Sequence record: OL780484.1
Direction: 5' to 3' (one strand)
Source: Escherichia phage vB_EcoM-E33
DNA length: 64,000 bases
Part shown: positions 1 through 64,000 of the stretch, one piece after another
Numbering within the stretch: position 1 is the first letter of the stretch
Layout of the letters: the number at the start of each line of letters is the position of its first letter
The notes under the pieces: model-generated
What the model saw: the letters and a program-made list of their open reading frames with translations, nothing else
Databases searched by the model: none
What the model was told of the DNA's origin: nothing
Program-made: the position numbers and the translations under genes

Positions 1-276
1 AAGAAACTATATCAATCCTGCCACATTCTGCAAAAGCAAGGGCTATACTATATCGTCCACTTTAAAGAGATGTTGCGTATGGATGGCCGCCAAGTTGATA
101 TCGATGGTGAAGACTACCAACGTCGTGATTCAATTGCCCAGCTTCTTAAGGAGTGGGGACTGATTGATATAGTAGACGACTCTGAGCTGTTCGAAATCAC
201 TAATAATTTCCGTGTCATTTCCTTTAAGCAGAAAAATGACTGGGAACTACTGTCTAAGTATACCATTGGTAATTAA
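1..276 (+). CDS. regA: Translational repressor RegA, C-terminal part (5' end lies upstream of window)
   Basis: Frame-1 translation from base 1 (…YQSCHILQKQGLYYIVHFKEMLRMDGRQV…FRVISFKQK…KYTIGN) matches remembered T4 RegA C-terminus; lies directly upstream of gene 43 as in T4. Confidence 0.85.
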   Translation, partial: KKLYQSCHILQKQGLYYIVHFKEMLRMDGRQVDIDGEDYQRRDSIAQLLKEWGLIDIVDDSELFEITNNFRVISFKQKNDWELLSKYTIGN

Positions 277-277
277 T

Positions 278-493
278 ATGATTCTTGAAATTGAAACGTG
301 TGAACGTCTTAAAGAGGTATACGGACTTTCTCCAACTCAAACGATTTTTGACCTTTCCGAAGAGCTCCAAATAGAATTTCAAAAGGACCTCCAAAAGTTA
401 CTACATCCTGGCCAGCAAGTCTTCCAGGCTATGATTAAAACTAAAGACGAAGATGGTAATTCAACTATTAAACGTCAGACAATAGAAATTTAA
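278..493 (+). CDS. Hypothetical small protein (71 aa)
   Basis: ATG at 278 overlaps regA stop (TAATATG); ORF track 212..493 in same frame; followed by hairpin terminator. Confidence 0.5.
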   Translation: MILEIETCERLKEVYGLSPTQTIFDLSEELQIEFQKDLQKLLHPGQQVFQAMIKTKDEDGNSTIKRQTIEI

Positions 494-495
494 GC

Positions 496-515
496 AAAGG
501 GACTTCGGTCCCTTT
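496..515 (+). terminator. Stem-loop aaagggac-UUCG-gtcccttt, terminator-like
   Basis: Perfect 8-bp stem with UUCG tetraloop, T-run 3' side, directly after stop at 493. Confidence 0.5.
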
Positions 516-544
516 TGGAGTATAATGATTCATCAACAAACAAA

Positions 545-574
545 AGACAATCACTCGTCTATAAAGGAAATGAA
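545..574 (+). promoter_or_regulatory. Putative gene 43 translational operator (hairpin agac-aatcactc-gtct adjacent to SD AAGGAAA)
   Basis: 4-bp stem/8-nt loop immediately 5' of the gene 43 Shine-Dalgarno; T4 gp43 is known to autoregulate by binding a hairpin+SD operator. Confidence 0.35.
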
Positions 575-3286
575 ATGCAAGAATTCTATTTGACAGTCGA
601 ACAAATCGGTGATAATATTCTCGAACGTTACATCGATAAAAATGGTAACGAACGTAGTCGTGAAGTTCCTTACAAGCCTACAATGTTTATGCATGCTAAT
701 CCAGAGCAAGCCGTAAAATACATTGATATCTATGGTAAGGGTTGTGTTAAGAAAGAATTCGACTCTATGCGTGATGCATCCCAATGGATGAAACGTATGG
801 ACGATATGGGTCTCGAAGCCCTGGGTATGGACGACTATAAATTAGCCTATTTGTCTGATACCTATCGTAAAGAAATCAGATATGATTCTTCTAAGATTCG
901 TATTGCTAACTTCGACATCGAGGTAACATCTCCTGATGGATTCCCTGAACCAGCTCAGGCTAAACATCCTATCGATGCCATTACCCACTACGACTCGATT
1001 GACGATAAATTCTATGTATTCGACCTTTTAGTTTCGCCTTATGGTACTGTCGAAGAGTGGTCGATTAAAATCGCTGAGAAACTCCAAGACGAAGGCGGTG
1101 ACGAAGTTCCACAAGAAATCATTGACAAAATCGTTTATCTTCCGTTTAATTCTGAAGAAGAAATGATGCTTGAGTACTTGAATTTCTGGCAACAGAAAAC
1201 TCCTGTGATTTTGACTGGATGGAACGTTGAGTCGTTTGACGTACCGTACGTTTATAACCGTCTGAAAAATCTGTTCGGTGAGAACACTGCTAAGCGATTA
1301 AGCCCACATCGTAAAACTCGTGTTAAAGTTATTGAGAACATGTACGGGGCTCGTGAAATCATTACATTGTTCGGTATCTCTGTTCTGGATTATATCGACC
1401 TCTATAAAAAATTCAGCTTCACCAACCAGCCTTCTTATTCTCTGGATTATGTTTCTGAATATGAATTGAAAGTAGGTAAGTTGAAATATGATGGCCCAAT
1501 CTCCAAGTTACGTGAGACGAACCACCAACGATATATTTCCTATAACATTATCGACGTATATCGTGTAGTGCAGATTGATATGAAGCGTCAGTTCATTCTT
1601 CTGAGTTTGGACATGGGTTATTATGCCAAGATGCAGATTCAGTCGGTGTTCAGCCCAATTAAGACTTGGGACGCTATTATCTTTAATAGCCTTAAAGAAC
1701 AAGGCAAGGTAATTCCACAAGCTCGCTCACACGTGGTCCAACCTTATCCTGGTGCTTTCGTTAAGGAACCGATTCCTAACGCTTACAAATATGTAATGAG
1801 TTTCGACCTTACATCTCTGTATCCGAGTATCATTCGACAAGTGAATATAAGCCCAGAGACCATCGCAGGGACATTCGCTAACGCACCGATACATGAATAT
1901 ATTGCCGGAACTGCTCAGCGTCCTAGCGACACCTACAGTTGCTCTCCTAACGGCATGATGTACTATAAAGACCGTGAAGGTGTGATTCCGACAGAAATCA
2001 CCAAGGTATTCTTGCAGCGTAAAGAACATAAAGGTTACATGCTTGCAGCTCAACGTAATGGTGAGTTAATTAAAGAAGCATTGGAAAATCCTAATCTCTC
2101 AGTTGATAGTCCACTGGATATCGATTATCGTTTTGACTTCTCTGACGAAATCAAAGCCAAGATTAAAGCACTGTCAGCGCCTTCTTTAAGAGAAATGTTG
2201 AAGAAAGCCGAGCTCACTGAAGTTGCAGGTAACACTGCTCAGATTAACCGTAAGTTGCTTATCAACTCCCTTTATGGTGCACTTGGTAACGTATGGTTCC
2301 GTTACTATGACCTCAGGAACGCAACTGCAATCACATTGTTTGGTCAAATGGCCCTCCAATGGATTGAACGTAAGGTTAACGAATATCTGAATAGCGTGTG
2401 TAAGACTGAAAACCAGAAGTTCGTGCTCTACGGTGATACTGACTCCATTTATGTTAAGGCAGATGCAATCATCAATAAAGTAGGCGAAGATAAATTCCGT
2501 GATACTAACCACTGGGTCGACTTCTTAGATAAATTTGCACGTGAACGTATGGAACCAGCTATTGATGCAGGCTTCCGTGAGATGTGCGAATACATGAACA
2601 ACAAACAACACTTGATGTTCATGGACCGAGAAGCTATCGCAGGTCCTCCACTTGGTTCTAAAGGCCTTGGTGGATTCTGGACAGGCAAGAAACGTTATGC
2701 ACTTAACGTTTGGGACATGGAAGGTACTCGTTATGCTGAACCACACTTGAAAATCATGGGTCTCGAAACTCAGAAATCAAGTACACCTAAAGCAGTTCAG
2801 AAAGCTCTGAAGGAATGTATCCGTCGTATGCTTCAGGAAGGCGAGGCATCTTTGCAAGAATATTTCAAACAGTTTAATAAGGAATTTAACGAACTCGATT
2901 ATGTAAGCATTGCAGCAGTATCCAGTGCTAACAACATCGAGAAATATAATGAAGGTGGATTCCCGGGTTCTAAATGTCCATACCACATCAAAGGTTGCTT
3001 AGCTTACATGCGTGCTTCTGCAGGTGATTTGACTATGCCTCGTATCGTTGATGGTGAAAAGGTATATGTACTGCCACTTAAAGAAGGCAACCCGTTCGGT
3101 GAAGCTTGTATGGCATGGCCGTCAGGTATTGAACTTCCGGTTCAGATTCGTGACCAAGTCCTCCGTTGGATGGACTACAACGTACTGTTCCAAAAGACCT
3201 TTATCAAACCTCTGACCGGTTTTACTGAGTCTGCTAAAATCGACTACGAGAAAAAAGCAACATTATTTGATATGTTCGACTTTTAA
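575..3286 (+). CDS. 43: DNA polymerase gp43 (family B, 3'-5' exonuclease + polymerase)
   Basis: 903-aa product starting MQEFYLTVEQIGDN…; strong similarity by recollection to T4/RB69 gp43 incl. exo motifs (FDIEV) and polymerase motifs (SLYPSII, YGDTDS); SD AAGGAAA 7 nt upstream of ATG 575. Confidence 0.97.
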   Translation: MQEFYLTVEQIGDNILERYIDKNGNERSREVPYKPTMFMHANPEQAVKYIDIYGKGCVKKEFDSMRDASQWMKRMDDMGLEALGMDDYKLAYLSDTYRKEIRYDSSKIRIANFDIEVTSPDGFPEPAQAKHPIDAITHYDSIDDKFYVFDLLVSPYGTVEEWSIKIAEKLQDEGGDEVPQEIIDKIVYLPFNSEEEMMLEYLNFWQQKTPVILTGWNVESFDVPYVYNRLKNLFGENTAKRLSPHRKTRVKVIENMYGAREIITLFGISVLDYIDLYKKFSFTNQPSYSLDYVSEYELKVGKLKYDGPISKLRETNHQRYISYNIIDVYRVVQIDMKRQFILLSLDMGYYAKMQIQSVFSPIKTWDAIIFNSLKEQGKVIPQARSHVVQPYPGAFVKEPIPNAYKYVMSFDLTSLYPSIIRQVNISPETIAGTFANAPIHEYIAGTAQRPSDTYSCSPNGMMYYKDREGVIPTEITKVFLQRKEHKGYMLAAQRNGELIKEALENPNLSVDSPLDIDYRFDFSDEIKAKIKALSAPSLREMLKKAELTEVAGNTAQINRKLLINSLYGALGNVWFRYYDLRNATAITLFGQMALQWIERKVNEYLNSVCKTENQKFVLYGDTDSIYVKADAIINKVGEDKFRDTNHWVDFLDKFARERMEPAIDAGFREMCEYMNNKQHLMFMDREAIAGPPLGSKGLGGFWTGKKRYALNVWDMEGTRYAEPHLKIMGLETQKSSTPKAVQKALKECIRRMLQEGEASLQEYFKQFNKEFNELDYVSIAAVSSANNIEKYNEGGFPGSKCPYHIKGCLAYMRASAGDLTMPRIVDGEKVYVLPLKEGNPFGEACMAWPSGIELPVQIRDQVLRWMDYNVLFQKTFIKPLTGFTESAKIDYEKKATLFDMFDF

Positions 3287-3288
3287 GT

Positions 3289-3318
3289 GTTTACATACCA
3301 CAAGGAACGTGGTAGTAT
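3289..3318 (+). promoter_or_regulatory. T4-type early promoter (GTTTAC -35, TAGTAT -10)
   Basis: GTTTAC at 3289, ~18-nt spacer, TAGTAT, then conserved leader CTATCAACT and SD GAGGAAA before imm. Confidence 0.55.
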
Positions 3319-3348
3319 CCTTCCTATCAACTACATGAGGAAATTACA

Positions 3349-3585
3349 ATGGAAGCTTTAATCGTTAGTGCTGGTGTTTTAGGATTCGGTTCTCTGGTTA
3401 TTATGTTCATCGGTTACTTTTTACCATGGATTCTGGCTCTTCTGCGAGGCACTCGTAGTAATGTAGGAATTTTCTTCCTTAATCTCCTGTTAGGCTGGAC
3501 GATGATTGGTTGGGTAGTGGCTTTAATCTGGGCTATCGTCGCTGAACGTAAATCAAACGCACAAATCATTATTGTTAAACAATGA
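3349..3585 (+). CDS. imm: Immunity to superinfection membrane protein Imm
   Basis: 78-aa highly hydrophobic two-helix protein directly downstream of gene 43, as T4 imm. Confidence 0.8.
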   Translation: MEALIVSAGVLGFGSLVIMFIGYFLPWILALLRGTRSNVGIFFLNLLLGWTMIGWVVALIWAIVAERKSNAQIIIVKQ

Positions 3586-3726
3586 AAATAATTGTTTTAT
3601 TTCTTATAATGGCTGCCTTTACCGTTTATTGGGCAGTGGCAATTCCGCCAATGATTCCGACACTCATCATTGGATGGATTATTCTTATAGCACAAATTAA
3701 GTATAACTGTTTTAATTGAGGATATT

Positions 3727-4227
3727 ATGAAAAAGTTAATTATCGCAATGAGTATGCTCCTATCAGGTTGCGCGGTCCAATATGGTGATACAGTTTCGGC
3801 CGATGAAGTTGGTAAAGCTCGTATCGCAGCTGAACAGAAACAATTCGATGGCGAAATGAAATTCCGTGCAGGTTCTGGACTTGTGTACACCCGAGCTAAT
3901 AATCAATGCGGTAATAACTGTGCAAAATATGCTCAACAAGAAATCGAATTCCAACGTGAACAAGAGTCCAAGCGTGAAGCGGTACTAGCCAAACACCAGG
4001 CAGAAATGAAGCGTCAAGATGATTTGTACAAAAAGCAGAAACTGTATGCGATGTGCGTAAACCATATCAATCTACAGATTTCCATCCACGAGGCTCGTTA
4101 TTACGAAATGCTCGAAACCGAGAGCTTCGGTAAAGCTCGTGATTATAAGAAACAAATCGATAAGCTCAAGACCAAAGTACCGGCGGCAATAGAACAGTGT
4201 ATTGAAATCGGTAAAGATAAGATTTAA
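3727..4227 (+). CDS. Putative lipoprotein (signal peptide with lipobox LLSGC), coiled-coil rich
   Basis: N-terminus MKKLIIAMSMLLSGC; SD TGAGGA upstream. Confidence 0.6.
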   Translation: MKKLIIAMSMLLSGCAVQYGDTVSADEVGKARIAAEQKQFDGEMKFRAGSGLVYTRANNQCGNNCAKYAQQEIEFQREQESKREAVLAKHQAEMKRQDDLYKKQKLYAMCVNHINLQISIHEARYYEMLETESFGKARDYKKQIDKLKTKVPAAIEQCIEIGKDKI

Positions 4228-4287
4228 GCAATACCAATTTATTAAAAATAGTGTATAATGTACCTACATTCACTTGAGGAACAGATA

Positions 4288-5961
4288 ATGAAAAAGGTTG
4301 TTATTTTAGGCGCGGGTCTTGGCTCACGGTTGTATCCAATTACCAACGAAATCCCGAAGGTACTGGTTAACTACAAACAACATACTGTATTAAAACATTT
4401 GTATGATTTGTATAGTAATCAATCAGATGAAATTATTCTGGTTATTCACAGCAAATTTAACGACCTCGTTAAAGGCTATATTAAATCCATTAACATGATT
4501 AATAGTGATAAGCCTAAATTCACTATTCGTAACGTTGATGTTGCCAATGGTTCGGCTCATGCTATCGATTGCATTGCCGAAGATATCATTGGGCACAATG
4601 TCTTGTTTAACTGGTGTGATATTATTCCTGAAGGTCATAAAGTTGAGTGGGATAACGACTACTGTTATACCTATGGGACTGACTGTCGTTTTACATTTGA
4701 AGAACCGTACTTGCGTGAAATTGGTACCGGTGGTGGCGTAGTTGGCTTGTATCAGGTGGCTAATTGGACAGGTTTCGACCGTTCTAATTATGGTGAAGAC
4801 CTTGCTGACAACCTGGATTCAATGGTCCATTTGACTGAACGTAAGTTAGACTTTGTAGTTGATGTTGGTGACAAACTGAAACTGGCTAAGGCGCATGAAG
4901 ATTCTGAAATTAACCGTGAATTTAATAAATTAGAGTTCACCGAGAATCTAGCTATTAAAGTACCAACTAACGAATTGGGTAAAGAAATCCAATCTAAAGA
5001 AATCAATTGGTATAATTCTATTGATTCCGAATTCGTTCCTAGCATTGTAGACTTTGCTCCAGGCGAATTCATTAAAATGGAACGTATCTTTGGTCGAACC
5101 ATGGCAGATGCCTACCGGTTTATGTCTAAAGAAACTAAAGTCCTAATGGTTTATAAGGTTATTAGTGCATTACGTTCGTTCGGTGGAACTATCGATAATC
5201 CGTCCGATGAGCAATGGTATTCTGATGTTAAGAAAGAAGTATTGGACAAGGTCCTTATTCGTAATGCTTCTATTGCCGGATTGATTGAAGGCTTTGCTCC
5301 ACAGGGTATTACCCATGTTAACGACTTCAAGGTAGGCGACCCAGAAAAACTTCTTCGTCACGCCTTAGAAATTCTGTCTGAACATAAAGAACCGTACCAA
5401 CTTATTCATGGCGACCCGCACTACAGTAATATTATGTTGTCGGACGAAGGTAATATTAAAATCATCGACCCACGTGGTTATTTTGGTAATAGTTCTAAAG
5501 GCCCTGCGATTTATGATGAAGCTAAGGTGCTTTATTCTATCGATGGTTATGACAAATTTAACTCTGACCCTCTATGGGGTGGCTTAACTCGTAACGGAAC
5601 TCGTGTATTCGTTGATATTGAAAAGGTTATGCCTTTAGATGATATTCCGATGTGTACATTTAAGCACAAGCTCTGGATTGCTGTTATCTGGATGGCATTG
5701 GCAGGTTACTTTAAAAATAACCCTCTGAAAGCTCTGGGCGCTTATTACAATGGGCTATATCAACTGAGTGTGCTGCTGAAGCGGCATCCTCGTAAGCGTA
5801 AGCTTATCACAGGTGAATTCGTTGATGAAGTTCGCGACCCTATCACGGCTCAAATTATCACTCGTTGTCCTGATAAGTGGGTTTTGCTTGACCAGGAAAC
5901 TGGTGTAAAATATAAACCTACAGGTTCTACCGAACTCCACAAACAATGGAAGAAAATTTAA
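4288..5961 (+). CDS. Bifunctional sugar-1-phosphate nucleotidyltransferase / APH-choline-kinase-like kinase (557 aa)
   Basis: N-term motif ILGAGLGSRLYPIT…PKVLV (canonical G-x-G-x-R-x-P-K of NDP-sugar pyrophosphorylases); C-term catalytic loop LIHGDPHYSNIML…IIDPRGYFG (HGDxxxxN + D motif of APH/ChoK/anomeric sugar kinases); ATG 4288 with SD GAGGAA. Confidence 0.7.
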   Translation: MKKVVILGAGLGSRLYPITNEIPKVLVNYKQHTVLKHLYDLYSNQSDEIILVIHSKFNDLVKGYIKSINMINSDKPKFTIRNVDVANGSAHAIDCIAEDIIGHNVLFNWCDIIPEGHKVEWDNDYCYTYGTDCRFTFEEPYLREIGTGGGVVGLYQVANWTGFDRSNYGEDLADNLDSMVHLTERKLDFVVDVGDKLKLAKAHEDSEINREFNKLEFTENLAIKVPTNELGKEIQSKEINWYNSIDSEFVPSIVDFAPGEFIKMERIFGRTMADAYRFMSKETKVLMVYKVISALRSFGGTIDNPSDEQWYSDVKKEVLDKVLIRNASIAGLIEGFAPQGITHVNDFKVGDPEKLLRHALEILSEHKEPYQLIHGDPHYSNIMLSDEGNIKIIDPRGYFGNSSKGPAIYDEAKVLYSIDGYDKFNSDPLWGGLTRNGTRVFVDIEKVMPLDDIPMCTFKHKLWIAVIWMALAGYFKNNPLKALGAYYNGLYQLSVLLKRHPRKRKLITGEFVDEVRDPITAQIITRCPDKWVLLDQETGVKYKPTGSTELHKQWKKI

Positions 5962-6320
5962 TGCATCTGTGTTTTGATATCGATAATACCATTACTCACT
6001 GGCAAGATGACCGTGATTACGAAAACTTTAAACCGGACACCGAAATGGTGTCCATGATTAATAAGCTTTATGATGAAGGGTACGAGATTACCTTGTTCAC
6101 TGCCCGTGGTATGACTTCATGCGGCCCGGGTCGAATCTTGGTTGAAGTAGTTCCTGCATTAGTTAAGAACCTTGAAAAGATTGGATTGAAATATCACAAT
6201 CTGCTTACACATAAGCCGAGTTATACTTTTATCATCGATGACCGAGCAATCCGTCCTGACCACTTTAAAGAAATGGTTCGTGAAGGAACTCTTGAAACCT
6301 ATAAGGCATATCATCCGTGA
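5946..6320 (+). CDS. Small HAD-superfamily phosphatase-like protein (124 aa)
   Basis: Motif I FDIDNTIT (DxDxT), motif II T in ITLFTARG, motif IV FIIDDR; start overlaps upstream stop. Confidence 0.6.
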   Translation: MEENLMHLCFDIDNTITHWQDDRDYENFKPDTEMVSMINKLYDEGYEITLFTARGMTSCGPGRILVEVVPALVKNLEKIGLKYHNLLTHKPSYTFIIDDRAIRPDHFKEMVREGTLETYKAYHP

Positions 6321-6853
6321 AACCAAAAATCATTGTTATCGACGGCCCGGATAATTCCGGGAAGTCTACTTTAATTGAATCACTTTTATCTGATAAGAAA
6401 TATCGTCTTATTGATTTCCCTAAAAAGATTAATGGCAAATGCATTTCATTAGGGACCGATAATGACAAGGCTTTAGTCGAGACGTTGTATAAGTTTTTAG
6501 ACCCTAATTTCGTTTACATCCTTGACCGTGGTTATCCAAGTAATATTGTTTACTCGGGATTCCTTCGCGGTGAAATGGACCCTTATGTAGAACTGGAAGA
6601 TTGGAAAAGGTTTAAATCTGAATTCAATATTATTGAGGTTATTTTAACCCGTAATCCACTGGATAAAGACTTTGAAGATGACCTTATTAAATTAACCAAA
6701 GATGAGTTCAACCTAACTATCCGCCAATACGAAACATGTTTTGAAAACGTGTTTAAAATCTTAAATCACGACGGCCATAATAACTTGCTTAACGTCGATA
6801 TGGTAGAATTAAAACGTCTGAATGAATATATTGAAAATAAGGTGAATAAATGA
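6317..6853 (+). CDS. P-loop kinase, thymidylate/deoxynucleotide-kinase-like (178 aa)
   Basis: Walker A IVIDGPDNSGKST; LDRGYPSNIVYSG resembles dTMP kinase DRY/S…Y motif; GTG start overlapping upstream stop. Confidence 0.65.
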   Translation: MKPKIIVIDGPDNSGKSTLIESLLSDKKYRLIDFPKKINGKCISLGTDNDKALVETLYKFLDPNFVYILDRGYPSNIVYSGFLRGEMDPYVELEDWKRFKSEFNIIEVILTRNPLDKDFEDDLIKLTKDEFNLTIRQYETCFENVFKILNHDGHNNLLNVDMVELKRLNEYIENKVNK

Positions 6854-7548
6854 AACACATTACCGCTGTTAGTTTTGAAAACGCGTTTAAGCAAATGAAC
6901 GAAGAAATCCTGGAAGCTCCACAGTTTGCAGTTGATTCTCGTATCGGCCGTTGTTATGAAATTGGTTCTGCTTCGGTAGAAGTACTGGATGCAAGCACCT
7001 ATAAATTCACCGACCCTCGTATTAATCGTATCAACTATGATTATGCCGAATCTTTCTGGAAGTTTATGATTTCTGGTGGTACTGACGCCGCCGAAGCATT
7101 TAAGGAATACCCTAATGTTGCTAAGTTCATTGATAAGCCGAAAAGTGACGTATTGCCTGCAAACTTCAACACTTTCTATGGACCTAGAATTGTGGCCCAA
7201 CTCCCAGCCTTACTTAAAGAGCTTAAAGAGAAGCCTAACTCAAGACGAGTTGTGTTCCAAATTCTCCAAGAACAAGACCAAGCCCTCCTTGATTCTGACG
7301 AATCCTTAGAATATCCATGTACTGATTCAGTGACATATTATATTCGTGATGGACGTCTTTATGCACATACCCATATGCGTTCACAGAACTGTGCTATTGT
7401 TATGCAGCTGGATTTCTATCTGCAGGGTAAACTGATGGCCTTTATTGCTGAACAGTGTGGTGTTGGTCTGGGTACGTATTCCCATACTATGGTTAGTGCA
7501 CACGTATTTGAACGTGATTTTGACTACGTTCGAGGATTCCTGAAATGA
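6850..7548 (+). CDS. 42: dCMP hydroxymethylase gp42 (thymidylate-synthase fold)
   Basis: 232 aa; position between imm and uvsX as T4 gene 42; TS-like C-terminal region; start overlaps upstream stop. Confidence 0.8.
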   Translation: MKHITAVSFENAFKQMNEEILEAPQFAVDSRIGRCYEIGSASVEVLDASTYKFTDPRINRINYDYAESFWKFMISGGTDAAEAFKEYPNVAKFIDKPKSDVLPANFNTFYGPRIVAQLPALLKELKEKPNSRRVVFQILQEQDQALLDSDESLEYPCTDSVTYYIRDGRLYAHTHMRSQNCAIVMQLDFYLQGKLMAFIAEQCGVGLGTYSHTMVSAHVFERDFDYVRGFLK

Positions 7549-8438
7549 GTTTGTTTATCGTTCCTATTTTCAGTATGCGTAGTTACGAAACAGGTGAATA
7601 TGCCGTCCTTAAGGACGGTAATTTTCAACTCCATTTAAACCGTGCTTGCCAAGGTGATTATCTGGCTTATCCTAGAAATTCGAGCGATATCAAAGAATGC
7701 ATTGAATTATTTCCTGAACTGAATTTTGTACCTCTTTGGTATAAAGAAAATGCTTATGAAACTCGTAAACATTTTTGGTCTGAAAATGAGTTCGTTGTTG
7801 ATTCGTTAATCGAATACTATGACTGCTCAGGATTGGTAACCGATATCACAGGTTATGATGGCACTCAGACTGTACAATTCAACTTTAACATTACAATGGA
7901 CCCTGAAGTTCCTCGTTATTATATCGACGAGTTTATTGATACCGACGTGTCCTCAGTTGAACGTTCGATTTATACCACAGTCCTGAATCAATGCCAGAAA
8001 GACGTCCTGGTGTCACGAGGTGCGTCCTCTGATAAGATTTTTGTAGACCAAAAGGTAATTAATCCGGCAGTAATTGAGCGTTACTCTGAAGGCCTAGCGC
8101 CTATTAAAATTGATGGTATTTTCCATCCATTCCGTATCTCTGATAAATGTTATCAATTCGAAAGAGTTGTAGACCAAGCTGCGGCTGAAGGTTCTCGCCT
8201 TTATATCACCGATCCGAATGATTCATTTAAGCGTGAAGACTATCGTCCTGATGTAGAGATTATTAAATTCAAACCGAGTAAGGTTGAATATTATCAGATT
8301 CTGAAATCAAGACCTCATATCATTTATCATGAGAATCCCAGTTTAGTATTTCATCCTGGCCTGGCTGAATTCATTTATTTCGGTGCCCACATCCATTCTG
8401 AGCACGAAATGCCAAGTTATGAGGACGTGGTCCTTTAA
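7545..8438 (+). CDS. Hypothetical 297-aa protein occupying the T4 beta-glucosyltransferase locus (candidate DNA-modifying transferase)
   Basis: Located between 42 and uvsX where T4 encodes beta-gt; no resemblance by eye to T4 alpha/beta-gt; start overlaps gene 42 stop (coupled). Confidence 0.6.
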   Translation: MSLFIVPIFSMRSYETGEYAVLKDGNFQLHLNRACQGDYLAYPRNSSDIKECIELFPELNFVPLWYKENAYETRKHFWSENEFVVDSLIEYYDCSGLVTDITGYDGTQTVQFNFNITMDPEVPRYYIDEFIDTDVSSVERSIYTTVLNQCQKDVLVSRGASSDKIFVDQKVINPAVIERYSEGLAPIKIDGIFHPFRISDKCYQFERVVDQAAAEGSRLYITDPNDSFKREDYRPDVEIIKFKPSKVEYYQILKSRPHIIYHENPSLVFHPGLAEFIYFGAHIHSEHEMPSYEDVVL

Positions 8439-8515
8439 CGCTGTAAATGTGAAGTGATATAATTACCCTATCTTAAAACGTGAGTAAAATATAATGATGC
8501 CTATGGAAAAATATA

Positions 8516-9688
8516 ATGTCTGATTTAAAATCCCGTTTGATTAAAGCTTCTACTTCTAAAATGACCGCCGACCTGACCAAATCTAAATTGTTTAATGGTC
8601 GTGACGAAGTTCCTACTCGTATCCCTATGCTGAATATTGCATTAGGCGGTGCGTTGAATGCAGGCTTACAATCAGGTTTGACAATCTTTGCTGCTCCATC
8701 TAAACACTTTAAAACGTTGTTTGGACTTACCATGGTTGCGGCATATATGAAGAAATATCCAGACGCAATTTGTTTGTTCTATGACTCTGAGTTTGGTGCT
8801 TCAGAATCTTATTTCCGTTCGATGGGTGTTGATTTGGAACGTGTGGTTCATACACCAATCCAGTCAGTCGAACAGCTTAAAGTTGATATGACCAACCAGT
8901 TAGAAGAAATTACTCGTGGCGAAAAGGTTATTATCTTTATCGACTCCATTGGTAACACTGCTTCTAAGAAAGAAACCGAAGATGCTTTGAACGAGAAAGT
9001 TGTAGGTGATATGACTCGTGCTAAATCACTGAAATCTCTGTTCCGTATCGTAACACCTTATCTGACCATCAAAGATATCCCTTGTGTAGCAATTAACCAC
9101 ACGGCTATGGAAATTGGTGGAATGTACCCTAAAGAGATTATGGGTGGTGGTACTGGTATTCTGTACTCTGCTTCTACCGTGTTCTTTATCTCTAAACGTC
9201 AGGTTAAAGATGGTACTGAGCTCACTGGTTATGACTTCACACTGAAGGCCGAGAAATCTCGTACGGTTAAAGAGAAATCAACGTTCCCGATTACAGTGAA
9301 CTTCGAAGGTGGTATCGACCCATTCAGTGGATTGCTTGAAATGGCTACTGATATTGGCTTTGTCGTGAAACCTAAAGCTGGCTGGTATAATCGTGCATTC
9401 CTTGACGAAACCACAGGCGAAATGGTTCAAGAAGAAAAAGCATGGCGTGCTAAAGCTACCGATTGTGTCGAGTTCTGGGGACCGCTGTTTAAACATGCCC
9501 CGTTCCGTGAAGCAATCGAGAATAAGTATAAGCTCGGTGCAATTAATTCTATTAAAGAAGTTGACGATGCAGTGAACGACCTTATTAACTCTCGTGTCTC
9601 TAAGAACGTTGCTGTTAAATTAGGTGGTAATGCCCAAAGCGCCGCTGATATCGAAAACGATTTGGAAGAGATGAATTTAGATGACTGA
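8516..9688 (+). CDS. uvsX: Recombinase UvsX (RecA-like)
   Basis: MSDLKSRLIKASTSK… near-identical N-terminus to T4 UvsX; Walker A GPSKHFKT region; 390 aa. Confidence 0.97.
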   Translation: MSDLKSRLIKASTSKMTADLTKSKLFNGRDEVPTRIPMLNIALGGALNAGLQSGLTIFAAPSKHFKTLFGLTMVAAYMKKYPDAICLFYDSEFGASESYFRSMGVDLERVVHTPIQSVEQLKVDMTNQLEEITRGEKVIIFIDSIGNTASKKETEDALNEKVVGDMTRAKSLKSLFRIVTPYLTIKDIPCVAINHTAMEIGGMYPKEIMGGGTGILYSASTVFFISKRQVKDGTELTGYDFTLKAEKSRTVKEKSTFPITVNFEGGIDPFSGLLEMATDIGFVVKPKAGWYNRAFLDETTGEMVQEEKAWRAKATDCVEFWGPLFKHAPFREAIENKYKLGAINSIKEVDDAVNDLINSRVSKNVAVKLGGNAQSAADIENDLEEMNLDD

Positions 9689-10010
9689 TTTATCTGATTT
9701 AGATAATTTCGTTAAAGATACCGAAGAGGGTCCTAGTGACCCTCGTTATTATGAGAAATCATTAGATATAATCCGTAAGTCAATGGGTTCTGTTAAGCAG
9801 GAAATTATGCTTACTTTACCCGATGGCACTGCTCACATCGTTTATGTGATGAATATTGTTATTGAGAAAGATGGAAAAGTGTCGGTTGATTTCGGAACAC
9901 CTTCCGAAGACCGAAAAGAAGAGCTAGCGCTTCATGTAGAAAAATGTGTTACAATGCAAATACAAGAAGAACTGGATAAAATTAAATCTAAGAGGTGGTG
10001 GAAGTGGTAG
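9681..10010 (+). CDS. 40: gp40 head vertex assembly chaperone homolog
   Basis: 109-aa ORF between uvsX and 41 as in T4. Confidence 0.6.
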   Translation: MTDLSDLDNFVKDTEEGPSDPRYYEKSLDIIRKSMGSVKQEIMLTLPDGTAHIVYVMNIVIEKDGKVSVDFGTPSEDRKEELALHVEKCVTMQIQEELDKIKSKRWWKW

Positions 10011-11434
10011 AAACTATTTTGGCTCAACTGCTAGGCAATAGTGATTATTTCACTAAGGTCTGGCCTTATATGAATGATTCTTATTTTGACCAGGGTCCTG
10101 CAAAGACCCTTTTCAAAGAAATTAAAAAACACGTCAATGAATATAATGCAGTGCCTTCTAAGAACGCATTGAGCATTGCATTAGATAACAGTACGCTTTC
10201 AGAAGTTGAACATCAAGGCGCTAAAGAGCTTTTAAGTTCGCTGAACGCCGGGCCTGAAGACCAAGAATGGTTGGTTAAAGAGACGGAGAAATACGTTCAG
10301 AAAGCAGCGATGTATAATGCAACTTCAAAAATCATTGAAATCCAAACTAATGCCGACCTTCCAGTTGAGCAACAAAATAGAAAACTTCCAGGTATTGGTG
10401 CTATTCCAGATATCATGCGTGATGCATTATCGATTTGTTTCGATTCTGAATTAGGTCATGACTGGATGGATGACTATGAAGAACGATTCAAAAGTTATTC
10501 CGATAAAGCACGTAAGGTTCCGTTCCGTCTTAATATTCTGAATAAGATTACCAAAGGTGGTGCTGAGTTTGGTACTGAAAACGTATTGTTGGCAGGAACA
10601 AACGTAGGTAAGTCTCTTGGTCTTTGTTCATTGGCTGCTGATTACCTTCAATCTGGTTACGATGTTCTTTATATCTCCATGGAGATGGCAGAGGAAGTAT
10701 GTGCTAAGCGTATCGATGCCAACCTTCTGGACGTGTCGCTGGATGATATCGATGATGGTCACGTCTCGTGGCCTGAATATAAAGCTAAGATGGATAAATG
10801 GCGTTCAACTGCTACTTTAGGTCGTTTAAAGATTAAACAGTATCCTACTGGCGGTGCTAATGCCGATACATTCCGTGCATTATTAAACGAATACAAGCTC
10901 AAACAAAACTTTGTCCCACAGGTCGTTATCGTTGACTACTTGGCTATCTGTGCATCGTCTCGTACGAAAGTTTTCTCTGAAAACAGTTACGGATTGATTA
11001 AGATGGTTGCTGAAGAACTACGTGGACTTGCAGTAGAGAAGAAATTACTGTTGTGGACTGCAGCCCAGACTACTCGTGGTGCGAACGTTGCAGCCGAAAT
11101 CGATATGGCCGATATTGCTGAATCCTTTGGTATTGCACATACTGCAGACTTCATGTTGGGTGTGGTCGAGACAGAAGAGTTCGCTCAGATGGGTATGCAG
11201 ATGGTTAAGCAGCTTAAATCTCGTTATGGCGATAAGAGCTACTACAACAAATTTAAGATTGGTGTTAAGAAAGGAAATCAACGTTGGTACGAAGTTGAAG
11301 ATGATTCCAACCCAGGCCCAGTGAACACTGTTCGTGAGGCTACAGGTGAGATGAATCGCCAGGCCGAGGTCAATCGACAGACGCGTGTTAATAGAAGTGA
11401 TTTGGACGATTTAGCAGCATCTATCAAATTTTAA
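10004..11434 (+). CDS. 41: Replicative DNA helicase gp41 (DnaB-like)
   Basis: MVETILAQL… matches T4 gp41 MVEIILSHL…; Walker A GTNVGKS; GTG start at 10004 after SD AAGAGG (ORF track starts upstream at 9995). Confidence 0.93.
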   Translation: MVETILAQLLGNSDYFTKVWPYMNDSYFDQGPAKTLFKEIKKHVNEYNAVPSKNALSIALDNSTLSEVEHQGAKELLSSLNAGPEDQEWLVKETEKYVQKAAMYNATSKIIEIQTNADLPVEQQNRKLPGIGAIPDIMRDALSICFDSELGHDWMDDYEERFKSYSDKARKVPFRLNILNKITKGGAEFGTENVLLAGTNVGKSLGLCSLAADYLQSGYDVLYISMEMAEEVCAKRIDANLLDVSLDDIDDGHVSWPEYKAKMDKWRSTATLGRLKIKQYPTGGANADTFRALLNEYKLKQNFVPQVVIVDYLAICASSRTKVFSENSYGLIKMVAEELRGLAVEKKLLLWTAAQTTRGANVAAEIDMADIAESFGIAHTADFMLGVVETEEFAQMGMQMVKQLKSRYGDKSYYNKFKIGVKKGNQRWYEVEDDSNPGPVNTVREATGEMNRQAEVNRQTRVNRSDLDDLAASIKF

Positions 11435-11456
11435 GGAGCTTCGGCTCCTTTTTTGT
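11433..11456 (+). terminator. Rho-independent terminator (aaggagc-UUCG-gctcctt + T tract)
   Basis: Stem-loop followed by TTTTTGTTTT immediately after gene 41 stop. Confidence 0.6.
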
Positions 11457-11463
11457 TTTAAGG

Positions 11464-11492
11464 GTTTACATCTCCTGTAGGCGTGATACTAT
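11464..11492 (+). promoter_or_regulatory. T4-type early promoter
   Basis: GTTTAC, 17 nt, TGaTACTAT, then CTATCAACT leader. Confidence 0.55.
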
Positions 11493-11516
11493 AGACCTAT
11501 CAACTTGGAGAACAAA

Positions 11517-11834
11517 ATGAAAACCATCGACTGTAAAGCAGAATATAAAGTGTATTATCATGGAAGTTGTAGTGTTGCTAATATCGGTAATATGCTTTGT
11601 CCTCCTGAGGAAACAGGAGTTCTGTCTGAAACCAGTCGTAAGAAAAACCTGAATCGTGTGTTCTTTACTGAAGATATCGGTTTGGCTAAGATTTATGCTG
11701 GACGTGCAGCCCGTTCAGTGGGAGGAGAACCTCGTCTTTATCGTGTAATTGCTCCGGTAGATGTGGTTTGTTTAAATGATACTAAAGGCGCTACGGTTTA
11801 TCATGCTGAATGGGCCTTCTGTGAGGAAATCTAA
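11517..11834 (+). CDS. Hypothetical protein with possible Arr/Tpt1-like ADP-ribosyltransferase fold (105 aa)
   Basis: ATG 11517 after SD GGAG; motifs VYYHGS … RVFFTEDIGLAKIYA … RLYRVIAP loosely resemble rifampin ADP-ribosyltransferase (Arr) family as I recall it. Confidence 0.5.
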   Translation: MKTIDCKAEYKVYYHGSCSVANIGNMLCPPEETGVLSETSRKKNLNRVFFTEDIGLAKIYAGRAARSVGGEPRLYRVIAPVDVVCLNDTKGATVYHAEWAFCEEI

Positions 11835-12038
11835 ATGCCTAAATTAGAGAAAGTAGTGTTTATTGGTTGGTTTGAAAATGGTAATATGTTTACCAAAGAA
11901 ACCGTTCTGGATGTTAGTGACCAAAATATGATTGAATGGGTTACAGTGCAGTATGCAGAAGTGAATAATGCGCTGGTGAAAGCCTTTGTTGATGACAATA
12001 AAGTTTTTGAGTGTGATTACCGTTCTAACGAAAAATAA
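11835..12038 (+). CDS. Hypothetical protein (67 aa)
   Basis: ATG with SD GAGGAAA; ORF track. Confidence 0.5.
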   Translation: MPKLEKVVFIGWFENGNMFTKETVLDVSDQNMIEWVTVQYAEVNNALVKAFVDDNKVFECDYRSNEK

Positions 12039-12098
12039 CAGTTTACATCAAAGGGATAATGCAGTATATTATCCCTATCAACTACCGAGGAGAACATT

Positions 12099-12392
12099 AT
12101 GAAAAAGTTATTAATCGCAGCAATTCTTGCCGTAGCATCATGTGGTACAGCCCCAGTTACTGCTGGACTTGATAAAGACCTTTGTGAATGGTCTATGACT
12201 GCAGACCAAGAATCAGTCGAACATCAGATTTATGCTGATATCATGAACATCACTAAACGTGACCGCCCTGATATGGTTAAAGAAGTGTCAGACCAATTGG
12301 CTTCAAGCGGCGTTATGCAGTATAACTATGTTCTGTATTGTGACGCTAATTTCGATAACAAAAACATCGTTAAAGAGGTGACAGGTGAATAA
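12099..12392 (+). CDS. Putative lipoprotein (lipobox VASC)
   Basis: MKKLLIAAILAVASCG… signal peptide; SD GAGGAG. Confidence 0.6.
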   Translation: MKKLLIAAILAVASCGTAPVTAGLDKDLCEWSMTADQESVEHQIYADIMNITKRDRPDMVKEVSDQLASSGVMQYNYVLYCDANFDNKNIVKEVTGE

Positions 12393-12825
12393 GATTAACA
12401 GAAATTTAGTTATCAAAAAACTTCGTTGTAAAAATCCAAATGCACAGGCATACAGGATGTTTTGGAGCGACGACCACCAATACCTAGGTTATTTTCTTGT
12501 TGATAGTGATGATAGAATTACAATGGCTCATAAACTTCTTAACAGAGAATTAAACCATTGGCAAGAACTTATTGCGGTGAGGTCTAAATTATTTTCATGC
12601 AATACAATGCACCAATTGGTTTATTTTTTCGCCGATGGTATTCCTGACAAGGTTGAGTTTGATGGGTTTGAATTTAAAGACATCCTCCCGGACAACGAAT
12701 TGAACGACTGTGTTAATATGGATATCCCTAGCAAGTATATCAAAAACAGTCTGTTGAAAATTCTGGAAGCTCCGGTTTATTCAATTGACGACCAGATTTT
12801 TAATGCCTTTATGAATCGAGGTTAA
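12385..12825 (+). CDS. Hypothetical protein (146 aa)
   Basis: ORF track; GTG start after SD AAGAGG; AT-rich accessory region. Confidence 0.45.
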   Translation: MNKINRNLVIKKLRCKNPNAQAYRMFWSDDHQYLGYFLVDSDDRITMAHKLLNRELNHWQELIAVRSKLFSCNTMHQLVYFFADGIPDKVEFDGFEFKDILPDNELNDCVNMDIPSKYIKNSLLKILEAPVYSIDDQIFNAFMNRG

Positions 12826-12826
12826 T

Positions 12827-13048
12827 ATGTTTGTTTTAACTCAATTCTCTAAAGCGGTATATGGTTACTCCTGCCAGTGGGAAGTCTTTATCGATTCTCC
12901 TTCACCTAAGTACGGTGTTTTTGGACGAGTAACTACTCAAGCTTATGTTGCACGGCCGACTAAGCGCCAGCTTCGTAAACTTAAAAAGGCCCATCGCCAA
13001 CTGATTGAAAGAAGGGAACAATATGAGTGCAATGTGTACGGGCTCTAA
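12827..13048 (+). CDS. Hypothetical protein (73 aa)
   Basis: ATG after SD GAGG. Confidence 0.45.
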   Translation: MFVLTQFSKAVYGYSCQWEVFIDSPSPKYGVFGRVTTQAYVARPTKRQLRKLKKAHRQLIERREQYECNVYGL

Positions 13049-13214
13049 GATTTCTGTATTCGAGTTATTCGAAGAATATGAAATCATATCAAAAGACCAA
13101 GAAGCTATCCATATTATTGCTGATGATGGTGTGACTTGGATTATTCCACTTTACCACGAAGATACCTATGAAGTCACTGATGCAAATGGTGATAAAGCTA
13201 TTTTCGTAATATAA
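13023..13214 (+). CDS. Hypothetical protein (63 aa)
   Basis: ATG 13023 after SD AAGAAGGGAA; ORF track 13005..13214 same frame. Confidence 0.4.
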   Translation: MSAMCTGSKISVFELFEEYEIISKDQEAIHIIADDGVTWIIPLYHEDTYEVTDANGDKAIFVI

Positions 13215-13217
13215 ATA
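13210..13217 (+). promoter_or_regulatory. T4-type late promoter TATAAATA
   Basis: Exact TATAAATA ~14 nt upstream of SD AGGAG of the small ORF at 13231. Confidence 0.4.
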
Positions 13218-13230
13218 AGGCCAGGAGCCT

Positions 13231-13392
13231 ATGAAATCTTTTAAAGAAGTTATGAACGAAGATATGGTCGCAGGCGATGCAGGTGGTAACCCATCTAATA
13301 TTGCCTCCGGAACTACCTCAGGCGCGGTCGTCAACAAAGGGCCTGAACAAATCCCATCTAAAAAGCGTAAAGAAAAATCCGAAAACGAATGA
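13231..13392 (+). CDS. Small hypothetical protein (53 aa, Gly/Ser-rich, basic C-terminus)
   Basis: ATG 13231 with SD AGGAG; below 60-aa ORF-track cutoff; preceded by TATAAATA. Confidence 0.35.
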   Translation: MKSFKEVMNEDMVAGDAGGNPSNIASGTTSGAVVNKGPEQIPSKKRKEKSENE

Positions 13393-13430
13393 TATAATGG
13401 CTCTATTAATTTAGAGCCCAAGGAAAAATA

Positions 13431-14459
13431 ATGTCATATGTCGATAGAGAATTTGCTGTACGTGCCTTGAATTACCAACCTAAATTCAGACAAGTAACCG
13501 GTAGTGATTTTAAATTAAACTGCCGTTGTCGTGTATGTGGCGACTCCCTAAAAGATGAGAACAAAGCTCGTTTTTGGGCCTATCCGGCCAATGACGGCTC
13601 CGTAATGCTGCACTGTTTTAACTGTGACTATTCAGCAGGAATTAAGAAGTATCTATACGAATATGAGCCTGATTTATATCGAGAATATATTCTTGAGAAA
13701 CATAAAGAGCAATCGTTCGGGAGACAAGCTGCACCTAAGGTGGAGATATCAGAAAAGATTAAAGCCAAGATGCCTGTCATCGAAAAGCTTAATTTCTGTG
13801 AACGTCTGGATAGAATGCCAAAGGACCATCCTATTATCAAATATGTAACACTACGTTGCATTCCTGAAAACAAATGGAATCGCTTATGGTTTACTAAAGA
13901 ATGGCCGGCATTGGTGAACTCTGTCAATCCAGGGACCTATTCTAAAGAAATGCCTGAGCCTCGTTTGGTTATTCCAATTTTCAATAAGAATAAACAAATT
14001 GAAAGTTTTCAGGGTCGAGCCTTACGTAAAGATGCTCCACAAAAATATATTACAATAAAAGCTCATGACCAAGCTACAAAAATATATGGAATGGATACAG
14101 TTGACGAACGTCAGTTGGTGTGGGTAATGGAAGGCCCTATTGACTCTTTGTTTGTTCCGAATGCAATAGCAATTACTGGCGGGTCGTTGGACTTGGCTAT
14201 GGTTCCATGTAAAGAAACTCGTGCCTGGGTAATGGACAATGAACCCCGCCATCCTGACACAATTAAGCGTATGCAACGATTAGTTGATGCTGGCGAAAGG
14301 GTTCTATTCTGGGACAAGGCTCCATGGCCTTCTAAAGATATAAATGATATGATTATGAAAGATAAAGCTGATATAAATGATGTACTGGCATATATGAAAG
14401 CTAATATAGCCCAAGGTCTAATGGCTAAAATGAGACTTTCAAAATATTCTAAAATTTAG
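13431..14459 (+). CDS. 61: DNA primase gp61 (zinc-binding + TOPRIM)
   Basis: 342 aa, same length as T4 gp61; Cys4 zinc motif CRCRVCGDS…CFNC near N-terminus. Confidence 0.9.
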   Translation: MSYVDREFAVRALNYQPKFRQVTGSDFKLNCRCRVCGDSLKDENKARFWAYPANDGSVMLHCFNCDYSAGIKKYLYEYEPDLYREYILEKHKEQSFGRQAAPKVEISEKIKAKMPVIEKLNFCERLDRMPKDHPIIKYVTLRCIPENKWNRLWFTKEWPALVNSVNPGTYSKEMPEPRLVIPIFNKNKQIESFQGRALRKDAPQKYITIKAHDQATKIYGMDTVDERQLVWVMEGPIDSLFVPNAIAITGGSLDLAMVPCKETRAWVMDNEPRHPDTIKRMQRLVDAGERVLFWDKAPWPSKDINDMIMKDKADINDVLAYMKANIAQGLMAKMRLSKYSKI

Positions 14460-14656
14460 GCAGGAACTCCGCTAAAGAATCCAATTATGCTTAATACGTG
14501 TTCCATTGTAACCGCTGGTAAAATTATCCCTTGGCTAGCGGCTACAGGGACTACTAGAAGATTCCAAAGGAATACGTCTAGCGCAAGAAAACCTAACATC
14601 ATTTTCTTGTCTTTCTTTTCGGCCAATTTCCAGATTTGGTAAAAAATACTGCCCAT
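14456..14656 (-). CDS. Small hydrophobic membrane protein (66 aa), antisense to early gene block
   Basis: Strong SD AGGAGG 6 nt before ATG; exact late promoter TATAAATA upstream on - strand; convergent with gene 61 stop. Confidence 0.55.
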   Translation of the reverse strand: MGSIFYQIWKLAEKKDKKMMLGFLALDVFLWNLLVVPVAASQGIILPAVTMEHVLSIIGFFSGVPA

Positions 14657-14677
14657 GTTATCCTCCTGTTAAATTAA

Positions 14678-14685
14678 TATTTATA
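14678..14685 (-). promoter_or_regulatory. T4-type late promoter TATAAATA (minus strand)
   Basis: Reverse complement of tatttata at 14678-14685; ~20 nt upstream of the antisense gene SD. Confidence 0.5.
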
Positions 14686-14718
14686 ACTTGCTTTACAAAT
14701 TAATGATACAATTATCCC

Positions 14719-15375
14719 ATGAATTACGAAAAAATATACCAGGAATTAATATCTAAAGGAAAATTAAGAGGTTCTAAGCGGTCTTTATCATATTATACGG
14801 AAGAACACCATGTTATACCTAGATGTATGAATGGTTCTGATGATAAAAACAATTTAGTTGCTTTATTGCCAAGAGAACACTTTGTAGCTCATAGGCTTTT
14901 AACAAAAATATATCCCGAAGTAAAAGGTCTACATTATGCTGTTAATTTAATGAGATATAATAAAGGAGTTAAATTAACTAGTAGAACTATAGCCACGTTA
15001 AGAGAAAATAACGCTAAAGCATTTTCAGGAAAAAATAACCCGATGTTTGGTAAACCTTCCTGGATTAGAGGGATGAAAACTCCTGAAGAAACTAAAGCCA
15101 AAATGCGCCTGGCTCATAAAGATAAAATTATATCTGATGAAGCCAAGGCCAATATGAGTAAAGCTAGAAAAGGAAGATTTAGTGGTAAAGATTCCCCTAG
15201 ATATGGTTTGCCGAATCCTAGGCGTGGAGAAATATGGAATAGTTACGATATGCTTTACGAATTATGGGTTTACAATAATAAACCTAAACGCACCAAATTT
15301 AATAAAATAGCTGTTGATAATGGATATCCTGATATTTGTTATCGACGAATGATAGAAAACTTTAATAGGAAATAA
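14719..15375 (+). CDS. Free-standing HNH homing endonuclease (218 aa)
   Basis: HNH motif EEHHVIPRCMNGSDDKNNLVALLPREHFVAH; C-terminal repeated GKNNPMFGKP / GKDSPRYGLPNP DNA-binding-like modules; AT-rich coding sequence; inserted between 61 and 56. Confidence 0.8.
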   Translation: MNYEKIYQELISKGKLRGSKRSLSYYTEEHHVIPRCMNGSDDKNNLVALLPREHFVAHRLLTKIYPEVKGLHYAVNLMRYNKGVKLTSRTIATLRENNAKAFSGKNNPMFGKPSWIRGMKTPEETKAKMRLAHKDKIISDEAKANMSKARKGRFSGKDSPRYGLPNPRRGEIWNSYDMLYELWVYNNKPKRTKFNKIAVDNGYPDICYRRMIENFNRK

Positions 15376-15379
15376 TATA

Positions 15380-15901
15380 ATGGCATTTTTTAACGAATGT
15401 AGTGGTTTGATTTCTGGTGTTGATAAAGCTGAGGAAGCTTATTTTAATGCTCTGATTCATGAAGATAAAGACCCTCTGCAGGTTATGCTTGATATGCAGA
15501 AATCATTACAGGTCCGTTTGGCTACTGAAAAATCTGAATTTAACTCTAACCCCGATGAACTGGCTACTGCAGGTCAAGTTGTCGATTGGCTTCGCAACCA
15601 GAAAGATTATATTGATGACGAATTCCGTGAACTGTTGACTTCTCTTGGTGGCATGAGTAATGGTGAGAAAGCCGCATCTAGCGTCTGGAAGCCTTGGAAA
15701 GCTCAGCACGGTGAATTCCGTAACCGTCGTATTGACGAACTCTCTCCTGAAGACCAGCTTGAAATTAAATTCGAGATGATTGATATTCTGCACTTTGTTC
15801 TGAATATGTTCCAAGGTCTTGGTCTGTCAGCCGAAGAAATCTTTAAGTTGTATTACCTGAAAAACGCTGAGAACTTTGCTCGTCAAGACCGAGGTTATTA
15901 A
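15380..15901 (+). CDS. 56: dCTP pyrophosphatase gp56 (MazG-like dCTPase/dUTPase)
   Basis: 173 aa vs T4 gp56 171 aa; synteny; all-alpha NTP-PPase-like sequence. Confidence 0.75.
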   Translation: MAFFNECSGLISGVDKAEEAYFNALIHEDKDPLQVMLDMQKSLQVRLATEKSEFNSNPDELATAGQVVDWLRNQKDYIDDEFRELLTSLGGMSNGEKAASSVWKPWKAQHGEFRNRRIDELSPEDQLEIKFEMIDILHFVLNMFQGLGLSAEEIFKLYYLKNAENFARQDRGY

Positions 15902-16041
15902 TGCCTCGTTTAAATAAACGTCAACTAAAAAAGTTGAATAAGAAAAGGGCGAAAGCCTTTACTGCCTTATTACGTAATGAAATAACTAAAGAAATAGACC
16001 AAGAGATTATTGAACAACTTTGGAAAGCCGCCAAATTGTAA
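15901..16041 (+). CDS. Small basic hypothetical protein (46 aa)
   Basis: ATG overlapping gp56 stop (TAATG); Lys/Arg-rich; unverified. Confidence 0.3.
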   Translation: MPRLNKRQLKKLNKKRAKAFTALLRNEITKEIDQEIIEQLWKAAKL

Positions 16042-16043
16042 GT

Positions 16044-16051
16044 TATAAATA
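16044..16051 (+). promoter_or_regulatory. T4-type late promoter TATAAATA (soc)
   Basis: Exact TATAAATA 32 nt upstream of soc ATG; SD AAGGAG between. Confidence 0.6.
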
Positions 16052-16082
16052 CACCTGTAATTAAACAACAAAGGAGTTAATT

Positions 16083-16316
16083 ATGGGTGGTTTCGTTAAT
16101 ATCAAAACCTTTACACATCCAGCTGGTGAAGGTAAAGAAGTTAAAGGTACTGAGGTTTCGGTTCCGTTTGAGATTTATTCAAACGAGCACCGTATTGCAG
16201 ACTCTCATTATCAGACTTTCCCTTCGGCCGTTGCAGCCTATACTACTGTAGTGACTGATGCAGCCGATTGGCGAACTAAGAACGCAGCAATGTTCACGCC
16301 GACCCCAGTAGTTTAA
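16083..16316 (+). CDS. soc: Small outer capsid protein Soc
   Basis: 77 aa; GFVNIKTF…YQTFPS motifs match T4 Soc; late promoter upstream. Confidence 0.85.
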   Translation: MGGFVNIKTFTHPAGEGKEVKGTEVSVPFEIYSNEHRIADSHYQTFPSAVAAYTTVVTDAADWRTKNAAMFTPTPVV

Positions 16317-16320
16317 TTAT

Positions 16321-16345
16321 AAGGAACCTTCGGGTTCCTTTTTTT
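16321..16345 (+). terminator. Rho-independent terminator (aaggaacc-UUCG-ggttcctt + T7)
   Basis: 8-bp stem, UUCG loop, TTTTTTT tail right after soc. Confidence 0.7.
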
Positions 16346-16411
16346 GGTTTTAAGGGTTTACTTTCTAGGAAGGCCGTGTTAAGATGGTCTTATCTTATAG
16401 AGGAGAACACT

Positions 16412-16621
16412 ATGTTAAATCGTTGGATTAAACCAAATAAAACTTTGGATGAAATTATCGCTAATCATGTATTGAAAAAGTACTTTTATACTCCTTGGTA
16501 TACCGAAGTTATTGTCCATTCATTTATGATGCATGAAGACGGTTCTATCGAATTTAATGCTGAAATCCGTCACGAGACTGATGATAACGATAAAGTTGAA
16601 TTTAAACGAGGTTTCCTATGA
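16412..16621 (+). CDS. Hypothetical protein (69 aa)
   Basis: ATG 16412 after SD AGGAG; early promoter upstream. Confidence 0.45.
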   Translation: MLNRWIKPNKTLDEIIANHVLKKYFYTPWYTEVIVHSFMMHEDGSIEFNAEIRHETDDNDKVEFKRGFL

Positions 16622-16953
16622 TTCGTTGGCTTAAGAATTTTTTCAAGATTACCCCTGGCGAAGGGCCGGTTCCTATTAGTCCATCAGACGTTAAGTTAAG
16701 GGAATATGTTTATGTGGGCGATGGTATGATGGAAGAAGTTATCCGTCAACCTGAAAAAGCCGGTAATGTAGGCCCGGGTGCCCTTCCTTTGAATTCTAAA
16801 AAGTTTAAAGAGCATCTAGAAGCTCGTCGCACAAGCCATATTGATACTACTCCTATTATGGTTGCGGCTGCTGTCAGTTCTTGGACTGGTGATTCTTCTT
16901 ATTCGTCTTATGACTCAGGAAGCTGTGACTCATCGTCCGGCTCGTGTGATTAA
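16618..16953 (+). CDS. Hypothetical protein (111 aa, Ser-rich C-terminus)
   Basis: ORF track; start overlaps upstream stop. Confidence 0.45.
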   Translation: MIRWLKNFFKITPGEGPVPISPSDVKLREYVYVGDGMMEEVIRQPEKAGNVGPGALPLNSKKFKEHLEARRTSHIDTTPIMVAAAVSSWTGDSSYSSYDSGSCDSSSGSCD

Positions 16954-17153
16954 TGAAACCTTTATCATGGCTTAAAGATTGGCTGGACCGTCCTGGTGAT
17001 TATCTTGATGACGGGTGGTTGGACCAAGCTAATGCAGAAATGAAACGCGAGTCCGAAGAATGGATTCTTAAAGGTATCCGTGAAGAACGCGAAAAGAAAT
17101 TAGAACGCGAAGCTCTTAGAATTATGCGTGACATCTATGGGGATAAATCATGA
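16953..17153 (+). CDS. Hypothetical protein (66 aa, charged/coiled-coil)
   Basis: ORF track; start overlaps upstream stop. Confidence 0.4.
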
Positions 17154-17317
17154 CTACTGAAGAGGCCGAAAAACAAGCTAAAGAGGCACTGGATTTGCTT
17201 CTTAAAATTGGTAGTAAAATGATGAAAGAAAACGAGAAATACATCCAAGAAAATAAAATTCCGGATGGTCCTTTAGTAGGTAAACTAAGAAGAGGAAATC
17301 ATAATGAAAGTTTATGA
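17150..17317 (+). CDS. Small hypothetical protein (55 aa)
   Basis: ATG overlaps upstream stop; below track cutoff. Confidence 0.3.
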
Positions 17318-17792
17318 ACTAGAATTCCATGTACGTGATTCATCTGGACAGACACGTCCTTATGATGCTACAGTGTGTCTTATCTTTGTCGACAATGGTA
17401 CGAATTCTATAACCCAGTTAGAAACACGATTAAAAGATATTAAGCTTCCAGAAAATATTATGATGAAGGCTTACCATAACAAAAATGTTGATGTTGCTGA
17501 AGATTGTCCTTTTAGCCTGGCTGAAGCATTACATATCAAGGGTTATCGCCATCCGGACCCGTATGGCGAAGGAACAATGGACATTTTCTATAAAGATACC
17601 GATAGAATGTCCAACGAACGTCTTAAAGGTCGTACTTATCTTATTTCCGCTACCGAAGACCTTATTGAAGTTGAACGTCAGATTTGGAAGCACTTTGATA
17701 TTGGATTGCGCTTTACCATGACTGAAGACGCTATTCGTGATGCTAAGGTACGAGCTCGTATGTACGAGTACGGTCCTATCGGTGGTTACTAA
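17304..17792 (+). CDS. Hypothetical protein (162 aa; position of T4 mrh)
   Basis: SD AGAAGAGGAAA; size and position similar to T4 mrh but sequence not recognised. Confidence 0.5.
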
Positions 17793-17980
17793 TGGACTTA
17801 TTTGATATGTTTGTCATTCCGGACCCTGAGCCTGAAACAACTCAGGAGCCGCCTGTTGACCTTGTCAACGAACTTGATATGATTATACAGAAGCATGGTT
17901 TTAAGTTGCCTAAAGATGTTCTTAGTGACCTAGCTTCTTATTACTTAGACCCTCCACCCTGGGCTCCTTGGGTAAAATAA
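17792..17980 (+). CDS. Hypothetical protein (62 aa, acidic, Pro-rich)
   Basis: ORF track; start overlaps upstream stop. Confidence 0.4.
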   Translation: MDLFDMFVIPDPEPETTQEPPVDLVNELDMIIQKHGFKLPKDVLSDLASYYLDPPPWAPWVK

Positions 17981-18035
17981 AGTTTTACACCTCCTCCCTT
18001 CATGTTATAATGACCTCTAAATCACTGGAGGTCAT

Positions 18036-18605
18036 ATGAACATCGAACAAAAATGTCTTTATCAAGACCGAATCAATTCCAAATTCTCAAAACACGAACA
18101 GAATCTTTTAGAAAAATGTCTGGATGCTAAAAAAGACCCTAACTTCCATTACGACCTTGACAAACTGGTTCGCAAGCATGTTACTTCAGCGGTTCCAGTA
18201 GAGTTGTATCGTGGGATTACCACCAGAGAACTTGAGCAATTAGAGCTCCTTTCAGTAGGGTGTCAATGGTCTCCTGGTCGAGTTACTTCTTTTAGTACAC
18301 AATACTCTCAGGCTCGTCAGTTCGCAGGGGCGTGGGAATATGGAACCAAAACCATTTTAAGTCTCAGGAATGCACCGTTCATTTTCGACTACTACAACCA
18401 TGCTATAGACCTTGTTCTTGCAGGGAATGTAGACGCCCTTGAAATTGATGAAACTCGTATTGACCTCTATGATATGGTCGAAACTGAATGTGAGTTCATG
18501 GTCTCTAGCCAATCGCGATTTGAGATTGTTGCAATCGAAACCGTCAAAAGAGACCCGTATGATATCGAGTACAAAACAATTCATTTAAAAATGTTGGATT
18601 TTTAG
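18036..18605 (+). CDS. modB: Mod-family ADP-ribosyltransferase (ModB-like by position)
   Basis: 189 aa; ART triad-like motifs LYRG (Arg), SFSTQ (S-T-S-like), ECEFMV (E-x-E); SD GGAGG. Confidence 0.6.
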   Translation: MNIEQKCLYQDRINSKFSKHEQNLLEKCLDAKKDPNFHYDLDKLVRKHVTSAVPVELYRGITTRELEQLELLSVGCQWSPGRVTSFSTQYSQARQFAGAWEYGTKTILSLRNAPFIFDYYNHAIDLVLAGNVDALEIDETRIDLYDMVETECEFMVSSQSRFEIVAIETVKRDPYDIEYKTIHLKMLDF

Positions 18606-18659
18606 TTTACAGGCAAGGAAGCTTGTGGTACTATCTTTCTACCAACTGAGGAGAATAAT

Positions 18660-19274
18660 ATGTTATACCCTAACCACAGATTATCAGAGTTCTATGACAA
18701 TGTTAAGTGCGATGATTTCCGTGAAAACATTCAGTGTGAAATCGACCAGCAGTATTCTGATTTAGAACAGAGTACCCTCTGGCTGTGTATGGAAAATAAA
18801 CCGGATTGCATCCAAGAAACTCTGAATAAAATTATCCGTAAGAATCTGACTTCTGTAGTGCCTGACAAGCTGTACCGTGGAATTTCTAAGAAAACTTTGA
18901 AATACCTTGAATCGGTAGGATGTGTCGGCGCTACTATTGAATTTGACAGGGTAATGAGCTTCTCTAAAGATTTTAAGATTGCCCGTAATTTTGCTTCATA
19001 TAATTTTTACGGAACTAAAAATATTTTCTGTATTAACGATGCCCCCTTTGCATTTGATTATCAGGAAGCAATCTTTAAAATGATTTGTGGCGCTCCTCCC
19101 GAAGAGTTCAACGGGCCGTATCCTGAAATAACTCGAACTTCAAACTTACAACTAGTGAATGATGAGGATGAGATGATGTTCCCTGCGGGAACTACGCTGC
19201 GCGTAGACTCTATTGAGAAGGTTTATGGATGGCAAGATTATACATTATGGAATCTTTCCGTTCTTTCTTACTGA
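18660..19274 (+). CDS. modA: Mod-family ADP-ribosyltransferase (ModA-like by position), paralog of 18036..18605
   Basis: 204 aa; LYRG … SFSKD … FPAGTT; shared paralogous blocks with upstream gene; SD GAGGAG. Confidence 0.6.
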   Translation: MLYPNHRLSEFYDNVKCDDFRENIQCEIDQQYSDLEQSTLWLCMENKPDCIQETLNKIIRKNLTSVVPDKLYRGISKKTLKYLESVGCVGATIEFDRVMSFSKDFKIARNFASYNFYGTKNIFCINDAPFAFDYQEAIFKMICGAPPEEFNGPYPEITRTSNLQLVNDEDEMMFPAGTTLRVDSIEKVYGWQDYTLWNLSVLSY

Positions 19275-19414
19275 ACCACCCGGTTTAATTGAAAGGCAAA
19301 GTCCTTGATTCATTATACCGTCGAAAATTTAAAGCAAAAAAGTGTTTACTTTATCAAGCAACATGATACTATAGACACCTATCAACTAATCGTCCGTAAG
19401 ATGAGAAAAATACC

Positions 19415-20149
19415 ATGACCCCTGAATTTGAATTAAAGGTTTACAAACGTCGCGAACACACTAAAGCCTCTGCCAAAAAACGTGGTAAGGACTTCAATCT
19501 GTCTAGTAATTATGTTCGTAGACTTCTCGAACAAAAAGTGTGTGCTTATTCAGGCGAACGTTTTGATGAGAATTCAGTTAGTGATAAGATTTCATTTGAA
19601 CGTTTTAATAATGATATTGGTTATATCGAAGGTAATGTAATCCCAGTTAAAGTCAAGTACAATAGCTTACGTGCTGATTTGTCTTTAGATGAATTGAAAC
19701 GTGCACAGACTCGTTTAGCGTCCCGTATTTCAGGTGGTTCTAAAATGCCTAATAGTTTTAAAGTTACCCCAGATAATTATTATAAAATTCGTAAAATAGT
19801 TAAAAATATTAAAGATACCCAAAGAGGTCTTAAAAAGCGTGAAAAACGTCTTAAGGACCTTATTAAATCAGGAGCTACTGATAAGACCCCTTCTGTCATC
19901 GCGGTTAAGGCCCGTATCCATGGTTCTAACGCTTCAATAGGTACTATGGAAAAGGGTCTTAAATCTTTAATTGGTGGGCCTGATTGGCGTGTCAAGTTTA
20001 AATTGTCTGAAGCAGAAACGCGTTACGATATGTATGATAAAATTATTCAAGGTCTGGAGCGTTTAGAACACCTTTCTTTTATTGACAAAATGAAGTTGAA
20101 AAAAGGTCTTCCGCTGAATGCTTCAATTTTTTCACTGATTAGAGGTTAA
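19415..20149 (+). CDS. Hypothetical protein (244 aa; position of T4 srd)
   Basis: ORF track; early promoter upstream; N-terminal basic region; function unrecognised. Confidence 0.5.
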   Translation: MTPEFELKVYKRREHTKASAKKRGKDFNLSSNYVRRLLEQKVCAYSGERFDENSVSDKISFERFNNDIGYIEGNVIPVKVKYNSLRADLSLDELKRAQTRLASRISGGSKMPNSFKVTPDNYYKIRKIVKNIKDTQRGLKKREKRLKDLIKSGATDKTPSVIAVKARIHGSNASIGTMEKGLKSLIGGPDWRVKFKLSEAETRYDMYDKIIQGLERLEHLSFIDKMKLKKGLPLNASIFSLIRG

Positions 20150-20153
20150 CGTG

Positions 20154-20450
20154 ATGTACTATGCATACGTATTAGTTCACAAGGACAAAGACGGGTACGA
20201 AATTCCATTAGAAGAGGCCGGTGAGGTGACTTTGTATTCGACAAAGATTGGAGCCGATACCGCTCTATCCGTTTATGAAATGTCAACAAAAAGATATCTT
20301 CGGCTTGGACGCCTTGAAACGGTGTGCACACCTAGAAAATGGTGGTTTGATAAGTGGGAAACTAAAACAGTATATCCTACCGAAGAACGAGCCCGAGAAC
20401 TTAAATTAGTTTTAGACACTTTATATGTTAAGCGAGTAAAATTGGCATGA
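20154..20450 (+). CDS. Hypothetical protein (98 aa; position of T4 dda.1)
   Basis: ATG 20154 after SD AGAGG. Confidence 0.45.
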   Translation: MYYAYVLVHKDKDGYEIPLEEAGEVTLYSTKIGADTALSVYEMSTKRYLRLGRLETVCTPRKWWFDKWETKTVYPTEERARELKLVLDTLYVKRVKLA

Positions 20451-21778
20451 TTACATTTGAAGACTTGAACATCGGCCAGAGGACGGCCTTTAAAGAAATC
20501 ATTGAAGCTATTAAACGACGTAAGGGCGAATGGATTACATTGAACGGCCCTGCTGGTACGGGTAAAACAACCCTTACCAAATTTATTCTTGACCATCTAG
20601 TCAAGAATGGTGAACTCGGAGTTATTTTGACTGCACCTACCCATGCGGCCAAAAAGGTGTTGTCGAAACTCGCAGGTCAAGAAGCATCAACAATCCATAG
20701 AATCTTAAAGATTAACCCTACTACGTACGAAGACCAGGACATCTTTGAACAACGCGAAGCTCCTGACTTGAGCAAATGTAACGTTCTGGTTGTTGATGAA
20801 GGCTCGATGATTGACGGTAAGCTGTTTAAGATTATCGAATCTTCAGTGCCACCATGGTGTACTGTATTAGGGATTGGCGACAGAGCTCAGCTACAGCCAG
20901 TGGAACCTGGAAGTGATGGTAGTCCACAGTTGTCTCCGTTCTTTACCCATCCAAAAATCAAGCAATTGCATTTGACCGAAGTAATGCGTAGCAATGCTCC
21001 AATCATTGAGGTTGCTACTGAAATCCGTAATGGTGGGTGGTTTAGAGATTGTGTATTCGAAGGACATGGTGTCCATGGTTTTAAATCCCAAACAGCATTA
21101 AAAGATTTTATGATGAATTATTTTTCCATTGTAAAAGATGCTGATGCCCTGTTTGAGAATAGGATGTTTGCTTATACCAATAAATCGGTTGAAAAGCTGA
21201 ATAGCATTATTCGTAAAAAGCTTTATGAAACCGATGCACCTTATATCAAGGGCGAAATCCTAGTGATGCAAGAGCCTTTTATGAAGGAACTTGAATACGA
21301 TGGTAAGAAATTCTCTGAAACCATTTTTAATAATGGACAAATGGTTCGTATTCTGGATGTGAACCATACCTCGTTGTTTTTGTCTGCTAAGGATGTAGGC
21401 ACTCGTCAAATGATTAATTACTGGGACCTGCAAGTAGAATCTGTTGATGAAGACGACGAGTACTATGTAGAGCATTTAAAGGTTATCGATGAGGCTTCAG
21501 TTGAGAAGTTCCATTATTTCTTGGCTAAGGTTGCTACAGAGTACAAAGCCATGCGTGGTAGTGGTAAGAAACCTAAGTGGGCTGATTTCTGGAAAGCCAA
21601 GCGAATGTTCAGTAAGGTTCGAGCTCTTCCTGTGAGCACTGTTCATAAATCCCAAGGACTTACAGTCCAAAACAGTTTCATCTATACTCCATGCATGCAT
21701 ATGGCTGATGCGAATTTAGCTTCACAGCTGGCTTATGTTAGTATTACTCGTGCTCGTACTGACGCCTACTACGTTTGA
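20447..21778 (+). CDS. dda: Dda DNA helicase (SF1B)
   Basis: 443 aa; INGPAGTGKTTLTKFI Walker A and overall strong match to remembered T4 Dda. Confidence 0.95.
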   Translation: MITFEDLNIGQRTAFKEIIEAIKRRKGEWITLNGPAGTGKTTLTKFILDHLVKNGELGVILTAPTHAAKKVLSKLAGQEASTIHRILKINPTTYEDQDIFEQREAPDLSKCNVLVVDEGSMIDGKLFKIIESSVPPWCTVLGIGDRAQLQPVEPGSDGSPQLSPFFTHPKIKQLHLTEVMRSNAPIIEVATEIRNGGWFRDCVFEGHGVHGFKSQTALKDFMMNYFSIVKDADALFENRMFAYTNKSVEKLNSIIRKKLYETDAPYIKGEILVMQEPFMKELEYDGKKFSETIFNNGQMVRILDVNHTSLFLSAKDVGTRQMINYWDLQVESVDEDDEYYVEHLKVIDEASVEKFHYFLAKVATEYKAMRGSGKKPKWADFWKAKRMFSKVRALPVSTVHKSQGLTVQNSFIYTPCMHMADANLASQLAYVSITRARTDAYYV

Positions 21779-21785
21779 GGAAAAT

Positions 21786-22025
21786 ATGATTAAAGTAACT
21801 AAAGACCAATTTTATAAGTTGAAATTCGAAACCGAACATATTATTAAAGTCAACCAAAATAATATCAGCATTAGGCAAAAGGCCCATACTGTCCTGAACT
21901 CTCTTAAAGAGATTGAAAGTGATTTTATTGCAGTACAAAATCTGATGGACGACAATATCTCTTCGGTTTATATTGAAGACTACACTGTTGGCCAAATCCG
22001 AGACCTTATGAGGTACGTTAAATGA
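21786..22025 (+). CDS. Hypothetical protein (80 aa)
   Basis: ATG 21786 after SD GAGGAAA. Confidence 0.45.
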   Translation: MIKVTKDQFYKLKFETEHIIKVNQNNISIRQKAHTVLNSLKEIESDFIAVQNLMDDNISSVYIEDYTVGQIRDLMRYVK

Positions 22026-22696
22026 AAGATATAATTATTGACTTTGAAACCTTTGCCACTACTCAAAATGCAGCGGTTATCGACCTAGCCGTAATTGCTT
22101 ACGACCCTAATCCAGAGGTTGTAGAAACGTTTGAAGAGCTTACTCAACGAGGCCTTCGTATTAAATTTGACCTCGCTTCTCAACGTGATAAACGACTGTT
22201 TTCTAAAAGCACGTTGCAGTGGTGGAAAGAGCAAGGGCCTGAAGCGCGTAAAAACCTGGCTCCATCTGAAATTGATGTGTCCACTTCTATTGGTCTCGGT
22301 AATTTCCTGGAATACTGCCGTAAAAACGAAGTGGACCAATGGAAATCTCAGATGTGGTGCCGTGGAATGTCCTTTGACTTTCCTATCTTAGTAGACCTAA
22401 TCCGTGATGCTTATCGTTCTGAAGGTGTTCCTGAGAATGAAATTGATACCAGTAAATTAGAACCGGTTAAATTCTGGAACCAACGTGACATCCGTACAGC
22501 TATTGAAGCATATTCACTAACTCGTGGATTGAGCATGTGTCCTCTGCCTAACGGAACATTGAATGGCTTTGTTGCTCATGACTCCATCCATGACTGTGCT
22601 AAGGATATCTTGATGCTTAAATATGCCCAACGATACGCCTTGGGTCTGGAAGATGTCCCTGAGAATCCTGACCCATTAAGTATAAAAAATCGATAA
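22022..22696 (+). CDS. dexA: Exonuclease A DexA (DnaQ-like 3'-5' exonuclease)
   Basis: 224 aa; IIIDFETF exo I motif; synteny after dda. Confidence 0.85.
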   Translation: MKDIIIDFETFATTQNAAVIDLAVIAYDPNPEVVETFEELTQRGLRIKFDLASQRDKRLFSKSTLQWWKEQGPEARKNLAPSEIDVSTSIGLGNFLEYCRKNEVDQWKSQMWCRGMSFDFPILVDLIRDAYRSEGVPENEIDTSKLEPVKFWNQRDIRTAIEAYSLTRGLSMCPLPNGTLNGFVAHDSIHDCAKDILMLKYAQRYALGLEDVPENPDPLSIKNR

Positions 22697-22700
22697 AAGT

Positions 22701-22729
22701 GTTTACTTCTCCTCATGACATGATATTAT
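22701..22729 (+). promoter_or_regulatory. T4-type early promoter
   Basis: GTTTAC, 17 nt, TGaTATTAT, CTATCAAC leader, SD GAGGAGAA. Confidence 0.55.
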
Positions 22730-22756
22730 CTACCCTATCAACATGAGGAGAACAAA

Positions 22757-23266
22757 ATGAAAATTTATCGAGTGGAGTCATCGTTCAGTATCTTAGATAA
22801 CAGCGATGTTATAGCAATCACTCACCAACAGTGCCGCCAATTAACACCGTATAGAGGCTCGTTTGATGAATGGAGCGAAGGTTGGTTATTAGAAGTAGGT
22901 TTCGACAAACCTAATTTTAGACACCACCATACCAATAATAAAAATATTCCACTACCAGGTCAAGACAAGTTGTTGGTGGAAAATTCTAATAAAACCATTC
23001 GAACTAAGTGGAACCAGCCTGATTATGAAGGCTGTGATGATTATATTCCAGGTTGGTTTGTTAATCTCTACCATTTTGCTTTTGCCAGTGAGTATGATAT
23101 GATGCGCTGGTTCACTCGTGAAGAGCGTGAAGAATTATCTTCTAAAGGATTCTATCTTGCCGTTTACGAAATCCCTGAAGATGAGGTTGTCATTGGTGGC
23201 CACCAAGTAATGTTCCGCAAATCCCATGCTGAACTCGTAGATTTTATTGAATTGAGAACAATATGA
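22757..23266 (+). CDS. Hypothetical protein (169 aa)
   Basis: ORF track; early promoter and SD. Confidence 0.5.
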   Translation: MKIYRVESSFSILDNSDVIAITHQQCRQLTPYRGSFDEWSEGWLLEVGFDKPNFRHHHTNNKNIPLPGQDKLLVENSNKTIRTKWNQPDYEGCDDYIPGWFVNLYHFAFASEYDMMRWFTREEREELSSKGFYLAVYEIPEDEVVIGGHQVMFRKSHAELVDFIELRTI

Positions 23267-23811
23267 AATTTAATTACAACCCTAAATACACCCCGAATCC
23301 GGCAGCTAAACTGATTGATTTTGATGTTTTAAGCACTTATGTATGCCCTGTTAAACCACTGGAAATTAAGGAACCTGCTATGAATACTCAGACTATCGAA
23401 ATCGGCAAAACCTACAAACTGGTTGAACCTGAAATTAAAACTAAGGCCTTGATTTCTGGCCATAAAACTCTGACTGAGGTTTTTGGCGAAGGCGAATTTA
23501 TTGTTGAAGAATTTACCAAAAGTGACTGGTTTACTAAATCTTACGTCATCCACGGCCGTCGATTAGATAATAACAAAATAGAGAAAATCTTGGTTTATGA
23601 AGATGAGTTCATCCTGTTCCAAGAAGTTGAAGAACAAGAACCTACCGACCTTCTGTGTGCTGCTGTGTCTATCCGTCGTCCTTTTGATAATCCTATCTGT
23701 GGTTGGGTAACAGACCAGTGGGTTGAAGACGGTGTTGAGCTGCTGAACGTTGTACATGCTGGTGATTTTAGCGTAGTACCTCGTAGTGCAGTGGTTAATG
23801 TATTGAATTAG
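23263..23811 (+). CDS. Hypothetical protein (182 aa), paralog A
   Basis: C-terminal block TDQWVEDGVELLNVVHAGDFSVVPRS shared with next gene. Confidence 0.5.
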   Translation: MKFNYNPKYTPNPAAKLIDFDVLSTYVCPVKPLEIKEPAMNTQTIEIGKTYKLVEPEIKTKALISGHKTLTEVFGEGEFIVEEFTKSDWFTKSYVIHGRRLDNNKIEKILVYEDEFILFQEVEEQEPTDLLCAAVSIRRPFDNPICGWVTDQWVEDGVELLNVVHAGDFSVVPRSAVVNVLN

Positions 23812-23884
23812 TAGTTTACTTTATCGAGAGCCATGTTATAATGGCTCTCATGGAGAATAAACTTATTAACCAAGAGAGAAAATT

Positions 23885-24436
23885 ATGATTACTATCGGTG
23901 AAATTGTTCGTGTATCCAAAGAATCTCGCTCAAAAGCCGCGGGTCGTTTTGTTGAAGTTGCTGGTATTCGTACTAATTTAGTAGGTGGAATTAAAGAAGT
24001 TAAAGTGCGTATTATTCCTAAAAATGGCCAGACTGAAACTCAATTCGCTTATGTGCATCCTAAATTCCTGGAATCAACTGAATTCACTGGACACATCGCT
24101 CCTGTAGTTGAAGAAGTTGAATCCCATGATGGGTATGTATGTGAAAGCAATGATATCCGTGGCGTAGTAGCTCAAGACGTTGAAACTATTGACCAATCTC
24201 ATGTTGGTGTTGATTTCAAATGGAAATTAGGTAAAGGTGTCTTTTTCGTTTCACCTAAACCGTTTGAATACAATTGCAAGTATGGTCCGACTTATGAAAC
24301 CACTAGTATGTCCGGTTACATCACAGACCAATGGGTTGAAGAAGGTGTTAAGCTGTATAACATCGTGTTCCTTGGCACCTTTAAAGTAGTTCCTGAAAGT
24401 TTTATTGTTGAGTACGCTGATATTCATTTTGCATAA
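23885..24436 (+). CDS. Hypothetical protein (183 aa), paralog B
   Basis: C-terminal block TDQWVEEGVKLYNIVFLGTFKVVPES; own early-type promoter (GTTTAC…TGtTATAAT). Confidence 0.5.
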   Translation: MITIGEIVRVSKESRSKAAGRFVEVAGIRTNLVGGIKEVKVRIIPKNGQTETQFAYVHPKFLESTEFTGHIAPVVEEVESHDGYVCESNDIRGVVAQDVETIDQSHVGVDFKWKLGKGVFFVSPKPFEYNCKYGPTYETTSMSGYITDQWVEEGVKLYNIVFLGTFKVVPESFIVEYADIHFA

Positions 24437-24508
24437 AGTTTAAAAACAGTATACAACAGGGTAGTAGTGTGATACTATTACCCTATCAACAAATGAGAGG
24501 AAAATAAA

Positions 24509-24727
24509 ATGGCTAAAGTTACTGTGAACTCGACTCGTGAAGAATTTGAAGATGTTCTGTTCAACCCTGATTTAATCGTGGTTCAAAAGGAACATTCTGA
24601 TACGTTTTCTCATTTATCGTCGGTTTATGTATACGAAAACCAAGGTGATGAAAACCCTATCTATGCGGTGTTCCGTGAAATCACTGCTGAAGGCACCGAC
24701 TTCTGGAAGGAAACTTATAATGCTTAA
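24509..24727 (+). CDS. Hypothetical protein (72 aa)
   Basis: ORF track; SD GAGAGGAAAA. Confidence 0.45.
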   Translation: MAKVTVNSTREEFEDVLFNPDLIVVQKEHSDTFSHLSSVYVYENQGDENPIYAVFREITAEGTDFWKETYNA

Positions 24728-25157
24728 TCAAGAACTTGAATTTGAAAAAGGTAAATGGTACTATTTTAAAGATGATGCGGCAGAAGCTGAATTCCGTAAG
24801 CTGAATTCCCATAATATTAGGAATCCTAATAATTCTTCTATAGCAGATATCATTGTCAATTCTGAAGGTTTTTGCCCTGTTAGATTAGCGGCAGGTTATG
24901 TGATGAACGTGGACTTGGCTTATGGTGATAACACTGATATGGTTTTATATCCAAGCGAGCGTAAATTCTTTACGGAAATGGTTGTAGTTGACAGTGAAGA
25001 CGAATGGGCCGAAGATGGTTTCTCTGAAGACGAAGACACGTCTGAAGATGCAGCTCCATTCGAACCGAGTGATTTTCCTTTAACTAAAATCACTATCTCT
25101 AATAATTCTGAAGCCTGGTCAGTTTTCCAGATGTTGAAAGCTCACTTTAAGGAATAA
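24720..25157 (+). CDS. Hypothetical protein with strongly acidic C-terminal region (145 aa)
   Basis: ATG 24720 overlapping upstream stop; DSEDEWAEDGFSEDEDTSEDAAPFEPSDF. Confidence 0.4.
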   Translation: MLNQELEFEKGKWYYFKDDAAEAEFRKLNSHNIRNPNNSSIADIIVNSEGFCPVRLAAGYVMNVDLAYGDNTDMVLYPSERKFFTEMVVVDSEDEWAEDGFSEDEDTSEDAAPFEPSDFPLTKITISNNSEAWSVFQMLKAHFKE

Positions 25158-25158
25158 T

Positions 25159-25335
25159 ATGCCACTTTATGATTACAAATGCCAATCTGAAGACTGTGCA
25201 AAAGAATACGAAAAAATCAAGAAAATCTCTGAAAGAGATAATGATGTTTGTCCTGATTGCCATCGGCTGGCTGTTCGGTTAGTCTCGGCTCCTAAACATG
25301 TTAATGGCGGTTTTTACGACCTGCTGACTAAGTGA
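25159..25335 (+). CDS. Zinc-ribbon protein, FmdB-like (58 aa)
   Basis: MPLYDYKCQSEDC…CPDCH: two CxxC pairs; SD AAGGAA 5 nt upstream. Confidence 0.45.
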   Translation: MPLYDYKCQSEDCAKEYEKIKKISERDNDVCPDCHRLAVRLVSAPKHVNGGFYDLLTK

Positions 25336-25341
25336 GAAATT

Positions 25342-25602
25342 ATGAAATATATTAATCGTTCTATTGCAGCTCTCGTATTAGCAGTTTCTTTGGTTGGATG
25401 TACTGATGCCGATAATGCTACCCGTGTATTGGATGCAAATGGCTACGAACAAATCCAAATCACAGGATACAACCTATTTGGCTGCTCTGAAGATGATTTC
25501 CAACGTACAGGCTTTATTGCTGTGGGTCCGACAGGTAAAAGGGTTGAAGGAACTGTTTGTTCTGGATTATTCTTTAAAAAGTCGACCATTCGATTTGATT
25601 AA
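25342..25602 (+). CDS. Putative lipoprotein (lipobox LVGC)
   Basis: MKYINRSIAALVLAVSLVGCTD…. Confidence 0.55.
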   Translation: MKYINRSIAALVLAVSLVGCTDADNATRVLDANGYEQIQITGYNLFGCSEDDFQRTGFIAVGPTGKRVEGTVCSGLFFKKSTIRFD

Positions 25603-25620
25603 GGGCTTCGGCCCTTTTAT
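25601..25620 (+). terminator. Terminator-like hairpin (aagggc-UUCG-gccctt + TTTTAT)
   Basis: Stem-loop overlapping stop of lipoprotein gene. Confidence 0.5.
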
Positions 25621-25644
25621 GCTTTAAGTGAAATGGGATAATAT
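25620..25644 (+). promoter_or_regulatory. Possible MotA-dependent middle promoter (TGCTTTA box + TAATAT -10)
   Basis: TGCTTTA at 25620-25626, 12-nt spacer, TAATAT; upstream of gene 39. Confidence 0.35.
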
Positions 25645-25668
25645 TCTCCTACTACATGAGGAAATAAC

Positions 25669-27486
25669 ATGATTAAGAATGAAATTAAAGTACTGTCCGA
25701 CATTGAACATATCAAAAAACGTAGTGGGATGTATATTGGCTCAAGTGCTAATGAAGCTCACGGTCGATTCCTGTTTGGTAATTTTACACAGGTAAACTAT
25801 GTTCCTGGACTGGTTAAATTAATTGATGAAATCATTGATAACTCTGTCGATGAAGCTATTCGTACCAATTTTAAATTCGCAAATAAAATTGATGTTCAAA
25901 TTAAGAATAACCAGGTTTCAGTTTCTGATAATGGTCGTGGTATTCCACAAGCAATGGTCACCGACCAAAATGGTGAACAGATTCCAGGTCCTGTAGCTGC
26001 ATGGACTATTCCAAAGGCAGGTGGTAACTTTGGAGATGACGCTGAGCGTAAGACAGGCGGCATGAATGGTGTCGGTAGTAGTTTAACTAATATCTTCTCT
26101 GTTTTGTTCACAGGCATCACCTCTGATGGTGAGAATGAGATTACTGTTAACTGTTCAAACGGAATGGAAAACAAAGGTTGGTCTACTAAGAAATCTAAAG
26201 GTAAGGGTACTTCGGTTATATTCACCCCAGACTTTAATCATTTCGAAGAAAATAGCCTGTCACAAATTTATCTGGATATTACATTAGACCGATTGCAAAC
26301 TCTGGCCGTAGTTTATCCTGATATTCAATTTACTTTTAATGGTAAAAAAGTAGATGGCAACTTTAAAAAGTATGCTAAGCAATTTGGTGAAGACTTTGTA
26401 ATCCAAGAAACCGATAATGTTTCGATGGCGTTCACTCCTTCTCCGGATGGATTCCGTCAACTGACTTATGTAAACAATATCCACACCAAGAATGGTGGCC
26501 ACCACGTTGAATGTGTATTCGATGATATTTGTGAACACCTTCTGCCAGGCATTAAAAAGAAATACCGTGGAATTGAAGTAACTAAAGCTCGTGTTAAAGA
26601 ATGCCTTACGATGGTGATGTTCATTCGTGATATGAGCAACATGCGTTTTGATTCACAGACTAAAGAACGTTTGACCTCTCCTTTTGGTGAGATTCGCAAT
26701 CATATCCAAATTGATGCTAAAAAAATTGCTCAAGCCATTCTTAAAGTTGATGGGTTGATTATGCCTATCGTTGAAGCTGCTTTAGCACGTAAATTAGCAG
26801 CTGAAAAGGCTGCCGAAACTAAAGCCGCTAAGAAAGCTTCTAAAGCCAAGGTCCATAAGCATATTAAAGCTAACCTATACGGCAAAGATGCTGATACAAC
26901 CCTGTTCCTAACCGAAGGTGATTCCGCTATGGGTCCTTTCATTGAAGTCCGTAATAAAGACCTTCAAGGTGGCTATCCATTACGTGGTAAGGTTATGAAT
27001 ACCTGGGGAATGACAGCAACAGATATCATGAAGAACAAGGAACTATTTGATATCTGTGCAATCACTGGATTGGTTATTGGTGAACCCGCAGAGAAAACCA
27101 ACTATCGTAATATTGCTATTATGACCGATGCCGATGTGGATGGTACTGGTTCGATTTATCCATCATTGCTAGCCTTCTTTAGTCAATGGCCTGAATTGTT
27201 CGAACAAGGCCGAGTACGTTTCTGTAAAACTCCGGTAATTATTGCCCAGGTTGGTAAAGAACAGGAATGGTTCTATGATGTGCCTAGTTATACCAAAGCT
27301 AAGGATTCTCTACCAAAACATTCTATTCGTTATATCAAAGGACTAGGTTCTCTTGAGAAAGCTGAATACCGTCGAATGATTCAAGACCCTAAATTTGATG
27401 TGGTTCAATTACCTGAAGATTGGAAAGAACAGTTCGAAATGCTCCTTGGTAATGACCCTCAACTCCGTAAGGCCTGGATGTCGTAA
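25669..27486 (+). CDS. 39: DNA topoisomerase II large subunit gp39 (GyrB-like ATPase + TOPRIM), contiguous 39+60 equivalent
   Basis: 605 aa; GHKL ATPase and TOPRIM-like regions; single uninterrupted ORF. Confidence 0.92.
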   Translation: MIKNEIKVLSDIEHIKKRSGMYIGSSANEAHGRFLFGNFTQVNYVPGLVKLIDEIIDNSVDEAIRTNFKFANKIDVQIKNNQVSVSDNGRGIPQAMVTDQNGEQIPGPVAAWTIPKAGGNFGDDAERKTGGMNGVGSSLTNIFSVLFTGITSDGENEITVNCSNGMENKGWSTKKSKGKGTSVIFTPDFNHFEENSLSQIYLDITLDRLQTLAVVYPDIQFTFNGKKVDGNFKKYAKQFGEDFVIQETDNVSMAFTPSPDGFRQLTYVNNIHTKNGGHHVECVFDDICEHLLPGIKKKYRGIEVTKARVKECLTMVMFIRDMSNMRFDSQTKERLTSPFGEIRNHIQIDAKKIAQAILKVDGLIMPIVEAALARKLAAEKAAETKAAKKASKAKVHKHIKANLYGKDADTTLFLTEGDSAMGPFIEVRNKDLQGGYPLRGKVMNTWGMTATDIMKNKELFDICAITGLVIGEPAEKTNYRNIAIMTDADVDGTGSIYPSLLAFFSQWPELFEQGRVRFCKTPVIIAQVGKEQEWFYDVPSYTKAKDSLPKHSIRYIKGLGSLEKAEYRRMIQDPKFDVVQLPEDWKEQFEMLLGNDPQLRKAWMS

Positions 27487-27530
27487 TAAATATGTATGGT
27501 ACTAATTGGTGCCATACAAAAGGAGACTTT

Positions 27531-27692
27531 ATGAGAAAGTACTGGGTTACGCTCGTCACCGGTGAATACGGTTATATCTGGACTGATACTAGACCTCAGT
27601 TTGCAGAATACGTGACTATTACAGTCGAGACATGGGACGGCGAAGTTTACCAAACCCGCGGACAAGTCTATAAGGTCGATTCAAGTAACTAA
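27531..27692 (+). CDS. Small hypothetical protein (53 aa)
   Basis: ATG 27531 after SD AGGAG; ORF track 27492..27692. Confidence 0.4.
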   Translation: MRKYWVTLVTGEYGYIWTDTRPQFAEYVTITVETWDGEVYQTRGQVYKVDSSN

Positions 27693-27700
27693 ACTAATAA

Positions 27701-27719
27701 GGGCCTTCGGGCCCTTTTC
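27701..27719 (+). terminator. Terminator-like hairpin (gggcc-UUCG-ggccc + TTTT)
   Basis: Stem-loop after stop at 27692. Confidence 0.5.
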
Positions 27720-27769
27720 GGGGTTTACAAAGACCTGTGGTTATGATAGGATTATCTAGAGGTGAGAAT

Positions 27770-28093
27770 ATGATTATGCAAGATAACAGTATAGTGAACA
27801 CTGACAATCTAGCTTTATCCTTTATGGAAACGGCCATTCGTAACTGTAAAGATGAAGGAGTAGTGACTACAAGCGGTAAGGGACTTGAATACCTTAAGGC
27901 TGTAAAATCTATTGCCTTAAAGATTAAAGATAACCAGGCGCTCTCTCCTGTGGTCCAGGAAAAGGTTTTAGAGATAATGTATCGCCACAGAGAGCACAAA
28001 AGTACAATGGGTTCTATGAGAAGAATTCTGGCTGAACTAGGTTCTACCAGAGAATATGTTCAACATGAGGTAGTTAAAAATGACAAACTTTAA
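27770..28093 (+). CDS. Hypothetical protein (107 aa)
   Basis: ATG 27770 after SD GAGGTGAG; early promoter upstream. Confidence 0.45.
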   Translation: MIMQDNSIVNTDNLALSFMETAIRNCKDEGVVTTSGKGLEYLKAVKSIALKIKDNQALSPVVQEKVLEIMYRHREHKSTMGSMRRILAELGSTREYVQHEVVKNDKL

Positions 28094-28283
28094 AGTGAAT
28101 ATTGATTTGTTCGATAAAGCCGTCCATAAAGAATTCCGGTTAATCCAACGATTTTTTGATATCAATGCGGCTGAGGATTTTAAAGAACGCTTTAAAGAAA
28201 TCAGATATAAAATACTCAACGACATCGCTACTAAGGACGAGCTCCTTGAAGTGGCAGACATTTTTAAACGTAACCTGAATTGA
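28080..28283 (+). CDS. Hypothetical protein (67 aa)
   Basis: ORF track. Confidence 0.4.
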   Translation: MTNFKVNIDLFDKAVHKEFRLIQRFFDINAAEDFKERFKEIRYKILNDIATKDELLEVADIFKRNLN

Positions 28284-28290
28284 GAAAAAT

Positions 28291-30501
28291 ATGATTATTG
28301 AAACCGAAAAAGAACAAATCATTGGTAATGGTGCTAAGTCCACAGGCTTTACTATTCAGGCATCGCCTAAGGTCTTTAAAATTTTGTCATCAGACCTTTA
28401 TAGTAATAAAGTACGTGCCGTAGTTCGTGAACTAATTACCAACATGATTGATGCCCATATTCTAAATGGTAATAAAGAACGTTGGAAAGTACAGGTTCCT
28501 GGTAAACTAGACCCTCGCTTTGTATGTCGTGATTTCGGTCCGGGTATGAGTGATTTCCAAATTCGTGGTGATGAAAACGAAACAGGTTTGTATAACTCTT
28601 ATTTCGCGTCGTCCAAAACCGCTTCTAACGATTTCATCGGCGGCTTTGGCCTTGGTTCAAAATCTCCGTTCAGTTATACCGAAACGTTTAATATTACCTC
28701 ATGGCACAATGGCGAAGTTCGCGGTTATGTAGCATATATGGATGGTGATGGCCCGCAGATTAAACCTACTTTCGTAGAACCTATGCAGCCAGGTGATAAA
28801 ACAGGTATCGAAATCACGGTTCCTGTTGATGAAGAAGATTTCCGTAAGTTTGAAACTGAAGTTCGTTATATCATGCGGCCTTTCATTGGTCTTGGTGATG
28901 TAGACGGTGTTGAAGTTGATTATTTCCCTGAATTTGACGATTACCATCCTGTAACCACTACAAATTATGGCAGCTTCGAACGTTCAGGACTTTATGCAGT
29001 TTATGGTGGTATTGTTTATCCATTGGATTCTGCCTATAATAAAGGCACATGGATGCGTACTCGCCATGATGTAGTTTATATTAAGTTCCCTATGGGTTCA
29101 CTGGATATTGCTCCGTCTCGTGAAGTGTTGTCTCTTGATAAACGTACGATGGAAAATATTGCAACCCGTATCGAAGCACTGGATGCAGTGGTCTTTAAAA
29201 ACGATACACAGGAATGGGTTGAATCTGATAATCCACGCCATGTTTATCGTGACCTTTCTAACCTTGGTTACAGTGCTCGTGACTATCTTACCAAAAAAGG
29301 TGGAACTAGCCTGTTTACTACAGAAAAATTGACATATGAGAAATTATACCAGCGTTATACCCTTCAAAACGACCTTATTAATTTAGGTGTGGTTTACGAA
29401 GTCGTTTCAGACCCACGTTTGAAACGAATTAAGTCAAGTGGTAATACTTCTTCGGTAGCAGGACTTAGTAATTTATTAGGCATTAATAAGAAAGAAATCC
29501 ATGTTGTTTATGATGATGAAAAAGGTCGTGTGCCATTAGTTCGAGGTCTTTGGGCTCTGGCAATGGACAACAGTGCTTCGGCTAAGAAAATTGTTAAAGA
29601 GAACAATATTCCTAAATACGGAACTGACCTTATTTTTGTCGACCCAAATTCAATGTTGCAAATGCAACAACTTGAAAAGGTTAAAGAACTTTTTAAAGGT
29701 GACACAATTCATTTTTATAAAGTCTCTGAACTGAATAAAATTGTTAAGCCATGGATTCCGGTTACTGTCCGTTCATCAGAACCGCGTCCTAAAACACCGA
29801 GTGCTTATCGTTGGTTCATTAAAGACGGGCGCTGGCAACAAGAGACCATGTATTTGACTGCTGCCGAAGCAGAAGAAATTACAGGTTATGTTCTGTTTGG
29901 CAGTCGTTCTGATATTATGGGAATGGATGAAGCTTATGGTATCTTTGACATCAATACCACTACCATGTGTCGTATGGCTAATTTGATTGGTGCTACCGAA
30001 TTCCATATCATTCGCCCTCAGATTGCCAAAAAGATTAAAAAGTTAGGCCAATGCGAATGCTTGATGGAAGCTACATTAGAAGCTTATGCTGAAGCCTTAG
30101 ACGCGGTAGATGTTGATGACTACCTTGGTAGCAATACTCGAGCTCGGTATTACCTTGAAATCATTGCTAAGTTCCCTCAGCTTAATTTCATGACCAAGTA
30201 TTTCAGTGATAAGCCGGTGACTGAAGCATATACTCGTCTGAGTAATTTCTATGATATATTCCGTTATATGAATTTCGGCGGATATATCACTGATGATAAG
30301 CTTTCCGTTATCAAGAAAATTTGTAACAATACTTTTTTTAAGTTGACTGATAATGCTTCAAGCAACAATGATAAAATGACTGTACAGTTTGAATCTGATT
30401 ACCATTTAGTTTCAGACTACATGTATCGTCGTGGAACATCCATTACCGAGGCTTCTGTAGCTCAAATTGTTAAATTCATGAAAGCCGTGGAAGCGGCTTA
30501 A
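28291..30501 (+). CDS. rIIA: rIIA protein (membrane-associated, GHKL-like N-terminal domain)
   Basis: 736 aa; MIIETEKEQIIGNGAKS… matches T4 rIIA N-terminus as recalled; synteny 39-rIIA-rIIB. Confidence 0.92.
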   Translation: MIIETEKEQIIGNGAKSTGFTIQASPKVFKILSSDLYSNKVRAVVRELITNMIDAHILNGNKERWKVQVPGKLDPRFVCRDFGPGMSDFQIRGDENETGLYNSYFASSKTASNDFIGGFGLGSKSPFSYTETFNITSWHNGEVRGYVAYMDGDGPQIKPTFVEPMQPGDKTGIEITVPVDEEDFRKFETEVRYIMRPFIGLGDVDGVEVDYFPEFDDYHPVTTTNYGSFERSGLYAVYGGIVYPLDSAYNKGTWMRTRHDVVYIKFPMGSLDIAPSREVLSLDKRTMENIATRIEALDAVVFKNDTQEWVESDNPRHVYRDLSNLGYSARDYLTKKGGTSLFTTEKLTYEKLYQRYTLQNDLINLGVVYEVVSDPRLKRIKSSGNTSSVAGLSNLLGINKKEIHVVYDDEKGRVPLVRGLWALAMDNSASAKKIVKENNIPKYGTDLIFVDPNSMLQMQQLEKVKELFKGDTIHFYKVSELNKIVKPWIPVTVRSSEPRPKTPSAYRWFIKDGRWQQETMYLTAAEAEEITGYVLFGSRSDIMGMDEAYGIFDINTTTMCRMANLIGATEFHIIRPQIAKKIKKLGQCECLMEATLEAYAEALDAVDVDDYLGSNTRARYYLEIIAKFPQLNFMTKYFSDKPVTEAYTRLSNFYDIFRYMNFGGYITDDKLSVIKKICNNTFFKLTDNASSNNDKMTVQFESDYHLVSDYMYRRGTSITEASVAQIVKFMKAVEAA

Positions 30502-30515
30502 TCTAAGGAAATATT

Positions 30516-31484
30516 ATGTACAATATTAAGTGTTTGACCTCCGCTGAGCAAGTTGAAATCGCTAAGTTATATATTTCTGGTAATTATACTCAGAATGAGT
30601 TGGCTGACTGGTACAGTGTATCAGTTGATACAATCCGTAAAGTCCTGAAAAATGCTAAAGGAGCTGGACAGGCCCAGGTAGTTATTACCGGAAATATCAA
30701 AGTAACAGTTCCTAACGAGCCTCGTGAAGTTCCCGTTGAAGTTACTATTGGCGGCTCTCGCCCTGAAATTATCTGGAACGCGAGTTCTAAATTCGTATCC
30801 ATCACTGAAGGTCGTACAGTATGGAACACCACTAATAAGAACAAACATTTTGATGCCATCGTACAGGCTCTTAAAGAATCTCGTTTCGATGACGCGATTA
30901 AACTGATTTCCATTAAAGAAGCCGTTAAGGCCTTTGTTAAAGGCAACGTTCGTATTGAAGGTGGACGTCTGGTTTACCAAGGCATTGAATTGCGTTCAGG
31001 GTTGATTGACCGTATTATCACTTCAATGGAAAACGGTGAAGACTTCGAATTCTACCTGCCGTTCCTTGAGAACCTGTTAGAAAACCCAAGCGAAAAAGCT
31101 GTACAACGTTTGTTCGACTTCTTGGTGGCAAACGACATCAAAATTACTGAAGATGGTCACTTTATTACGTGGAAGGTGGTTAACTCCGATTACACCGACT
31201 GCCGTACCGGTACGTTTGATAACTCACCAGGCAAACCGGTTAAAATGCCTCGTTCTCGTGTAAATGACGATGATGAAGTAACCTGTTCAAGTGGTCTGCA
31301 CGTTTGCTCTCGTAGTTATATCAGTCATTTTGGTAACTCAAGCTGTAAAGTGGTTTCATGTAAAGTTAACCCACGTGATGTTGTTAGTATTCCGGTCGAT
31401 TACGGTGATGCTAAAATGCGTGTATGTTATTATGAAGTTCTAGAAGACGTCACCGAACAGTTCGCAAACGAATACAAATACTAA
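30516..31484 (+). CDS. rIIB: rIIB protein
   Basis: 322 aa (T4 312 aa); immediately downstream of rIIA; SD AAGGAAA. Confidence 0.88.
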   Translation: MYNIKCLTSAEQVEIAKLYISGNYTQNELADWYSVSVDTIRKVLKNAKGAGQAQVVITGNIKVTVPNEPREVPVEVTIGGSRPEIIWNASSKFVSITEGRTVWNTTNKNKHFDAIVQALKESRFDDAIKLISIKEAVKAFVKGNVRIEGGRLVYQGIELRSGLIDRIITSMENGEDFEFYLPFLENLLENPSEKAVQRLFDFLVANDIKITEDGHFITWKVVNSDYTDCRTGTFDNSPGKPVKMPRSRVNDDDEVTCSSGLHVCSRSYISHFGNSSCKVVSCKVNPRDVVSIPVDYGDAKMRVCYYEVLEDVTEQFANEYKY

Positions 31485-31521
31485 ATCAATAACGGAGGCT
31501 TCGGCCTCCTAATGAGGAATT

Positions 31522-31719
31522 ATGTTAGGTTACCAAGCACGTGTAGTTGAAGAATACGACCAGTTGGTTCTTAAAATTAACGCACTAGAAACCTTTATTG
31601 AAGGTGGTGTTTTTGAAACTCTTGATATCCGTCAACAAGGGTTACTGATTGCACAACTGGATGCGATGGGCGCTTATGCTCATTGTTTAGAGGTTCGTAT
31701 TTCTTATTTCGGTGAGTAA
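31522..31719 (+). CDS. Hypothetical protein (65 aa)
   Basis: SD GAGGAA; preceded by UUCG hairpin. Confidence 0.45.
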   Translation: MLGYQARVVEEYDQLVLKINALETFIEGGVFETLDIRQQGLLIAQLDAMGAYAHCLEVRISYFGE

Positions 31720-31720
31720 A

Positions 31721-32020
31721 ATGATTAATTACCTGAATGTCGGTGAACGTGGTATCAAGATTTCTAATTTGCGTGGATTCCATAAAGCAGGTACTGTTTA
31801 TTGTGCTAAGCTCGTTAAACACCCGGGTGATGTTCATTACGCTTTTCTAGAATGCGATGAGGTGGTCGAAGGCGAATTTCCTTTAGCAGATTCTGATACT
31901 TTAGAACCCGACGACCGAATTTATTACGGTGAACTTCATATTCGAGGCATTTATGGTGAAGACGAACCCGGGACTACTCCGATTGGCAGCGATGCCGACA
32001 TTTACCCTGAAGACATCTGA
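31721..32020 (+). CDS. Hypothetical acidic protein (99 aa)
   Basis: ATG 31721; ORF track 31712..32020. Confidence 0.45.
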   Translation: MINYLNVGERGIKISNLRGFHKAGTVYCAKLVKHPGDVHYAFLECDEVVEGEFPLADSDTLEPDDRIYYGELHIRGIYGEDEPGTTPIGSDADIYPEDI

Positions 32021-32033
32021 TTTAACAGGCGAA

Positions 32034-32510
32034 ATGAAGGTCAAGATTAAGGATACCGTATTGTATTCCTTAAGCCAAGACCCGTCCCAAGATAAGAAAG
32101 AAGTATTGACTCGGTGTGTCATTGCAACGTATGCCGAGTACATGGTTGCTGATTGGTTGAAAGGATATGTTAACAGTGGTCTGGAAGACCATGACGACCC
32201 TTATACCTATGCATGGGATGTTTTAGCTCATCCTATGTATTGTGGACTACGTGTAGAGGTCAAGACCCATCAGTCGGATTCTAAGTGGATTTCCTGCACT
32301 ACAGGATACTCCGGTGACTTCCCTTATGGAACAGGGATTAACCTGGGCCCGCTCTTGAATCATAAAGTTGCAGATTGTATAATTATATTCGACACTTCGG
32401 TAAATGAGGCAGGCGATGTCCTGTTCACTCCTAAGTTCTCTGGTGACAGAGAAGCCATCACAAAGCTAGTCCGTAAGAGCAATTACAACGGCTGGTATCT
32501 CGCCTTATAA
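32034..32510 (+). CDS. Hypothetical protein (158 aa; possibly denB-region gene)
   Basis: First ATG after upstream stop in frame of ORF-track 31929..32510; start uncertain. Confidence 0.4.
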   Translation: MKVKIKDTVLYSLSQDPSQDKKEVLTRCVIATYAEYMVADWLKGYVNSGLEDHDDPYTYAWDVLAHPMYCGLRVEVKTHQSDSKWISCTTGYSGDFPYGTGINLGPLLNHKVADCIIIFDTSVNEAGDVLFTPKFSGDREAITKLVRKSNYNGWYLAL

Positions 32511-32583
32511 ATTTTTTAAATAAGTGTTTACATACACCAAGGATGGTGTTACTATCTTCCTATCAACTTGAGAGGAAAACAAA

Positions 32584-32841
32584 ATGAAATTCTATTACGC
32601 CAAACATAAAATTACCCGTGAGTTTGTATCGTTTTCAACCTTTTCAGATGAAGAAGACTTTTGCATCACTGGTCTGGATTTATCTAAATATGAAACCGAC
32701 CAGCCTTATTTGACCACTCATGACGAGATTCAACGTTTGGTGAACGGTGAGCTAAATAATTCTTACTGCACTCAAATTTACCCTGCTTTGAAAAAAGCTA
32801 TCAATGCTAATCAGATTGAAATCATTGAGGTGGAATTGTGA
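32584..32841 (+). CDS. Hypothetical protein (85 aa), tandem paralog 1
   Basis: MKFYYAKHKIT… ; SD GAGAGGAAAA; early promoter. Confidence 0.5.
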   Translation: MKFYYAKHKITREFVSFSTFSDEEDFCITGLDLSKYETDQPYLTTHDEIQRLVNGELNNSYCTQIYPALKKAINANQIEIIEVEL

Positions 32842-33104
32842 ATATCAAATTATATTACGCTAAACACAAAGTTACGGGTACGGTTGTTGCCGCCATGTAT
32901 GACGCGTCAGGTGAAGGTGATGATGTTACTACAGAGTTATCTCTTTCTGATTGTAAATTTCTCCGTCCCTTAATCGCATCAAAGGAAGATTTAGAAAAGC
33001 TTATTGATGGAAAACTGGATAATGTTGACGGCATAGATATTCTTTATGACCTCCGCACGGCATTGTACAGGGGATTGATTGAGATAAAAGAGGTGGTGTT
33101 TTGA
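32838..33104 (+). CDS. Hypothetical protein (88 aa), tandem paralog 2
   Basis: MNIKLYYAKHKVT… shares N- and C-terminal blocks (…IEIIEVEL / …IEIKEVVF) with upstream gene. Confidence 0.5.
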   Translation: MNIKLYYAKHKVTGTVVAAMYDASGEGDDVTTELSLSDCKFLRPLIASKEDLEKLIDGKLDNVDGIDILYDLRTALYRGLIEIKEVVF

Positions 33105-33249
33105 GTAGCAAAACGTGGTGCCTTATTTGGATGGCCTGTATCCCAGTGATTTGCGTGTGTTTTAGTTTATTGTTGTGGAAATTGGCATAAATCAGTATAC
33201 ATCTCCATTAATCATGATATTATAGACCTATCAACTAATGGAGATGATT

Positions 33250-33360
33250 ATGAAAAACTTACTTAAAGCAATTTGGAACATGTTTGTGTTGTTAATGGTA
33301 TTGAGCATTTTCCCAATCGTTTTTATGATTGACCATGTACGTGTATTCTTTAACTTCTGA
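33250..33360 (+). CDS. Small hydrophobic peptide (36 aa)
   Basis: ATG after SD GGAGATGA; single TM-like segment; unverified. Confidence 0.3.
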   Translation: MKNLLKAIWNMFVLLMVLSIFPIVFMIDHVRVFFNF

Positions 33361-33370
33361 GGAAAATATT

Positions 33371-33583
33371 ATGAAACTTTTTAAAGATGTGGTAGTCGGC
33401 GAGAGCTTTGTATTGCATAATGGCCAACAACTGATTCGCATTTCTCCTTTGCAAGTTGGGACCGAATTACAACCTGTTAATGCTACAGACCTTTATGATT
33501 CAACTAAGCGTTTTTGTGTAGGCCCTAGTGTGCAATGCCTTACTGTTGATGAGTTGATGGCTATTTCTGTTGACGCTGAATAA
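33371..33583 (+). CDS. Hypothetical protein (70 aa)
   Basis: ATG 33371 after SD GAGGAAA. Confidence 0.45.
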   Translation: MKLFKDVVVGESFVLHNGQQLIRISPLQVGTELQPVNATDLYDSTKRFCVGPSVQCLTVDELMAISVDAE

Positions 33584-33593
33584 GGAAAATATT

Positions 33594-33938
33594 ATGTCTA
33601 AATTATTTTTTGGTAATCGCAACATTATGTTCTTTGAGCAACTCAGTCTTAAAGAGGCATTGAAGGCCTTCAATCAAGAACTGGTTACTGGGCTAGATTC
33701 AAAAACTATGGCAAGTGCGGATTTCGTTTTCGTTCAAGACCCGGATACAGGTTTTTATCGATTCATCAAATTCCGTATGAGCATGGACCCTGACTATCGT
33801 AGTGCTTACTACGTGAGTTATGAAAACGTTATCAAAGAATTACGTGATACCTATGGACGCGCTTTGAACCCACTGAACAAGGTTTATAATGCTTCTTTTT
33901 ATACGAGCGGATTTATTTTAGAACAGCTACAAAAATAG
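33594..33938 (+). CDS. Hypothetical protein (114 aa)
   Basis: ATG 33594 after SD AAGGAAA. Confidence 0.45.
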   Translation: MSKLFFGNRNIMFFEQLSLKEALKAFNQELVTGLDSKTMASADFVFVQDPDTGFYRFIKFRMSMDPDYRSAYYVSYENVIKELRDTYGRALNPLNKVYNASFYTSGFILEQLQK

Positions 33939-34015
33939 TTTACAACCTCGAGAATCATGTTATAATGGTTCTCGTTGACTGGATAACAAAACATTAATCT
34001 ACTGAGGAAATTGAT

Positions 34016-34465
34016 ATGAATACTTATATGACTCGCCGTAACGTTCTGTCTGCTGGTGCTACTACTGTTGCTTATGTTAAGAACGGTGAATACCAAAATG
34101 GCAAACCTTCTAAAGAAATCTCTGCTCAGCCAGGCTTCTACTTCTTTGTTAAAGGTGAAGCGGATTCTCGTGTCGTAGCTGCACGCTTTTATGTCGGTAA
34201 TCAACGTTCGGCTCAAGGTCTCGATGGTATCGTGGCTAACATTCGTAAGAAACGTTCTCAATCAGCCCGCACTATGGCAGTGAACGGTGTTGTGTATGAA
34301 GTTCTTTATGTACCAGCTTCTAAGATGAAACCTCTGACTACAGGTTTTGGTAAGGGTCAAATTGCAATGGCTTTCACTCGTAATCATAGTTCCGACCTCC
34401 AGACACTGGAAGAAATGAACCGTATGTTGGCTGATAACTTTAAATTCATCCTGCAGGCTTACTAA
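34016..34465 (+). CDS. Hypothetical protein (149 aa)
   Basis: Early-type promoter (GTTTAC…TGtTATAAT) and SD GAGGAAA. Confidence 0.5.
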
Positions 34466-34552
34466 TGAGTAATTTCCATAACGAGCATGTGATGCAGTTC
34501 TATCGTAACAATCTTAAAACTAAAGGCGTCTTCGGACGCTAATGAGGAAAAT

Positions 34553-34714
34553 ATGGTTATCCTAGTTTTTATTGAACTTATTATGGCTATAGTCTGTTCA
34601 GTTTGCTTCTTTTTAGGAGTGTGGGCCCCTGGTCCGATATTCTTAAGTTTTCTGCTTATTGGTTGGGTTCTTTCTACTTTTGTCGGTTTACTTAAGACGA
34701 TTAAAAATGATTAA
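34553..34714 (+). CDS. Small membrane protein (53 aa)
   Basis: ATG after SD GAGGAAAA; two hydrophobic segments. Confidence 0.4.
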   Translation: MVILVFIELIMAIVCSVCFFLGVWAPGPIFLSFLLIGWVLSTFVGLLKTIKND

Positions 34715-34847
34715 TAAAATCCTGGGCTACTCGTTAGCCCTTGCTGCTTTATTAGTAGCGCTGTATTACGGAGTAATGTTCGGACTTATCCAAGTTGTGC
34801 TTTTTATTTCCGATGTTATTATGGCTATTCATTCACTAGTATGGTAA
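34707..34847 (+). CDS. Small membrane protein (46 aa)
   Basis: ATG overlapping upstream stop; hydrophobic; ORF track 34659..34847. Confidence 0.35.
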   Translation: MINKILGYSLALAALLVALYYGVMFGLIQVVLFISDVIMAIHSLVW

Positions 34848-34851
34848 AATT

Positions 34852-36231
34852 ATGGCTGATGTAATTGATACCCTTTTTAAACAGGCTTTAGATGTTTACG
34901 ATGATTCTTTCACTCGTCGTGACTTAAAAAGTATTATCGACAACGAAGCATTGGCTTATGCAATGTATACTGTCGAAAACCGAGCCATTCCAAATATGAT
35001 TGATGGCTTTAAACCTGTACAACGTTTTGTAGTGGCTCGTTGTCTTGATATGGCTCGTGGTAATAAAGAAAAATTCCACAAACTGGCTTCTATCGCTGGT
35101 GGTGTAGCCGACCTCGGATATCACCACGGTGAAGGTTCTGCTCAGGAAGCAGGGGCTTTGATGGCTAACACATGGAACAACAACTATCCATTGTTAGACG
35201 GTCAAGGTAACTTCGGTTCTCGATTGGTTCAAAAGGCTGCAGCCTCTCGTTATATTTTTGCTCGTATCGGAAGTAACTTTGCAAAAGTTTATAAGGACAC
35301 AGAATATGCTCCGGTTCATGCGGATGTCGAACATAAGCCACCGGCTTTTTATCTGCCTATTATTCCTACTGTTCTTCTTAATGGCGTTTCCGGTATTGCA
35401 ACTGGTTATGCAACTAATATTCTTCCTCATAGTTTTGATTCTGTTAAGAAAGCTGTACTGCAAGTTCTTCAGGAAAAACGAGTAACCAAACCCAAAGTGG
35501 CTTATCCTGAATTCCGTGGTGAAGTTGTTGAGATTGAACCTGGTAGTTATGAGATTCGTGGAACGTATAAGTTCACATCTCGAACCCAAATGCATATCAC
35601 GGAAATCCCATACAAATACGACCGTGAAACATATGTGGCTAAGGTATTAGACCCTCTGGAAGACAAAGGGTATATCACATATGATGATGACTGTGACGAG
35701 AACGGTTTTGGCTTCAAGGTTAAGATTCGTAAAGAATACGAATTGCCTACTGATGAAAACAAGAAGCATGAAAAAATCATGAAGGACTTCGGGTTAATCG
35801 AACGTCGTTCACAAAACCTGACTGTCATTAATGAAAAAGGTAAACTTAAGGTTTACGAAGATGCAGTTGAACTGATTCGTGATTTCGTTGAGGTCCGTAA
35901 GACCTTTGTACAGAAACGTATTGATGGTAAAATCATCGAAACTGAAGAAGCTTTCAAACTGGCATTGGCTAAAGCCACATTTATCAAAGATGTTATTGAT
36001 GGTGTAGTGGTTATCCAAGGTAAGACCCGTAAGGTTTTAACCGAAGAATTGACCGGTAATAAAGTCTATGGCGAATATGCCGATAAACTAGTGGCCATGA
36101 ACATTTTCCATATCACTTCTGACGAAGCCAAGAAACTGGCCCTCGAAGCCAAGGCTAAGAAAGAAGAGCATCAATATTGGAAAACCACTGATGTTGTAAC
36201 TGAGTATGTTAAAGATTTGGAGGCTCTATGA
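34852..36231 (+). CDS. 52: DNA topoisomerase II medium subunit gp52 (GyrA-like)
   Basis: 459 aa; GFKPVQRFV and catalytic-Tyr region typical of type IIA topo A subunit. Confidence 0.9.
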   Translation: MADVIDTLFKQALDVYDDSFTRRDLKSIIDNEALAYAMYTVENRAIPNMIDGFKPVQRFVVARCLDMARGNKEKFHKLASIAGGVADLGYHHGEGSAQEAGALMANTWNNNYPLLDGQGNFGSRLVQKAAASRYIFARIGSNFAKVYKDTEYAPVHADVEHKPPAFYLPIIPTVLLNGVSGIATGYATNILPHSFDSVKKAVLQVLQEKRVTKPKVAYPEFRGEVVEIEPGSYEIRGTYKFTSRTQMHITEIPYKYDRETYVAKVLDPLEDKGYITYDDDCDENGFGFKVKIRKEYELPTDENKKHEKIMKDFGLIERRSQNLTVINEKGKLKVYEDAVELIRDFVEVRKTFVQKRIDGKIIETEEAFKLALAKATFIKDVIDGVVVIQGKTRKVLTEELTGNKVYGEYADKLVAMNIFHITSDEAKKLALEAKAKKEEHQYWKTTDVVTEYVKDLEAL

Positions 36232-36332
36232 GCCTTGGAGTCGAGTTCTTGTTACTCTGTATCTTTGCTGTTATCCTAGGCCTGGCGACAGGCTTAGCTA
36301 TAGGTTTAATAGCAGCCCACTTTAAAAAGTAA
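36228..36332 (+). CDS. Small hydrophobic peptide (34 aa)
   Basis: ATG overlapping gp52 stop; unverified. Confidence 0.25.
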   Translation: MSLGVEFLLLCIFAVILGLATGLAIGLIAAHFKK

Positions 36333-36356
36333 GGAACCTTCGGGTTCCTTTTTTGG
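36331..36356 (+). terminator. Rho-independent terminator (aaggaacc-UUCG-ggttcctt + T tract)
   Basis: Same hairpin sequence as at 16321; TTTTTTGGGTTT tail. Confidence 0.7.
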
Positions 36357-36373
36357 GTTTAGTGCAAAAAAGT

Positions 36374-36402
36374 GTTTACATCTGCTTTAAACATGATACT
36401 AT
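36374..36402 (+). promoter_or_regulatory. T4-type early promoter (motA)
   Basis: GTTTAC, 17 nt, TGaTACTAT, CTATCAAAT leader. Confidence 0.55.
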
Positions 36403-36440
36403 AGACCTATCAAATAAATGAACTGAAACGGAGATACAAA

Positions 36441-37073
36441 ATGTCTAAAATTACTTATATCATCAAAGCTTCTGAAGACGTCCTGAATGAAAAAACTGCT
36501 TCGATCTTAGTACATATCATCAAGCATAACTTCATCACTTCAGGCGAAGTCCGTGAAGCCCTGAGTGAGCATTTTAGTGCTGCGGTAGTTAACTCTAACA
36601 TCGGTGTATTGATTAAGAAAGGATTCATCGAAAAATCTGGTGACGGTTTAGTGGCTACAGGTGAAGCAATGGACCTAGTTCAAAAAGCCGCCGACCTGTT
36701 CGCTTCTGAAAATGCTCCAGAGATGTTGGAAAAACGTAAAACACGTAGCTCACGTGGTGTTACTCCTGAAATGGTAACCATGGCCGATGAAGTTAAAGCT
36801 TTATTAGAAGATCGTATCGAGATTCGTGAAATTGCTGAAAACCGTAGCAACCTTGAAGTTCGATTCGCCAAACGTACCAATGGTATTCGTCAAATTGAAG
36901 TCCGTCGTGACGGAATGATGCGTATCTTCGGTTATAATATGACTGATAAAGAAAAACAAGTGTTTACTTCCTTGAATCTTGATGTTAAGATTAAGACTGG
37001 TGGTAAGAATACTTATATCGACTTCCAAAATGTATCATCTGAAGTTATCAAAACCGTAACCAACGCAATTTAA
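36441..37073 (+). CDS. motA: Middle-transcription activator MotA
   Basis: 210 aa; MSKITYIIKASEDVLNEKTASIL… close to T4 MotA as recalled. Confidence 0.92.
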   Translation: MSKITYIIKASEDVLNEKTASILVHIIKHNFITSGEVREALSEHFSAAVVNSNIGVLIKKGFIEKSGDGLVATGEAMDLVQKAADLFASENAPEMLEKRKTRSSRGVTPEMVTMADEVKALLEDRIEIREIAENRSNLEVRFAKRTNGIRQIEVRRDGMMRIFGYNMTDKEKQVFTSLNLDVKIKTGGKNTYIDFQNVSSEVIKTVTNAI

Positions 37074-37091
37074 CTGACTGAGGAAATTATT

Positions 37092-37421
37092 ATGAACAAG
37101 CTTAATATTGTTAATGAACTTCGTCGTTGTGCAGAACCTACTCAAGAAGGTTGGGACATTTGGTACCACGGTGCTTATCTCGGCACTATTGTTAAGATTA
37201 AAGCAGGTAAATACTTAATCATCCGTGGTGGTTCTGAAGCTTCTATGGGAATTCGCAAAAACTTTATGGCAGCAATCAGCACCTTTGTTCCGGCGGCCTA
37301 CGAAGTTTATAAAGCGGACTACAAAGAATACCAGGAATCACAGCCGGTTATTCGTTCAATTGGTGTTAATAAAGCTCAACAGAAAACTTTATGGCAACGT
37401 GTTAAAGGATGGTTCAAATGA
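37092..37421 (+). CDS. Hypothetical protein (109 aa)
   Basis: SD GAGGAAA. Confidence 0.45.
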   Translation: MNKLNIVNELRRCAEPTQEGWDIWYHGAYLGTIVKIKAGKYLIIRGGSEASMGIRKNFMAAISTFVPAAYEVYKADYKEYQESQPVIRSIGVNKAQQKTLWQRVKGWFK

Positions 37422-37756
37422 TTCCGATGGAACTTGACTGGGACGGCGAAGGCCATTCCCTTAAATTAATCGAAGAGCAGCGTAATGATTGGGACGAGCG
37501 TGTAGCTCTGGTAAACGGTATTAAGAAAATTTATCAACTCAATCTCCAGATTGATAACGTTCATCTTGAATTTGGTATGCAGTTATTACGATTTCTTGAG
37601 ATTATTTTTATTGAAAAGGTAAATATAACTTCGTATGGCGAGGGCCAAACAGTTGATATTAAATTATCATCCTATTATAAAGGTGATTTAATTGAAACTG
37701 CCACCAAAATTCAAGAATTTGCTAAAGATAATGGCCATAAGGTGATTTTCAAATGA
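37418..37756 (+). CDS. Hypothetical protein (112 aa)
   Basis: ATG 37418 overlapping upstream stop. Confidence 0.45.
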
Positions 37757-38241
37757 ACCCATTAAAAGGTAAAGAATTATCCTTTAAAGACCGTATGGCC
37801 TTGTTGGATAAAGCTCTTTCTCGCGAGACTCCTGAAAGTCTAGCAGCTAAATTACAGGCCTATGGTGATTACACCGAATATACAGAAGAGGATGTTTTAG
37901 AAGAGGTTCCTGAAATCTGTTGGCAAGTGGCCCATTGGTGTGAAGACCAAAAATTCCAGCGTCGAATTGTGTGTGCTGCAAACCGTTTTAAGTTAAAAGA
38001 TGGTGGAACTCTGGTTATTCCTGCGACACGTCATTACTCTAAAGATATGGGTGCGGTTATCAAGGCAGTTGAAGATAAATTGGTAACACGATTTGTCTGT
38101 GATGATGACCAAGGCTTTGTCGACCAATATGGTAATTATTGGACTCGTGAAGAAGCAATGATAATTGCAACATATGCTAATCAGGTTCGTATTGAACGTG
38201 GTGGTAGTGAAAAAGAACTTTACTCTGAGGACCTTTACTAA
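37753..38241 (+). CDS. Hypothetical protein (162 aa)
   Basis: ORF track; coupled start. Confidence 0.45.
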
Positions 38242-38522
38242 TGAATCTTAAACAACTTCAAATCGATGCAATCGAAACCCATATTAATCATGTTAAACGA
38301 CTGAATGTCATGCTGGAAGACAACTGGGGAACTTATGTCAACCAACCGGCTTGGGATGCTTTAGACCACGAATATATAAAGAATATTAGTTCTAAGACAA
38401 TCCACGGGAATATGGAAGGTTTGAAGCCGTTCCTACGTGATATGTATATTGCAACTAATAAAGAAATTATCAGCTCTCTTGAATATCAATTAAGGAAATT
38501 ACGTGAACAATCTGGTAGCTAA
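38241..38522 (+). CDS. Hypothetical protein (93 aa)
   Basis: ORF track; coupled start. Confidence 0.4.
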   Translation: MNLKQLQIDAIETHINHVKRLNVMLEDNWGTYVNQPAWDALDHEYIKNISSKTIHGNMEGLKPFLRDMYIATNKEIISSLEYQLRKLREQSGS

Positions 38523-38755
38523 GCACGATTTCAATAAGGCTTCTGTCCATAAGGACAAGAAGAAAAATCTTAAAGAGTCTAAACGTAAACAGAAACATAA
38601 GGGTAAAGGCTATGAGTCATAACTTAGAGAATACCGTAACAGGCATGCGTACGCGTGAGCAGGAGTGCTTTGAGGAATTCCTGGGAGCTGATTTTAAGTT
38701 CCAGGAACCAATAGAAGAGATGTATCAGGAATATGTTAAAAAGAACGAAGAACAT

Positions 38756-38784
38756 GTTTACAATCCCTAAGGATATGTTAGTAT
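38756..38784 (+). promoter_or_regulatory. T4-type early promoter (asiA)
   Basis: GTTTAC, 17 nt, TGtTAGTAT, CTATCAGAT leader. Confidence 0.5.
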
Positions 38785-38825
38785 AGCCCTATCAGATAAT
38801 GACGTACTGAATTGAAGAGAATATT

Positions 38826-39101
38826 ATGACTAAAATTGAAATTGTTTCCGAAATTGCTACTATTGTTTCCATTTTGATTAAAACGGATTGTGAAGACATC
38901 ATGCAACGTCGTGATGAGTTTATTGCCTTTTTGAATGAGTTGGGTATTCGTAATGAACATGGAAAGGAACTTAATGGTTTGTCTTATAACAAATTATTTA
39001 AGTCATTAACTGAAGATGAACGTGACACTCTTATTGAGCAATTTAATGAAGGGTATGAAGATATACACCGTTACTTAATGATGTATACCTCCAATTTCTA
39101 A
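38826..39101 (+). CDS. asiA: Anti-sigma70 factor AsiA
   Basis: 91 aa; …IAFLNELGI…LIEQFNEGYEDIHRYLMMYTS matches T4 AsiA. Confidence 0.92.
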   Translation: MTKIEIVSEIATIVSILIKTDCEDIMQRRDEFIAFLNELGIRNEHGKELNGLSYNKLFKSLTEDERDTLIEQFNEGYEDIHRYLMMYTSNF

Positions 39102-39751
39102 CGTGTTCGACCTAATGTCCTCCCAGCCTGACCGCACATAGACGAAAGTCTAGGAAATCCTAAATCCGGTTTGATATCATACCAGTACAACGATATCGAG
39201 CCGGCGTAGACGTTATCCAAATTAAAAAACGGGCACGAAAACATATACGTGAATTGTGTTTTCTTCTTTGTAGGAAGGAACACAGTTTCGGTACTTGATT
39301 CAAAATAGTTCCCGTTAACTCCCGCCATATATTCTACTGACGTTTTGTCAATTGGAAACCCTCCCGTGTTTTTTGCGTCTACCGTTTCCGGTAATTTACC
39401 CTCGTAAGCCACCATATCCACAAAATAATTCATGTTGGTCGGTCTAAAAGAATATATTGCTGTGAAGTCTGCGCCTGAAGAAGAATGCACTATTCGGAGC
39501 TGCTCGATAGCCGCAATTTTAAATCTATTGTCCTGGTCTTGTCTAATCATTTCAGTATAAGAGGCATAAGTAGTCTCTTTATAAAAGTTTAGAATATACT
39601 CGCCTTTATACCAAACCAATGCCATAAAGAACAATAATATTACGACTAGGACCCGGGAAAAAACTACTTTCCCGGAAGAAGTATCTTTAAAAATTCTATC
39701 AAGAAGTCCAAAAAGTAGGTCTGATAATGATATTCCTACTTTTGGTTCCAT
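39098..39751 (-). CDS. t: Holin T
   Basis: 217 aa; …LSDLLFGLLDRIFKD…VWYKG…NYFVDMVAYEGKLP… matches T4 holin; SD AAGGAG; late promoter upstream. Confidence 0.95.
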   Translation of the reverse strand: MEPKVGISLSDLLFGLLDRIFKDTSSGKVVFSRVLVVILLFFMALVWYKGEYILNFYKETTYASYTEMIRQDQDNRFKIAAIEQLRIVHSSSGADFTAIYSFRPTNMNYFVDMVAYEGKLPETVDAKNTGGFPIDKTSVEYMAGVNGNYFESSTETVFLPTKKKTQFTYMFSCPFFNLDNVYAGSISLYWYDIKPDLGFPRLSSMCGQAGRTLGRTR

Positions 39752-39769
39752 ACTTTTCTCCTTTAAAGA

Positions 39770-39777
39770 TATTTATA
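39770..39777 (-). promoter_or_regulatory. T4-type late promoter TATAAATA (holin t)
   Basis: Reverse complement of tatttata, ~19 nt upstream of t start. Confidence 0.6.
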
Positions 39778-39788
39778 GAGCTTATGCA

Positions 39789-40595
39789 CTATAGCCAGGA
39801 ACCGTAGATAACACCTGTATTATGCCAAGTAGGAGAACTTCCAGCAACAGCAGCTCCTGCGCCGCCGCCAGCGCCGACTTTTAGAACTTTACCACCATCA
39901 TTCCATGCGTTCTGGCCTGCGGCGCCAGCATCACCGCCATGACCTGAGTGGGCGTTACCATAATTGTATCCACCGCCAGGGCTTTCATAAGAAGCACCAC
40001 CGCCAGAGTATCCACCGCCGCCACCAGGGCCAAATGGACGTCCACCACCACCACCGATATCTTGCCAGTTAGCACCTGAGTGAGGACGATACGCAATGCC
40101 GCCACCGCCGCCGCCACCGCCACAGATAACCCCACCATTATTAATTCTTAAACGACCACCAATATCATTTACAATACAAGTTCCACCCCATTGGCCGTTG
40201 CCATCGCCACCCGAGTGGGTCCAACCACCTTGACCACCTCGGCCCCATATATGAACCCCACCACCAATATTCAATTGAACATATTCGTTTGGAGTATCCC
40301 CATACATAAAGAACAATGGAACATCACGGGTATAAGATACTAATGTACCTGTAAGATTAAACACAATAGGCGCACTACCAGCTTCAAAGCAACGGTCGCG
40401 GAACCACTGCCCATTAAAGTTATGGTCCCCACCTAAAGTATGAATAACTTCAACAGACCGGCCGTTCATATTACTCATCCAAAATGGGACACCCATTCTT
40501 AATCTTACAGCGGCTCCTGCCATCCAAGGGTCTCCTGTCTGCGCCCTTGCAGAAGTTCCTATCCACGGTCCTGCTACTGCCATATAAACCTCCAA
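39789..40595 (-). CDS. 38: gp38 tail-fiber tip adhesin (T2-type, Gly-rich motifs)
   Basis: 268 aa with multiple polyglycine stretches (GGGGGGGG, GGGGG) separating short variable segments; directly downstream of gene 37. Confidence 0.85.
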
Positions 40596-40609
40596 GGGGC
40601 CGAAGCCCC
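40596..40609 (-). other. ggggc-UUCG-gcccc hairpin between gene 37 stop and gene 38 SD
   Basis: Read on - strand: …GAGGGGCUUCGGCCCCUUGGAGGUUUAUAUG. Confidence 0.5.
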
Positions 40610-40614
40610 TCTTA

Positions 40615-43600
40615 TTATTTTAACAATGATTTAATTAATGCTTTAAGTTCTTCAATCTCTGATTTCAATTCTGCTATTTCTGCAGTGTGCTCATTGATTG
40701 CAGCTGTATTTAAACCAATTACACCGTTATAGTTCAAACGAAGTAAAGCTTCACCATCAGGGTCACCTTCAACTAATTCTGGTAAAATAGCTTGAACTTC
40801 TTGAGCTATCAAACCGGCGTTAGGTTCCCATTTCTGATTGCCTTCTTCATCTAGGCCTCGCTTCTGCATATAAGTGTAACCATTAATTTTAGAAAGTGTT
40901 TGTGAAGCATTTTCAAATTTAACGAGGTCTTTTTTAACGCGAATATCAGAACGGACATAAACATCACGGACAAACGTTGAATAGGCATCACCCTGTTGGA
41001 CTAAATGACCATGAGAAACAATTGCTTTACCGACTTCTGTCCAAAAAGCACCGGATGAATCCCATAACCCCTCATGTGCCAGACGTTGAGATCCCCATGA
41101 CGCAATATGAACACTATCGGCAAACATGTTAATACGGCCGTCACCGCCCCAGACTAAACCAGTATCATTATCACCAATAACAAGACACGGCCCGGGCCAT
41201 GCAGGGTCTCCACCACCAGCTGATAATCTTGCTCCAGTTTTAACCATATTAGGAACATACAGAACTCCATTGTGATGGAATTCATAGATAGCTTGTGGGT
41301 CTTGACCATTTTCCTGGTTACCTACACGAATAATACCTTGCGCCCAAGTATTAGTAATGCGTCGCATACCAAAATCTACACCCGATATGTATCCTTCGTT
41401 AGTAATACCAGATTTTCCTTTGATAATCGGGTAATAACTATCATTACCAACATTACCAAAATCTACAAACACCGGAGCTTCTTGTCGCCATTGATTACCC
41501 CAATCGCCAGCTTGGTGTGCAGCCCATTGTGAACCCTTTATATAAAGACGGTCCCTATTAAAATAAAAAGTATCCGCCCCTTGAGGAGCTAAACCAACTT
41601 CTCCACTATTATGAATATTAACGCCTGAATTAGTTTGGAAACTATAAAACGATAAGTTGTTATCAGCGCCGCCATTACCAACATACCAGTTATTAACGCC
41701 TGCTTTTTGTCCTTTCACATAACCAGATTCGGTTGCAGCACTGTTAATAACAATAGCATCCGAGTTTGCATTGATAGTTAAGCGGCCGGTCATCGTGTCG
41801 CCTTCTTTAGCCACACGGGAGGCAATAGCATCATGAATGTTAGTTATATCACCAGCAGAGGTAAATACGTTCCAAATGTTGGAGAAGATATTACCATTTC
41901 GAGCAATAGTAGCTTCACCGCCGCCAACCTGTACGTTATCCGGGAAATTAACTGTACCATCAGCATTAAATCTTGATGTATGACCTTGGGTCCCGTCTTC
42001 TTTGTAATGATGCAAAACAAAAGTCCCGGAATTAATTTCAGTACCTAAAGACCAAACAGCTTTTCCTTGTAAGAATTTCTGCTTAACAATAGGATAATAT
42101 TTACTTACCGCGTCATCATCAATTTCTTGGAAAACAGGAGCTGCTTGTGCATATTGAATATCGTAACCGCCTGCACCTGCACCATGTCCACCGAATTTAA
42201 TATAACCGTTTGCTGCAAAAAAAGCATAACTCAAATCTAGGTCAGGAATAACAACCTTACCGGTATCCAATGCCAAACTAAATGGACGAAGTGGTCCGAT
42301 ATCACCATTTTTACCTTCACCGTAAGCAGTTGGAATAATATGAAGACTTCCTTCTGAACGTCTAAAAATGGCACCGTAATCATTGTTCCAAATACGAAGA
42401 CCATTTACAGCATTTGTCGCGATTTCACCGGCTGCGCTGATTGTACCGTCAAATGTAGCATTTTTTACTACAGTCAAGTTTTCATTAACAATCTGGGTGC
42501 CATTTAGAACCGATTCGACTTTACCAGCAGTTGTTCGTTGAATATATTGCATCCAGCTAGTAGCATCAGATATTTCCATTACGTTTTTACGGTCGCCATC
42601 AACATTAGTAAAGGTATTACCCCAAACGCTGATAGTCATATTATCAACTGAACTACTTCCTGTAGTATTTCCTCTGAACATTAGTGTAGAAGCATTGTTG
42701 TGGCCATCAATATTAACCGAACCACCAACAACATCAATATTACCAGGAGTAACTAACAAACCACCAGCGGTGTTAACGTTTGTAGTACCCTTACCACGGA
42801 AATAGTGGTGATAATTGCCACCTTGATAATAACCTAAAAGAGTTTGACCGTCGCCATACGCGTTATTATCATGATAAGTGACAACCGTCGCCAAAGCATA
42901 GTTTTCCGACGGAGGAGTGGTTAAATCGGTACCGTTTACAGAATAACCCATAACCATTTTTCTAAGACTGGTGGTTTCTGCAGGGCCGTACAGGAAAGTT
43001 CTCGTGCCGTTATTAACGCTGAAATAATATCCATCCTGATGCCATTTTAACCCGGTGTCATTATCGCCAAGAGCAATTGAAGCCGTTCCTAATTCAGAAT
43101 ATCCTTTAGAGTTACCTGGGGTGCCTACAGAAATAGAATGGCCTGCTTTCAATCCACCGGACCAGGTAAATGACCAAAGATAAGCTTCTAAGCCGTCGCC
43201 GGCATACCAGGTTATTCCGTCATTATCTTTAACTTCATGGAAAATGCTCGAACTAACGGCATTTCGCATAACACGAAGGTGGTTAATAGCTGTTTCACTT
43301 TCTGCCAATGGGGTATTATCGGCCATTGAATAGATATCATAATCACCTTTAACCTTTTTATTAGTAATAACTTTATTGGTATAAATTACCGGAGTTGATA
43401 CAGATTTCCATCCAAAAACTTCAGGGGAAGAAAACACACCATTGCCTGAAAACGCGTAGGTGCTTTCGCCACTTGTCGCATAATCTTGTACGCGAATATT
43501 AACTACCTGAGTGGTCGCTCCAGCATTATTTGGCGAAAAGATAATGCCACGTTCGCGGGATGCGCCGTCAAAAAATCTCAAATGGGACGTCGATGCACTC

Positions 43601-43941
43601 TTAGAAATAAGCTCGCCACCTTCGGTCATTATCTGGCCAGCGGCAATAATGTCACGAGTTACACGAGCAATACCGGTTAAATTAAAATCACCTGTTTGGG
43701 TAAAGGTACCATTTAGGGTGTAATCGCCAGTCTGGTTGTAGTTACCGGTATGAATAACATTGCCGTCAATATTACCACCTTTAGCAAAGCCAAGGTCGAT
43801 AATCGCTCCAGTATCGTCTTTAGTAAAAAGTAAACGGTCCTTTAAGTTAATAGCCAGTTCGCCTTCAGCCAACTGGGCCGGTGCTGGACGTACACCGGCT
43901 ACTTTACTTCTTTTAAATTGGATTTGCTTTAAAGTAGCCAT
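40615..43941 (-). CDS. 37: Long tail fiber distal subunit gp37 with C-terminal intramolecular-chaperone (S74-like) domain
   Basis: 1108 aa; C-terminus …SDIRVKKDL…GYTY…[15 protein letters not shown]… + coiled coil. Confidence 0.93.
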
Positions 43942-43949
43942 AATGCCTC

Positions 43950-44597
43950 TTAATAATAACCAAAATCTTGAATAGAATCTTTAATAACAATCTGGTCAAA
44001 ACGAGGAACGTGTCCTGCGTCAGAGGCCGGATTCAGCGAAATAAAGTTAGGAGCAGCAAGTACCCCGGTCATTGTTTGCATGTTAGTATTATTTATTTGG
44101 ACTTGTTTTGCGTTATCTACTAACGATAATCCTACTTGAGCTTTAGTAGGGGTGTTGCCTGGGCTGAATACACGACCTGATTCGTCATAAACTTGACGGG
44201 ATAATGAATCACCCATTACTGTGAGGCGTTTAGCACCCACTACTGTACTTGGGTCAAATATAACGAACGGTGTACCGTCTTCCGTTTCATATCCAAAAGC
44301 ACCTTTAATACGGAAAGAAGCCGTGAACGGGGCCCCGCCAGTTCTTGCTCCTAATTTAATACCATATCCATTGGTATCATTAAAGGTCAGGCCTTTTTCA
44401 AAATACACGTTATTCTTATAATTACCACCATTTGCTTTTGAAACAAAGTCGTTATCAGCGGCTTGTGGTTTATTATATTCGGTGTAAACTTTATACGTTT
44501 TGTAAAGAAGGTCATTTGATACAGGCGTTAAGGGGAAATTACCTTGGTGCCATAATACTGAACCTCCTGCTGTAGAACCTAATTTTAAATCTGCCAT
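43950..44597 (-). CDS. 36: Long tail fiber hinge connector gp36
   Basis: 215 aa (T4 221 aa); synteny 35-36-37. Confidence 0.85.
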   Translation of the reverse strand: MADLKLGSTAGGSVLWHQGNFPLTPVSNDLLYKTYKVYTEYNKPQAADNDFVSKANGGNYKNNVYFEKGLTFNDTNGYGIKLGARTGGAPFTASFRIKGAFGYETEDGTPFVIFDPSTVVGAKRLTVMGDSLSRQVYDESGRVFSPGNTPTKAQVGLSLVDNAKQVQINNTNMQTMTGVLAAPNFISLNPASDAGHVPRFDQIVIKDSIQDFGYY

Positions 44598-44630
44598 TTG
44601 AGTTTCCTTTGGGAGTTATAGCCTTTTATA

Positions 44631-44638
44631 TATTTATG
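44631..44638 (-). promoter_or_regulatory. Late-promoter-like element CATAAATA (7/8 match) upstream of gene 36
   Basis: ~34 nt upstream of gp36 ATG, same spacing as gene 34 late promoter. Confidence 0.3.
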
Positions 44639-44640
44639 GC

Positions 44641-44674
44641 CGTAGAAAACGAAAAAGGAACCCGAAGGTTCCTT
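44641..44674 (-). terminator. Rho-independent terminator after gene 35 (aaggaacc-UUCG-ggttcctt + T-rich)
   Basis: Hairpin overlaps gp35 stop; followed on - strand by TTTCGTTTTC. Confidence 0.55.
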
Positions 44675-45794
44675 AATATTTTTCTCTAAATTCAGCGACC
44701 CAAACCTGACCAGGTTTAGTGCCTGTTTTATCATATAGCTGGGCTATGGTAGTACCCATATTTTTAGTTTCTGTACCAAAGTTCATACGAATACCGTTAA
44801 CACCAAATTCAGCGGGTTTTGGCTGAGGTTCTGATTCAGATATCTCACCGAACATAACATTTCGAACTCCACCTTGTCCGGCCGAAGCTGTTTTTCTGGC
44901 ATAAAGGGTAAAGTCTGTAGTACCTTCAGGAACCATTACTACCCGTTCAAATGTCATCCATGCACCAGCAGGAACGTTGGAAGGAACGTCCATATTAACT
45001 GTCCCGGTTAAAGCACCTGAGGCATTAAAAAATCTAACAGACATCTGAGAGGTCCCGACGTCTTTTAAAGCTTGGTCGCGCATTAATTGAAACTTAAGGT
45101 AAAAGAATTCACCTGGTTTCATATTATAATCTGTTAATGGGGTTGTAGGAGATTCGGTAGGAAATCGCTTAATTTCATCTCCATCATTGCTTAGATAAGT
45201 GCTTTCGTCTTCAACAATTCTGACAGGATATCCTGTACCACCAACGTCGCTGATATCATCAAATACCACTTCTAATGGGGTAGAAACATCTTCGACCAAT
45301 ACCCCATCATTATAAAGCACATGTTCCATTACTATAGCATTCCTTCCTGAAACATAAAATGCCGAATAAGACGGCTCGAAGCGGTCTATTAGCCATTTAG
45401 ATGGAAATGCGGTACTTCCTGCTGCACGGAACCAATCGATAAGTTTTTGTGAAGCATTTAATCTACCAGAAGATACTAAACAAACTATTCTATTAGCCGG
45501 TATAGAATTTATATACGTTATAAAAGCTTCAGAAATAACATCAAAATCTTTTGTAAAACTATAAGTTTTGTTAGCCACTATTTTGGGTTCAGCACTAACA
45601 TCGATTTCTATAAGGTTTAATCCATTTTGAAAATTCTGGGAACCGAAGTTCCCATCTTGAAATTTAACATATGCTTTTGTGGTAGACTTAGTACAACTAC
45701 CAGCTATACTAAGTTTATACCTCACAGCATTGTTTTCAGATAATGTAGGAACCTGGACATATCCTTGTCCAAATTCTGCCATAAATCTTTCCAT
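44673..45794 (-). CDS. 35: Long tail fiber hinge protein gp35
   Basis: 373 aa (T4 372 aa); synteny. Confidence 0.85.
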   Translation of the reverse strand: MERFMAEFGQGYVQVPTLSENNAVRYKLSIAGSCTKSTTKAYVKFQDGNFGSQNFQNGLNLIEIDVSAEPKIVANKTYSFTKDFDVISEAFITYINSIPANRIVCLVSSGRLNASQKLIDWFRAAGSTAFPSKWLIDRFEPSYSAFYVSGRNAIVMEHVLYNDGVLVEDVSTPLEVVFDDISDVGGTGYPVRIVEDESTYLSNDGDEIKRFPTESPTTPLTDYNMKPGEFFYLKFQLMRDQALKDVGTSQMSVRFFNASGALTGTVNMDVPSNVPAGAWMTFERVVMVPEGTTDFTLYARKTASAGQGGVRNVMFGEISESEPQPKPAEFGVNGIRMNFGTETKNMGTTIAQLYDKTGTKPGQVWVAEFREKY

Positions 45795-45802
45795 AATACC
45801 TC

Positions 45803-48800
45803 TTATTCAATCCACTCAAACTTAACGGATTTAGTGACCGGGTCAGGAATAATACGAACGTTACCAATACGTAACCAATCAAGGATTGTAATGTTACCCA
45901 TTGTAGCGTTATCAGCAGGCAATGCACCAACCTCTTCAGCAGAAGGAGGGTTATCTGCCGTATAGACCATAGAGAACGTAGTCCATGCGTTTTTATTTTT
46001 CTGCCAGGTACGTGTATAACGAATAGTACCACCATTCAGTCCTGTAGGATAGCACACCCAATCCTGATAACATGAATCCAATGTATTACCAAACTGAGTT
46101 AACGTACCAGGATATTTAACTTCCTTATCACGAACAGAATAATCAAACCAAGTACCACGTAATTTCTGACCTGATGTACCGAGAACCTCGTCACCAAAAC
46201 TACCGTCTTCGTTACGATAACGAATAGCCGGAGAACTAAATGCACCTGTTTCTGTTAACCAACCAGAAGCATTCCATATCTCGTCAGAAACACCGGCAGG
46301 TTTAGTTTGGACCGTATCAATATTAACCTGACGTTTAGTTTTCATCGTCCAATAACCAGGGAACAGGTTAAATGTAGCCGAATCATCGATATCGACAGAC
46401 CAGAAGCCAACGGTTTCTGCAGTAGGGGCCTGGGATGCTAATGTAGGTTTAACACCAACAGAACGGACGTATTTTTGAGCAACCAAACCATTATTTGCCG
46501 ATACCTGCCCGGTGGAAACGATAGTACCTGAAGTAGTTACGTTTTGCAACGAAGACAGAGCAGAAGCATTTAGTGTGGTTGTAGAAACACCGTTAGAAGT
46601 GGTTATACCTGTGATATTAGCATTCTTAGAAATACTAATGGAACCACTATTAACAGCAAAGTCACCAGTCGTATTAAAGGTCCAGTAGAAAGATTCTAAA
46701 GAACCCGGCGATGGAAGATAATGTATTTTAAAATCACGAGTTCCGTCGTTTACAGTGCCTAAAGAGAATGTACCTTGCCCTAAACGTTGTTTAACAATAG
46801 GATGGAACTTGGCATCCGGGGTCGAATTTATCTCGGCAAAAATCGGAGCTAAAGTATCACCTTGAGAGTTCCAAGTACCTGCACCAGATTGGGGTCCTAC
46901 AAATTTAATAGATTTACCTGAGCTAACAGATACATCATTTTTAAAAGTAGAATTTCCAGTTACTTCTAGAGAACCTAAAATAGTGTTGCCGGTAATATTA
47001 GCCGTACTAGAAGACACCAGAGGAGCGGCCAGGTTCAATTGTTTTGTCAACGTTAAAGAACCATTAACCGTTTGGTCAACGTCTCTACGAATGAACTGGA
47101 GTGAATCTAGGCCATCCAATTTCTCGGAGTTCACAGCCGTAGCATTTATAGGTAAAAAGTTCTGTAAAGTTTTATTCATCTCGTAAGATGAAACAGCATA
47201 ACCTGTTTTAGGGTAGTTAGCTGCGTTCAGAACAGTATCGTCATTCTCATAAAGGCCTGTACCTGAGTTAAATTTAACACCAGAACCAGTAACTTTATTT
47301 CCTGAATAGGTTAAAGCACCTTCGGTTAGTTTAACAAATCCACGACGAAGTGCAGTAGCTTCCCAAGTGGTTTCAGTTTGTACTACATATTTTAAACCAG
47401 AAGGGCTTACAGCCAGAACTTTAGAAGTTCCTGCGGTTGTTTCGGTATTCGTTGCAACACGAATAATACCTTCAGAACTTTCAGTAGATTTTTTATAATG
47501 CAATTTCAAAGGAGTGATGATAGTTTTATCATCGGTACCAACGTTGACTTCGGTCTGGGTCGCCAGGCGAGCAGTACCACGTTGTGTCTCATTTGCTTCT
47601 CTAATATCTAGTGTATAATGGTTCCATAAGGTTCCTGATTCAATCAAACCACTGGCTGCTGAGACAGAAGTTCTAGCAGTATCATTAAATCTTGTTTTAA
47701 CTTTCAACGGAGTTGAAATAACATTATCTAACGTACCAGCATCAAATTCTACCTGTGTTGCAATTCTAGCAATACCAGTCAATCCTTCCGTAGCTTTCCT
47801 ATCATTTAACGTCTTAGGCGTTACCGCACGAGTATAATCTGTTCCAGTATCAGTTTCCTGTTGCGTAGCAATTTCAATTAACCCTGTACGAGTATCAAGG
47901 GCCACACGAGCATGTAATGTTTCCGGAGAAACAGCACTGTTGGCAAATCCACTTGCAGTTTGACCTGCGTTAACTTCAGATTGGTTAGAAAGATATACTG
48001 TACCCTGTTGAACTTGGGTAGCTTTATACTGGTCGAGAGCTTTAGGAGAAATAACCAAATTGCCTACGTTCTTATTATAAACGTTAGTACCTACAGTGTC
48101 TCTAGCAGTCGCAGGAGTGGTTCCTACAGTAGAGGTATATGTTACAATACCTGAAAGACTTTCCGAACCCTGGCGTGCTTGTAGCTTCTTAGGAGTGATG
48201 ATTGTAGTATCATCTGTACCCGTGTTAGTTTCAACTTGCGTAGCAATTTCAGCAACACCACGGCGAGTTTCGGTTGCAGTACGTTCGTTTAATTTCTTAG
48301 GAGAAATAATCAAATCGTCCTGGAATGCGAAGGTTGTGTCCTGGTTCACCTGAGCAGTAGTAGCAATACGAGCAATACCACGACGAGATTCAGTCGCTAC
48401 ACGATTAGCTAAAGTCTGTGGAGTAATTGCAAGTTCTTTCTCAGGGTTATTTTCATGGTCAACGTTTGCCTGAGTCTGCGACGCAAGGGCAATAACACCT
48501 AAACGAGCACGAGTTAAATCATCTTTAGAATCTACACGTTCTATAGTAGGAACGTTCTGAGCAACAACCCAATATTTGCCACCTGTAGTGGTGTCTTCGA
48601 TATAACTCAGTTCAATAACCGGAGTATAACTTATATTGCCATTAAAGGTCAGTACGTCATTCAATACCCATTCGGTTTCTGGTGGATATTCTGAACGTTT
48701 AGGGAATTGAAGCAACTGGACGGATGAAGCAATCTTATCTCCTACGGCAGCCTTAATATTTACTGTCTGAGCTTTACGGAGATAGTTCAGAGCAATCTTA

Positions 48801-49852
48801 ACGACATCACCCTGGGCCACACCGGTAGGTAATGTGATATTAATTGTCTGGGGTGTCGTGTTATTAGGACCAAAAACAATAACACTTTCGTTAGCCAAGA
48901 GTTCAACATCGTCACGAATTACACGTAAACGAGTTTGTCGGTCGCCGTCCCAAACATACCATAATTTTTCGGTAGAGTTATAAACAAAGAATCCATCACC
49001 TGAAGTACGGAATTCCATGCTATGCTGGCCAGGCTTACCTAATGAAGATGACGCATCAAATGTTTCAACGATTAAGTGGAATTTACTTCCTAAACCATCG
49101 ATATCAACGGTTTTAATAATATCACCTTGGTTCGCATACTTAGGAAGAGTAAACTTAATTACTGCACCTGAAGTATAACGACGTAAAACGTTATCACCCG
49201 CTTGTGATTGGAACTGGGCGGTGTTCGGTTCTACACGAATACCACGTTCTTCATTAGCTGCTTCCCAGAAATGCCATAAACGGTTGGCAAAGATAATCAT
49301 ATTATAGGAAAAAGGCTTCGTAATTAAGGTCTCAGTGAACTGGTTACCGAAACGGACAATTTTCTGATTACCACCACCTGGAGCAGAACTAGACTGGAGC
49401 TTAATTTCATTATAACCTACACGGCCACCAATATCCTTGATTACGATGGTATCACCATCAGTAGGGTTAGGAGGCAGGGTAAACGTAGTAAAGCTAGCAG
49501 CAGAATCCACAGCAATATATTCACCGGAAGCCAGCTGGCGTGTAGGAGATGCTACGGTAATCCATTTAGGGTCAGTACGGGTAGCAGTCCAATAACCTGG
49601 TACAAAGGCTCCTGCCGGAGCATCGATATCACGTTGAGCAACCCAGATACGTTGGTCATGGATTACGGCAAACCCTTTCTTATATCCGCGCGTCTCGTCG
49701 TACGCCTGGATGGTGTTCTCATCTATAAAGAATTCAACGTTGACGCCGTCGTCTAATACATTGTAATCGGCTTTGGCAACATTGATAACTTTCTCGCCTG
49801 CAGCATCGAGTCCGGATGTAGCACGGAAGGCAGGTTTTAAAATATCGGCCAT
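45803..49852 (-). CDS. 34: Long tail fiber proximal subunit gp34
   Basis: 1349 aa; internal repeated …TRRG.A.IAT…ITP.KL… motifs typical of gp34; SD AAGGAAA; late promoter. Confidence 0.93.
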   Translation of the reverse strand: MADILKPAFRATSGLDAAGEKVINVAKADYNVLDDGVNVEFFIDENTIQAYDETRGYKKGFAVIHDQRIWVAQRDIDAPAGAFVPGYWTATRTDPKWITVASPTRQLASGEYIAVDSAASFTTFTLPPNPTDGDTIVIKDIGGRVGYNEIKLQSSSAPGGGNQKIVRFGNQFTETLITKPFSYNMIIFANRLWHFWEAANEERGIRVEPNTAQFQSQAGDNVLRRYTSGAVIKFTLPKYANQGDIIKTVDIDGLGSKFHLIVETFDASSSLGKPGQHSMEFRTSGDGFFVYNSTEKLWYVWDGDRQTRLRVIRDDVELLANESVIVFGPNNTTPQTINITLPTGVAQGDVVKIALNYLRKAQTVNIKAAVGDKIASSVQLLQFPKRSEYPPETEWVLNDVLTFNGNISYTPVIELSYIEDTTTGGKYWVVAQNVPTIERVDSKDDLTRARLGVIALASQTQANVDHENNPEKELAITPQTLANRVATESRRGIARIATTAQVNQDTTFAFQDDLIISPKKLNERTATETRRGVAEIATQVETNTGTDDTTIITPKKLQARQGSESLSGIVTYTSTVGTTPATARDTVGTNVYNKNVGNLVISPKALDQYKATQVQQGTVYLSNQSEVNAGQTASGFANSAVSPETLHARVALDTRTGLIEIATQQETDTGTDYTRAVTPKTLNDRKATEGLTGIARIATQVEFDAGTLDNVISTPLKVKTRFNDTARTSVSAASGLIESGTLWNHYTLDIREANETQRGTARLATQTEVNVGTDDKTIITPLKLHYKKSTESSEGIIRVATNTETTAGTSKVLAVSPSGLKYVVQTETTWEATALRRGFVKLTEGALTYSGNKVTGSGVKFNSGTGLYENDDTVLNAANYPKTGYAVSSYEMNKTLQNFLPINATAVNSEKLDGLDSLQFIRRDVDQTVNGSLTLTKQLNLAAPLVSSSTANITGNTILGSLEVTGNSTFKNDVSVSSGKSIKFVGPQSGAGTWNSQGDTLAPIFAEINSTPDAKFHPIVKQRLGQGTFSLGTVNDGTRDFKIHYLPSPGSLESFYWTFNTTGDFAVNSGSISISKNANITGITTSNGVSTTTLNASALSSLQNVTTSGTIVSTGQVSANNGLVAQKYVRSVGVKPTLASQAPTAETVGFWSVDIDDSATFNLFPGYWTMKTKRQVNIDTVQTKPAGVSDEIWNASGWLTETGAFSSPAIRYRNEDGSFGDEVLGTSGQKLRGTWFDYSVRDKEVKYPGTLTQFGNTLDSCYQDWVCYPTGLNGGTIRYTRTWQKNKNAWTTFSMVYTADNPPSAEEVGALPADNATMGNITILDWLRIGNVRIIPDPVTKSVKFEWIE

Positions 49853-49884
49853 TTTATTTCCTTTTCGTTTTCAGGGTATAGAAC

Positions 49885-49892
49885 TATTTATA
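49885..49892 (-). promoter_or_regulatory. T4-type late promoter TATAAATA (gene 34)
   Basis: Reverse complement of tatttata, ~33 nt upstream of gp34 ATG. Confidence 0.6.
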
Positions 49893-49899
49893 GCAAAGT

Positions 49900-49928
49900 G
49901 TTTACTTCTTCTAGGGTCGTGATATAAT
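49900..49928 (+). promoter_or_regulatory. T4-type early promoter (rnh), divergent from gene 34 late promoter
   Basis: GTTTAC, 17 nt, TGaTATAAT. Confidence 0.55.
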
Positions 49929-49959
49929 GAACCTCTACACTAATTGGACAGAGGTTCAT

Positions 49960-50907
49960 ATGAACGATTTAGATTTTTTACTTCCTGAAGAAGACCAACA
50001 AAAAGATGGATTTTTACTCCTAGATTTCAGCCAAATCATTATGGCTGCAGCTTTCCAAGAGTTTGGTGAGAATGCTGGATTTCCTAAAGTAACTACAGCA
50101 ATGCTTCGACACCTCGTGTTGAATTCAATTAAGAAAAATATTAAAGACTTTAAAAAACAGGGGTACAACCAACTGGTTATTTGTGTTGATAACTCTAAAT
50201 CAGGTTATTGGCGTCGTCGCTATTCACCTTATTATAAGAAAAACCGTGCTAAGGCACGTGACGAATCACCATTTGATTGGGAAGGTTTATTCACAGCAAT
50301 GCATATTATTGTTGATGAACTGGAACAAAACATGCCTTATATTGTTATGAATATCGATACAATCGAAGCTGATGACCATATTGCTGTTTTAACCCGAATC
50401 CTCACGGCTTTAGGCCATCCAGTTATGATTGGTTCTTCGGATGGCGACTTTACTCAACTCCATAAATTCCCTGGGGTAAAACAATGGTCTCCAATGCAGA
50501 AAAAATTCGTCAAAACAAAATCTGGCGATTCATTATTAGATTGTGTAACTAAGGTTGTTAAAGGCGACCGCAAGGATAACGTCGCGAGTATTAAAGTTCG
50601 TGGTGATTACTGGTTGACGATGGTTGAAGGCGAACGTACTCCTAGCACTCGTGCCAAGGAACTTGAAGCAATTGCTCTGAATTATTACGACCATGATATA
50701 ATTAAAACACTTCTTACTGAAGAACAATATGAACGTTTCTGTGAAAACCAAATCTTAATTGATATGGACTTTATTCCAGATGATATTGTTGCTTTAATTA
50801 CTGAAAGATATAATACGTATAACAAACCTTCGAAATCTAAAGTTTATCCTTATTTCGTTAAATCTGGTTTGTCTAAACTAACTGCTACAGTAGCTGATTT
50901 TTATTAA
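49960..50907 (+). CDS. rnh: RNase H (5'-3' exonuclease / flap endonuclease)
   Basis: …DGFLLLDFSQI…YWRRRYSPYYKKNRAKARDES…EADDHIAVL…SSDGDFTQLHK… matches T4 RNase H; ATG 49960 chosen by alignment to T4 N-terminus (track start 49927). Confidence 0.92.
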   Translation: MNDLDFLLPEEDQQKDGFLLLDFSQIIMAAAFQEFGENAGFPKVTTAMLRHLVLNSIKKNIKDFKKQGYNQLVICVDNSKSGYWRRRYSPYYKKNRAKARDESPFDWEGLFTAMHIIVDELEQNMPYIVMNIDTIEADDHIAVLTRILTALGHPVMIGSSDGDFTQLHKFPGVKQWSPMQKKFVKTKSGDSLLDCVTKVVKGDRKDNVASIKVRGDYWLTMVEGERTPSTRAKELEAIALNYYDHDIIKTLLTEEQYERFCENQILIDMDFIPDDIVALITERYNTYNKPSKSKVYPYFVKSGLSKLTATVADFY

Positions 50908-50917
50908 GGTGAATATA

Positions 50918-51187
50918 ATGGCTAAAGAAAAAGTGAAAGTTGAATTCAATCAAGAAGAACATGGTAACACATTGGCACAACTGATTAAGTCTGCTTCCGA
51001 TACTAAATTAAAAATGGAAGCTTACGGTGACGAAATTAAAGATATCAAAGACCGTGCTAAGACTGAACTTGGTGTAGACGGTAAAATGTTTAACCAACTG
51101 TTCTCTCTGTACCATAAAGGCACCCGTGAACGTTTCGAAGACGAAAAAACTGAAGTGGTAGAACTGTATGACACAATCTTTGAATGA
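50918..51187 (+). CDS. dsbA: dsDNA-binding late transcription enhancer DsbA
   Basis: 89 aa; MAKEKVKVEF…ELGVDGKMFNQL…VVELYDTIFE matches T4 DsbA. Confidence 0.88.
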   Translation: MAKEKVKVEFNQEEHGNTLAQLIKSASDTKLKMEAYGDEIKDIKDRAKTELGVDGKMFNQLFSLYHKGTRERFEDEKTEVVELYDTIFE

Positions 51188-51470
51188 TTTTGATGGAGCG
51201 GTTAATACCGCTTCCGAACCTGTCCATGTGCTCGTAAACAAACAACAGAATGGCCTTGATATTGAGGCCTTTGTTGAAGCTGAAGGTTGTAGTTACCTCG
51301 AAGCGGCTACCGCATGGTTGGAAGAGAACAGCATCCCTGAAGGTAACTTTGCTCGTTATTTGCCTGCAGGAATTATTGATAAAATTATGAACGAAGCCAT
51401 TGATGATAACTTGCTTCGACCTTCAATGGCTCGAACGCAAAAAACTAATACTCTGGATTTCTTGTTATGA
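51168..51470 (+). CDS. 33: Late transcription co-activator gp33
   Basis: 100 aa; C-terminus …LRPSMARTQKTNTLDFLL matches T4 gp33 tail. Confidence 0.85.
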   Translation: MTQSLNDFDGAVNTASEPVHVLVNKQQNGLDIEAFVEAEGCSYLEAATAWLEENSIPEGNFARYLPAGIIDKIMNEAIDDNLLRPSMARTQKTNTLDFLL

Positions 51471-52120
51471 TTAAGATTCGCATGCCACCAAACAATAACC
51501 GTATGGTGAATGGTAAGAGCGTATATTCACTATACTTAATGCTCAAACATCACTTCAATGCCAAATACGACGTTATAAAATATAACTGGGTCATGCGAAT
51601 CTCTGATACGGCTTATCAAAAACGTCGTGACAAATATTTCTTTGAGAAATTGAGTGATAAATACACTTTGAAAGAGCTTGCTCTTATCTTCATGAGTAAC
51701 TTGGTGGCTAACCAAGACGCATGGATTGGCGACATCAGTGATGCTGACGCCTTAGTCTTTTACCGAGAATATATCGGTAGACTTAAAAGAATAAAACAAG
51801 TTTTTGAGGATGATATCAAAAACATTTATTATTTTAGTAAGAAAGTGGAAGTTCAAGCGCTTTCTGAAATTTTTGATTATAATAAAAAAGTTAACTCGAG
51901 CTATATTTTTAAGCTCCTTCAATCGAATGTGATTTCATTCGAAACGTTTATTTTGCTTGATTCATTTATGGATATAATAAATAAACATGATGAACAGACC
52001 AACGATTTAGTATGGTCTAAGTATTCGACTAAATTAAATGCTTATAAGAAAATTCTTATAATCGATAATTTAGAAGCTCGTAAATGGTTCATTGAAACTA
52101 TCAAATCTTGTAAGTTTTAA
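51467..52120 (+). CDS. 59: Helicase loader gp59
   Basis: 217 aa; near-identical to T4 gp59 (MIKIRMP…DVIKYNWVMRISDTAYQKRRDKYFF…). Confidence 0.95.
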   Translation: MIKIRMPPNNNRMVNGKSVYSLYLMLKHHFNAKYDVIKYNWVMRISDTAYQKRRDKYFFEKLSDKYTLKELALIFMSNLVANQDAWIGDISDADALVFYREYIGRLKRIKQVFEDDIKNIYYFSKKVEVQALSEIFDYNKKVNSSYIFKLLQSNVISFETFILLDSFMDIINKHDEQTNDLVWSKYSTKLNAYKKILIIDNLEARKWFIETIKSCKF

Positions 52121-52209
52121 TGCTTCAAACCAACTGTGTTAATATACTAACTCAATCTGTTAAAAACTGTTAATAAAATATAACTGCTAAATCTGCTAAG
52201 GTAAATAAT
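52121..52209 (+). promoter_or_regulatory. Putative gene 32 autoregulatory translational operator (AU-rich unstructured leader with UAA-containing repeats)
   Basis: Leader contains repeated ctgttaa/ctgctaa/ttaataaaata elements before SD; T4 gp32 is known to repress its own mRNA via such a leader. Confidence 0.4.
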
Positions 52210-53115
52210 ATGTTTAAACGTAAAGACCCTTCCCAACTGGCTGCTCAACTGTCTGCAATGAAAGGTGGTTCTTCTTTCTCTTCCGATGATAAAGCTGAAT
52301 GGAAATTGAAAGATGACAATGGCGTTGGTACTGCGGTAATTCGTTTCCTACCTTCGAAAAACGAAGAAAATCCATCTCCATTCATTAAGCTCGTTAACCA
52401 CGGCTTTAAGAAAAATGGTCAATGGTACATTGAAAACTGTACGTCTACACACGGTGATTTCGATTCATGTCCTGTATGTAAATACATGAACCAGAATGAT
52501 ACCTTTAATACTAATAATGCCGAATACAAACTGATGAAACGTAAAACTTCCTTCTGGGCTAACATCCTTGTTATTAAGGATAGTGCAGTGCCTGCTAACG
52601 AAGGTAAAGTGTTTAAATTCCGTTTCGGTCAGAAAATTATGGATAAAATCAACCAGATGGTTGAAGTTGATACCGATATTGGTGAAGTGCCGGTTGACGT
52701 AACATGTCCGTTTGATGGTGCGAACTTCGTACTGAAATCTAAGAAAGTTGGCGACTTCAAGAACTATGACGATTCCAAATTCATGGGTCAGTCTGAAATT
52801 CCTAACATCAATGATGAAGCTTACCAAGCTAAATTGATGGAAGAAATGCACGACCTTTCTAAACTGCTCGATTTCAAATCATTCGAAACTAACGAAGCCA
52901 AGTTTAAGAAAGTTGTTGGTACAGCTGCTCTTGGTGGTGCTGCCGCTAAAGCTTCTGCAGCCGCTGATAAGATTGGTGATGACCTGGACGCATTCAGTGC
53001 AGACCTTGATGCATATGATTCTAAACCATCTACACCGACTCGTTCCACTACTCCTGAGCCGTCAGTAAGTCCTTCTGATGACGATGGTCTGGACGACCTG
53101 TTAGCTGGTCTATAA
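52210..53115 (+). CDS. 32: ssDNA-binding protein gp32
   Basis: 301 aa, same as T4; [13 protein letters not shown]…[10 protein letters not shown]… zinc site C…H…C…C region. Confidence 0.95.
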
Positions 53116-53131
53116 GTTATTGATTTATAAT

Positions 53132-53157
53132 GGGAAGACTTCGGTCTTCCCTTTTTG
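53132..53157 (+). terminator. Rho-independent terminator (gggaagac-UUCG-gtcttccc + T5)
   Basis: 8-bp stem, UUCG loop, TTTTTGG after gene 32. Confidence 0.7.
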
Positions 53158-53167
53158 GCATTTAATG

Positions 53168-53196
53168 GTTTACAACGCCTTTAAACGTGATACTAT
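53168..53196 (+). promoter_or_regulatory. T4-type early promoter
   Basis: GTTTAC, 17 nt, TGaTACTAT, CTATCAACT. Confidence 0.55.
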
Positions 53197-53224
53197 AGAC
53201 CTATCAACTACATGAGGAAATAAA

Positions 53225-53614
53225 ATGGAAATCGGTAAAACTTATGAACTTCGTCCTGAATGCATTAAAGACTTTATTGAAATGGACGAATATGAAAATA
53301 ATAAAAGCATGGTCGACCTTATCCAAGACAACGGAGGTTGGTTTGAAGTAAAGGATATGTTGACTATGGATGGCGACAAATTTGTGACTGAAATCGAATG
53401 TGCAAATGGCGAGATTTATAATGCATTTGGGTTGGTGCCAAATTATTTTGAGTTGCATGAAGATGAGTTCTATTGCTTCTGTGAATATGTTGTGGAAGAT
53501 AAAGAAATCGATGAGCCTATTGCTAAGGCCGGTGTGACTCAAATCCATTGCATTGTCACCGAACAGAACGTTGACCAAATCATTGAACTTTTGCAAAAAA
53601 CTTTTAAGGCCTAA
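53225..53614 (+). CDS. Hypothetical acidic protein (129 aa)
   Basis: SD GAGGAAA. Confidence 0.5.
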   Translation: MEIGKTYELRPECIKDFIEMDEYENNKSMVDLIQDNGGWFEVKDMLTMDGDKFVTEIECANGEIYNAFGLVPNYFELHEDEFYCFCEYVVEDKEIDEPIAKAGVTQIHCIVTEQNVDQIIELLQKTFKA

Positions 53615-53615
53615 T

Positions 53616-53876
53616 ATGACTAAAGATGATTTCCTGGATGCAGTAGAAAAAGCCAGTGAGAAATTTGAAGTGATGGGTGTACGAGTTCATAAAGACCGAA
53701 ATTACGGGCTCGATATCCAAACTTATTCATTATGGCTTGTAGGTGAACATAGTCTTGTAACCACCTTAGTTATGGGTGTTGATGCCCAACCTTTACTGGT
53801 TAAATTTAGAAGTATGGAAAAAGCTACCAAAGAAATGATTAAGCTTGGTAAATGGCTTGATAAAATTCAAAAATAA
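53616..53876 (+). CDS. Hypothetical protein (86 aa)
   Basis: ATG 53616; ORF track 53553..53876. Confidence 0.4.
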   Translation: MTKDDFLDAVEKASEKFEVMGVRVHKDRNYGLDIQTYSLWLVGEHSLVTTLVMGVDAQPLLVKFRSMEKATKEMIKLGKWLDKIQK

Positions 53877-53878
53877 GT

Positions 53879-53907
53879 GTTTACAATGCCTTTAAACATG
53901 ATACTAT
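53879..53907 (+). promoter_or_regulatory. T4-type early promoter
   Basis: GTTTAC, 17 nt, TGaTACTAT, CTATCAACT. Confidence 0.55.
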
Positions 53908-53939
53908 AGACCTATCAACTAATGAGTGAGGAAAATAAA

Positions 53940-54167
53940 ATGGCTAAGGTTAATATTGATATCGTTGATTTTGAATACACTTACGAAGTTATCCGTAATC
54001 GTTATCCTTCTTTAGTTATGACCCATATTAAAGATACCCAATTCTGTAGTATGCAAATTGAAGTCCAAGGTCCTCTTGAAGACCTTACCCGCTTTATGGC
54101 TGACGAGTATTGTGACGGTATGCACCTGGAAGACGCTAAATTTTATATGGGCCTAATTCAAAAATAA
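53940..54167 (+). CDS. Hypothetical protein (75 aa)
   Basis: ATG 53940 after SD GAGGAAAA. Confidence 0.45.
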
Positions 54168-54222
54168 GTTTACACCAGGCTATGGTAGTGATACTATAGC
54201 CTTATCAACTAAGGAGAATAAA

Positions 54223-55905
<1,683 letters not shown>

Positions 55906-55966
55906 AAATTCAAATAATCTGTACTCTGTTTTTGGTTATTATGGTTGGGCTGAATTTGGTGCTATA

Positions 55967-56260
55967 ATGAGAGTTTGCAGAGTTGTTAACAAGTATAAAG
56001 AAGACTTTGATGTCAATATCCAACGTGGAACTATGTGGGGTAATCCATTTAAAGATGGAACCCGCGAGGAAAACATCAAGAACTTTAAAGAATACTTTAT
56101 TGCTAAAATAAAATCGGGCGAAATTAAAAGAGAACATCTTGAAACCCTTAGAGGTATGCGTATAGCGTGTACCTGTAAACCTAAGGACTGTCATGGGGAT
56201 GTGATAGCCCTGGTTGTTAACAAACTTTTCAAAGACACGTTCTCATTAGAAGACCTATAA
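55967..56260 (+). CDS. Hypothetical protein, DUF4326-like (97 aa)
   Basis: …RGTMWGNPF…CTCKPKDCHGDV… pattern. Confidence 0.45.
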   Translation: MRVCRVVNKYKEDFDVNIQRGTMWGNPFKDGTREENIKNFKEYFIAKIKSGEIKREHLETLRGMRIACTCKPKDCHGDVIALVVNKLFKDTFSLEDL

Positions 56261-56326
56261 ATATCAGTCCATGCTTAACAGGTTCTATGATAGAATAATT
56301 ATAGAACCTAACATATTGAGGAAATT

Positions 56327-58582
56327 ATGCAAGTACAAAAAAGTAGTGGTGTATCCCAAGATTTTGACGCACAAAAAATTATTAAAGTTCTGACTTGGGG
56401 CTGTGAAGGAACCCAAATCGACCCCTATGAATTATACGAAGAAATCAAATCCCATCTTCGTGACGGTATGACTACCAAAGATATCCAAAATCTGACTGTT
56501 AAGGTAGCAGCCAACCTTATCTCGGTTGAAGAGCCTGATTACCAATATGTTGCTGCAAAAGAATTGATGTTTGCACTGCGTAAAGAAGTTTATGGGCAGT
56601 TCGAACCACGTAGCTTTATCGACCATATTTCCTATTGTGTTAACGAAGGTAAATATGACCCTGAATTGTTGTCTCGATATTCTGCAGAAGAAATTACTTT
56701 CTTAGAATCTCATATAAAGCATGAACGCGATTTCGAATTGACTTATGCTGGTGCGATGCAGCTTAAAGAGAAATATCTGGTTAAAGATAAAACAACCGGT
56801 AAAATCTACGAAACCCCTCAGTTCGCTATCATGTGTATTGGTATGGCCTTACACCAAGACGAGCCGGGTAATCGTTTAGCACATATTATTCGTTTTTATG
56901 ATGCTGTAAGTACCCGTCAGGTTTCATTACCAACTCCTATTATGGCTGGAGCACGTACACCAACCCGTCAATTTAGTTCTTGTGTGGTTATTGAAGCAGG
57001 CGACTCACTGAAATCTATTAACAAAACTGCTAACTCAATAATTGAATACATTTCTAAACGTGCCGGTATTGGTATCAACGTTGGTATGATTCGTGCTGAA
57101 GGTTCTCGTATTGGCATGGGCGAAGTCAAGCATACCGGTGTTATTCCATTCTGGAAACATTTCCAGACTGCTGTTAAATCATGTTCACAAGGTGGAATCC
57201 GTGGCGGCGCTGCTACTGCTTATTATCCTATTTGGCATTTGGAAGTTGAAAATCTGCTCGTTCTGAAAAACAACAAGGGTGTCGATGAGAACCGTATTCG
57301 TCATATGGACTATGGAATCCAGTTGAACGACCTGATGATGGAACGTTTCGGTAAGAATGATTACATTACTCTGTTTAGTCCTCATGAAATGGGTGGTGAG
57401 CTTTACTATTCTTATTTCGAAGACCAAGACCGTTTCCGTGAATTGTATGAAGCCGCAGAAAAAGACCCTAGTATTCGTAAGAAACGTATTAAGGCACGTG
57501 ACCTCTTTGAATTGTTCATGACTGAACGTTCAGGCACTGCACGAATTTATCCTCAATTCGTTGATAACACTAACAACTTCACACCATTTATTCGTGAGAA
57601 AGCTCCTATTCGCCAGAGCAACTTGTGTTGTGAAATTGCTATCCCGACTACTGACGTGAATAGTCCTGACGCTGAAATTGGTTTGTGTACGTTGTCTGCA
57701 TTCGTATTGGATAACTTCGATTGGCAGGACCAAGACAAAATCAACGAGCTGGCTGAAGTACAAGTACGTGCACTTGATAACCTGTTGGACTATCAAGATT
57801 ATCCTGTTCCTGAAGCTCTGAAGGCTAAGAAACGTCGTAACCTGGGTGTTGGTGTTACGAACTACGCCGCTTGGTTAGCAAGCAACTTTGCTTCTTATGA
57901 AGACGCTAACGATTTAACTCATGAATTGTTTGAGAGATTACAATATGGACTTATCCGAGCATCCATCAAGCTGGCCGAAGAAAAAGGACATTGCGAGTAT
58001 TATTCAGACACTAAATGGTCTCGAGGCGAATTACCTATCGACTGGTACAATAAAAAGATTGACCAAATCGCAGCCCCTAACTATGTTTGTGACTGGACGT
58101 CGTTGCGGGAAGACTTGGCTAAACATGGCATCCGTAATAGCACATTATCAGCACTTATGCCGTGTGAATCAAGCAGCCAGGTTTCCAACTCTACAAACGG
58201 TATCGAACCTCCACGTGGTCCGGTAAGTATTAAAGAATCTAAAGAAGGTAACTTCCGTCAGGTAGTTCCTAATGTAGAACATAACCAAGGACTCTACGAT
58301 TACGCTTGGACCCTTGCTAAGAAAGGTAATAAACCTTATCTTACCCAAGTGGCAATAGCGTTGAAATGGGTGTGTCAATCAGCATCAGCGAATACATATT
58401 ACGACCCACAGATTTTCCCAAAAGGAAAAGTTCCGATGTCGGTAATGCTTGATGACCTGCTGTATTTCTGGTACTACGGCGGTAAGAACCTTTACTATCA
58501 TAACACCCGTGATGGCTCTGGTACTGATGACTACGAAATCGAAACTCCTAAAGCCGACGATTGTGCAGCTTGTAAGCTTTAA
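56327..58582 (+). CDS. nrdA: Aerobic ribonucleotide reductase large subunit NrdA
   Basis: 751 aa; ATP-cone N-terminus and class I RNR catalytic region. Confidence 0.93.
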   Translation: MQVQKSSGVSQDFDAQKIIKVLTWGCEGTQIDPYELYEEIKSHLRDGMTTKDIQNLTVKVAANLISVEEPDYQYVAAKELMFALRKEVYGQFEPRSFIDHISYCVNEGKYDPELLSRYSAEEITFLESHIKHERDFELTYAGAMQLKEKYLVKDKTTGKIYETPQFAIMCIGMALHQDEPGNRLAHIIRFYDAVSTRQVSLPTPIMAGARTPTRQFSSCVVIEAGDSLKSINKTANSIIEYISKRAGIGINVGMIRAEGSRIGMGEVKHTGVIPFWKHFQTAVKSCSQGGIRGGAATAYYPIWHLEVENLLVLKNNKGVDENRIRHMDYGIQLNDLMMERFGKNDYITLFSPHEMGGELYYSYFEDQDRFRELYEAAEKDPSIRKKRIKARDLFELFMTERSGTARIYPQFVDNTNNFTPFIREKAPIRQSNLCCEIAIPTTDVNSPDAEIGLCTLSAFVLDNFDWQDQDKINELAEVQVRALDNLLDYQDYPVPEALKAKKRRNLGVGVTNYAAWLASNFASYEDANDLTHELFERLQYGLIRASIKLAEEKGHCEYYSDTKWSRGELPIDWYNKKIDQIAAPNYVCDWTSLREDLAKHGIRNSTLSALMPCESSSQVSNSTNGIEPPRGPVSIKESKEGNFRQVVPNVEHNQGLYDYAWTLAKKGNKPYLTQVAIALKWVCQSASANTYYDPQIFPKGKVPMSVMLDDLLYFWYYGGKNLYYHNTRDGSGTDDYEIETPKADDCAACKL

Positions 58583-58635
58583 TAAAATCTGATTATAATT
58601 GACTCATGGATGAGTCACTAACAAATGAGAATAAC

Positions 58636-59814
58636 ATGTCTACAGTTTTTAATACCACCCCAGTTGATGTTTTAGTCGAACCGATGTTCTTTGGTTCAGG
58701 ATTGGGTATTGCTCGTTATGATATCCAACGCCATAAAGTATTCGAAGAGCTTTGTGAGAAGCAGTTGAGTTTTTTCTGGCGTCCAGAGGAAGTTAACTTG
58801 ATGATGGATGCTGCCCAGTTTAATAAGCTTCCACAATTCCAGCAAAATATTTTTACCAATAATCTGAAGTATCAATCACTTCTGGATAGTATCCAAGGAC
58901 GTGCTCCTTCTGCTGCACTTCAAGCCTTGATTTCAGACCCTAGCCTTGATACATGGGTGGCTACATGGACCTTTAGTGAGACTATTCACTCTCGTTCATA
59001 TACCCATATCATGCGTAACCTCTATACAGACCCGTCAAAGGTATTTGATGAAATTCTGTTAGATGACGCTATTATGAAACGTGCTGAATCTATTGGTCGT
59101 TATTACGACGACGTTATTGAGAAAACTCGCTATTGGCAGAATGCTAAAGCTGATATCGAATACCAAAAAGAAATTAATGCAGACGAAGACGATATTGAAG
59201 ATGCTATTGAGCATGAGATGTATTGGAAGCGTGAGCTAATGAAATCCCTTTACCTTTGCCTTCATGTAATCAACGCATTGGAAGCTATTCGTTTTTATGT
59301 ATCTTTCGCATGCACCTTTAACTTCCATAAAAACATGGAAATCATGGAAGGTAATGCTAAGATTATGAAGTTCATTGCACGTGATGAACAGCTTCACCTT
59401 AAAGGTACTCAGTACATTATTCGTCAACTCCAACTTGGTACTGACGGTGACGAATGGGTTAAAATTGCTCAAGAGTGTGAACAAGAAGCAGTTGATATTT
59501 TCATGGAAGTTAACCGTCAAGAAAAAGAATGGGCTGCTCACCTGTTCAAAGATGGTACTTGCCCTGGATTAAATACTCAGAACATGGGTGCTTTTGTCGA
59601 TTACCTGACAGTTTCTCGTATGAAGCAATGTGGCTTACCGTGTCCTATTACTGATGCTCCTGCCCGCCATCCTTATCCTTGGATTCGCGAATACCTGAAC
59701 TCTGATGCTGTACAGGCTGCTCCTCAGGAAGTGGAAATAAGTTCTTACCTTGTAGCACAAATTGATAACGATGTCGATGAAAAAGTAATGGCATCGTACA
59801 AGAAATATTTTTAA
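58636..59814 (+). CDS. nrdB: Ribonucleotide reductase small subunit NrdB (uninterrupted, no intron)
   Basis: MSTVFNTTPVDVLVEPMFFGSGLGIARYDIQRH… matches T4 NrdB; start at ATG 58636 by homology (ORF track begins 58606). Confidence 0.9.
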   Translation: MSTVFNTTPVDVLVEPMFFGSGLGIARYDIQRHKVFEELCEKQLSFFWRPEEVNLMMDAAQFNKLPQFQQNIFTNNLKYQSLLDSIQGRAPSAALQALISDPSLDTWVATWTFSETIHSRSYTHIMRNLYTDPSKVFDEILLDDAIMKRAESIGRYYDDVIEKTRYWQNAKADIEYQKEINADEDDIEDAIEHEMYWKRELMKSLYLCLHVINALEAIRFYVSFACTFNFHKNMEIMEGNAKIMKFIARDEQLHLKGTQYIIRQLQLGTDGDEWVKIAQECEQEAVDIFMEVNRQEKEWAAHLFKDGTCPGLNTQNMGAFVDYLTVSRMKQCGLPCPITDAPARHPYPWIREYLNSDAVQAAPQEVEISSYLVAQIDNDVDEKVMASYKKYF

Positions 59815-59819
59815 GGAAT

Positions 59820-59833
59820 GGGGCTTCGGCCCC
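59820..59833 (+). other. ggggc-UUCG-gcccc hairpin between SD-like AAGGA and denA start codon
   Basis: Hairpin lies between AAGGA (59814-59818) and ATG 59842; folding would shorten the effective SD-AUG spacing. Confidence 0.4.
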
Positions 59834-59841
59834 TTATTGCT

Positions 59842-60255
59842 ATGAAAGAAATCGCAGACGAATTTAGCTTTATCAAGTACGTCACCCTAGAACTCCAAGA
59901 TGACGCCACCATAGCTCCACTCACAGTACCAAATAAACAAAATGTCATATATGCTATAGCGGTTGATGATATACTAGTCTACGTCGGGAAGACTAAAAAT
60001 CTTCGTAAGCGCATCAACTACTACCGAACCGCTATTAATCGTAAGGACCAAACGTCGGATTCGACTAAGTCCATTCTGATTCATGAAGCATTAATGGCAG
60101 GTAAAAAGGTGGAGTTCTATGCACGGCAGTGCTTTAATCTGTCGATGACTAACGAACTTGGAACTATGTCAGTTGAGACCATGTCTCTTGAAGAGCCAAT
60201 GTTCATAAAGAAATTTAATCCACCTTGGAATACCCAACATAGGATAAAGCAATGA
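59842..60255 (+). CDS. denA: Endonuclease II DenA (GIY-YIG family)
   Basis: MKEIADEFSFIKY…VIYAIAVDDILVYVGKTKNLRKRINYYRTAINRK… matches T4 EndoII; GIY…YIG-like motif. Confidence 0.85.
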   Translation: MKEIADEFSFIKYVTLELQDDATIAPLTVPNKQNVIYAIAVDDILVYVGKTKNLRKRINYYRTAINRKDQTSDSTKSILIHEALMAGKKVEFYARQCFNLSMTNELGTMSVETMSLEEPMFIKKFNPPWNTQHRIKQ

Positions 60256-61400
60256 TTGAATTATATGATAACTTGATGGCCCTGGTTAAAAACTCGACTA
60301 AATCTAAGTTCTTCTTTAAAGACTTTCAGAGTGCTCTAGGAGTCAACTATCGCATCTTTAGTTATAACTACGCATCATACAGTGATTGGTTGGAAGACGG
60401 CGCACTAGAGTGCCGAGGCATTATGTTTGAAATGGACGAGAAAGGTCCTGTACGTATTGCCGCTCGTCCTATGCAAAAGTTCTTTAACCTCGACGAAAAC
60501 CCTATGACTATCGGTCTGGATTTGTCGCCAGAAAATATCGACCTCGTAATGGCTAAGGAAGATGGTTCTCTGATTTCTACATTCATGGACCGACAGTATC
60601 TTTCTGTTAAATCTAAAGGCTCTATCCATTCATCAATGGTGCATGATTCTTTACGGTTCCTTCGTCTCCCTGAGAACGAGGCTTTTGCCGCACGTCTAGA
60701 AGAAATCACCAAAGCTGGGTATACCTGCAACCTTGAATATGTTGCACCTACCAACCGTATCGTGCTGGCTTACCAAGAAACAAATCTCATCCTGTTGAAC
60801 GTTCGTAATAATGAAACCGGTGAATATATTCCATATGCGGAATTGTTTAAGGACGGCGCACTGCGTAAGCATTTGGTTGAAAGCTATGAGCTCGCTGAGG
60901 GCGATTTCGTAGAAAACATCCGTAAGCAGGAAGGCATTGAAGGTTTCATCTTTGTACTGAAAGATGGTACGTTCTTTAAACTCAAAACCGCCTGGTACAG
61001 TGCACTGCATCATACCAAAGATTCCATTAACAACAACGAACGTTTGTTTGAAGTTGTAGTGGCTGGTGGAACTGATGACCTTCGTGGTCTGTTCAGTACA
61101 GATTCCTTTGCTATCGAGAAAATCGATGCCTTTGAACGCATCCATTTAGATTACCTAGAACAATCATTAGCCTTGTTAGAAGCAGCTTACTCTCAACTCA
61201 AAGGTCGCGACCGTAAAGACTATGCCGTTACTGGACAGCTAATCCTTAAGGACTTCCCAGGGTTGTTCTCTATTCTTATGCAGGCGTACGTAGGCGGTAT
61301 TAATTATGATACGGTCATGGACCAGATTAACTCTGTGTTCTTGAAAAATCATAAGGCCCAAATCCCTGAAAAATATTTGAAAGAAATTGTGGTAGAGTAG
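60252..61400 (+). CDS. 63: RNA ligase 1 / tail fiber attachment protein gp63
   Basis: 382 aa; …YRIFSYNYASYSDWL…ALECRGIMFEMDE…LTKEDGSL… matches T4 Rnl1 incl. ligase motif I K-x-D-G. Confidence 0.93.
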   Translation: MIELYDNLMALVKNSTKSKFFFKDFQSALGVNYRIFSYNYASYSDWLEDGALECRGIMFEMDEKGPVRIAARPMQKFFNLDENPMTIGLDLSPENIDLVMAKEDGSLISTFMDRQYLSVKSKGSIHSSMVHDSLRFLRLPENEAFAARLEEITKAGYTCNLEYVAPTNRIVLAYQETNLILLNVRNNETGEYIPYAELFKDGALRKHLVESYELAEGDFVENIRKQEGIEGFIFVLKDGTFFKLKTAWYSALHHTKDSINNNERLFEVVVAGGTDDLRGLFSTDSFAIEKIDAFERIHLDYLEQSLALLEAAYSQLKGRDRKDYAVTGQLILKDFPGLFSILMQAYVGGINYDTVMDQINSVFLKNHKAQIPEKYLKEIVVE

Positions 61401-61458
61401 TTTACATCTCCTCATGACGTGTTAGTATAGACTTACCAACTAATGAGGAGAAAACAAA

Positions 61459-61959
61459 ATGAATATGCAAATGATTACTAACGAAATGGTTGTTAAGGCT
61501 TTTGGTGACTCTACTGACGGCATCCAAGTTTTTAAAGGTTCTCGTGCAGTAGGTTACCTGACCGATCTTCGTGTCACTTTAGCTAAAAATGCTAAAAAGA
61601 AAATCAAGCAAAAAGAATACTCTACCCGTTATGCAGAAGAAAAGCGTGAAGCAATGCCTCAAGCTGTTAACTCTATGGTCGAGTTTCTCCAAAACAACCT
61701 TTCCAAATACGATGCCGAGGTGTTTATTAATATTAGCCAACCTAATGTTAAAATCTCAGGCATCACGTTCTATTTGATTTGCGACCCATTAAGCGACAAG
61801 TTTAATCGCCTTGGCATTTCAAGTCCTTACCATACCGCTGAAGAATTGTGTTTTATGTTCGAAACGTACAAAATTCAGTGTGAAAATCCTAAAACAGTTC
61901 TTATTAATTCCCTGTCACGTGATGACATCATCGAGATTATTACCAAATGTCTAAATTAA
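61459..61959 (+). CDS. alc: Alc-like host transcription shutoff protein
   Basis: 166 aa (T4 Alc 167 aa); position between 63 and spanins as in T4; sequence not independently recognised. Confidence 0.55.
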   Translation: MNMQMITNEMVVKAFGDSTDGIQVFKGSRAVGYLTDLRVTLAKNAKKKIKQKEYSTRYAEEKREAMPQAVNSMVEFLQNNLSKYDAEVFINISQPNVKISGITFYLICDPLSDKFNRLGISSPYHTAEELCFMFETYKIQCENPKTVLINSLSRDDIIEIITKCLN

Positions 61960-62300
61960 GTATTTACCTTTTAGCTGGAGCCATTGCAGTAGGTGCTTAC
62001 GGTTTTATTTCGTATCAATCAAGTCGTATTGATACCCTTACTGAAGAACTGAAAACTACCCAGCAAACGGCCAAACAGAATGCCGAAGCCGTAGAGGACC
62101 TACGTGGCCAATACTCGGATATTGAATTCCGTACTACTGAAATGAATGCCCGAATGGATAAAATTAAGGTAGAAAATGAAAAGCTCCGTAAAGATTCGAA
62201 GAAGGCGCACGTGGTGGCAAGTAAGCCAGGATTGGTCGAAAAACAAATCAACAAGTCCTTCGATTCCTTTACAGAAGACTTCAGGAGCATTACAGAATGA
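61947..62300 (+). CDS. i-spanin (Rz-like; T4 PseT.3 equivalent)
   Basis: N-terminal TM segment (IYLLAGAIAVGAYGFISY) followed by coiled-coil periplasmic domain. Confidence 0.7.
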   Translation: MSKLSIYLLAGAIAVGAYGFISYQSSRIDTLTEELKTTQQTAKQNAEAVEDLRGQYSDIEFRTTEMNARMDKIKVENEKLRKDSKKAHVVASKPGLVEKQINKSFDSFTEDFRSITE

Positions 62301-62587
62301 TTAAATTATCTGTGGTAGTATTATCTATTGGCTTGTTAGTTGGATGTGCCCAGGACATCCCTGTAGTGCCTAAGCAACAACTACATCCTTCATGGCCACA
62401 ACCTATTGCCAAACATAATGTTAAATGGCAGGTTAAGGTAATCGATGGTAAAGCTTGGGTTGGAATGCCATTTGAAGATTCCCAAGAACATCGTATTTGG
62501 TTGAATGACGTAAAAAGATATGTACAAGACCAGAAATCTATGTTATGTTATTATCGTTCTGGACTAAAAGAGGGGAAGTGCAAATGA
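62297..62587 (+). CDS. o-spanin lipoprotein (Rz1-like; T4 PseT.2 equivalent)
   Basis: Lipobox LLVGC, Pro-rich mature region, C-terminal Cys; start overlaps i-spanin stop. Confidence 0.7.
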   Translation: MIKLSVVVLSIGLLVGCAQDIPVVPKQQLHPSWPQPIAKHNVKWQVKVIDGKAWVGMPFEDSQEHRIWLNDVKRYVQDQKSMLCYYRSGLKEGKCK

Positions 62588-62754
62588 TTGAGACATGCGT
62601 TTGCGGTTGGGATGCCGTTAGATTTGGCGCTGCATTCTTTTGTTTTGGGATTGTGTTCAGCATGTGTATGCATGGTCTTTTCGGAAAGTAGTTTACAAAC
62701 TCTTGGGAGCAGAGTATAATGCTCCTACGGATTATAAAAATTGAGGAAATTATT

Positions 62755-63958
<1,204 letters not shown>

Positions 63959-63959
<1 letters not shown>

Positions 63960-64000
63960 TGAATAATATCGAAAAGATTTTTCGTACAATCGAAGAAATT
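63959..64000 (+). CDS. 5' end of hypothetical gene (truncated by window end)
   Basis: ATG overlapping pseT stop, open to window end. Confidence 0.3.

What the first reader, a model, noticed from the sequence alone, without database searches (positions are those of the whole stretch)
4288..8438. Translationally coupled cassette around gene 42 encoding a putative NDP-sugar pathway for non-glucose hmC hypermodification
Five consecutive genes have overlapping stop/start codons: a sugar-1-P nucleotidyltransferase/APH-like kinase fusion, a minimal HAD phosphatase, a dTMP-kinase-like P-loop protein, dCMP hydroxymethylase gp42, and a 297-aa protein at the T4 beta-gt locus. T4 needs only host UDP-glucose plus alpha/beta-gt, so a phage-encoded kinase, phosphatase and nucleotidyltransferase implies the phage makes its own activated sugar donor. 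The kinase-phosphatase-nucleotidyltransferase logic resembles NDP-heptose or salvage NDP-sugar pathways that pass through a sugar bisphosphate. RB69-type phages have been reported to carry arabinosyl-hmC, so this may be related, but the sugar and the gene assignment cannot be read from sequence.
Basis: partly seen in the sequence, partly recalled or inferred. Interest (0 to 1): 0.88.

Follow-up and report, generated by a model that had tools for sequence, protein, structure and literature searches.

The report
Phage arabinosyl-hydroxycytosine DNA modification cassette
This five-gene block of a T4-like coliphage (genus Dhakavirus) is the recently published pathway that replaces cytosine in phage DNA with arabinose-decorated 5-hydroxycytosine, here in its smallest known form, so it is real and interesting biology but already explained.

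Summary
Such overlaps are common in this genome.

The window is a Dhakavirus, 99-100% identical to QL01, WG01 and Bp7. The cassette is the Afh-type pathway published in 2025-2026 for RB69, HY126 and DLP3:
- **4288-5961:** an AfhE-like fusion of an arabinose-5-P 1-kinase and a UDP-arabinose pyrophosphorylase.
- **5946-6320:** an AfhF-like HAD phosphatase (PDB 9iqw, E 3e-53).
- **6317-6853:** a thymidylate-kinase-fold kinase.
- **6850-7548:** a thymidylate-synthase homolog.
- **7545-8438:** a compact GT-B DNA glycosyltransferase, 64-69% identical to RB69 gp46:47.

The synthase homolog is not a gp42 hydroxymethylase. It is about 80% identical to PDB 9iqu and RB69 gp48, which are flavin/O2-dependent 5-hydroxy-dCMP synthases. 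It carries their diagnostic D169N signature and is only 25% identical to T4 gp42.

The base is wrong: 5-hydroxycytosine, not hmC.

What I add: Dhakavirus has the minimal version, with no phage arabinose-5-P isomerase, no U32/chorismate-mutase pair and no second glycosyltransferase. Its AfhE belongs to a divergent subtype that always lacks the isomerase (13 of 13 loci, against 21 of 21 with it). Virion DNA chemistry is untested.

Novelty: already known. Interest: low to moderate.

The parts
4288..5961 (+). AfhE-like bifunctional enzyme (557 aa). The N-terminal domain is a sugar-1-phosphate nucleotidyltransferase (G8-x-G10-x-x-x-R14-L15, K24). The C-terminal domain is an APH-type anomeric sugar kinase (H374-G-D376-x4-N381, D394-P-R-G). 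Predicted reactions: Araf-5-P to Araf-1,5-P2, and Araf-1-P + UTP to UDP-Araf.
   Evidence: Pfam NTP_transferase and APH both score above their gathering cut-offs. NCBIfam gives MurU, GlmU and RmlA-type hits on residues 3-119. It aligns over its full length with RB69 gp53+gp52 at 41-44% identity. Catalytic motifs are invariant across genera. PHROG 4098 matches at E 5e-269. Function is inferred from HY126 AfhE, as reported in PMC13326640.
5946..6320 (+). AfhF-like minimal HAD phosphatase (124 aa, or 119 aa from the ATG at 5961). Motif I is D11-I-D13-N-T. Predicted reaction: Araf-1,5-P2 to Araf-1-P.
   Evidence: PDB 9iqw matches at E 2.8e-53 and 1xpj at E 2.8e-12. It is 62% identical to RB69 gp51. 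TIGR01689 capsule-biosynthesis phosphatase matches at E 1.6e-14. Public records mis-annotate it as 'phosphoheptose isomerase'.
6317..6853 (+). Thymidylate-kinase-fold P-loop kinase (178 aa, GTG start). Walker A is G10-P-D-N-S-G-K16-S-T, with D70-R71-G. The probable substrate is a nucleotide (5-hydroxy-dCMP or its diphosphate). Its exact role is not established.
6850..7548 (+). 5-hydroxy-dCMP synthase (232 aa), a thymidylate-synthase-superfamily, flavin/O2-dependent dCMP C5-hydroxylase. Key residues: catalytic Cys157, E154 (= ThyA L143E), N180 (= D169N signature), D188 (= N177D, cytosine specificity).
   Evidence: PDB 9iqu, 9iqc and 9ir2 match at E 1.5e-125 over residues 1-231. It is 79% identical to RB69 gp48 and 25% identical to T4 gp42. 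Signature residues were read from alignment A1. Activity of the RB69 and DLP3 homologs is shown in PMC13326640.
7545..8438 (+). Compact GT-B (GT4-like) DNA glycosyltransferase (297 aa). It is predicted to be the first, and here the only, arabinosyltransferase acting on 5-hydroxycytosine in DNA.
15380..15898 (+). dCTPase (gene 56 homolog), outside the reported interval. It supplies dCMP and removes dCTP, as required for full replacement of C.
   Evidence: tblastn with RB69 gp28 gives 93% identity over 173 aa.

Best explanation
The cassette is the Afh-type pathway that replaces cytosine in phage DNA with 5-O-arabinofuranosyl-5-hydroxycytosine. The window carries its smallest known configuration.

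Nucleotide branch:
- The gene-56 dCTPase makes dCMP.
- The thymidylate-synthase homolog (6850-7548) hydroxylates dCMP at C5, using a flavin and O2 instead of folate.
- The phage dNMP kinase (gene 1, outside the window) and probably the adjacent thymidylate-kinase-like protein (6317-6853) phosphorylate the product.
- Host NDP kinase makes the triphosphate, and the phage polymerase incorporates it.

Sugar branch:
- Arabinose-5-phosphate is taken from the host Kdo pathway (KdsD/GutQ), because no phage isomerase is present.
- The kinase domain of the fusion protein (4288-5961) phosphorylates it at C1.
- The HAD phosphatase (5946-6320) removes the 5-phosphate.
- The N-terminal domain of the fusion converts arabinose-1-phosphate plus UTP to UDP-arabinofuranose.

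Transfer: the 297-aa GT-B enzyme (7545-8438) puts arabinose on the 5-hydroxyl of hydroxycytosine in DNA. With a single transferase, mono-arabinosylation is expected.

What is shown here: homology, signatures, folds and gene content. What is inferred: the enzymatic steps (from the HY126, RB69 and DLP3 homologs), the host origin of arabinose-5-P, the mono-arabinosyl outcome and the role of the kinase.
For: - **Phage identity:** 99-100% identical to Dhakavirus QL01, WG01 and Bp7.
- **All five genes have RB69 counterparts**: gp52:53 at 41-44%, gp51 at 62%, gp45 at 37%, gp48 at 79%, gp46:47 at 64-69%.
- **Solved structures:** 9iqu/9iqc/9ir2 (E 1e-125) and 9iqw (E 3e-53) match the hydroxylase and the phosphatase. 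The neighbouring entry 9iqz is titled 'phage HY126 glycosyltransferase'.
- **Hydroxylase signatures:** D169N, N177D, L143E and the catalytic Cys are all present. Lee et al. propose D169N as diagnostic and validated it on nine further enzymes.
- **Intact catalytic motifs** in both AfhE domains and in the HAD.
- **Folds:** GT-B for the transferase and thymidylate kinase for the kinase.
- **dCTPase present**.
- **Published biochemistry:** the enzymatic steps are reported in PMC13326640, which also lists Dhakaviruses among genera with the syntenic cluster.
- **No T4-type glucosyltransferase** in the window or the rest of the QL01 genome.
- **Same sugar likely:** HAD, hydroxylase and transferase show no clade-specific substitutions relative to arabinosylating phages.
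Against: - No chemical analysis of Dhakavirus DNA was found in the accessible literature. The primary biochemical papers (He et al. 2026, Mahler et al. 2025) could not be read.
- The window's AfhE is only 41-46% identical to the characterised Mosigvirus and Lazarusvirus enzymes. It belongs to a separate subtype with 15 fixed differences, some inside the GxGxRL and HGDxxxxN motifs.
- There is no phage arabinose-5-P isomerase anywhere in the genome, so the supply of the proposed substrate is assumed, not shown.
- The role of the thymidylate-kinase-like protein is unknown, because the gene-1 kinase already phosphorylates 5-hydroxy-dCMP in RB69.
Confidence: 0.85

Rival explanations
1. Gene 42 is a true dCMP hydroxymethylase, the phage DNA contains hmC, and the cassette supplies a non-glucose NDP-sugar that is attached to the hydroxymethyl group (arabinosyl-hmC, as originally reported for RB69).
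For: The gene is in the thymidylate-synthase/dCMP-hydroxymethylase superfamily and occupies the position of T4 gene 42. Older literature lists JS98-type phages as gene-42 carriers and RB69 as arabosyl-hmC (PMC6024577).
Against: - The enzyme is only 25% identical to T4 gp42 but about 80% identical to enzymes shown to make 5-hydroxy-dCMP.
- The folate-binding Asp169 is replaced by Asn, the published signature of the hydroxylases, whereas T4 gp42 keeps Asp.
- The RB69 structure was revised to an ether-linked arabosyl-5-hydroxycytosine by NMR and MS.
Confidence: 0.04
2. Same pathway architecture but a different sugar. The divergent AfhE subtype found in isomerase-less phages (Dhaka-, Marfa- and Providencia-type) phosphorylates and activates another host pentose phosphate, for example ribose-5-P, so the DNA carries a pentosyl-5-hydroxycytosine that is not arabinose.
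For: - All 13 loci with this AfhE subtype lack an arabinose-5-P isomerase, and all 21 loci with the other subtype have one immediately upstream.
- AfhE is the only cassette protein for which this clade is an outlier: 45% identity between clades against 60% within the other clade.
- It has 15 fixed differences, including positions in the nucleotidyltransferase signature and the kinase catalytic loop.
Against: - The two other enzymes that must bind the sugar show no clade-specific substitutions. The HAD and the transferase sit within the diversity of arabinosylating phages (63 vs 64% and 59 vs 57% identity, zero fixed differences).
- The divergence of AfhE is spread evenly over all its domains, which looks like an old split or a gene replacement rather than a remodelled pocket.
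- All hosts concerned make arabinose-5-P for Kdo (established knowledge).
- The association may reflect a single ancestral event.
Confidence: 0.08
3. The sugar genes are an auxiliary metabolic or cell-envelope module, unrelated to DNA modification (for example AmgK/MurU-like cell-wall sugar recycling or capsule precursor synthesis).
For: The N-terminal domain gives weak hits to MurU and the kinase domain to APH-family kinases. The HAD hits a 'capsule biosynthesis phosphatase' family. The PDB entry for the HAD homolog is named 'capsule biosynthesis protein'.
Against: - All these hits are far below the families' trusted cut-offs.
- In all 34 loci surveyed the genes sit in one block with the cytosine hydroxylase and the DNA glycosyltransferase, between DNA polymerase and uvsX.
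- The homologs were reconstituted as a UDP-arabinose pathway feeding DNA arabinosylation.
Confidence: 0.02

Closest known systems
Afh / arabinosyl-5-hydroxycytosine cluster of Mosigvirus phages RB69 and HY126 (Lee et al. 2026 NAR, PMC13326640; He et al. 2026 Nat Chem Biol; Mahler et al. 2025 Cell Host Microbe)
   Same: All five window genes have full-length homologs there: AfhE-like fusion, AfhF-like HAD, thymidylate-kinase-like protein, 5-hydroxy-dCMP synthase with D169N, and the 300-aa GT-B transferase. The genomic slot is the same, between DNA polymerase and uvsX. The gene-56 dCTPase is the same.
   Different: - The window lacks RB69 gp55 (arabinose-5-P isomerase), gp50 (Peptidase_U32 protein), gp49 and the second transferase gp3.
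- The kinase gene sits between the HAD and the hydroxylase instead of after the transferase.
- AfhE is only 41-44% identical and of a different subtype.
- RB69 DNA is mono- plus di-arabinosylated. Here only one transferase is present.
Acinetobacter phage DLP3/DLP1 (Lazarusvirus) tri-arabinosyl-5-hydroxycytosine cluster
   Same: Same five core genes in one block. Identities to the window are 46% (AfhE), 60% (HAD), 72% (hydroxylase), 52% (transferase) and 37% (kinase).
   Different: DLP-type clusters add an isomerase and two further GT-B transferases, giving tri-arabinose. Like the window, they lack the U32 protein.
T4 hmC glucosylation system (gp42 dCMP hydroxymethylase, alpha-gt, beta-gt, host UDP-glucose)
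   Different: The chemistry differs (flavin/O2 hydroxylation against folate-dependent hydroxymethylation; D169N). The sugar and donor differ, and the donor is made by the phage. There is no sequence similarity to beta-gt.
Bacterial NDP-heptose pathway (HldE kinase/adenylyltransferase + GmhB phosphatase) and AmgK/MurU anomeric-kinase/uridylyltransferase pair
   Same: The reaction logic is the same as NDP-heptose: sugar phosphate, then 1,x-bisphosphate, then sugar-1-phosphate via a HAD, then NDP-sugar, with kinase and nucleotidyltransferase fused. The domain families are the same as AmgK (APH-type) and MurU.
   Different: It works like HldE/GmhB but is not homologous to them. There is no PfkB or cytidylyltransferase domain, and the HAD is of the TIGR01689/1xpj type rather than GmhB. 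Matches to MurU and AmgK-type families are far below their cut-offs.

Membership tests
Afh-type arabinosyl-5-hydroxycytosine DNA modification cluster | Thymidylate-synthase-family 5-hydroxy-dCMP synthase carrying Asn at the ThyA Asp169 position, plus the catalytic Cys, N177D and L143E | tested here: met
   Window residues N180, C157, D188 and E154 in alignment A1. T4 gp42 and ThyA keep Asp. PDB 9iqu matches at E 1.5e-125. 79% identical to RB69 gp48.
Afh-type arabinosyl-5-hydroxycytosine DNA modification cluster | Bifunctional AfhE: N-terminal sugar-1-P nucleotidyltransferase fused to a C-terminal APH-type kinase | tested here: met
   Both Pfam domains score above their gathering cut-offs. Full-length collinear alignment with RB69 gp53+gp52 and the DLP1 homolog. 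GxGxRL, HGDxxxxN and DPRG motifs are invariant. It belongs to a divergent subtype.
Afh-type arabinosyl-5-hydroxycytosine DNA modification cluster | AfhF-type small HAD phosphatase adjacent to AfhE | tested here: met
   PDB 9iqw matches at E 2.8e-53. 62% identical to RB69 gp51. DxDxT motif present.
Afh-type arabinosyl-5-hydroxycytosine DNA modification cluster | GT-B DNA arabinosyltransferase of the RB69 gp46:47 / DLP3 gp79 family next to the hydroxylase | tested here: met
Afh-type arabinosyl-5-hydroxycytosine DNA modification cluster | Phage-encoded arabinose-5-phosphate isomerase (SIS domain) upstream of AfhE. It is present in RB69, DLP3 and 21 of 34 loci, so it is accessory rather than universal. 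| tested here: not met
   No hit in the window or in the rest of the QL01 genome with three isomerase queries. Also absent from Marfavirus and Providencia-type clusters.
Afh-type arabinosyl-5-hydroxycytosine DNA modification cluster | Arabinosylated 5-hydroxy-deoxycytidine actually replacing dC in virion DNA | not testable with these tools
   This needs nucleoside LC-MS or NMR. No such data for any Dhakavirus were found in the searchable literature.
Afh-type arabinosyl-5-hydroxycytosine DNA modification cluster | dCTPase (gene 56) and dNMP kinase (gene 1) to channel the modified nucleotide | tested here: met
   The dCTPase lies at 15380-15898 and is 93% identical to the RB69 enzyme. The dNMP kinase is annotated in QL01 as gp145, outside the window.
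T4-type glucosyl-hmC system | Folate-dependent dCMP hydroxymethylase orthologous to gp42 (Asp at the ThyA-169 position) | tested here: not met
   25% identity over 159 aa, E 7e-12. Asn replaces the Asp. PDB 1b49 scores only 29.8 bits, against 420 bits for 9iqu.
T4-type glucosyl-hmC system | alpha- or beta-glucosyltransferase homolog | tested here: not met
   beta-gt against the 297-aa protein gives E = 6. There is no beta-gt tblastn hit in the window or the rest of the QL01 genome. alpha-gt was not used as a sequence query; T4 alpha-GT is only a remote structural neighbour of the 297-aa protein, and QL01 annotates no glucosyltransferase at the alpha-gt locus.
HldE/GmhB NDP-heptose pathway | PfkB-type kinase plus cytidylyltransferase-type domain, and a GmhB-type HAD | tested here: not met
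   Pfam and NCBIfam give APH and RmlA/MurU-type domains and a TIGR01689-type HAD instead. The resemblance is in reaction logic only.

The most novel reading that the evidence does not exclude
The divergent AfhE subtype is found only in clusters that lack a phage arabinose-5-P isomerase (Dhaka-, Marfa- and Providencia-type phages). It may activate a host pentose phosphate other than arabinose-5-P. Dhakavirus DNA would then carry a pentosyl-5-hydroxycytosine not yet described, for example ribofuranosyl.

A weaker form of the same reading: this AfhE is specialised to scavenge the scarce Kdo-pathway arabinose-5-P. The five-gene Dhakavirus block would then be the minimal sufficient set for the modification, and a strictly O2-dependent one.
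Probability: 0.08. Interest if true: 0.7.

Novelty: already known. Interest (0 to 1): 0.28.

Why it matters
Complete replacement of cytosine by arabinosylated 5-hydroxycytosine shields phage DNA from many restriction and CRISPR systems, and it makes the DNA a target for type IV enzymes. Knowing which therapeutic coliphages carry the modification therefore matters for host range, for genome engineering and for sequencing. Dhakaviruses are common in phage-therapy collections.

This window shows that Dhakaviruses carry the pathway in its smallest form. Their public annotations are systematically wrong: 'phosphoheptose isomerase', 'thymidylate synthase', 'dCMP hydroxymethylase' and 'hypothetical'.

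The biology itself was published in 2025-2026, so the finding is confirmation, not discovery. The small additions here give concrete experiments:
- a distinct AfhE subtype tied to loss of the isomerase;
- a single transferase, which predicts mono-arabosylation;
- absence of the U32/chorismate-mutase pair that most enterobacterial relatives carry.

Tried and rejected
- **Second transferase, isomerase, U32 protein or chorismate mutase elsewhere.** I searched the window and the remaining 108 kb of the QL01 genome with tblastn, phmmer and an HMM of the transferase family. Nothing was found. The rIIA-gene 39 gap, where RB69 keeps gp3, holds only 66- and 118-aa ORFs.\n- **Translational coupling as evidence of a special operon.** Rejected as uninformative, because a third or more of junctions in this genome overlap.\n- **Promoter and terminator scan of 3200-8700.** Counts equalled shuffled controls, so no transcription-unit boundaries could be drawn.\n- **Primary biochemical papers.** He et al. 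2026 and Mahler et al. 2025 are not held. Their content is cited only as reported by PMC13326640 and PMC13390438.\n- **Experimental data on Dhakavirus DNA.** Only older statements that JS98 has gene 42 but no glucosyltransferases, plus generic 'non-canonical bases' remarks.\n- **Sequence search of the PDB** with the fusion, the transferase, the kinase and the U32 protein gave nothing close.\n- **RB69 gp49 as a chorismate mutase.** No Pfam hit and no similarity to the chorismate mutases of the other phages.\n- **Deeper alignment for the kinase.** The word-indexed search returned only 9 relatives, so the AF2 model rests on a shallow alignment.

Full report
**What is in the sequence**

The window is a T4-like phage of the genus Dhakavirus. 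The interval 4200-8500 is 99.2-99.5% identical to QL01, WG01, LHE83, PSD9 and ABTNLS3, and 97% identical to Bp7. The gene order is polymerase (gene 43), imm, cassette, uvsX, gene 40, gene 41, matching the QL01 annotation.

Five + strand ORFs occupy 4288-8438, exactly as reported. The first starts at the ATG at 4288, which has a GAGG ribosome-binding site.

All four junctions overlap. The first overlaps by 16 nt, or by 1 nt (TAATG) with the alternative start at 5961. The others are GTGA, ATGA and ATGA. This is real but not unusual. In QL01, 8 of 24 junctions around the locus overlap, and roughly 40% overlap in the next 50 kb, including a run of five at genes 46-47 (counted by eye). A promoter and terminator scan did not exceed shuffled controls.

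**What each protein is**

1. *4288-5961, 557 aa.* Pfam NTP_transferase covers residues 13-110 and APH covers 356-427, both above their gathering cut-offs. NCBIfam places the N-terminus among MurU, GlmU and RmlA-type sugar-1-phosphate nucleotidyltransferases. It aligns end to end with RB69 gp53+gp52, a single gene split by a sequencing error, at 41-44% identity. The GxGxRL, HGDxxxxN and DPRG motifs are invariant.
2. *5946-6320, 124 aa.* A minimal HAD with a DxDxT motif. PDB 9iqw matches at E 2.8e-53, and it is 62% identical to RB69 gp51.
4. *6850-7548, 232 aa.* Thymidylate-synthase superfamily. Its best solved relatives are 9iqu, 9iqc and 9ir2 at E 1.5e-125 over the whole length. T4 dCMP hydroxymethylase scores only 29.8 bits, at 25% identity.

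**The literature explains the cassette**

Lee et al. 2026 (PMC13326640) showed that RB69 and Acinetobacter phage DLP3 replace cytosine with mono- to tri-arabinosylated 5-hydroxycytosine, ether-linked at C5. This corrects the earlier 'arabosyl-hmC' assignment for RB69.

The thymidylate-synthase homolog makes 5-hydroxy-dCMP using a flavin and O2, confirmed by 18O2 labelling. Asn at the ThyA Asp169 position is proposed as the diagnostic signature, and it was validated on nine further enzymes.

As reported there, He et al. 2026 reconstituted the sugar branch in phage HY126. AfhE is both an arabinose-5-P kinase and a UDP-arabinose pyrophosphorylase. AfhF is the Mg-dependent phosphatase that converts arabinose-1,5-bisphosphate to arabinose-1-phosphate. 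The same paper names Dhakaviruses among genera with the syntenic cluster.

The 9iq* PDB entries appear to be the HY126 proteins. Entry 9iqz is titled as such. The 9iqu sequence printed is nearly identical to RB69 gp48 as shown.

**Testing membership here**

In alignment A1 the window enzyme has N180 where ThyA has D169 and T4 gp42 keeps Asp. It also has the catalytic C157, D188 (the N177D cytosine determinant) and E154 (L143E). The fourth gene is therefore a 5-hydroxy-dCMP synthase, not a hydroxymethylase.

A gene-56 dCTPase lies at 15380-15898, 93% identical to the RB69 enzyme. The gene-1 dNMP kinase is annotated elsewhere in QL01. No beta-gt homolog is encoded in the window or the rest of the QL01 genome.

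The defining components of the Afh-type system are all present. The chemistry of the virion DNA cannot be tested with these tools, and I found no published measurement for any Dhakavirus.

**How this copy differs**

The window and the remaining 108 kb of the QL01 genome (L005-L007) contain none of the following:
- a homolog of the RB69 arabinose-5-P isomerase (gp55);
- the Peptidase_U32 protein (gp50);
- the second transferase (gp3);
- any paralog of the 297-aa transferase.

The rIIA-gene 39 gap, where RB69 carries gp3, holds only small ORFs. The prediction is therefore mono-arabinosylation, with arabinose-5-P drawn from the host Kdo pathway. Both points are inferences.

I surveyed 34 clusters: the window, five loci fetched from phage records (including RB69) and 27 viral contigs.
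- The AfhE proteins fall into two groups. Group A (at least 71% identical to the window) comprises 7 Dhakavirus, 4 Marfavirus and 2 Providencia-type loci. None has an isomerase.
- Group B (41-46% identical to the window) has 21 loci. All have an isomerase directly upstream.

Mean AfhE identity between the groups is 45%, against 60% within group B, even though group B spans phages of Acinetobacter, Pseudomonas and Enterobacterales. For the other three proteins the two figures are equal: HAD 63 and 64%, hydroxylase 74 and 73%, transferase 59 and 57%.

AfhE has 15 positions fixed differently in the two groups, including A12G/T13S in the nucleotidyltransferase signature and N378H/F379Y in the kinase catalytic loop. 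The other three proteins have none.

AfhE is thus a distinct subtype coupled to the absence of the isomerase. The two other sugar-binding enzymes are unchanged, and the AfhE divergence is evenly spread over its domains. I therefore read this as the same sugar handled by a divergent or replaced AfhE, not as a new sugar. The alternative keeps a small probability. The association may also stem from a single ancestral event.

**The kinase**

Its fold is thymidylate kinase. It is found next to the hydroxylase in every locus. It is also present in phage RL38J1, which attaches hexoses rather than arabinose (Table 1). That argues for a nucleotide substrate. In RB69 the gene-1 kinase already converts 5-hydroxy-dCMP to the diphosphate, so the specific role remains open.

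**Verdict**

It is wrong about the base (5-hydroxycytosine, not hmC) and about gene 42.

The system is already described, including a statement that Dhakaviruses carry it. The remaining value lies in the minimal gene set, the AfhE subtype, the mis-annotation of public records and the missing chemistry.

**Side observation in relatives**

Most enterobacterial clusters carry a Peptidase_U32 protein between the kinase and the hydroxylase. It matches Pfam at E about 1e-11 and gives a weak UbiU hit. In most of them a type II chorismate mutase follows (Pfam E about 1e-10).

The U32 proteins are 83-89% identical across genera and have many invariant cysteines. Known U32 enzymes include RlhA, which makes 5-hydroxycytidine in rRNA, and TrhP. 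Both are prephenate-dependent hydroxylases (PMC5727448, PMC6599085); that they work without O2, and that UbiU/V behave likewise, is from my own knowledge. Chorismate mutase makes prephenate.

The pair is absent from all 7 Acinetobacter and Pseudomonas phage clusters and from Dhakavirus. This suggests an anaerobic route to 5-hydroxycytosine that the window phage lacks. Lee et al. do not mention U32, prephenate or chorismate.

Noticed in passing
L008 7675-9077; L009 7826-8992 and 9361-9735; L010 8493-10102; L002 8493-9662 (RB69 gp50). Absent from the window.: Related clusters carry a Peptidase_U32 protein, and most also carry a type II chorismate mutase, between the kinase and the hydroxylase. 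U32 enzymes such as RlhA and TrhP are prephenate-dependent hydroxylases (UbiU/V likewise, and their O2-independence, from my own knowledge), and chorismate mutase makes prephenate. The pair could therefore be an anaerobic route to 5-hydroxycytosine. It is present in all Enterobacterales-phage clusters surveyed except Dhakavirus, and absent from 7 of 7 Acinetobacter and Pseudomonas phage clusters. The published RB69 paper labels gp50 'sugar or heterocycle reductase' and never mentions U32 or prephenate.
   Followed up: partly
window 4288-5961 and loci L008-L038: AfhE splits into two subtypes that track the presence of the phage arabinose-5-P isomerase perfectly (13 of 13 without, 21 of 21 with). 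AfhE is the only cassette protein with clade-specific fixed substitutions: 15, against 0 in the HAD, hydroxylase and transferase.
   Followed up: yes
window 5946-6320, 6850-7548 and 7545-8438, and public records QL01, WG01, Bp7, IME08 and others: Public annotations of this cassette are misleading. The HAD phosphatase is called 'phosphoheptose isomerase'. The hydroxylase is called 'thymidylate synthase' or 'dCMP hydroxymethylase'. Some records give 'capsid and scaffold protein' or 'RNA polymerase binding protein' under the match.
   Followed up: partly
window 3727-4227 (+): A 166-aa ORF lies between imm and the cassette. It has an N-terminal signal-like sequence ending in a lipobox-like LSGC, so it is a likely lipoprotein. 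It matches PHROG 1754 (unknown function) and has no counterpart at this position in RB69 or T4.
   Followed up: no
window 3582-3719 (+): A 45-aa hydrophobic ORF overlaps the end of imm. It is 56% identical to RB69 gp54 and similar to the T4 '42-imm intercistronic region', so it is a conserved small membrane protein that QL01 does not annotate.
   Followed up: no
window 27487-28080: RB69 carries its second arabinosyltransferase (gp3) between gene 39 and rIIA.1. At that position this phage has only a 66-aa and a 118-aa ORF of unknown function.
   Followed up: partly
window 55408-55704 (+): A second thymidylate-synthase-family gene, presumably the ordinary td thymidylate synthase, gives a weak hit with the RB69 hydroxylase (22% identity, E 4e-5). 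The phage therefore carries two paralogs with different chemistry.
   Followed up: no
L002 10095-11781 and 6598-7498 (RB69 reference record): In the RB69 RefSeq record both the AfhE gene (gp52/gp53) and the first transferase gene (gp46/gp47) are split into two ORFs. The window's intact single ORFs align across both halves, which agrees with the published view that the splits are sequencing errors.
   Followed up: partly

What the first reader, a model, noticed from the sequence alone, without database searches (positions are those of the whole stretch)
7545..8438. Beta-glucosyltransferase locus occupied by an unrelated 297-aa protein
In T4 the gene between 42 and uvsX is beta-gt (351 aa). Here that slot holds a shorter protein with no similarity I can see to T4 alpha-gt or beta-gt, translationally coupled to gene 42. 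This makes it the prime candidate for the DNA-sugar transferase of this phage, possibly a new glycosyltransferase type.
Basis: inference. Interest (0 to 1): 0.72.

Follow-up and report, generated by a model that had tools for sequence, protein, structure and literature searches.

The report
Hydroxycytosine DNA arabinosyltransferase candidate, already described
This gene is one phage genus's copy of a recently described family of predicted sugar-transferases thought to attach the first arabinose to 5-hydroxycytosine (not hydroxymethylcytosine) in phage DNA, so the gene is real but was already reported in 2025-2026.

Summary
The ORF is real: 7545..8438 (+), 297 aa, start overlapping the stop of the upstream thymidylate-synthase-family gene (ATGA), under purifying selection (pN/pS about 0.07-0.11), with no detectable sequence similarity to T4 alpha-gt or beta-gt.

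The window is a Dhakavirus (99% to phage QL01). The upstream "gene 42" is the orthologue of RB69 gp48 (79% identity, Asn at the D169 position). RB69 gp48 is a flavin-dependent 5-hydroxy-dCMP synthase, not a hydroxymethylase.

The ORF is the full-length orthologue (67%) of RB69 ORF047c+046c, "gp46:47, arabinosyltransferase 1" of Lee et al. (NAR 2026). An MSA-based AlphaFold model (pLDDT 95) is a GT-B fold. The four genes upstream include the published UDP-arabinofuranose genes (AfhE-like, AfhF-like) and a nucleotide kinase.

In 45 of 47 informative viral loci the family sits directly behind an Asn-type ThyA homologue.

New here: this phage type has no second transferase, no alpha/beta-gt and no arabinose-5-P isomerase. 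That predicts mono-arabinosyl-5-hydroxycytosine made with host arabinose-5-P.

Transfer activity is unproven in anything I could read. One paper assigns the orthologue a UDP-xylose pyrophosphorylase activity instead.

The parts
7545..8438 (+). The finding: 297-aa predicted GT-B glycosyltransferase, orthologue of RB69 gp46:47 (arabinosyltransferase 1), DLP3 gp79 and Thanatos TH1_063. Proposed base-proximal arabinofuranosyltransferase acting on 5-hydroxycytosine.
   Evidence: ORF. 68.7% and 64% identity to RB69 ORF047c and ORF046c, and 67% over the full length. AlphaFold pLDDT 95.1, pTM 0.90. Foldseek hits GT-B glycosyltransferases and epimerases at probability 1.00. PHROG 3891.
6850..7548 (+).
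   Evidence: 78.8% identity to RB69 ORF048c but 25% to T4 gp42. Motif MRSQN (Asn at E. coli ThyA D169) as in RB69 and Thanatos, against RSND in T4 gp42. The signature and enzyme activity are from PMC13326640.
6317..6853 (+). Nucleotide (thymidylate-kinase-like) kinase, orthologue of RB69 gp45. Presumed to phosphorylate the modified dCMP.
   Evidence: PHROG 761 E=9e-40. 37% identity to RB69 ORF045c. Adjacent to the transferase in most of the 49 loci.
5946..6320 (+). HAD-family phosphatase, orthologue of RB69 gp51 and HY126 AfhF (Araf-1,5-P2 to Araf-1-P).
   Evidence: 62% identity to RB69 ORF051c. NCBIfam capsule biosynthesis phosphatase TIGR01689, E=1.6e-14 but 53.9 bits against a curated cutoff of 162, so sub-threshold. 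Function is from PMC13326640 section 27.
4288..5961 (+). Bifunctional sugar kinase / sugar-1-P uridylyltransferase, orthologue of RB69 gp52:53 and HY126 AfhE (makes UDP-arabinofuranose). The mechanical ORF starts at 4258; the likely start is 4288.
   Evidence: Pfam NTP_transferase E=2.5e-8 plus APH kinase E=9e-6. 44% and 41% identity to RB69 ORF053c and ORF052c. GxGxR motif at the N-terminus from 4288.
15380..15901 (+). dCTPase (gp56 type) that supplies dCMP and removes dCTP.
   Evidence: Pfam dUTPase_2 and PRA-PH hits. QL01 annotates the counterpart as 'gp56 dCTPase'.
27487..28290 (+). Topoisomerase-to-rIIA interval, where RB69 carries its second arabinosyltransferase (ORF003c). Here it holds only a DUF7367 ORF (27737..28093) and rIIA.1 (28080..28277), so there is no second transferase.
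   Evidence: RB69 map. tblastn with ORF003c finds no hit in the window or the rest of QL01. Pfam DUF7367.
8516..9688 (+). uvsX, downstream landmark.
   Evidence: 90% identity to RB69 UvsX.
515..3286 (+). DNA polymerase gp43, upstream landmark of the modification cluster.
   Evidence: ORF. Maps onto the QL01 DNA polymerase gene.

Best explanation
The 297-aa protein is the base-proximal ('first') glycosyltransferase of the arabinosyl-5-hydroxycytosine DNA modification pathway. It is the Dhakavirus orthologue of RB69 gp46:47. Proposed pathway: the phage dCTPase makes dCMP, and the upstream ThyA homologue hydroxylates it to 5-hydroxy-dCMP (flavin and O2). The adjacent kinase and host enzymes raise it to the triphosphate, and gp43 incorporates it in place of C. 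In parallel, host arabinose-5-phosphate (this phage has no isomerase of its own) is converted by the AfhE-like and AfhF-like enzymes to UDP-arabinofuranose. The GT-B enzyme binds UDP-Araf in its C-terminal Rossmann domain (conserved PFRxSDK, K246 and HPG elements). It transfers the arabinofuranose to the 5-OH of hydroxycytosine, most likely on DNA, giving an ether-linked sugar that blocks restriction and CRISPR nucleases. No second or third transferase is detectable, so the predicted end product is mono-arabinosylated 5-hydroxycytosine. Basis of each step: orthology, fold, gene neighbourhood and absence of other transferases were shown here. The 5hodCMP synthase and AfhE/AfhF chemistry come from experiments on orthologues in the literature. 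The transfer reaction itself, its donor, its acceptor form (DNA or nucleotide) and the mono-arabinosyl end product are inferred.
For: Full-length 67% identity to RB69 ORF047c+046c, which Lee et al. call arabinosyltransferase 1. Identity is 51% to the Thanatos orthologue, and that phage is mono-arabinosylated with a single candidate GT. The high-confidence model (pLDDT 95.1) matches only GT-B proteins: MshA 3c4q TMq 0.59, 7qsg 0.58, BshA 0.56-0.57, PimB', and UDP-GlcNAc 2-epimerases, all at probability 1.00. It also matches phage and giant-virus glycosyltransferases, including DNA alpha-glucosyltransferases. It is the last gene of a block of five overlapping genes, AfhE-like, HAD, kinase, ThyA homologue and GT. 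In 45 of 47 informative IMG/VR loci a ThyA homologue lies directly upstream on the same strand. In 44 of those 45 it carries Asn at the D169 position, and the junction is usually overlapping or abutting. The same arrangement occurs in Rhizobium phage RL38J1, where gp216 is an experimentally shown 5hodCMP synthase and gp215 is called galactosyltransferase 1. No alpha-gt, beta-gt, RB69 ORF003c homologue or paralogue exists in the window plus the rest of QL01, and no GT Pfam domain appears in the other large proteins tested.
Against: No transfer activity has been shown for any member in the literature I could read. [quoted passage not shown] Brandt et al. reported UDP-xylose pyrophosphorylase activity, and no transfer to plasmid DNA, for the Thanatos orthologue. 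The top Foldseek E-values belong to UDP-GlcNAc 2-epimerases, which share the GT-B fold but are not transferases. The family is unusually acidic for a DNA-binding enzyme (pI 4.8, net charge -19; family median pI 5.2). The DNA of a Dhakavirus has not been chemically analysed in any paper I found. He et al. 2026 and Mahler et al. 2025 may contain direct data, but I could not read them.
Confidence: 0.72

Rival explanations
1. Same enzyme and same donor, but the acceptor is the free mononucleotide. The transferase arabinosylates 5-hydroxy-dCMP as it leaves the synthase. The dedicated adjacent kinase phosphorylates the glycosylated nucleotide, and the polymerase incorporates an already glycosylated dCTP (pre-replicative glycosylation).
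For: Lee et al. state that their experiments do not distinguish mononucleotide from post-replicative first arabinosylation, and they found no activity of single transferases on 5hoC-DNA. The synthase, transferase and nucleotide kinase form a conserved three-gene unit, mostly with overlapping junctions, even in phages lacking the arabinose genes, although a gp1-type dNMP kinase also exists in QL01. The family is markedly acidic, unlike T4 beta-gt (pI 9.05), T4 alpha-gt (6.1) and RB69 ORF003c (6.3).
Against: All characterised phage DNA glycosylations are post-replicative (established knowledge for T4; restated in PMC13326640). The later arabinose additions were shown to occur on DNA. Net charge and gene adjacency are weak indicators. 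The extra kinase is equally well explained by gp1 not accepting 5hodCMP.
Confidence: 0.17
2. It is a UDP-pentose pyrophosphorylase (sugar-1-phosphate uridylyltransferase) that makes the activated sugar, as reported for the Thanatos orthologue TH1_063, and some other protein is the transferase.
For: Brandt et al. detected UDP-xylose by LC-MS/MS from UTP plus xylose-1-P with purified His-tagged TH1_063, and no transfer of xylose to plasmid DNA. TH1_063 corresponds to TH2_066, the 51%-identical orthologue placed directly after the ThyA homologue.
Against: The fold is GT-B, and no sugar-1-P nucleotidyltransferase appears in the top 50 hits listed for either Foldseek search. The GxGxR nucleotidyltransferase signature is absent from this protein and present in the AfhE-like protein of the same operon. 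The HY126 orthologue of AfhE is reported to have the UDP-arabinose pyrophosphorylase activity. The published control was a no-enzyme reaction only, so co-purified E. coli enzymes are not excluded. The plasmid DNA used contained no 5hoC, so the lack of transfer is uninformative. If this were the pyrophosphorylase, the phage would have no detectable transferase at all.
Confidence: 0.06
3. It is a GT-B-fold enzyme that is not a transferase, for example an NDP-sugar epimerase or hydrolysing epimerase that remodels the activated sugar.
For: The best Foldseek E-values (3e-6 to 2e-5) are to non-hydrolysing UDP-GlcNAc 2-epimerases. Lee et al. found the same for RL38J1 gp215.
Against: TM-scores are higher for GT4 transferases (0.56-0.59) than for the epimerases (0.44-0.53). 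In the viral library every named hit outside the family but two (FkbM-type methyltransferase entries) is a glycosyltransferase. There is no Pfam Epimerase_2 hit. The published pathway yields UDP-Araf directly and needs no epimerase. The phage would again be left without a transferase. The family also occurs with non-arabinose sugars, always next to the base-hydroxylating enzyme rather than next to sugar genes.
Confidence: 0.04
4. It is an 'RNA polymerase binding protein', as several GenBank records annotate it.
For: That product name is attached to orthologues in phages C6, SHP1, IME341 and vB_EcoM_005, and appears as a note in Thanatos-2.
Against: It has no similarity to the real rpbA product of QL01 (best blastp E=36). 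Most records say 'hypothetical protein'. The fold and context point to a glycosyltransferase. The label looks like a propagated annotation error.
Confidence: 0.01

Closest known systems
RB69 gp46:47 (ORF047c+ORF046c, split by a sequencing error), 'arabinosyltransferase 1' of Lee et al., NAR 2026 (PMC13326640)
   Same: Full-length orthologue at 67% identity. Directly downstream of the 5hodCMP synthase. Same GT-B prediction. Same UDP-Araf genes in the cluster.
   Different: In RB69 the kinase follows the transferase, whereas here it precedes the synthase. RB69 also has ORF050c/049c, its own arabinose-5-P isomerase (ORF055c) and a second transferase (ORF003c), and it makes mono- and di-arabinosyl 5hoC. 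None of these extras is present here.
Shewanella phage Thanatos TH1_063 (TH2_066 in Thanatos-2)
   Same: 51% identical, 300 aa, same position after the ThyA homologue. Thanatos is described as mono-arabinosylated with a single ara-GT, which is the situation predicted for this phage.
   Different: It was published as a UDP-xylose pyrophosphorylase on the basis of one in vitro assay. That function does not fit the fold.
Acinetobacter phage DLP3 gp79 ('alpha-arabinosyltransferase 1') and relatives (KARL-1, Acj61, Acj9)
   Same: About 47-55% identical. The KARL-1 model superposes at TM 0.95. Same synteny.
   Different: Those phages carry one or two further transferases (ORF003c-like hits in L030, L031, L034, L052), and DLP3 makes tri-arabinosyl 5hoC.
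Rhizobium phage RL38J1 gp215 ('galactosyltransferase 1')
   Same: Distant member (24.5% identity, E=4e-4). It lies between the experimentally shown 5hodCMP synthase gp216 (4-nt overlap) and a kinase.
   Different: Different phage family (Pootjesviridae), hexose rather than arabinose, 343 aa.
T4 beta-glucosyltransferase (CAZy GT63) and alpha-glucosyltransferase (GT72)
   Same: Same genomic neighbourhood as beta-gt (after the ThyA-family gene, before uvsX). Same overall GT-B architecture and the same biological role of sugar-coating a C5-oxygenated cytosine.
   Different: No detectable sequence relationship. The acceptor is 5-hydroxy- rather than 5-hydroxymethyl-cytosine. The donor is UDP-arabinofuranose made by the phage rather than host UDP-glucose. 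It is about 50-100 residues shorter and much more acidic.
Bacterial GT4-type retaining GT-B transferases (MshA 3c4q, BshA 6n1x, PimB' 3oka)
   Same: Best structural matches by TM-score, and all are UDP/GDP-sugar dependent.
   Different: 7-13% identity, no Pfam Glycos_transf_1 hit, smaller. I could not check the catalytic motif equivalence.

Membership tests
5-hydroxycytosine base-proximal glycosyltransferase family (RB69 gp46:47 / DLP3 gp79 / TH1_063 / RL38J1 gp215; PHROG 3891) | Full-length sequence homology to the named members | tested here: met
   67% to RB69 ORF047c+046c, 51% to Thanatos, 47-50% to Acinetobacter phages, 24.5% to RL38J1. PHROG 3891 E=4e-158.
5-hydroxycytosine base-proximal glycosyltransferase family (RB69 gp46:47 / DLP3 gp79 / TH1_063 / RL38J1 gp215; PHROG 3891) | Two-Rossmann-domain GT-B fold | tested here: met
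   AlphaFold pLDDT 95.1, pTM 0.90. Foldseek probability 1.00 to GT-B proteins in PDB and BFVD. This is a predicted structure, not a solved one.
5-hydroxycytosine base-proximal glycosyltransferase family (RB69 gp46:47 / DLP3 gp79 / TH1_063 / RL38J1 gp215; PHROG 3891) | Encoded directly downstream of a ThyA homologue with the 5hodCMP-synthase signature (Asn at E. coli D169) | tested here: met
   ATGA overlap with the upstream gene, which has MRSQN. The same arrangement is found in 45 of 47 informative loci, 44 of them with Asn.
5-hydroxycytosine base-proximal glycosyltransferase family (RB69 gp46:47 / DLP3 gp79 / TH1_063 / RL38J1 gp215; PHROG 3891) | Co-occurrence with UDP-arabinofuranose genes (AfhE-like bifunctional enzyme, AfhF-like HAD phosphatase) in the arabinose-using subgroup | tested here: met
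   4288..5961 and 5946..6320.
5-hydroxycytosine base-proximal glycosyltransferase family (RB69 gp46:47 / DLP3 gp79 / TH1_063 / RL38J1 gp215; PHROG 3891) | Catalyses transfer of the first sugar to the 5-OH of 5-hydroxycytosine | not testable with these tools
   No member has a demonstrated activity in the papers I could read.
T4 beta-glucosyltransferase (GT63) | Sequence homology to T4 beta-gt | tested here: not met
   tblastn best E=1.3; hhalign probability 0.13%.
T4 beta-glucosyltransferase (GT63) | Acceptor is 5-hydroxymethylcytosine made by a gp42-type dCMP hydroxymethylase | tested here: not met
   The partner enzyme is the 5hodCMP-synthase type (79% to RB69 gp48, Asn signature), not the gp42 type (25%).
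T4 alpha-glucosyltransferase (GT72) | Sequence homology to T4 alpha-gt | tested here: not met
   hhalign probability 0.32%. No hit in the window or QL01 beyond a 36-residue chance match at E=0.06.
RB69 ORF003c-type second arabinosyltransferase (the gp3 / DLP3 gp76-77 type) | Sequence homology to RB69 ORF003c | tested here: not met
   hhalign probability 0.25%. They are distinct families that share only the fold (rank 28 is a 366-aa Shigella phage SSE1 protein, which I infer to be of the ORF003c type).
GT4 / Pfam Glycos_transf_1 retaining glycosyltransferases | Pfam family match and EX7E-type catalytic motif | tested here: inconclusive
   No Pfam hit at E<=0.1, and profile versus PDB sequences finds nothing. 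They are nevertheless the best structural neighbours. A conserved HPG-x-x-E segment (H270 invariant; P271, G272 in at least 90% of sequences) lies where that motif would be, but I could not superpose coordinates.
Sugar-1-phosphate nucleotidyltransferases (UDP-sugar pyrophosphorylases) | GT-A-like single Rossmann fold with N-terminal GxGxR(x)nK signature | tested here: not met
   No such fold among the top 50 hits listed in either Foldseek search. The motif is absent here but present in the neighbouring AfhE-like protein.
Non-hydrolysing UDP-GlcNAc 2-epimerases | Pfam Epimerase_2 match and epimerase catalytic residues | tested here: inconclusive
   Fold similarity is present (best E=3.2e-6, TMq 0.44-0.53), but there is no Pfam match. 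Catalytic residues were not checked.

The most novel reading that the evidence does not exclude
The conserved, mostly translationally coupled three-gene unit (5-hydroxy-dCMP synthase, this transferase, dedicated nucleotide kinase) is a nucleotide-level assembly line. The first sugar would be put on the free mononucleotide, and the replicative polymerase would incorporate an already glycosylated dCTP. That would be the first pre-replicative glycosylation of a DNA precursor, in contrast to every known phage DNA glycosylation. It is compatible with the failure to see activity on 5hoC-DNA, the family's strong acidity and the conservation of the triad irrespective of which sugar is used. None of these is more than a hint, and unread papers (He et al. 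2026; Mahler et al. 2025) may already have settled it.
Probability: 0.15. Interest if true: 0.75.

Novelty: already known. Interest (0 to 1): 0.3.

Why it matters
Arabinosyl-5-hydroxycytosine is a recently recognised phage DNA hypermodification. Papers citing Mahler et al. 2025 describe it as protecting against type II restriction, the glycosylase Brig1 and type I CRISPR-Cas. The enzyme that attaches the first sugar is the one step with no biochemical proof in the accessible literature, and there is a conflicting published assignment for one orthologue.

For this window the practical value is corrected annotation:
- The gene is currently labelled 'hypothetical' or 'RNA polymerase binding protein'.
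- The upstream gene is labelled 'thymidylate synthase' or 'dCMP hydroxymethylase'.
- These phages should not be assumed to carry hmC.

Dhakaviruses appear to carry the most stripped-down version of the pathway: one transferase, no isomerase, no accessory ORF050c/049c. That makes them a convenient minimal system for settling the activity and the acceptor of the first transferase. Dhakavirus phages such as LHE83 are being studied as antibacterial agents against E. coli, so their DNA chemistry also matters for sequencing, engineering and predicting sensitivity to host defences.

Tried and rejected
- **Single-sequence AlphaFold** was useless (pLDDT 31.5). Only the 48-sequence alignment gave a usable model.
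- **Sequence and profile searches** found nothing informative: Pfam, NCBIfam and PDB sequences, and hhalign against T4 alpha-gt, T4 beta-gt and RB69 ORF003c. The family is a sequence orphan.
- **Key papers** could not be opened: Mahler et al. 2025 and He et al. 2026. Searches for the Afh gene names and for HY126 returned only noise or the one citing paper.
- **The promoter/terminator scan** was not above the shuffled expectation (20 found against 17.8 expected) and was not used.
- **The 166-aa ORF in the isomerase slot** was considered as a possible replacement isomerase. I rejected this because it has a lipoprotein signal peptide, no enzyme-family match, and no homologue in the RB69 or Thanatos clusters.
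- **The 'RNA polymerase binding protein' label** was considered and rejected.
Full report
**1. The observation**

Its ATG overlaps the TGA of the upstream 232-aa gene (…CTGAAATGAGT…), with a GAGGA element 9-13 nt upstream. uvsX follows at 8516..9688.

It is a real gene, on four lines of evidence:
- Homologues occur in 356 phage records and in 117 protein clusters down to about 31% identity.
- It matches PHROG 3891 ('unknown function') at E=4e-158.
- Against close relatives, synonymous changes greatly outnumber non-synonymous ones (pN/pS 0.07-0.11).
- The nearest record is Escherichia phage QL01 (99.2% nucleotide identity), genus Dhakavirus.

- tblastn with T4 beta-gt gives nothing better than E=1.3.
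- T4 alpha-gt gives only a 36-residue chance match.
- Profile-to-sequence comparisons give probabilities below 1%.
- Pfam, NCBIfam and PDB sequence searches are empty.

**2. What surrounds it**

The ORF is the last of five tightly packed, overlapping genes between DNA polymerase (515..3286) and uvsX:

| Coordinates | Product | Evidence |
|---|---|---|
| mechanical ORF from 4258, likely start 4288, to 5961 | nucleotidyltransferase + kinase fusion | Pfam NTP_transferase and APH |
| 5946..6320 | HAD phosphatase | sub-threshold NCBIfam capsule biosynthesis phosphatase hit (53.9 bits, cutoff 162) |
| 6317..6853 | thymidylate-kinase-like kinase | PHROG 761 |
| 6850..7548 | ThyA-family enzyme | Pfam Thymidylat_synt |
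| 7545..8438 | the ORF | see above |

Local tblastn with the RB69 proteins gives a one-to-one map:
- ORF053c/052c: 44% and 41%
- ORF051c: 62%
- ORF045c: 37%
- ORF048c: 79%
- ORF047c and ORF046c: 69% and 64%, covering residues 1-179 and 184-297 of the window protein

RB69 ORF047c and ORF046c are one gene split by a sequencing error (Lee et al., PMC13326640).

**3. The upstream gene is not a dCMP hydroxymethylase**

It is 79% identical to RB69 gp48 but only 25% identical over 154 residues to T4 gp42.

Lee et al. showed that RB69 gp48 and DLP3 gp80 make 5-hydroxy-dCMP from dCMP with O2 and a flavin. They proposed Asn at the position of E. coli ThyA D169 as the diagnostic residue.

In my alignment the window protein, RB69 gp48 and the Thanatos homologue read MRS(Q/E)N, where T4 gp42 reads MRSND.

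The base being decorated is therefore 5-hydroxycytosine with the sugar ether-linked directly at C5. It is not hydroxymethylcytosine. The original 'arabinosyl-hmC' assignment for RB69 (PMC6024577) has been corrected in the later papers.

**4. What the protein is**

An AlphaFold2 model built on a 48-sequence alignment is confident throughout (pLDDT 95.1, pTM 0.90). The single-sequence model was useless.

Foldseek against the PDB returns only GT-B-fold, nucleotide-sugar-dependent proteins at probability 1.00:
- UDP-GlcNAc 2-epimerases have the best E-values (3e-6 to 2e-5).
- GT4-type transferases have the best TM-scores: MshA 0.59, the mannosyltransferase 7qsg 0.58, BshA 0.56-0.57, and PimB'.

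Against predicted viral structures:
- The first hits are the family's own members: KARL-1 (TM 0.95), the two RB69 halves, and Serratia phage Muldoon.
- Phage and giant-virus glycosyltransferases follow, including DNA alpha-glucosyltransferases.

The family is new only in the sense that sequence methods cannot connect it to CAZy or Pfam families.

Invariant residues cluster where GT-B enzymes bind the donor: F193-x-P195-F196-R197-x-x-D200 after the first strand of the C-terminal domain, K246, and H270 followed by P271 and G272 (each in at least 90% of sequences). Mapping these to specific roles is inference.

**5. Linkage to the hydroxylating enzyme**

I fetched 49 viral loci encoding relatives (25-99% identity) and searched them with the window's cluster proteins.
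- Two loci are cut at the transferase and are uninformative.
- Of the other 47, 45 have a ThyA homologue directly upstream on the same strand.
- 44 of those 45 have Asn at the signature position; one has Ser.
- In about 40 of them the two genes overlap or lie within about 10 nt (ATGA, TAATG or TGATG junctions).
- The nucleotide kinase is adjacent in most.

The AfhE-like and HAD genes are present only in a subset. A metagenomic clade (L036-L051) keeps the synthase-transferase-kinase triad without them.

In Rhizobium phage RL38J1 the distant member gp215 lies between gp216 and a kinase with a 4-nt overlap. Lee et al. showed gp216 to be a 5hodCMP synthase and labelled gp215 'galactosyltransferase 1'.

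The family thus tracks the hydroxylated base rather than the kind of sugar. That is what one expects of the base-proximal transferase.

**6. What is particular to this phage**

The window plus QL01 positions 1-140,000 together cover a whole QL01-type genome. Across it I found no homologue of:
- T4 alpha-gt or beta-gt;
- RB69 ORF003c, the second arabinosyltransferase, even though its syntenic interval between topoisomerase and rIIA lies in the window at 27487..28290 and holds only a DUF7367 ORF and rIIA.1;
- RB69 ORF055c, the arabinose-5-P isomerase;
- ORF050c (ORF049c, searched against the window only, also has no hit);
- this ORF itself, that is, no paralogue.

Pfam scans of 20 further large proteins gave no glycosyltransferase domain, and the ten gave none either.

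Inference: this phage makes mono-arabinosyl-5-hydroxycytosine, as described for Thanatos, and takes arabinose-5-phosphate from the host KdsD/GutQ isomerases. I found no paper that measured the DNA of a Dhakavirus, so this is a prediction.

A 2021 comparative study had noted groups of T-even relatives with the UDP-arabinose genes but 'no known arabinosyl transferase'. This family resolves that puzzle.

**7. Mechanism and its weak points**

Most likely (about 0.7): the enzyme takes UDP-arabinofuranose and transfers the sugar to the 5-OH of hydroxycytosine. The donor is made by the AfhE-like and AfhF-like proteins; the activities of the HY126 orthologues are summarised.

What is not shown is the transfer itself:
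- Lee et al. saw no activity of individual transferases on 5hoC-DNA, and they say explicitly that they cannot tell whether the first sugar goes on the mononucleotide or on DNA.
- The later sugars are added on DNA.
- The family is consistently acidic (this protein pI 4.83, net charge -19; median 5.18 over 48 members). T4 beta-gt is 9.05, alpha-gt 6.11 and RB69 ORF003c 6.33.

Together with the conserved synthase-transferase-kinase unit, this keeps a nucleotide-level first glycosylation open (about 0.15). These are hints only.

The published alternative is that the Thanatos orthologue is a UDP-xylose pyrophosphorylase. I rate it low for four reasons:
- The fold is wrong for that enzyme class.
- The nucleotidyltransferase signature sits in the neighbouring AfhE-like protein rather than here.
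- The only control in that assay was a no-enzyme reaction.
- The DNA offered as acceptor contained no 5-hydroxycytosine.

**8. Comparison with what is known, and verdict**

The gene works like T4 beta-gt in biological role, and it sits in roughly the same place. It is not a member of that family by sequence, acceptor or donor.

It is a member, by every feature I could test, of the RB69 gp46:47 / DLP3 gp79 / TH1_063 family. That family is described in papers from 2025-2026, and one of them lists Dhakaviruses among the groups carrying the cluster.

Novelty is therefore 'already known'.

Residual interest lies in three things: the still-unproven activity, the open question of the acceptor (DNA or nucleotide), and the use of this minimal single-transferase, isomerase-less cluster as a test system.

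Noticed in passing
window 3727..4227 (+): A 166-aa ORF sits between DNA polymerase and the AfhE-like gene, where RB69 has its arabinose-5-P isomerase. It has a lipoprotein signal peptide (MKKLIIAMSMLLSGC), no significant family match, and no homologue in the RB69 or Thanatos clusters. It is conserved in QL01 (98%). It is probably a membrane or superinfection-type protein rather than a pathway enzyme.
   Followed up: partly
whole window plus QL01 (L005, L008, L009): No phage-encoded arabinose-5-phosphate isomerase (RB69 ORF055c type) is present, although most other phages with this cluster have one. This implies dependence on the host KdsD/GutQ for the arabinose precursor.
   Followed up: partly
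window 14685..15360, ORF 14719..15375 (+): An HNH/NUMOD3 homing-endonuclease ORF lies between the primase and dCTPase genes. It is absent from QL01, where about 44 nt occupy the corresponding position. The adjacent dCTPase gene is only 86% identical to QL01, against 96-99% elsewhere. That pattern is consistent with a homing insertion and co-conversion of the flank.
   Followed up: partly
L036-L051 (IMG/VR metagenomic contigs): A clade of uncultured phages keeps the Asn-type ThyA homologue, the transferase and the kinase as a unit, but has no AfhE-like or HAD genes within 7 kb. This suggests 5-hydroxycytosine decorated with a different, possibly host-supplied, sugar.
   Followed up: no
L054 7001..7855 and L058 4837..5688: Two distant relatives of the transferase (26-30% identity) have no ThyA homologue within the flanks. 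They are instead followed immediately by a homologue of RB69 ORF050c (47-50% identity), the U32-peptidase-like protein that Lee et al. list as 'sugar or heterocycle reductase'. This may be a different pathway using the same transferase scaffold.
   Followed up: no
L057 (ThyA homologue ending at 4307): This is the one ThyA homologue paired with the transferase that has Ser rather than Asn at the diagnostic D169 position (MRSQS). It could make a different C5 substituent.
   Followed up: no
GenBank records for orthologues (phages C6, SHP1, IME341, vB_EcoM_005, Thanatos-2): The family is annotated 'RNA polymerase binding protein' in several records. It has no similarity to the real rpbA product, so this looks like a propagated annotation error. 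The upstream gene is variously labelled thymidylate synthase or dCMP hydroxymethylase, and the HAD phosphatase is labelled 'phosphoheptose isomerase'.
   Followed up: partly
window 4258..4290: The mechanical ORF for the AfhE-like gene starts at 4258. The PHROG profile alignment, the QL01 annotation (557 aa) and the GxGxR motif all fit the ATG at 4288.
   Followed up: yes
window 55048..55905 (+): A canonical thymidylate synthase (Pfam E=2.7e-99) is also present. The phage therefore carries two ThyA-family enzymes with different chemistries, folate-dependent methylation of dUMP and flavin-dependent hydroxylation of dCMP.
   Followed up: no

What the first reader, a model, noticed from the sequence alone, without database searches (positions are those of the whole stretch)
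11464..13392. ~2 kb accessory island between genes 41 and 61, including a possible Arr/Tpt1-like ADP-ribosyltransferase-fold protein
Genes 41 and 61 are adjacent in T4. Here they are separated by 6-7 small genes with their own early promoter, among them a lipoprotein and a 105-aa protein whose YHGS … FFTEDIG…IYA … LYRVIAP pattern loosely recalls the rifampin ADP-ribosyltransferase (Arr) family. Such hyperplastic islands in T-even phages often hold host-takeover or anti-defence genes.
Basis: partly seen in the sequence, partly recalled or inferred. Interest (0 to 1): 0.6.

Follow-up and report, generated by a model that had tools for sequence, protein, structure and literature searches.

The report
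Arr-like ADP-ribosyltransferase in T4-type early cluster
The stretch is the ordinary early "dmd–spackle–61.1" gene cluster that T4 also carries between genes 41 and 61, but its first gene encodes a very conserved, uncharacterised mini-enzyme that is absent from T4 and has the fold of the rifampicin- and RNA-modifying ADP-ribosyltransferases.

Summary
The window is a JS98-like Dhakavirus. The seven small ORFs, two T4-type early promoters and a terminator after gene 41 are all present at 11464-13392. In T4, genes 41 and 61 are not adjacent but separated by dmd, 61.4, sp, 61.2 (AdfA) and 61.1. Here the interval holds Dmd, Spackle (the "lipoprotein"), a DUF7279/61.4-like gene and 61.1. A 146-aa gene sits in the AdfA slot, and there is a 63-aa ORF.

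It is not a true Arr. Tyr49 is Phe, there is no conserved Asp84 equivalent, no match to the part of the Arr profile that includes rifampicin-contact residues, and it scores 12.6 against a 130-bit NCBIfam cut-off.

The family occurs in 609 T4-like phage records. It is more conserved than the flanking helicase and primase. It also occurs as a domain in giant phage proteins next to NUDIX, 2H and ART-PolyVal domains.

Most likely it is an early NAD+-dependent transferase with an unknown, probably non-protein, target.

The parts
9995..11434 (+). Gene 41 replicative helicase (left flank)
   Evidence: 99.8% identical to JS98 gp41 and 66% to T4 gp41.
11433..11459 (+). Intrinsic-terminator-like hairpin plus T-run after gene 41
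   Evidence: AAGGAGCTTCGGCTCCTT followed by TTTTGTTTTA.
11464..11492 (+). T4-type early promoter (GTTTACA..TGATACTAT)
   Evidence: The motif class occurs 10 times in the window against 0.34 expected, all on the + strand.
11517..11834 (+). 105-aa Arr/KptA-clade minimal ADP-ribosyltransferase-fold protein (RB69 ORF040c family, phrog_2110). The GGAG Shine-Dalgarno lies 6 nt upstream, and the stop TAA abuts the dmd ATG.
11835..12038 (+). dmd, the antitoxin against the RnlA/LsoA RNase toxins
   Evidence: PF17587 at 78.5 bits; PDB 5i8j at E 3.6e-23; 59% identical to T4 Dmd.
12041..12070 (+). Second T4-type early promoter, upstream of sp
12099..12392 (+). sp (Spackle), a periplasmic inhibitor of the gp5 tail lysozyme that mediates superinfection exclusion
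   Evidence: PF25676 at 145 bits; PDB 6x6o at E 4.5e-41; 70% identical to T4 Sp.
12385..12825 (+). 146-aa Dhakavirus-restricted protein (phrog_8539) in the slot of T4 61.2/AdfA. It shares only the C-terminal SIDDQIFNAFMNRG with AdfA.
12827..13048 (+). 73-aa DUF7279 protein, the same family as T4 gp61.4
   Evidence: PF23945 at 67.5 bits. T4 61.4 scores 72.7 bits on the same model.
13023..13214 (+). 63-aa ORF (phrog_3249, RB69 ORF033c-like), function unknown
   Evidence: No T4 homologue.
13231..13392 (+). gp61.1 homologue (53 aa)
   Evidence: 81% identical to T4 61.1 over 42 aa; phrog_1823.
13431..14459 (+). Gene 61 primase (right flank)
   Evidence: 99.4% identical to JS98 gp61 and 62% to T4 gp61.

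Best explanation
The region is the Dhakavirus version of the early 'dmd-sp-61.1' cluster. In T4, RB69, JS98 and MX01 this cluster fills the gap between helicase gene 41 and primase gene 61. An Acinetobacter T4-like phage has the same kind of interval, ending in a 61.1 homologue.

It is read from two T4-type early promoters, the first placed just after the gene-41 terminator. The known products are Dmd (antitoxin against the RnlA/LsoA RNases) and Spackle (inhibitor of the incoming phage's tail lysozyme).

The first gene, translationally abutted to dmd, encodes a 105-aa single-domain protein with the ADP-ribosyltransferase fold. It belongs to a sister family of rifampin-ART (Arr) within the Arr/KptA clade.

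My inference is that it is an active NAD+-using transferase made in the first minutes of infection. I infer that it moves ADP-ribose onto a non-protein acceptor, such as a phosphate or hydroxyl on an RNA/DNA end, a nucleotide or another small molecule. This would serve host takeover or counter-defence, not rifampicin resistance.

Shown: gene identities, promoters, ART fold, homology to Arr, strong conservation, absence from T4, and the domain fusions. Inferred: catalytic activity (about 0.6), a non-protein acceptor (about 0.4), and an anti-defence role.
For: - Cluster identity.
- Promoters and terminator.
- Sequence homology to Arr: a 68-sequence profile hits only Arr-ms (E 1.4e-3) and Arr-2 in the whole PDB. 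The alignment pairs H15-G16 with Arr H19-G20, F49 with Y49, and E38-x-G-R41 with E40-x-G-R43.
- Relatives that match the family profile at about E 1e-28 pass Pfam's Arr-ms threshold, scoring 27.5-31.5 bits against a cut-off of 25.
- Selection: the family occurs in 609 phage records. It is 74% identical between this coliphage and an Acinetobacter phage, where the compared parts of gp41 and gp61 are only 51% and 44% identical.
- The NAD-site residues H15, G16, S/T17, F49, T51 and Y60 are invariant or nearly so.
- Enzyme rather than binder: the domain sits inside giant phage proteins next to ART-PolyVal, NUDIX, 2H phosphoesterase, portal, LPD23 and CHAP domains.
- KptA-2H and KptA-Nudix couplings are the known signature of ADP-ribose transfer to phosphate (PMC9503650).
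Against: - No biochemical data exist, and I found no paper on this family.
- The window protein itself is below Pfam's Arr threshold, at 14.6 bits.
- Arr's catalytic Asp84 has no conserved counterpart, and Tyr49 is Phe. The protein could therefore be inactive or use different chemistry.
- The KptA Arg-His-Arg-Arg tetrad is not kept; position 14 is Tyr.
- No gene partner is conserved across genera.
- The acceptor is unknown.
- The basic loop at 31-47 is modelled with only moderate confidence, pLDDT 64-75.
Confidence: 0.55

Rival explanations
1. It is a protein-targeting mono-ADP-ribosyltransferase. Like AcrIF11 (which modifies Cas8f) or T4 Alt/ModA/ModB, it would switch off a specific host or defence protein.
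For: - AcrIF11 is likewise a small phage ART with non-canonical H-F-H-D residues (PMC12421852).
- The gene has an early promoter and sits beside anti-defence genes.
- Injected polyvalent proteins are thought to modify host proteins (PMC5512222).
Against: - Sequence homology is to Arr, not to protein-modifying clades.
- No conserved Glu or Asp sits in the C-terminal strands, where the catalytic acid of protein ARTs lies.
- In polyvalent proteins the domain stands next to a separate ART-PolyVal domain, which suggests a different job.
- The fusions to 2H and NUDIX point to soluble ADP-ribose products.
Confidence: 0.2
2. It is a non-catalytic ART-fold protein that binds NAD+ or an ADP-ribose-derived immune signal as a sponge, or that decoys an NAD-dependent defence protein.
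For: - Arr's catalytic Asp84 has no conserved counterpart.
- The protein is small and single-domain, and is probably made early.
- The ligand-site residues are highly conserved.
Against: - The domain recurs inside large multi-domain proteins that also carry portal, LPD23, CHAP or ART-PolyVal domains. If such proteins are delivered in only a few copies per cell (an inference from PMC5512222), a stoichiometric binder would be ineffective.
- KptA, in the same clade, works without a catalytic Glu (established knowledge), so lacking one is not evidence of inactivity.
Confidence: 0.15
3. It is a genuine rifamycin-inactivating Arr that protects the host RNA polymerase, which the phage needs throughout infection.
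For: - Arr is the only sequence-level relative in the PDB and Pfam.
- One GenBank record already names it 'rifampin ADP-ribosyl transferase'.
Against: - NCBIfam rifampin_ARR equivalog scores 12.6 bits against a cut-off of 130.
- The Pfam match covers only profile positions 1-59 of 99.
- The protein is about 40 residues shorter than Arr (105 against 143 aa).
- It lacks a match to the C-terminal part of the profile, which includes reported rifampicin-contact residues such as S99 and V140. It also lacks the DPN[V/L] motif with Asp84 and the SN[Y/F] motif (PMC6092378).
Confidence: 0.05

Closest known systems
Rifampin ADP-ribosyltransferase Arr (Arr-ms PDB 2HW2/9IAF, Arr-2 9IBA; Pfam PF12120)
   Same: - It is the only family reached by sequence profile.
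- Shared features are the H-G-[T/S] motif, an aromatic residue on the next strand, the E-x-G-R loop motif, the helix and the GG-x-x-[IV]-[YF]-x-V strand.
   Different: - 105 aa against 143.
- Tyr49 is replaced by Phe.
- No conserved Asp84/DPN motif and no SN[Y/F] motif.
- No match to the C-terminal part of the Arr profile.
- It has its own invariant basic loop, E38-x-G-R-K-K-N-L.
- It fails the Pfam and NCBIfam thresholds.
RNA 2'-phosphotransferase Tpt1/KptA
   Same: - Several Tpt1/KptA structures appear among the Foldseek hits.
- Same clade of ARTs, which lacks a catalytic Glu.
- Relatives are fused to 2H and NUDIX domains as KptA can be.
   Different: - No Pfam PF01885 hit at E<=1.
- The Arg before the His of the R-H-R-R tetrad is Tyr.
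- No N-terminal RNA-binding lobe: the protein is 105 aa against about 180.
AcrIF11 (anti-CRISPR ART, PDB 6KYF)
   Different: No detectable sequence relation, and its essential Asp115 has no conserved equivalent. AcrIF11 targets a Cas protein, whereas no target is known here.
T4 gene 41-61 interval (dmd, 61.4, sp, 61.2/adfA, 61.1)
   Same: Same position and orientation. The window has homologues of Dmd, Spackle, the DUF7279/61.4 family and 61.1.
   Different: - The window adds the Arr-like gene and a 63-aa ORF.
- AdfA is replaced by an unrelated 146-aa protein that keeps only AdfA's last 14 residues.
- The DUF7279 gene lies after that slot instead of before sp.
T4 Alt, ModA and ModB ADP-ribosyltransferases
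   Same: Phage ARTs used for host takeover in T4-type phages.
   Different: They belong to the R-S-E clade, are much larger and modify proteins (PMC5512222). T4 has these but no Arr-like gene.

Membership tests
ADP-ribosyltransferase (ART) superfamily | Split beta-sheet NAD-binding fold | tested here: met
   [not shown]
Arr (rifampin ADP-ribosyltransferase) | H-G-T motif at the end of strand 1 (Arr-ms H19-G20-T21) | tested here: met
   H15-G16-S17. H and G are invariant in 68 of 68 sequences, and position 17 is T or S. These residues align to Arr H19-G20-T21.
Arr (rifampin ADP-ribosyltransferase) | Tyr49, an NAD-binding tyrosine on the next strand | tested here: not met
   The aligned residue is F49, which is Phe in 66 of 68 sequences and Tyr in 2. 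The position is aromatic but lacks the hydroxyl.
Arr (rifampin ADP-ribosyltransferase) | Catalytic Asp84 in a DPN[V/L] motif (100% conserved in Arr, PMC6092378) | tested here: not met
   No conserved acidic residue occurs between positions 79 and 105. The most likely counterpart column is N27/S17/Q6. The HMM alignment stops at Arr residue 82, so the exact register is inferred.
Arr (rifampin ADP-ribosyltransferase) | SN[Y/F] loop motif | tested here: not met
   The aligned residues are T33-G34-V35. Only the Ser/Thr is retained.
Arr (rifampin ADP-ribosyltransferase) | C-terminal part of the family profile, which includes reported rifampicin-contact residues (e.g. S99, V140) | tested here: not met
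   The Pfam match covers profile positions 1-59 of 99. The protein is 105 aa against 143 for Arr-ms.
Arr (rifampin ADP-ribosyltransferase) | Curated score thresholds (Pfam PF12120 at 25 bits; NCBIfam NF033144 equivalog at 130 bits) | tested here: not met
   The window protein scores 14.6 bits on Pfam and 12.6 bits on NCBIfam. Some family relatives do pass Pfam, at 27.5-31.5 bits.
Arr (rifampin ADP-ribosyltransferase) | ADP-ribosylates rifamycins | not testable with these tools
   Needs an enzyme assay.
Tpt1/KptA RNA 2'-phosphotransferase | Arg-His-Arg-Arg catalytic tetrad (established knowledge) | tested here: not met
   The residue before the conserved His is Y14 (Y57/F6/W3), not Arg. Other basic residues (R41, K42, K43, R63) are conserved, but I could not test whether they are equivalent.
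Tpt1/KptA RNA 2'-phosphotransferase | Two-lobe architecture with an N-terminal RNA-binding lobe, and a match to the family model | tested here: not met
   [not shown]
T4 Dmd | Match to PF17587 and to solved Dmd | tested here: met
   78.5 bits against a cut-off of 27; PDB 5i8j at E 3.6e-23.
T4 Spackle | Match to PF25676 and to solved Spackle | tested here: met
   145 bits against a cut-off of 27; PDB 6x6o at E 4.5e-41.
AdfA (T4 gp61.2, anti-DarT factor A) | Full-length match to PF23813 | tested here: not met
   ORF 12385-12825 scores 16.2 bits against a cut-off of 27, and only its last 14 residues match. T4 gp61.2 scores 450 bits.
DUF7279 (T4 gp61.4 family) | Match to PF23945 | tested here: met
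   67.5 bits against a cut-off of 24.5. T4 61.4 scores 72.7 bits.

The most novel reading that the evidence does not exclude
The 105-aa protein founds an unrecognised, almost purely phage-borne ART family, sister to Arr. It would ADP-ribosylate a phosphate or hydroxyl on a host immune second messenger or on an RNA/DNA end. That would be a new enzymatic counter-defence chemistry, used both as a free early protein in hundreds of T4-like phages and as a module of large multi-domain phage proteins of the polyvalent type.
Probability: 0.2. Interest if true: 0.8.

Novelty: new variant of a known kind. Interest (0 to 1): 0.45.

Why it matters
T4 is the model for this phage group but lacks this gene, so it has never been studied. 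Yet it is kept in at least 609 sequenced T4-like phages of Escherichia, Klebsiella, Acinetobacter, Aeromonas and other hosts. Its conservation exceeds that of the neighbouring helicase and primase.

If it is active, it would be a fourth and mechanistically different ADP-ribosyltransferase of T-even-type phages. It comes from the clade that modifies small molecules and nucleic-acid phosphates rather than proteins. It is also a short, easily testable candidate for a new anti-defence or host-takeover enzyme.

The rest of the 'island' is ordinary and already explained.

Tried and rejected
- **PDB searches with narrow queries.** The single sequence and the T4-like-only profile (A1) found nothing in the PDB. 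Only the broader profile A2 reached Arr.
- **Locus search in genomes.** The search for related loci with A2 failed because no stretch was conserved enough. With A1 it returned five loci. One is a short MAG contig and two are 167-178 kb contigs that look like phage genomes. Two are in Patescibacteria MAGs. I inspected only the Kaiserbacteria one, which sits beside a transposase-like ORF and gave no functional clue.
- **Contigs of distant members.** These showed phage contexts and one YAcAr/SLOG neighbour, but no conserved partner. Gene neighbourhoods in Acinetobacter, Aeromonas, Klebsiella and Vibrio phages differ.
- **PADLOC and NCBIfam.** These gave nothing useful for the unknown ORFs.
- **Literature searches.** Searches for ORF040c, phrog_2110, 'Arr-like' phage, and RB69 with ART found no characterisation. 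The supplements of PMC9503650 are not held.
- **Rejected readings.** A true Arr, a Tpt1 orthologue, and a 'novel island inserted between adjacent T4 genes'.
Full report
**What the window is.** DNA 11400-13450 is 98.8% identical to Escherichia phage LHE83, 98.3% to MX01 and 93% to JS98, all Dhakavirus, Straboviridae. The flanking ORFs are gene 41 helicase (9995..11434) and gene 61 primase (13431..14459). They are 99.8% and 99.4% identical to the JS98 proteins and 66% and 62% to those of T4.

**Check of the observation.** Seven + strand ORFs fill the interval:
- 11517-11834 (105 aa)
- 11835-12038 (67 aa)
- 12099-12392 (97 aa)
- 12385-12825 (146 aa)
- 12827-13048 (73 aa)
- 13023-13214 (63 aa)
- 13231-13392 (53 aa)

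A terminator-like hairpin with a T-run follows gene 41 at 11433-11450. A promoter-like site starts at 11464 and another at 12041. Both belong to a clear class: GTTTACA-N15-18-TAYWNT occurs 10 times in the window, always on the + strand, against 0.34 expected. The quoted peptide motifs are in the 105-aa product. The physical description therefore holds.

**The premise is wrong.** In T4 (NC_000866) the order is 41, dmd, 61.4, sp, 61.2, 61.1, 61, so genes 41 and 61 are not adjacent. The window's genes map onto that cluster as follows.
- ORF 2 is Dmd: PF17587 78.5 bits, PDB 5i8j E 3.6e-23, 59% identical to T4.
- ORF 3, the 'lipoprotein', is Spackle: PF25676 145 bits, PDB 6x6o E 4.5e-41, 70% identical to T4. 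A crystallised construct (7cn6) aligns to residues 23-97, which fits a cleaved signal peptide.
- ORF 5 is DUF7279, the family of T4 gp61.4.
- ORF 7 is gp61.1, 81% identical over 42 aa.
- T4 gp61.2 is AdfA: PF23813, E 1e-135. Here its slot holds an unrelated 146-aa protein.
- ORF 6 (phrog_3249, RB69 ORF033c-like) has no T4 counterpart.

The interval is variable between genera. RB69 adds ORF041c, imm.1, imm and two more ORFs. JS98 has an extra 61.4. An Acinetobacter phage has about 16 small genes there. 'Hyperplastic region' is therefore fair, but 'island between adjacent genes' is not.

**The 105-aa protein: distribution and conservation.** T4 has no homologue. The best tblastn E-value is 6.4, and a six-frame HMM search of the whole T4 genome gives 10.6 bits. 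The family is RB69 ORF040c / phrog_2110, annotated 'unknown function'. tblastn finds it in 609 phage records from Escherichia, Klebsiella, Acinetobacter, Aeromonas, Enterobacter, Vibrio and other hosts. A few records name it 'putative ADP-ribosyl transferase', and one names it 'rifampin ADP-ribosyl transferase'.

Conservation is unusually high. The protein is 74% identical between this phage and Acinetobacter phage Berthold, where the compared parts of gp41 and gp61 are 51% and 44% identical. In the alignment of 32 T4-like members, the invariant residues include H15, G16, E38, R41, K43, N44, F49, T51, A57, Y60, A61, R63, G69 and G70.

**Fold and homology.** AF2 gives pLDDT 85 and pTM 0.77.
- Foldseek ranks Arr 9iaf first (probability 1.00, TM 0.61), followed by KptA/Tpt1.
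- At the sequence level the window protein gives a sub-threshold Pfam Arr-ms hit: E 0.039, 14.6 against 25 bits, profile positions 1-59 of 99.
- An exhaustive profile search found 244 cluster representatives. Several of these pass Pfam's Arr-ms threshold at 27.5-31.5 bits.
- A 68-sequence profile that includes them hits only Arr-ms (E 1.4e-3) and Arr-2 in the entire PDB. It aligns H15-G16 to H19-G20, F49 to Y49 and E38-x-G-R41 to E40-x-G-R43.

**Why it is not an Arr or a Tpt1.** Arr's defining residues come from PMC6092378. The HGT motif is kept. Tyr49 is Phe in 66 of 68 sequences. There is no conserved acid where Asp84/DPN[V/L] should be, and the SN[Y/F] motif is absent. The C-terminal part of the Arr profile is unmatched, and the protein is 105 aa against 143. 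The NCBIfam Arr equivalog scores 12.6 against 130 bits. For Tpt1, the Arg preceding the catalytic His is Tyr, there is no N-terminal lobe, and there is no Pfam hit. It is therefore a distinct sister family, marked by its own invariant loop E38-x-G-R-K-K-N-L.

**Context and mechanism.** In the exhaustive search the same ~95-residue module lies inside proteins of up to 3,924 aa. Partner domains include ART-PolyVal, NUDIX, GNAT, Toprim and DUF7178. Others are LPD23, CHAP, and a lambda-type portal followed by a 2H phosphoesterase. These are hallmarks of virion-delivered 'polyvalent' proteins (PMC5512222).

2H and NUDIX are the enzymes that process the ADP-ribose products of KptA-type transfer to phosphate (PMC9503650). 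That paper assigns the H-H-h clade of ARTs, whose roles it gives as RNA repair, small-molecule modification and soluble ADPr derivatives, to non-protein chemistry. Placing Arr and KptA in that clade is my reading of the literature.

In the window the gene heads an early transcript, and its stop codon abuts the dmd start.

From this I infer an active, early NAD+-dependent transferase with a non-protein acceptor and a takeover or counter-defence role. Only the fold, homology, conservation and fusions are shown. Activity and target are inferences.

Rivals are a protein-targeting ART of the AcrIF11 type, a non-catalytic NAD/ADPr binder, and a true rifamycin Arr, which I consider the least likely.

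**Literature.** I found no paper characterising the family. The survey of viral NAD+/ADPr systems lists Arr-family ARTs only in some actinophages and Sinorhizobium phage PBC5.

**Verdict.** The 'island' is an ordinary, already explained T-even cluster, and the adjacency premise is false. The ART-fold call on its first gene is correct. It points to a widespread, strongly conserved, uncharacterised Arr-sister family that T4 lacks. That is moderately interesting and cheap to test.

Noticed in passing
window 13231-13392 (gp61.1) compared with T4 gene 23 (L013 4945-6507): gp61.1 aligns with residues 57-101 of the T4 major capsid protein gp23 (40% identity over 45 aa; pairwise E 3e-9; tblastn against the whole T4 genome E 3e-7). 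From memory, this stretch spans the prohead-protease cleavage site and the N-terminus of mature gp23. It could be a capsid-N-terminus mimic or decoy, which matters because several defence systems sense the major capsid protein.
   Followed up: partly
window 12385-12825, especially 12781-12825: The 146-aa protein in the AdfA slot shares only its last 14 residues (SIDDQIFNAFMNRG) with T4 AdfA. These are 100% identical at the protein level, with five nucleotide differences that leave the peptide unchanged. The last ~30 residues are near-invariant across its own family while the N-terminal part diverges to 35% identity. This suggests a common C-terminal functional tail on interchangeable N-terminal domains.
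   Followed up: partly
P0184, P0148, P0209 and P0149 (relatives): The Arr-like module occurs in four fusion contexts: a portal-ART-2H phosphoesterase fusion, between ART-PolyVal and NUDIX, and in proteins carrying LPD23 or CHAP domains. It therefore appears to be an undescribed module of polyvalent-type phage proteins.
   Followed up: partly
L009 3979-4323 and L010 1234-1578: A 193-aa standalone family member in metagenomic phage contigs lies two genes downstream of a YAcAr (SLOG-type nucleotide/ADPr-binding) gene and a GIY-YIG homing endonuclease.
   Followed up: no
window 14719-15375: A 218-aa ORF lies between gene 61 and gene 56, with an HNH-like 'EEHHVIPRCMNG...N' motif. It looks like a free-standing homing endonuclease. 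JS98 has no gene annotated there, and T4 carries dam at that position. I did not run it against any library.
   Followed up: no
window 13394-13421: Just upstream of the gene 61 ribosome-binding site there is a TGATATAAT extended -10-like string followed by a 6-bp hairpin (GGCTCT-N8-AGAGCC). It could be a promoter or a translational control element for the primase gene. I saw it by eye and did not test it.
   Followed up: no
L018 5902-6348 and L019: Two Patescibacteria (CPR) MAGs carry family members at 44-46% identity. These are the only clearly cellular instances among 185,579 species genomes. I inspected only the Kaiserbacteria locus, which sits beside a transposase-like ORF.
   Followed up: partly
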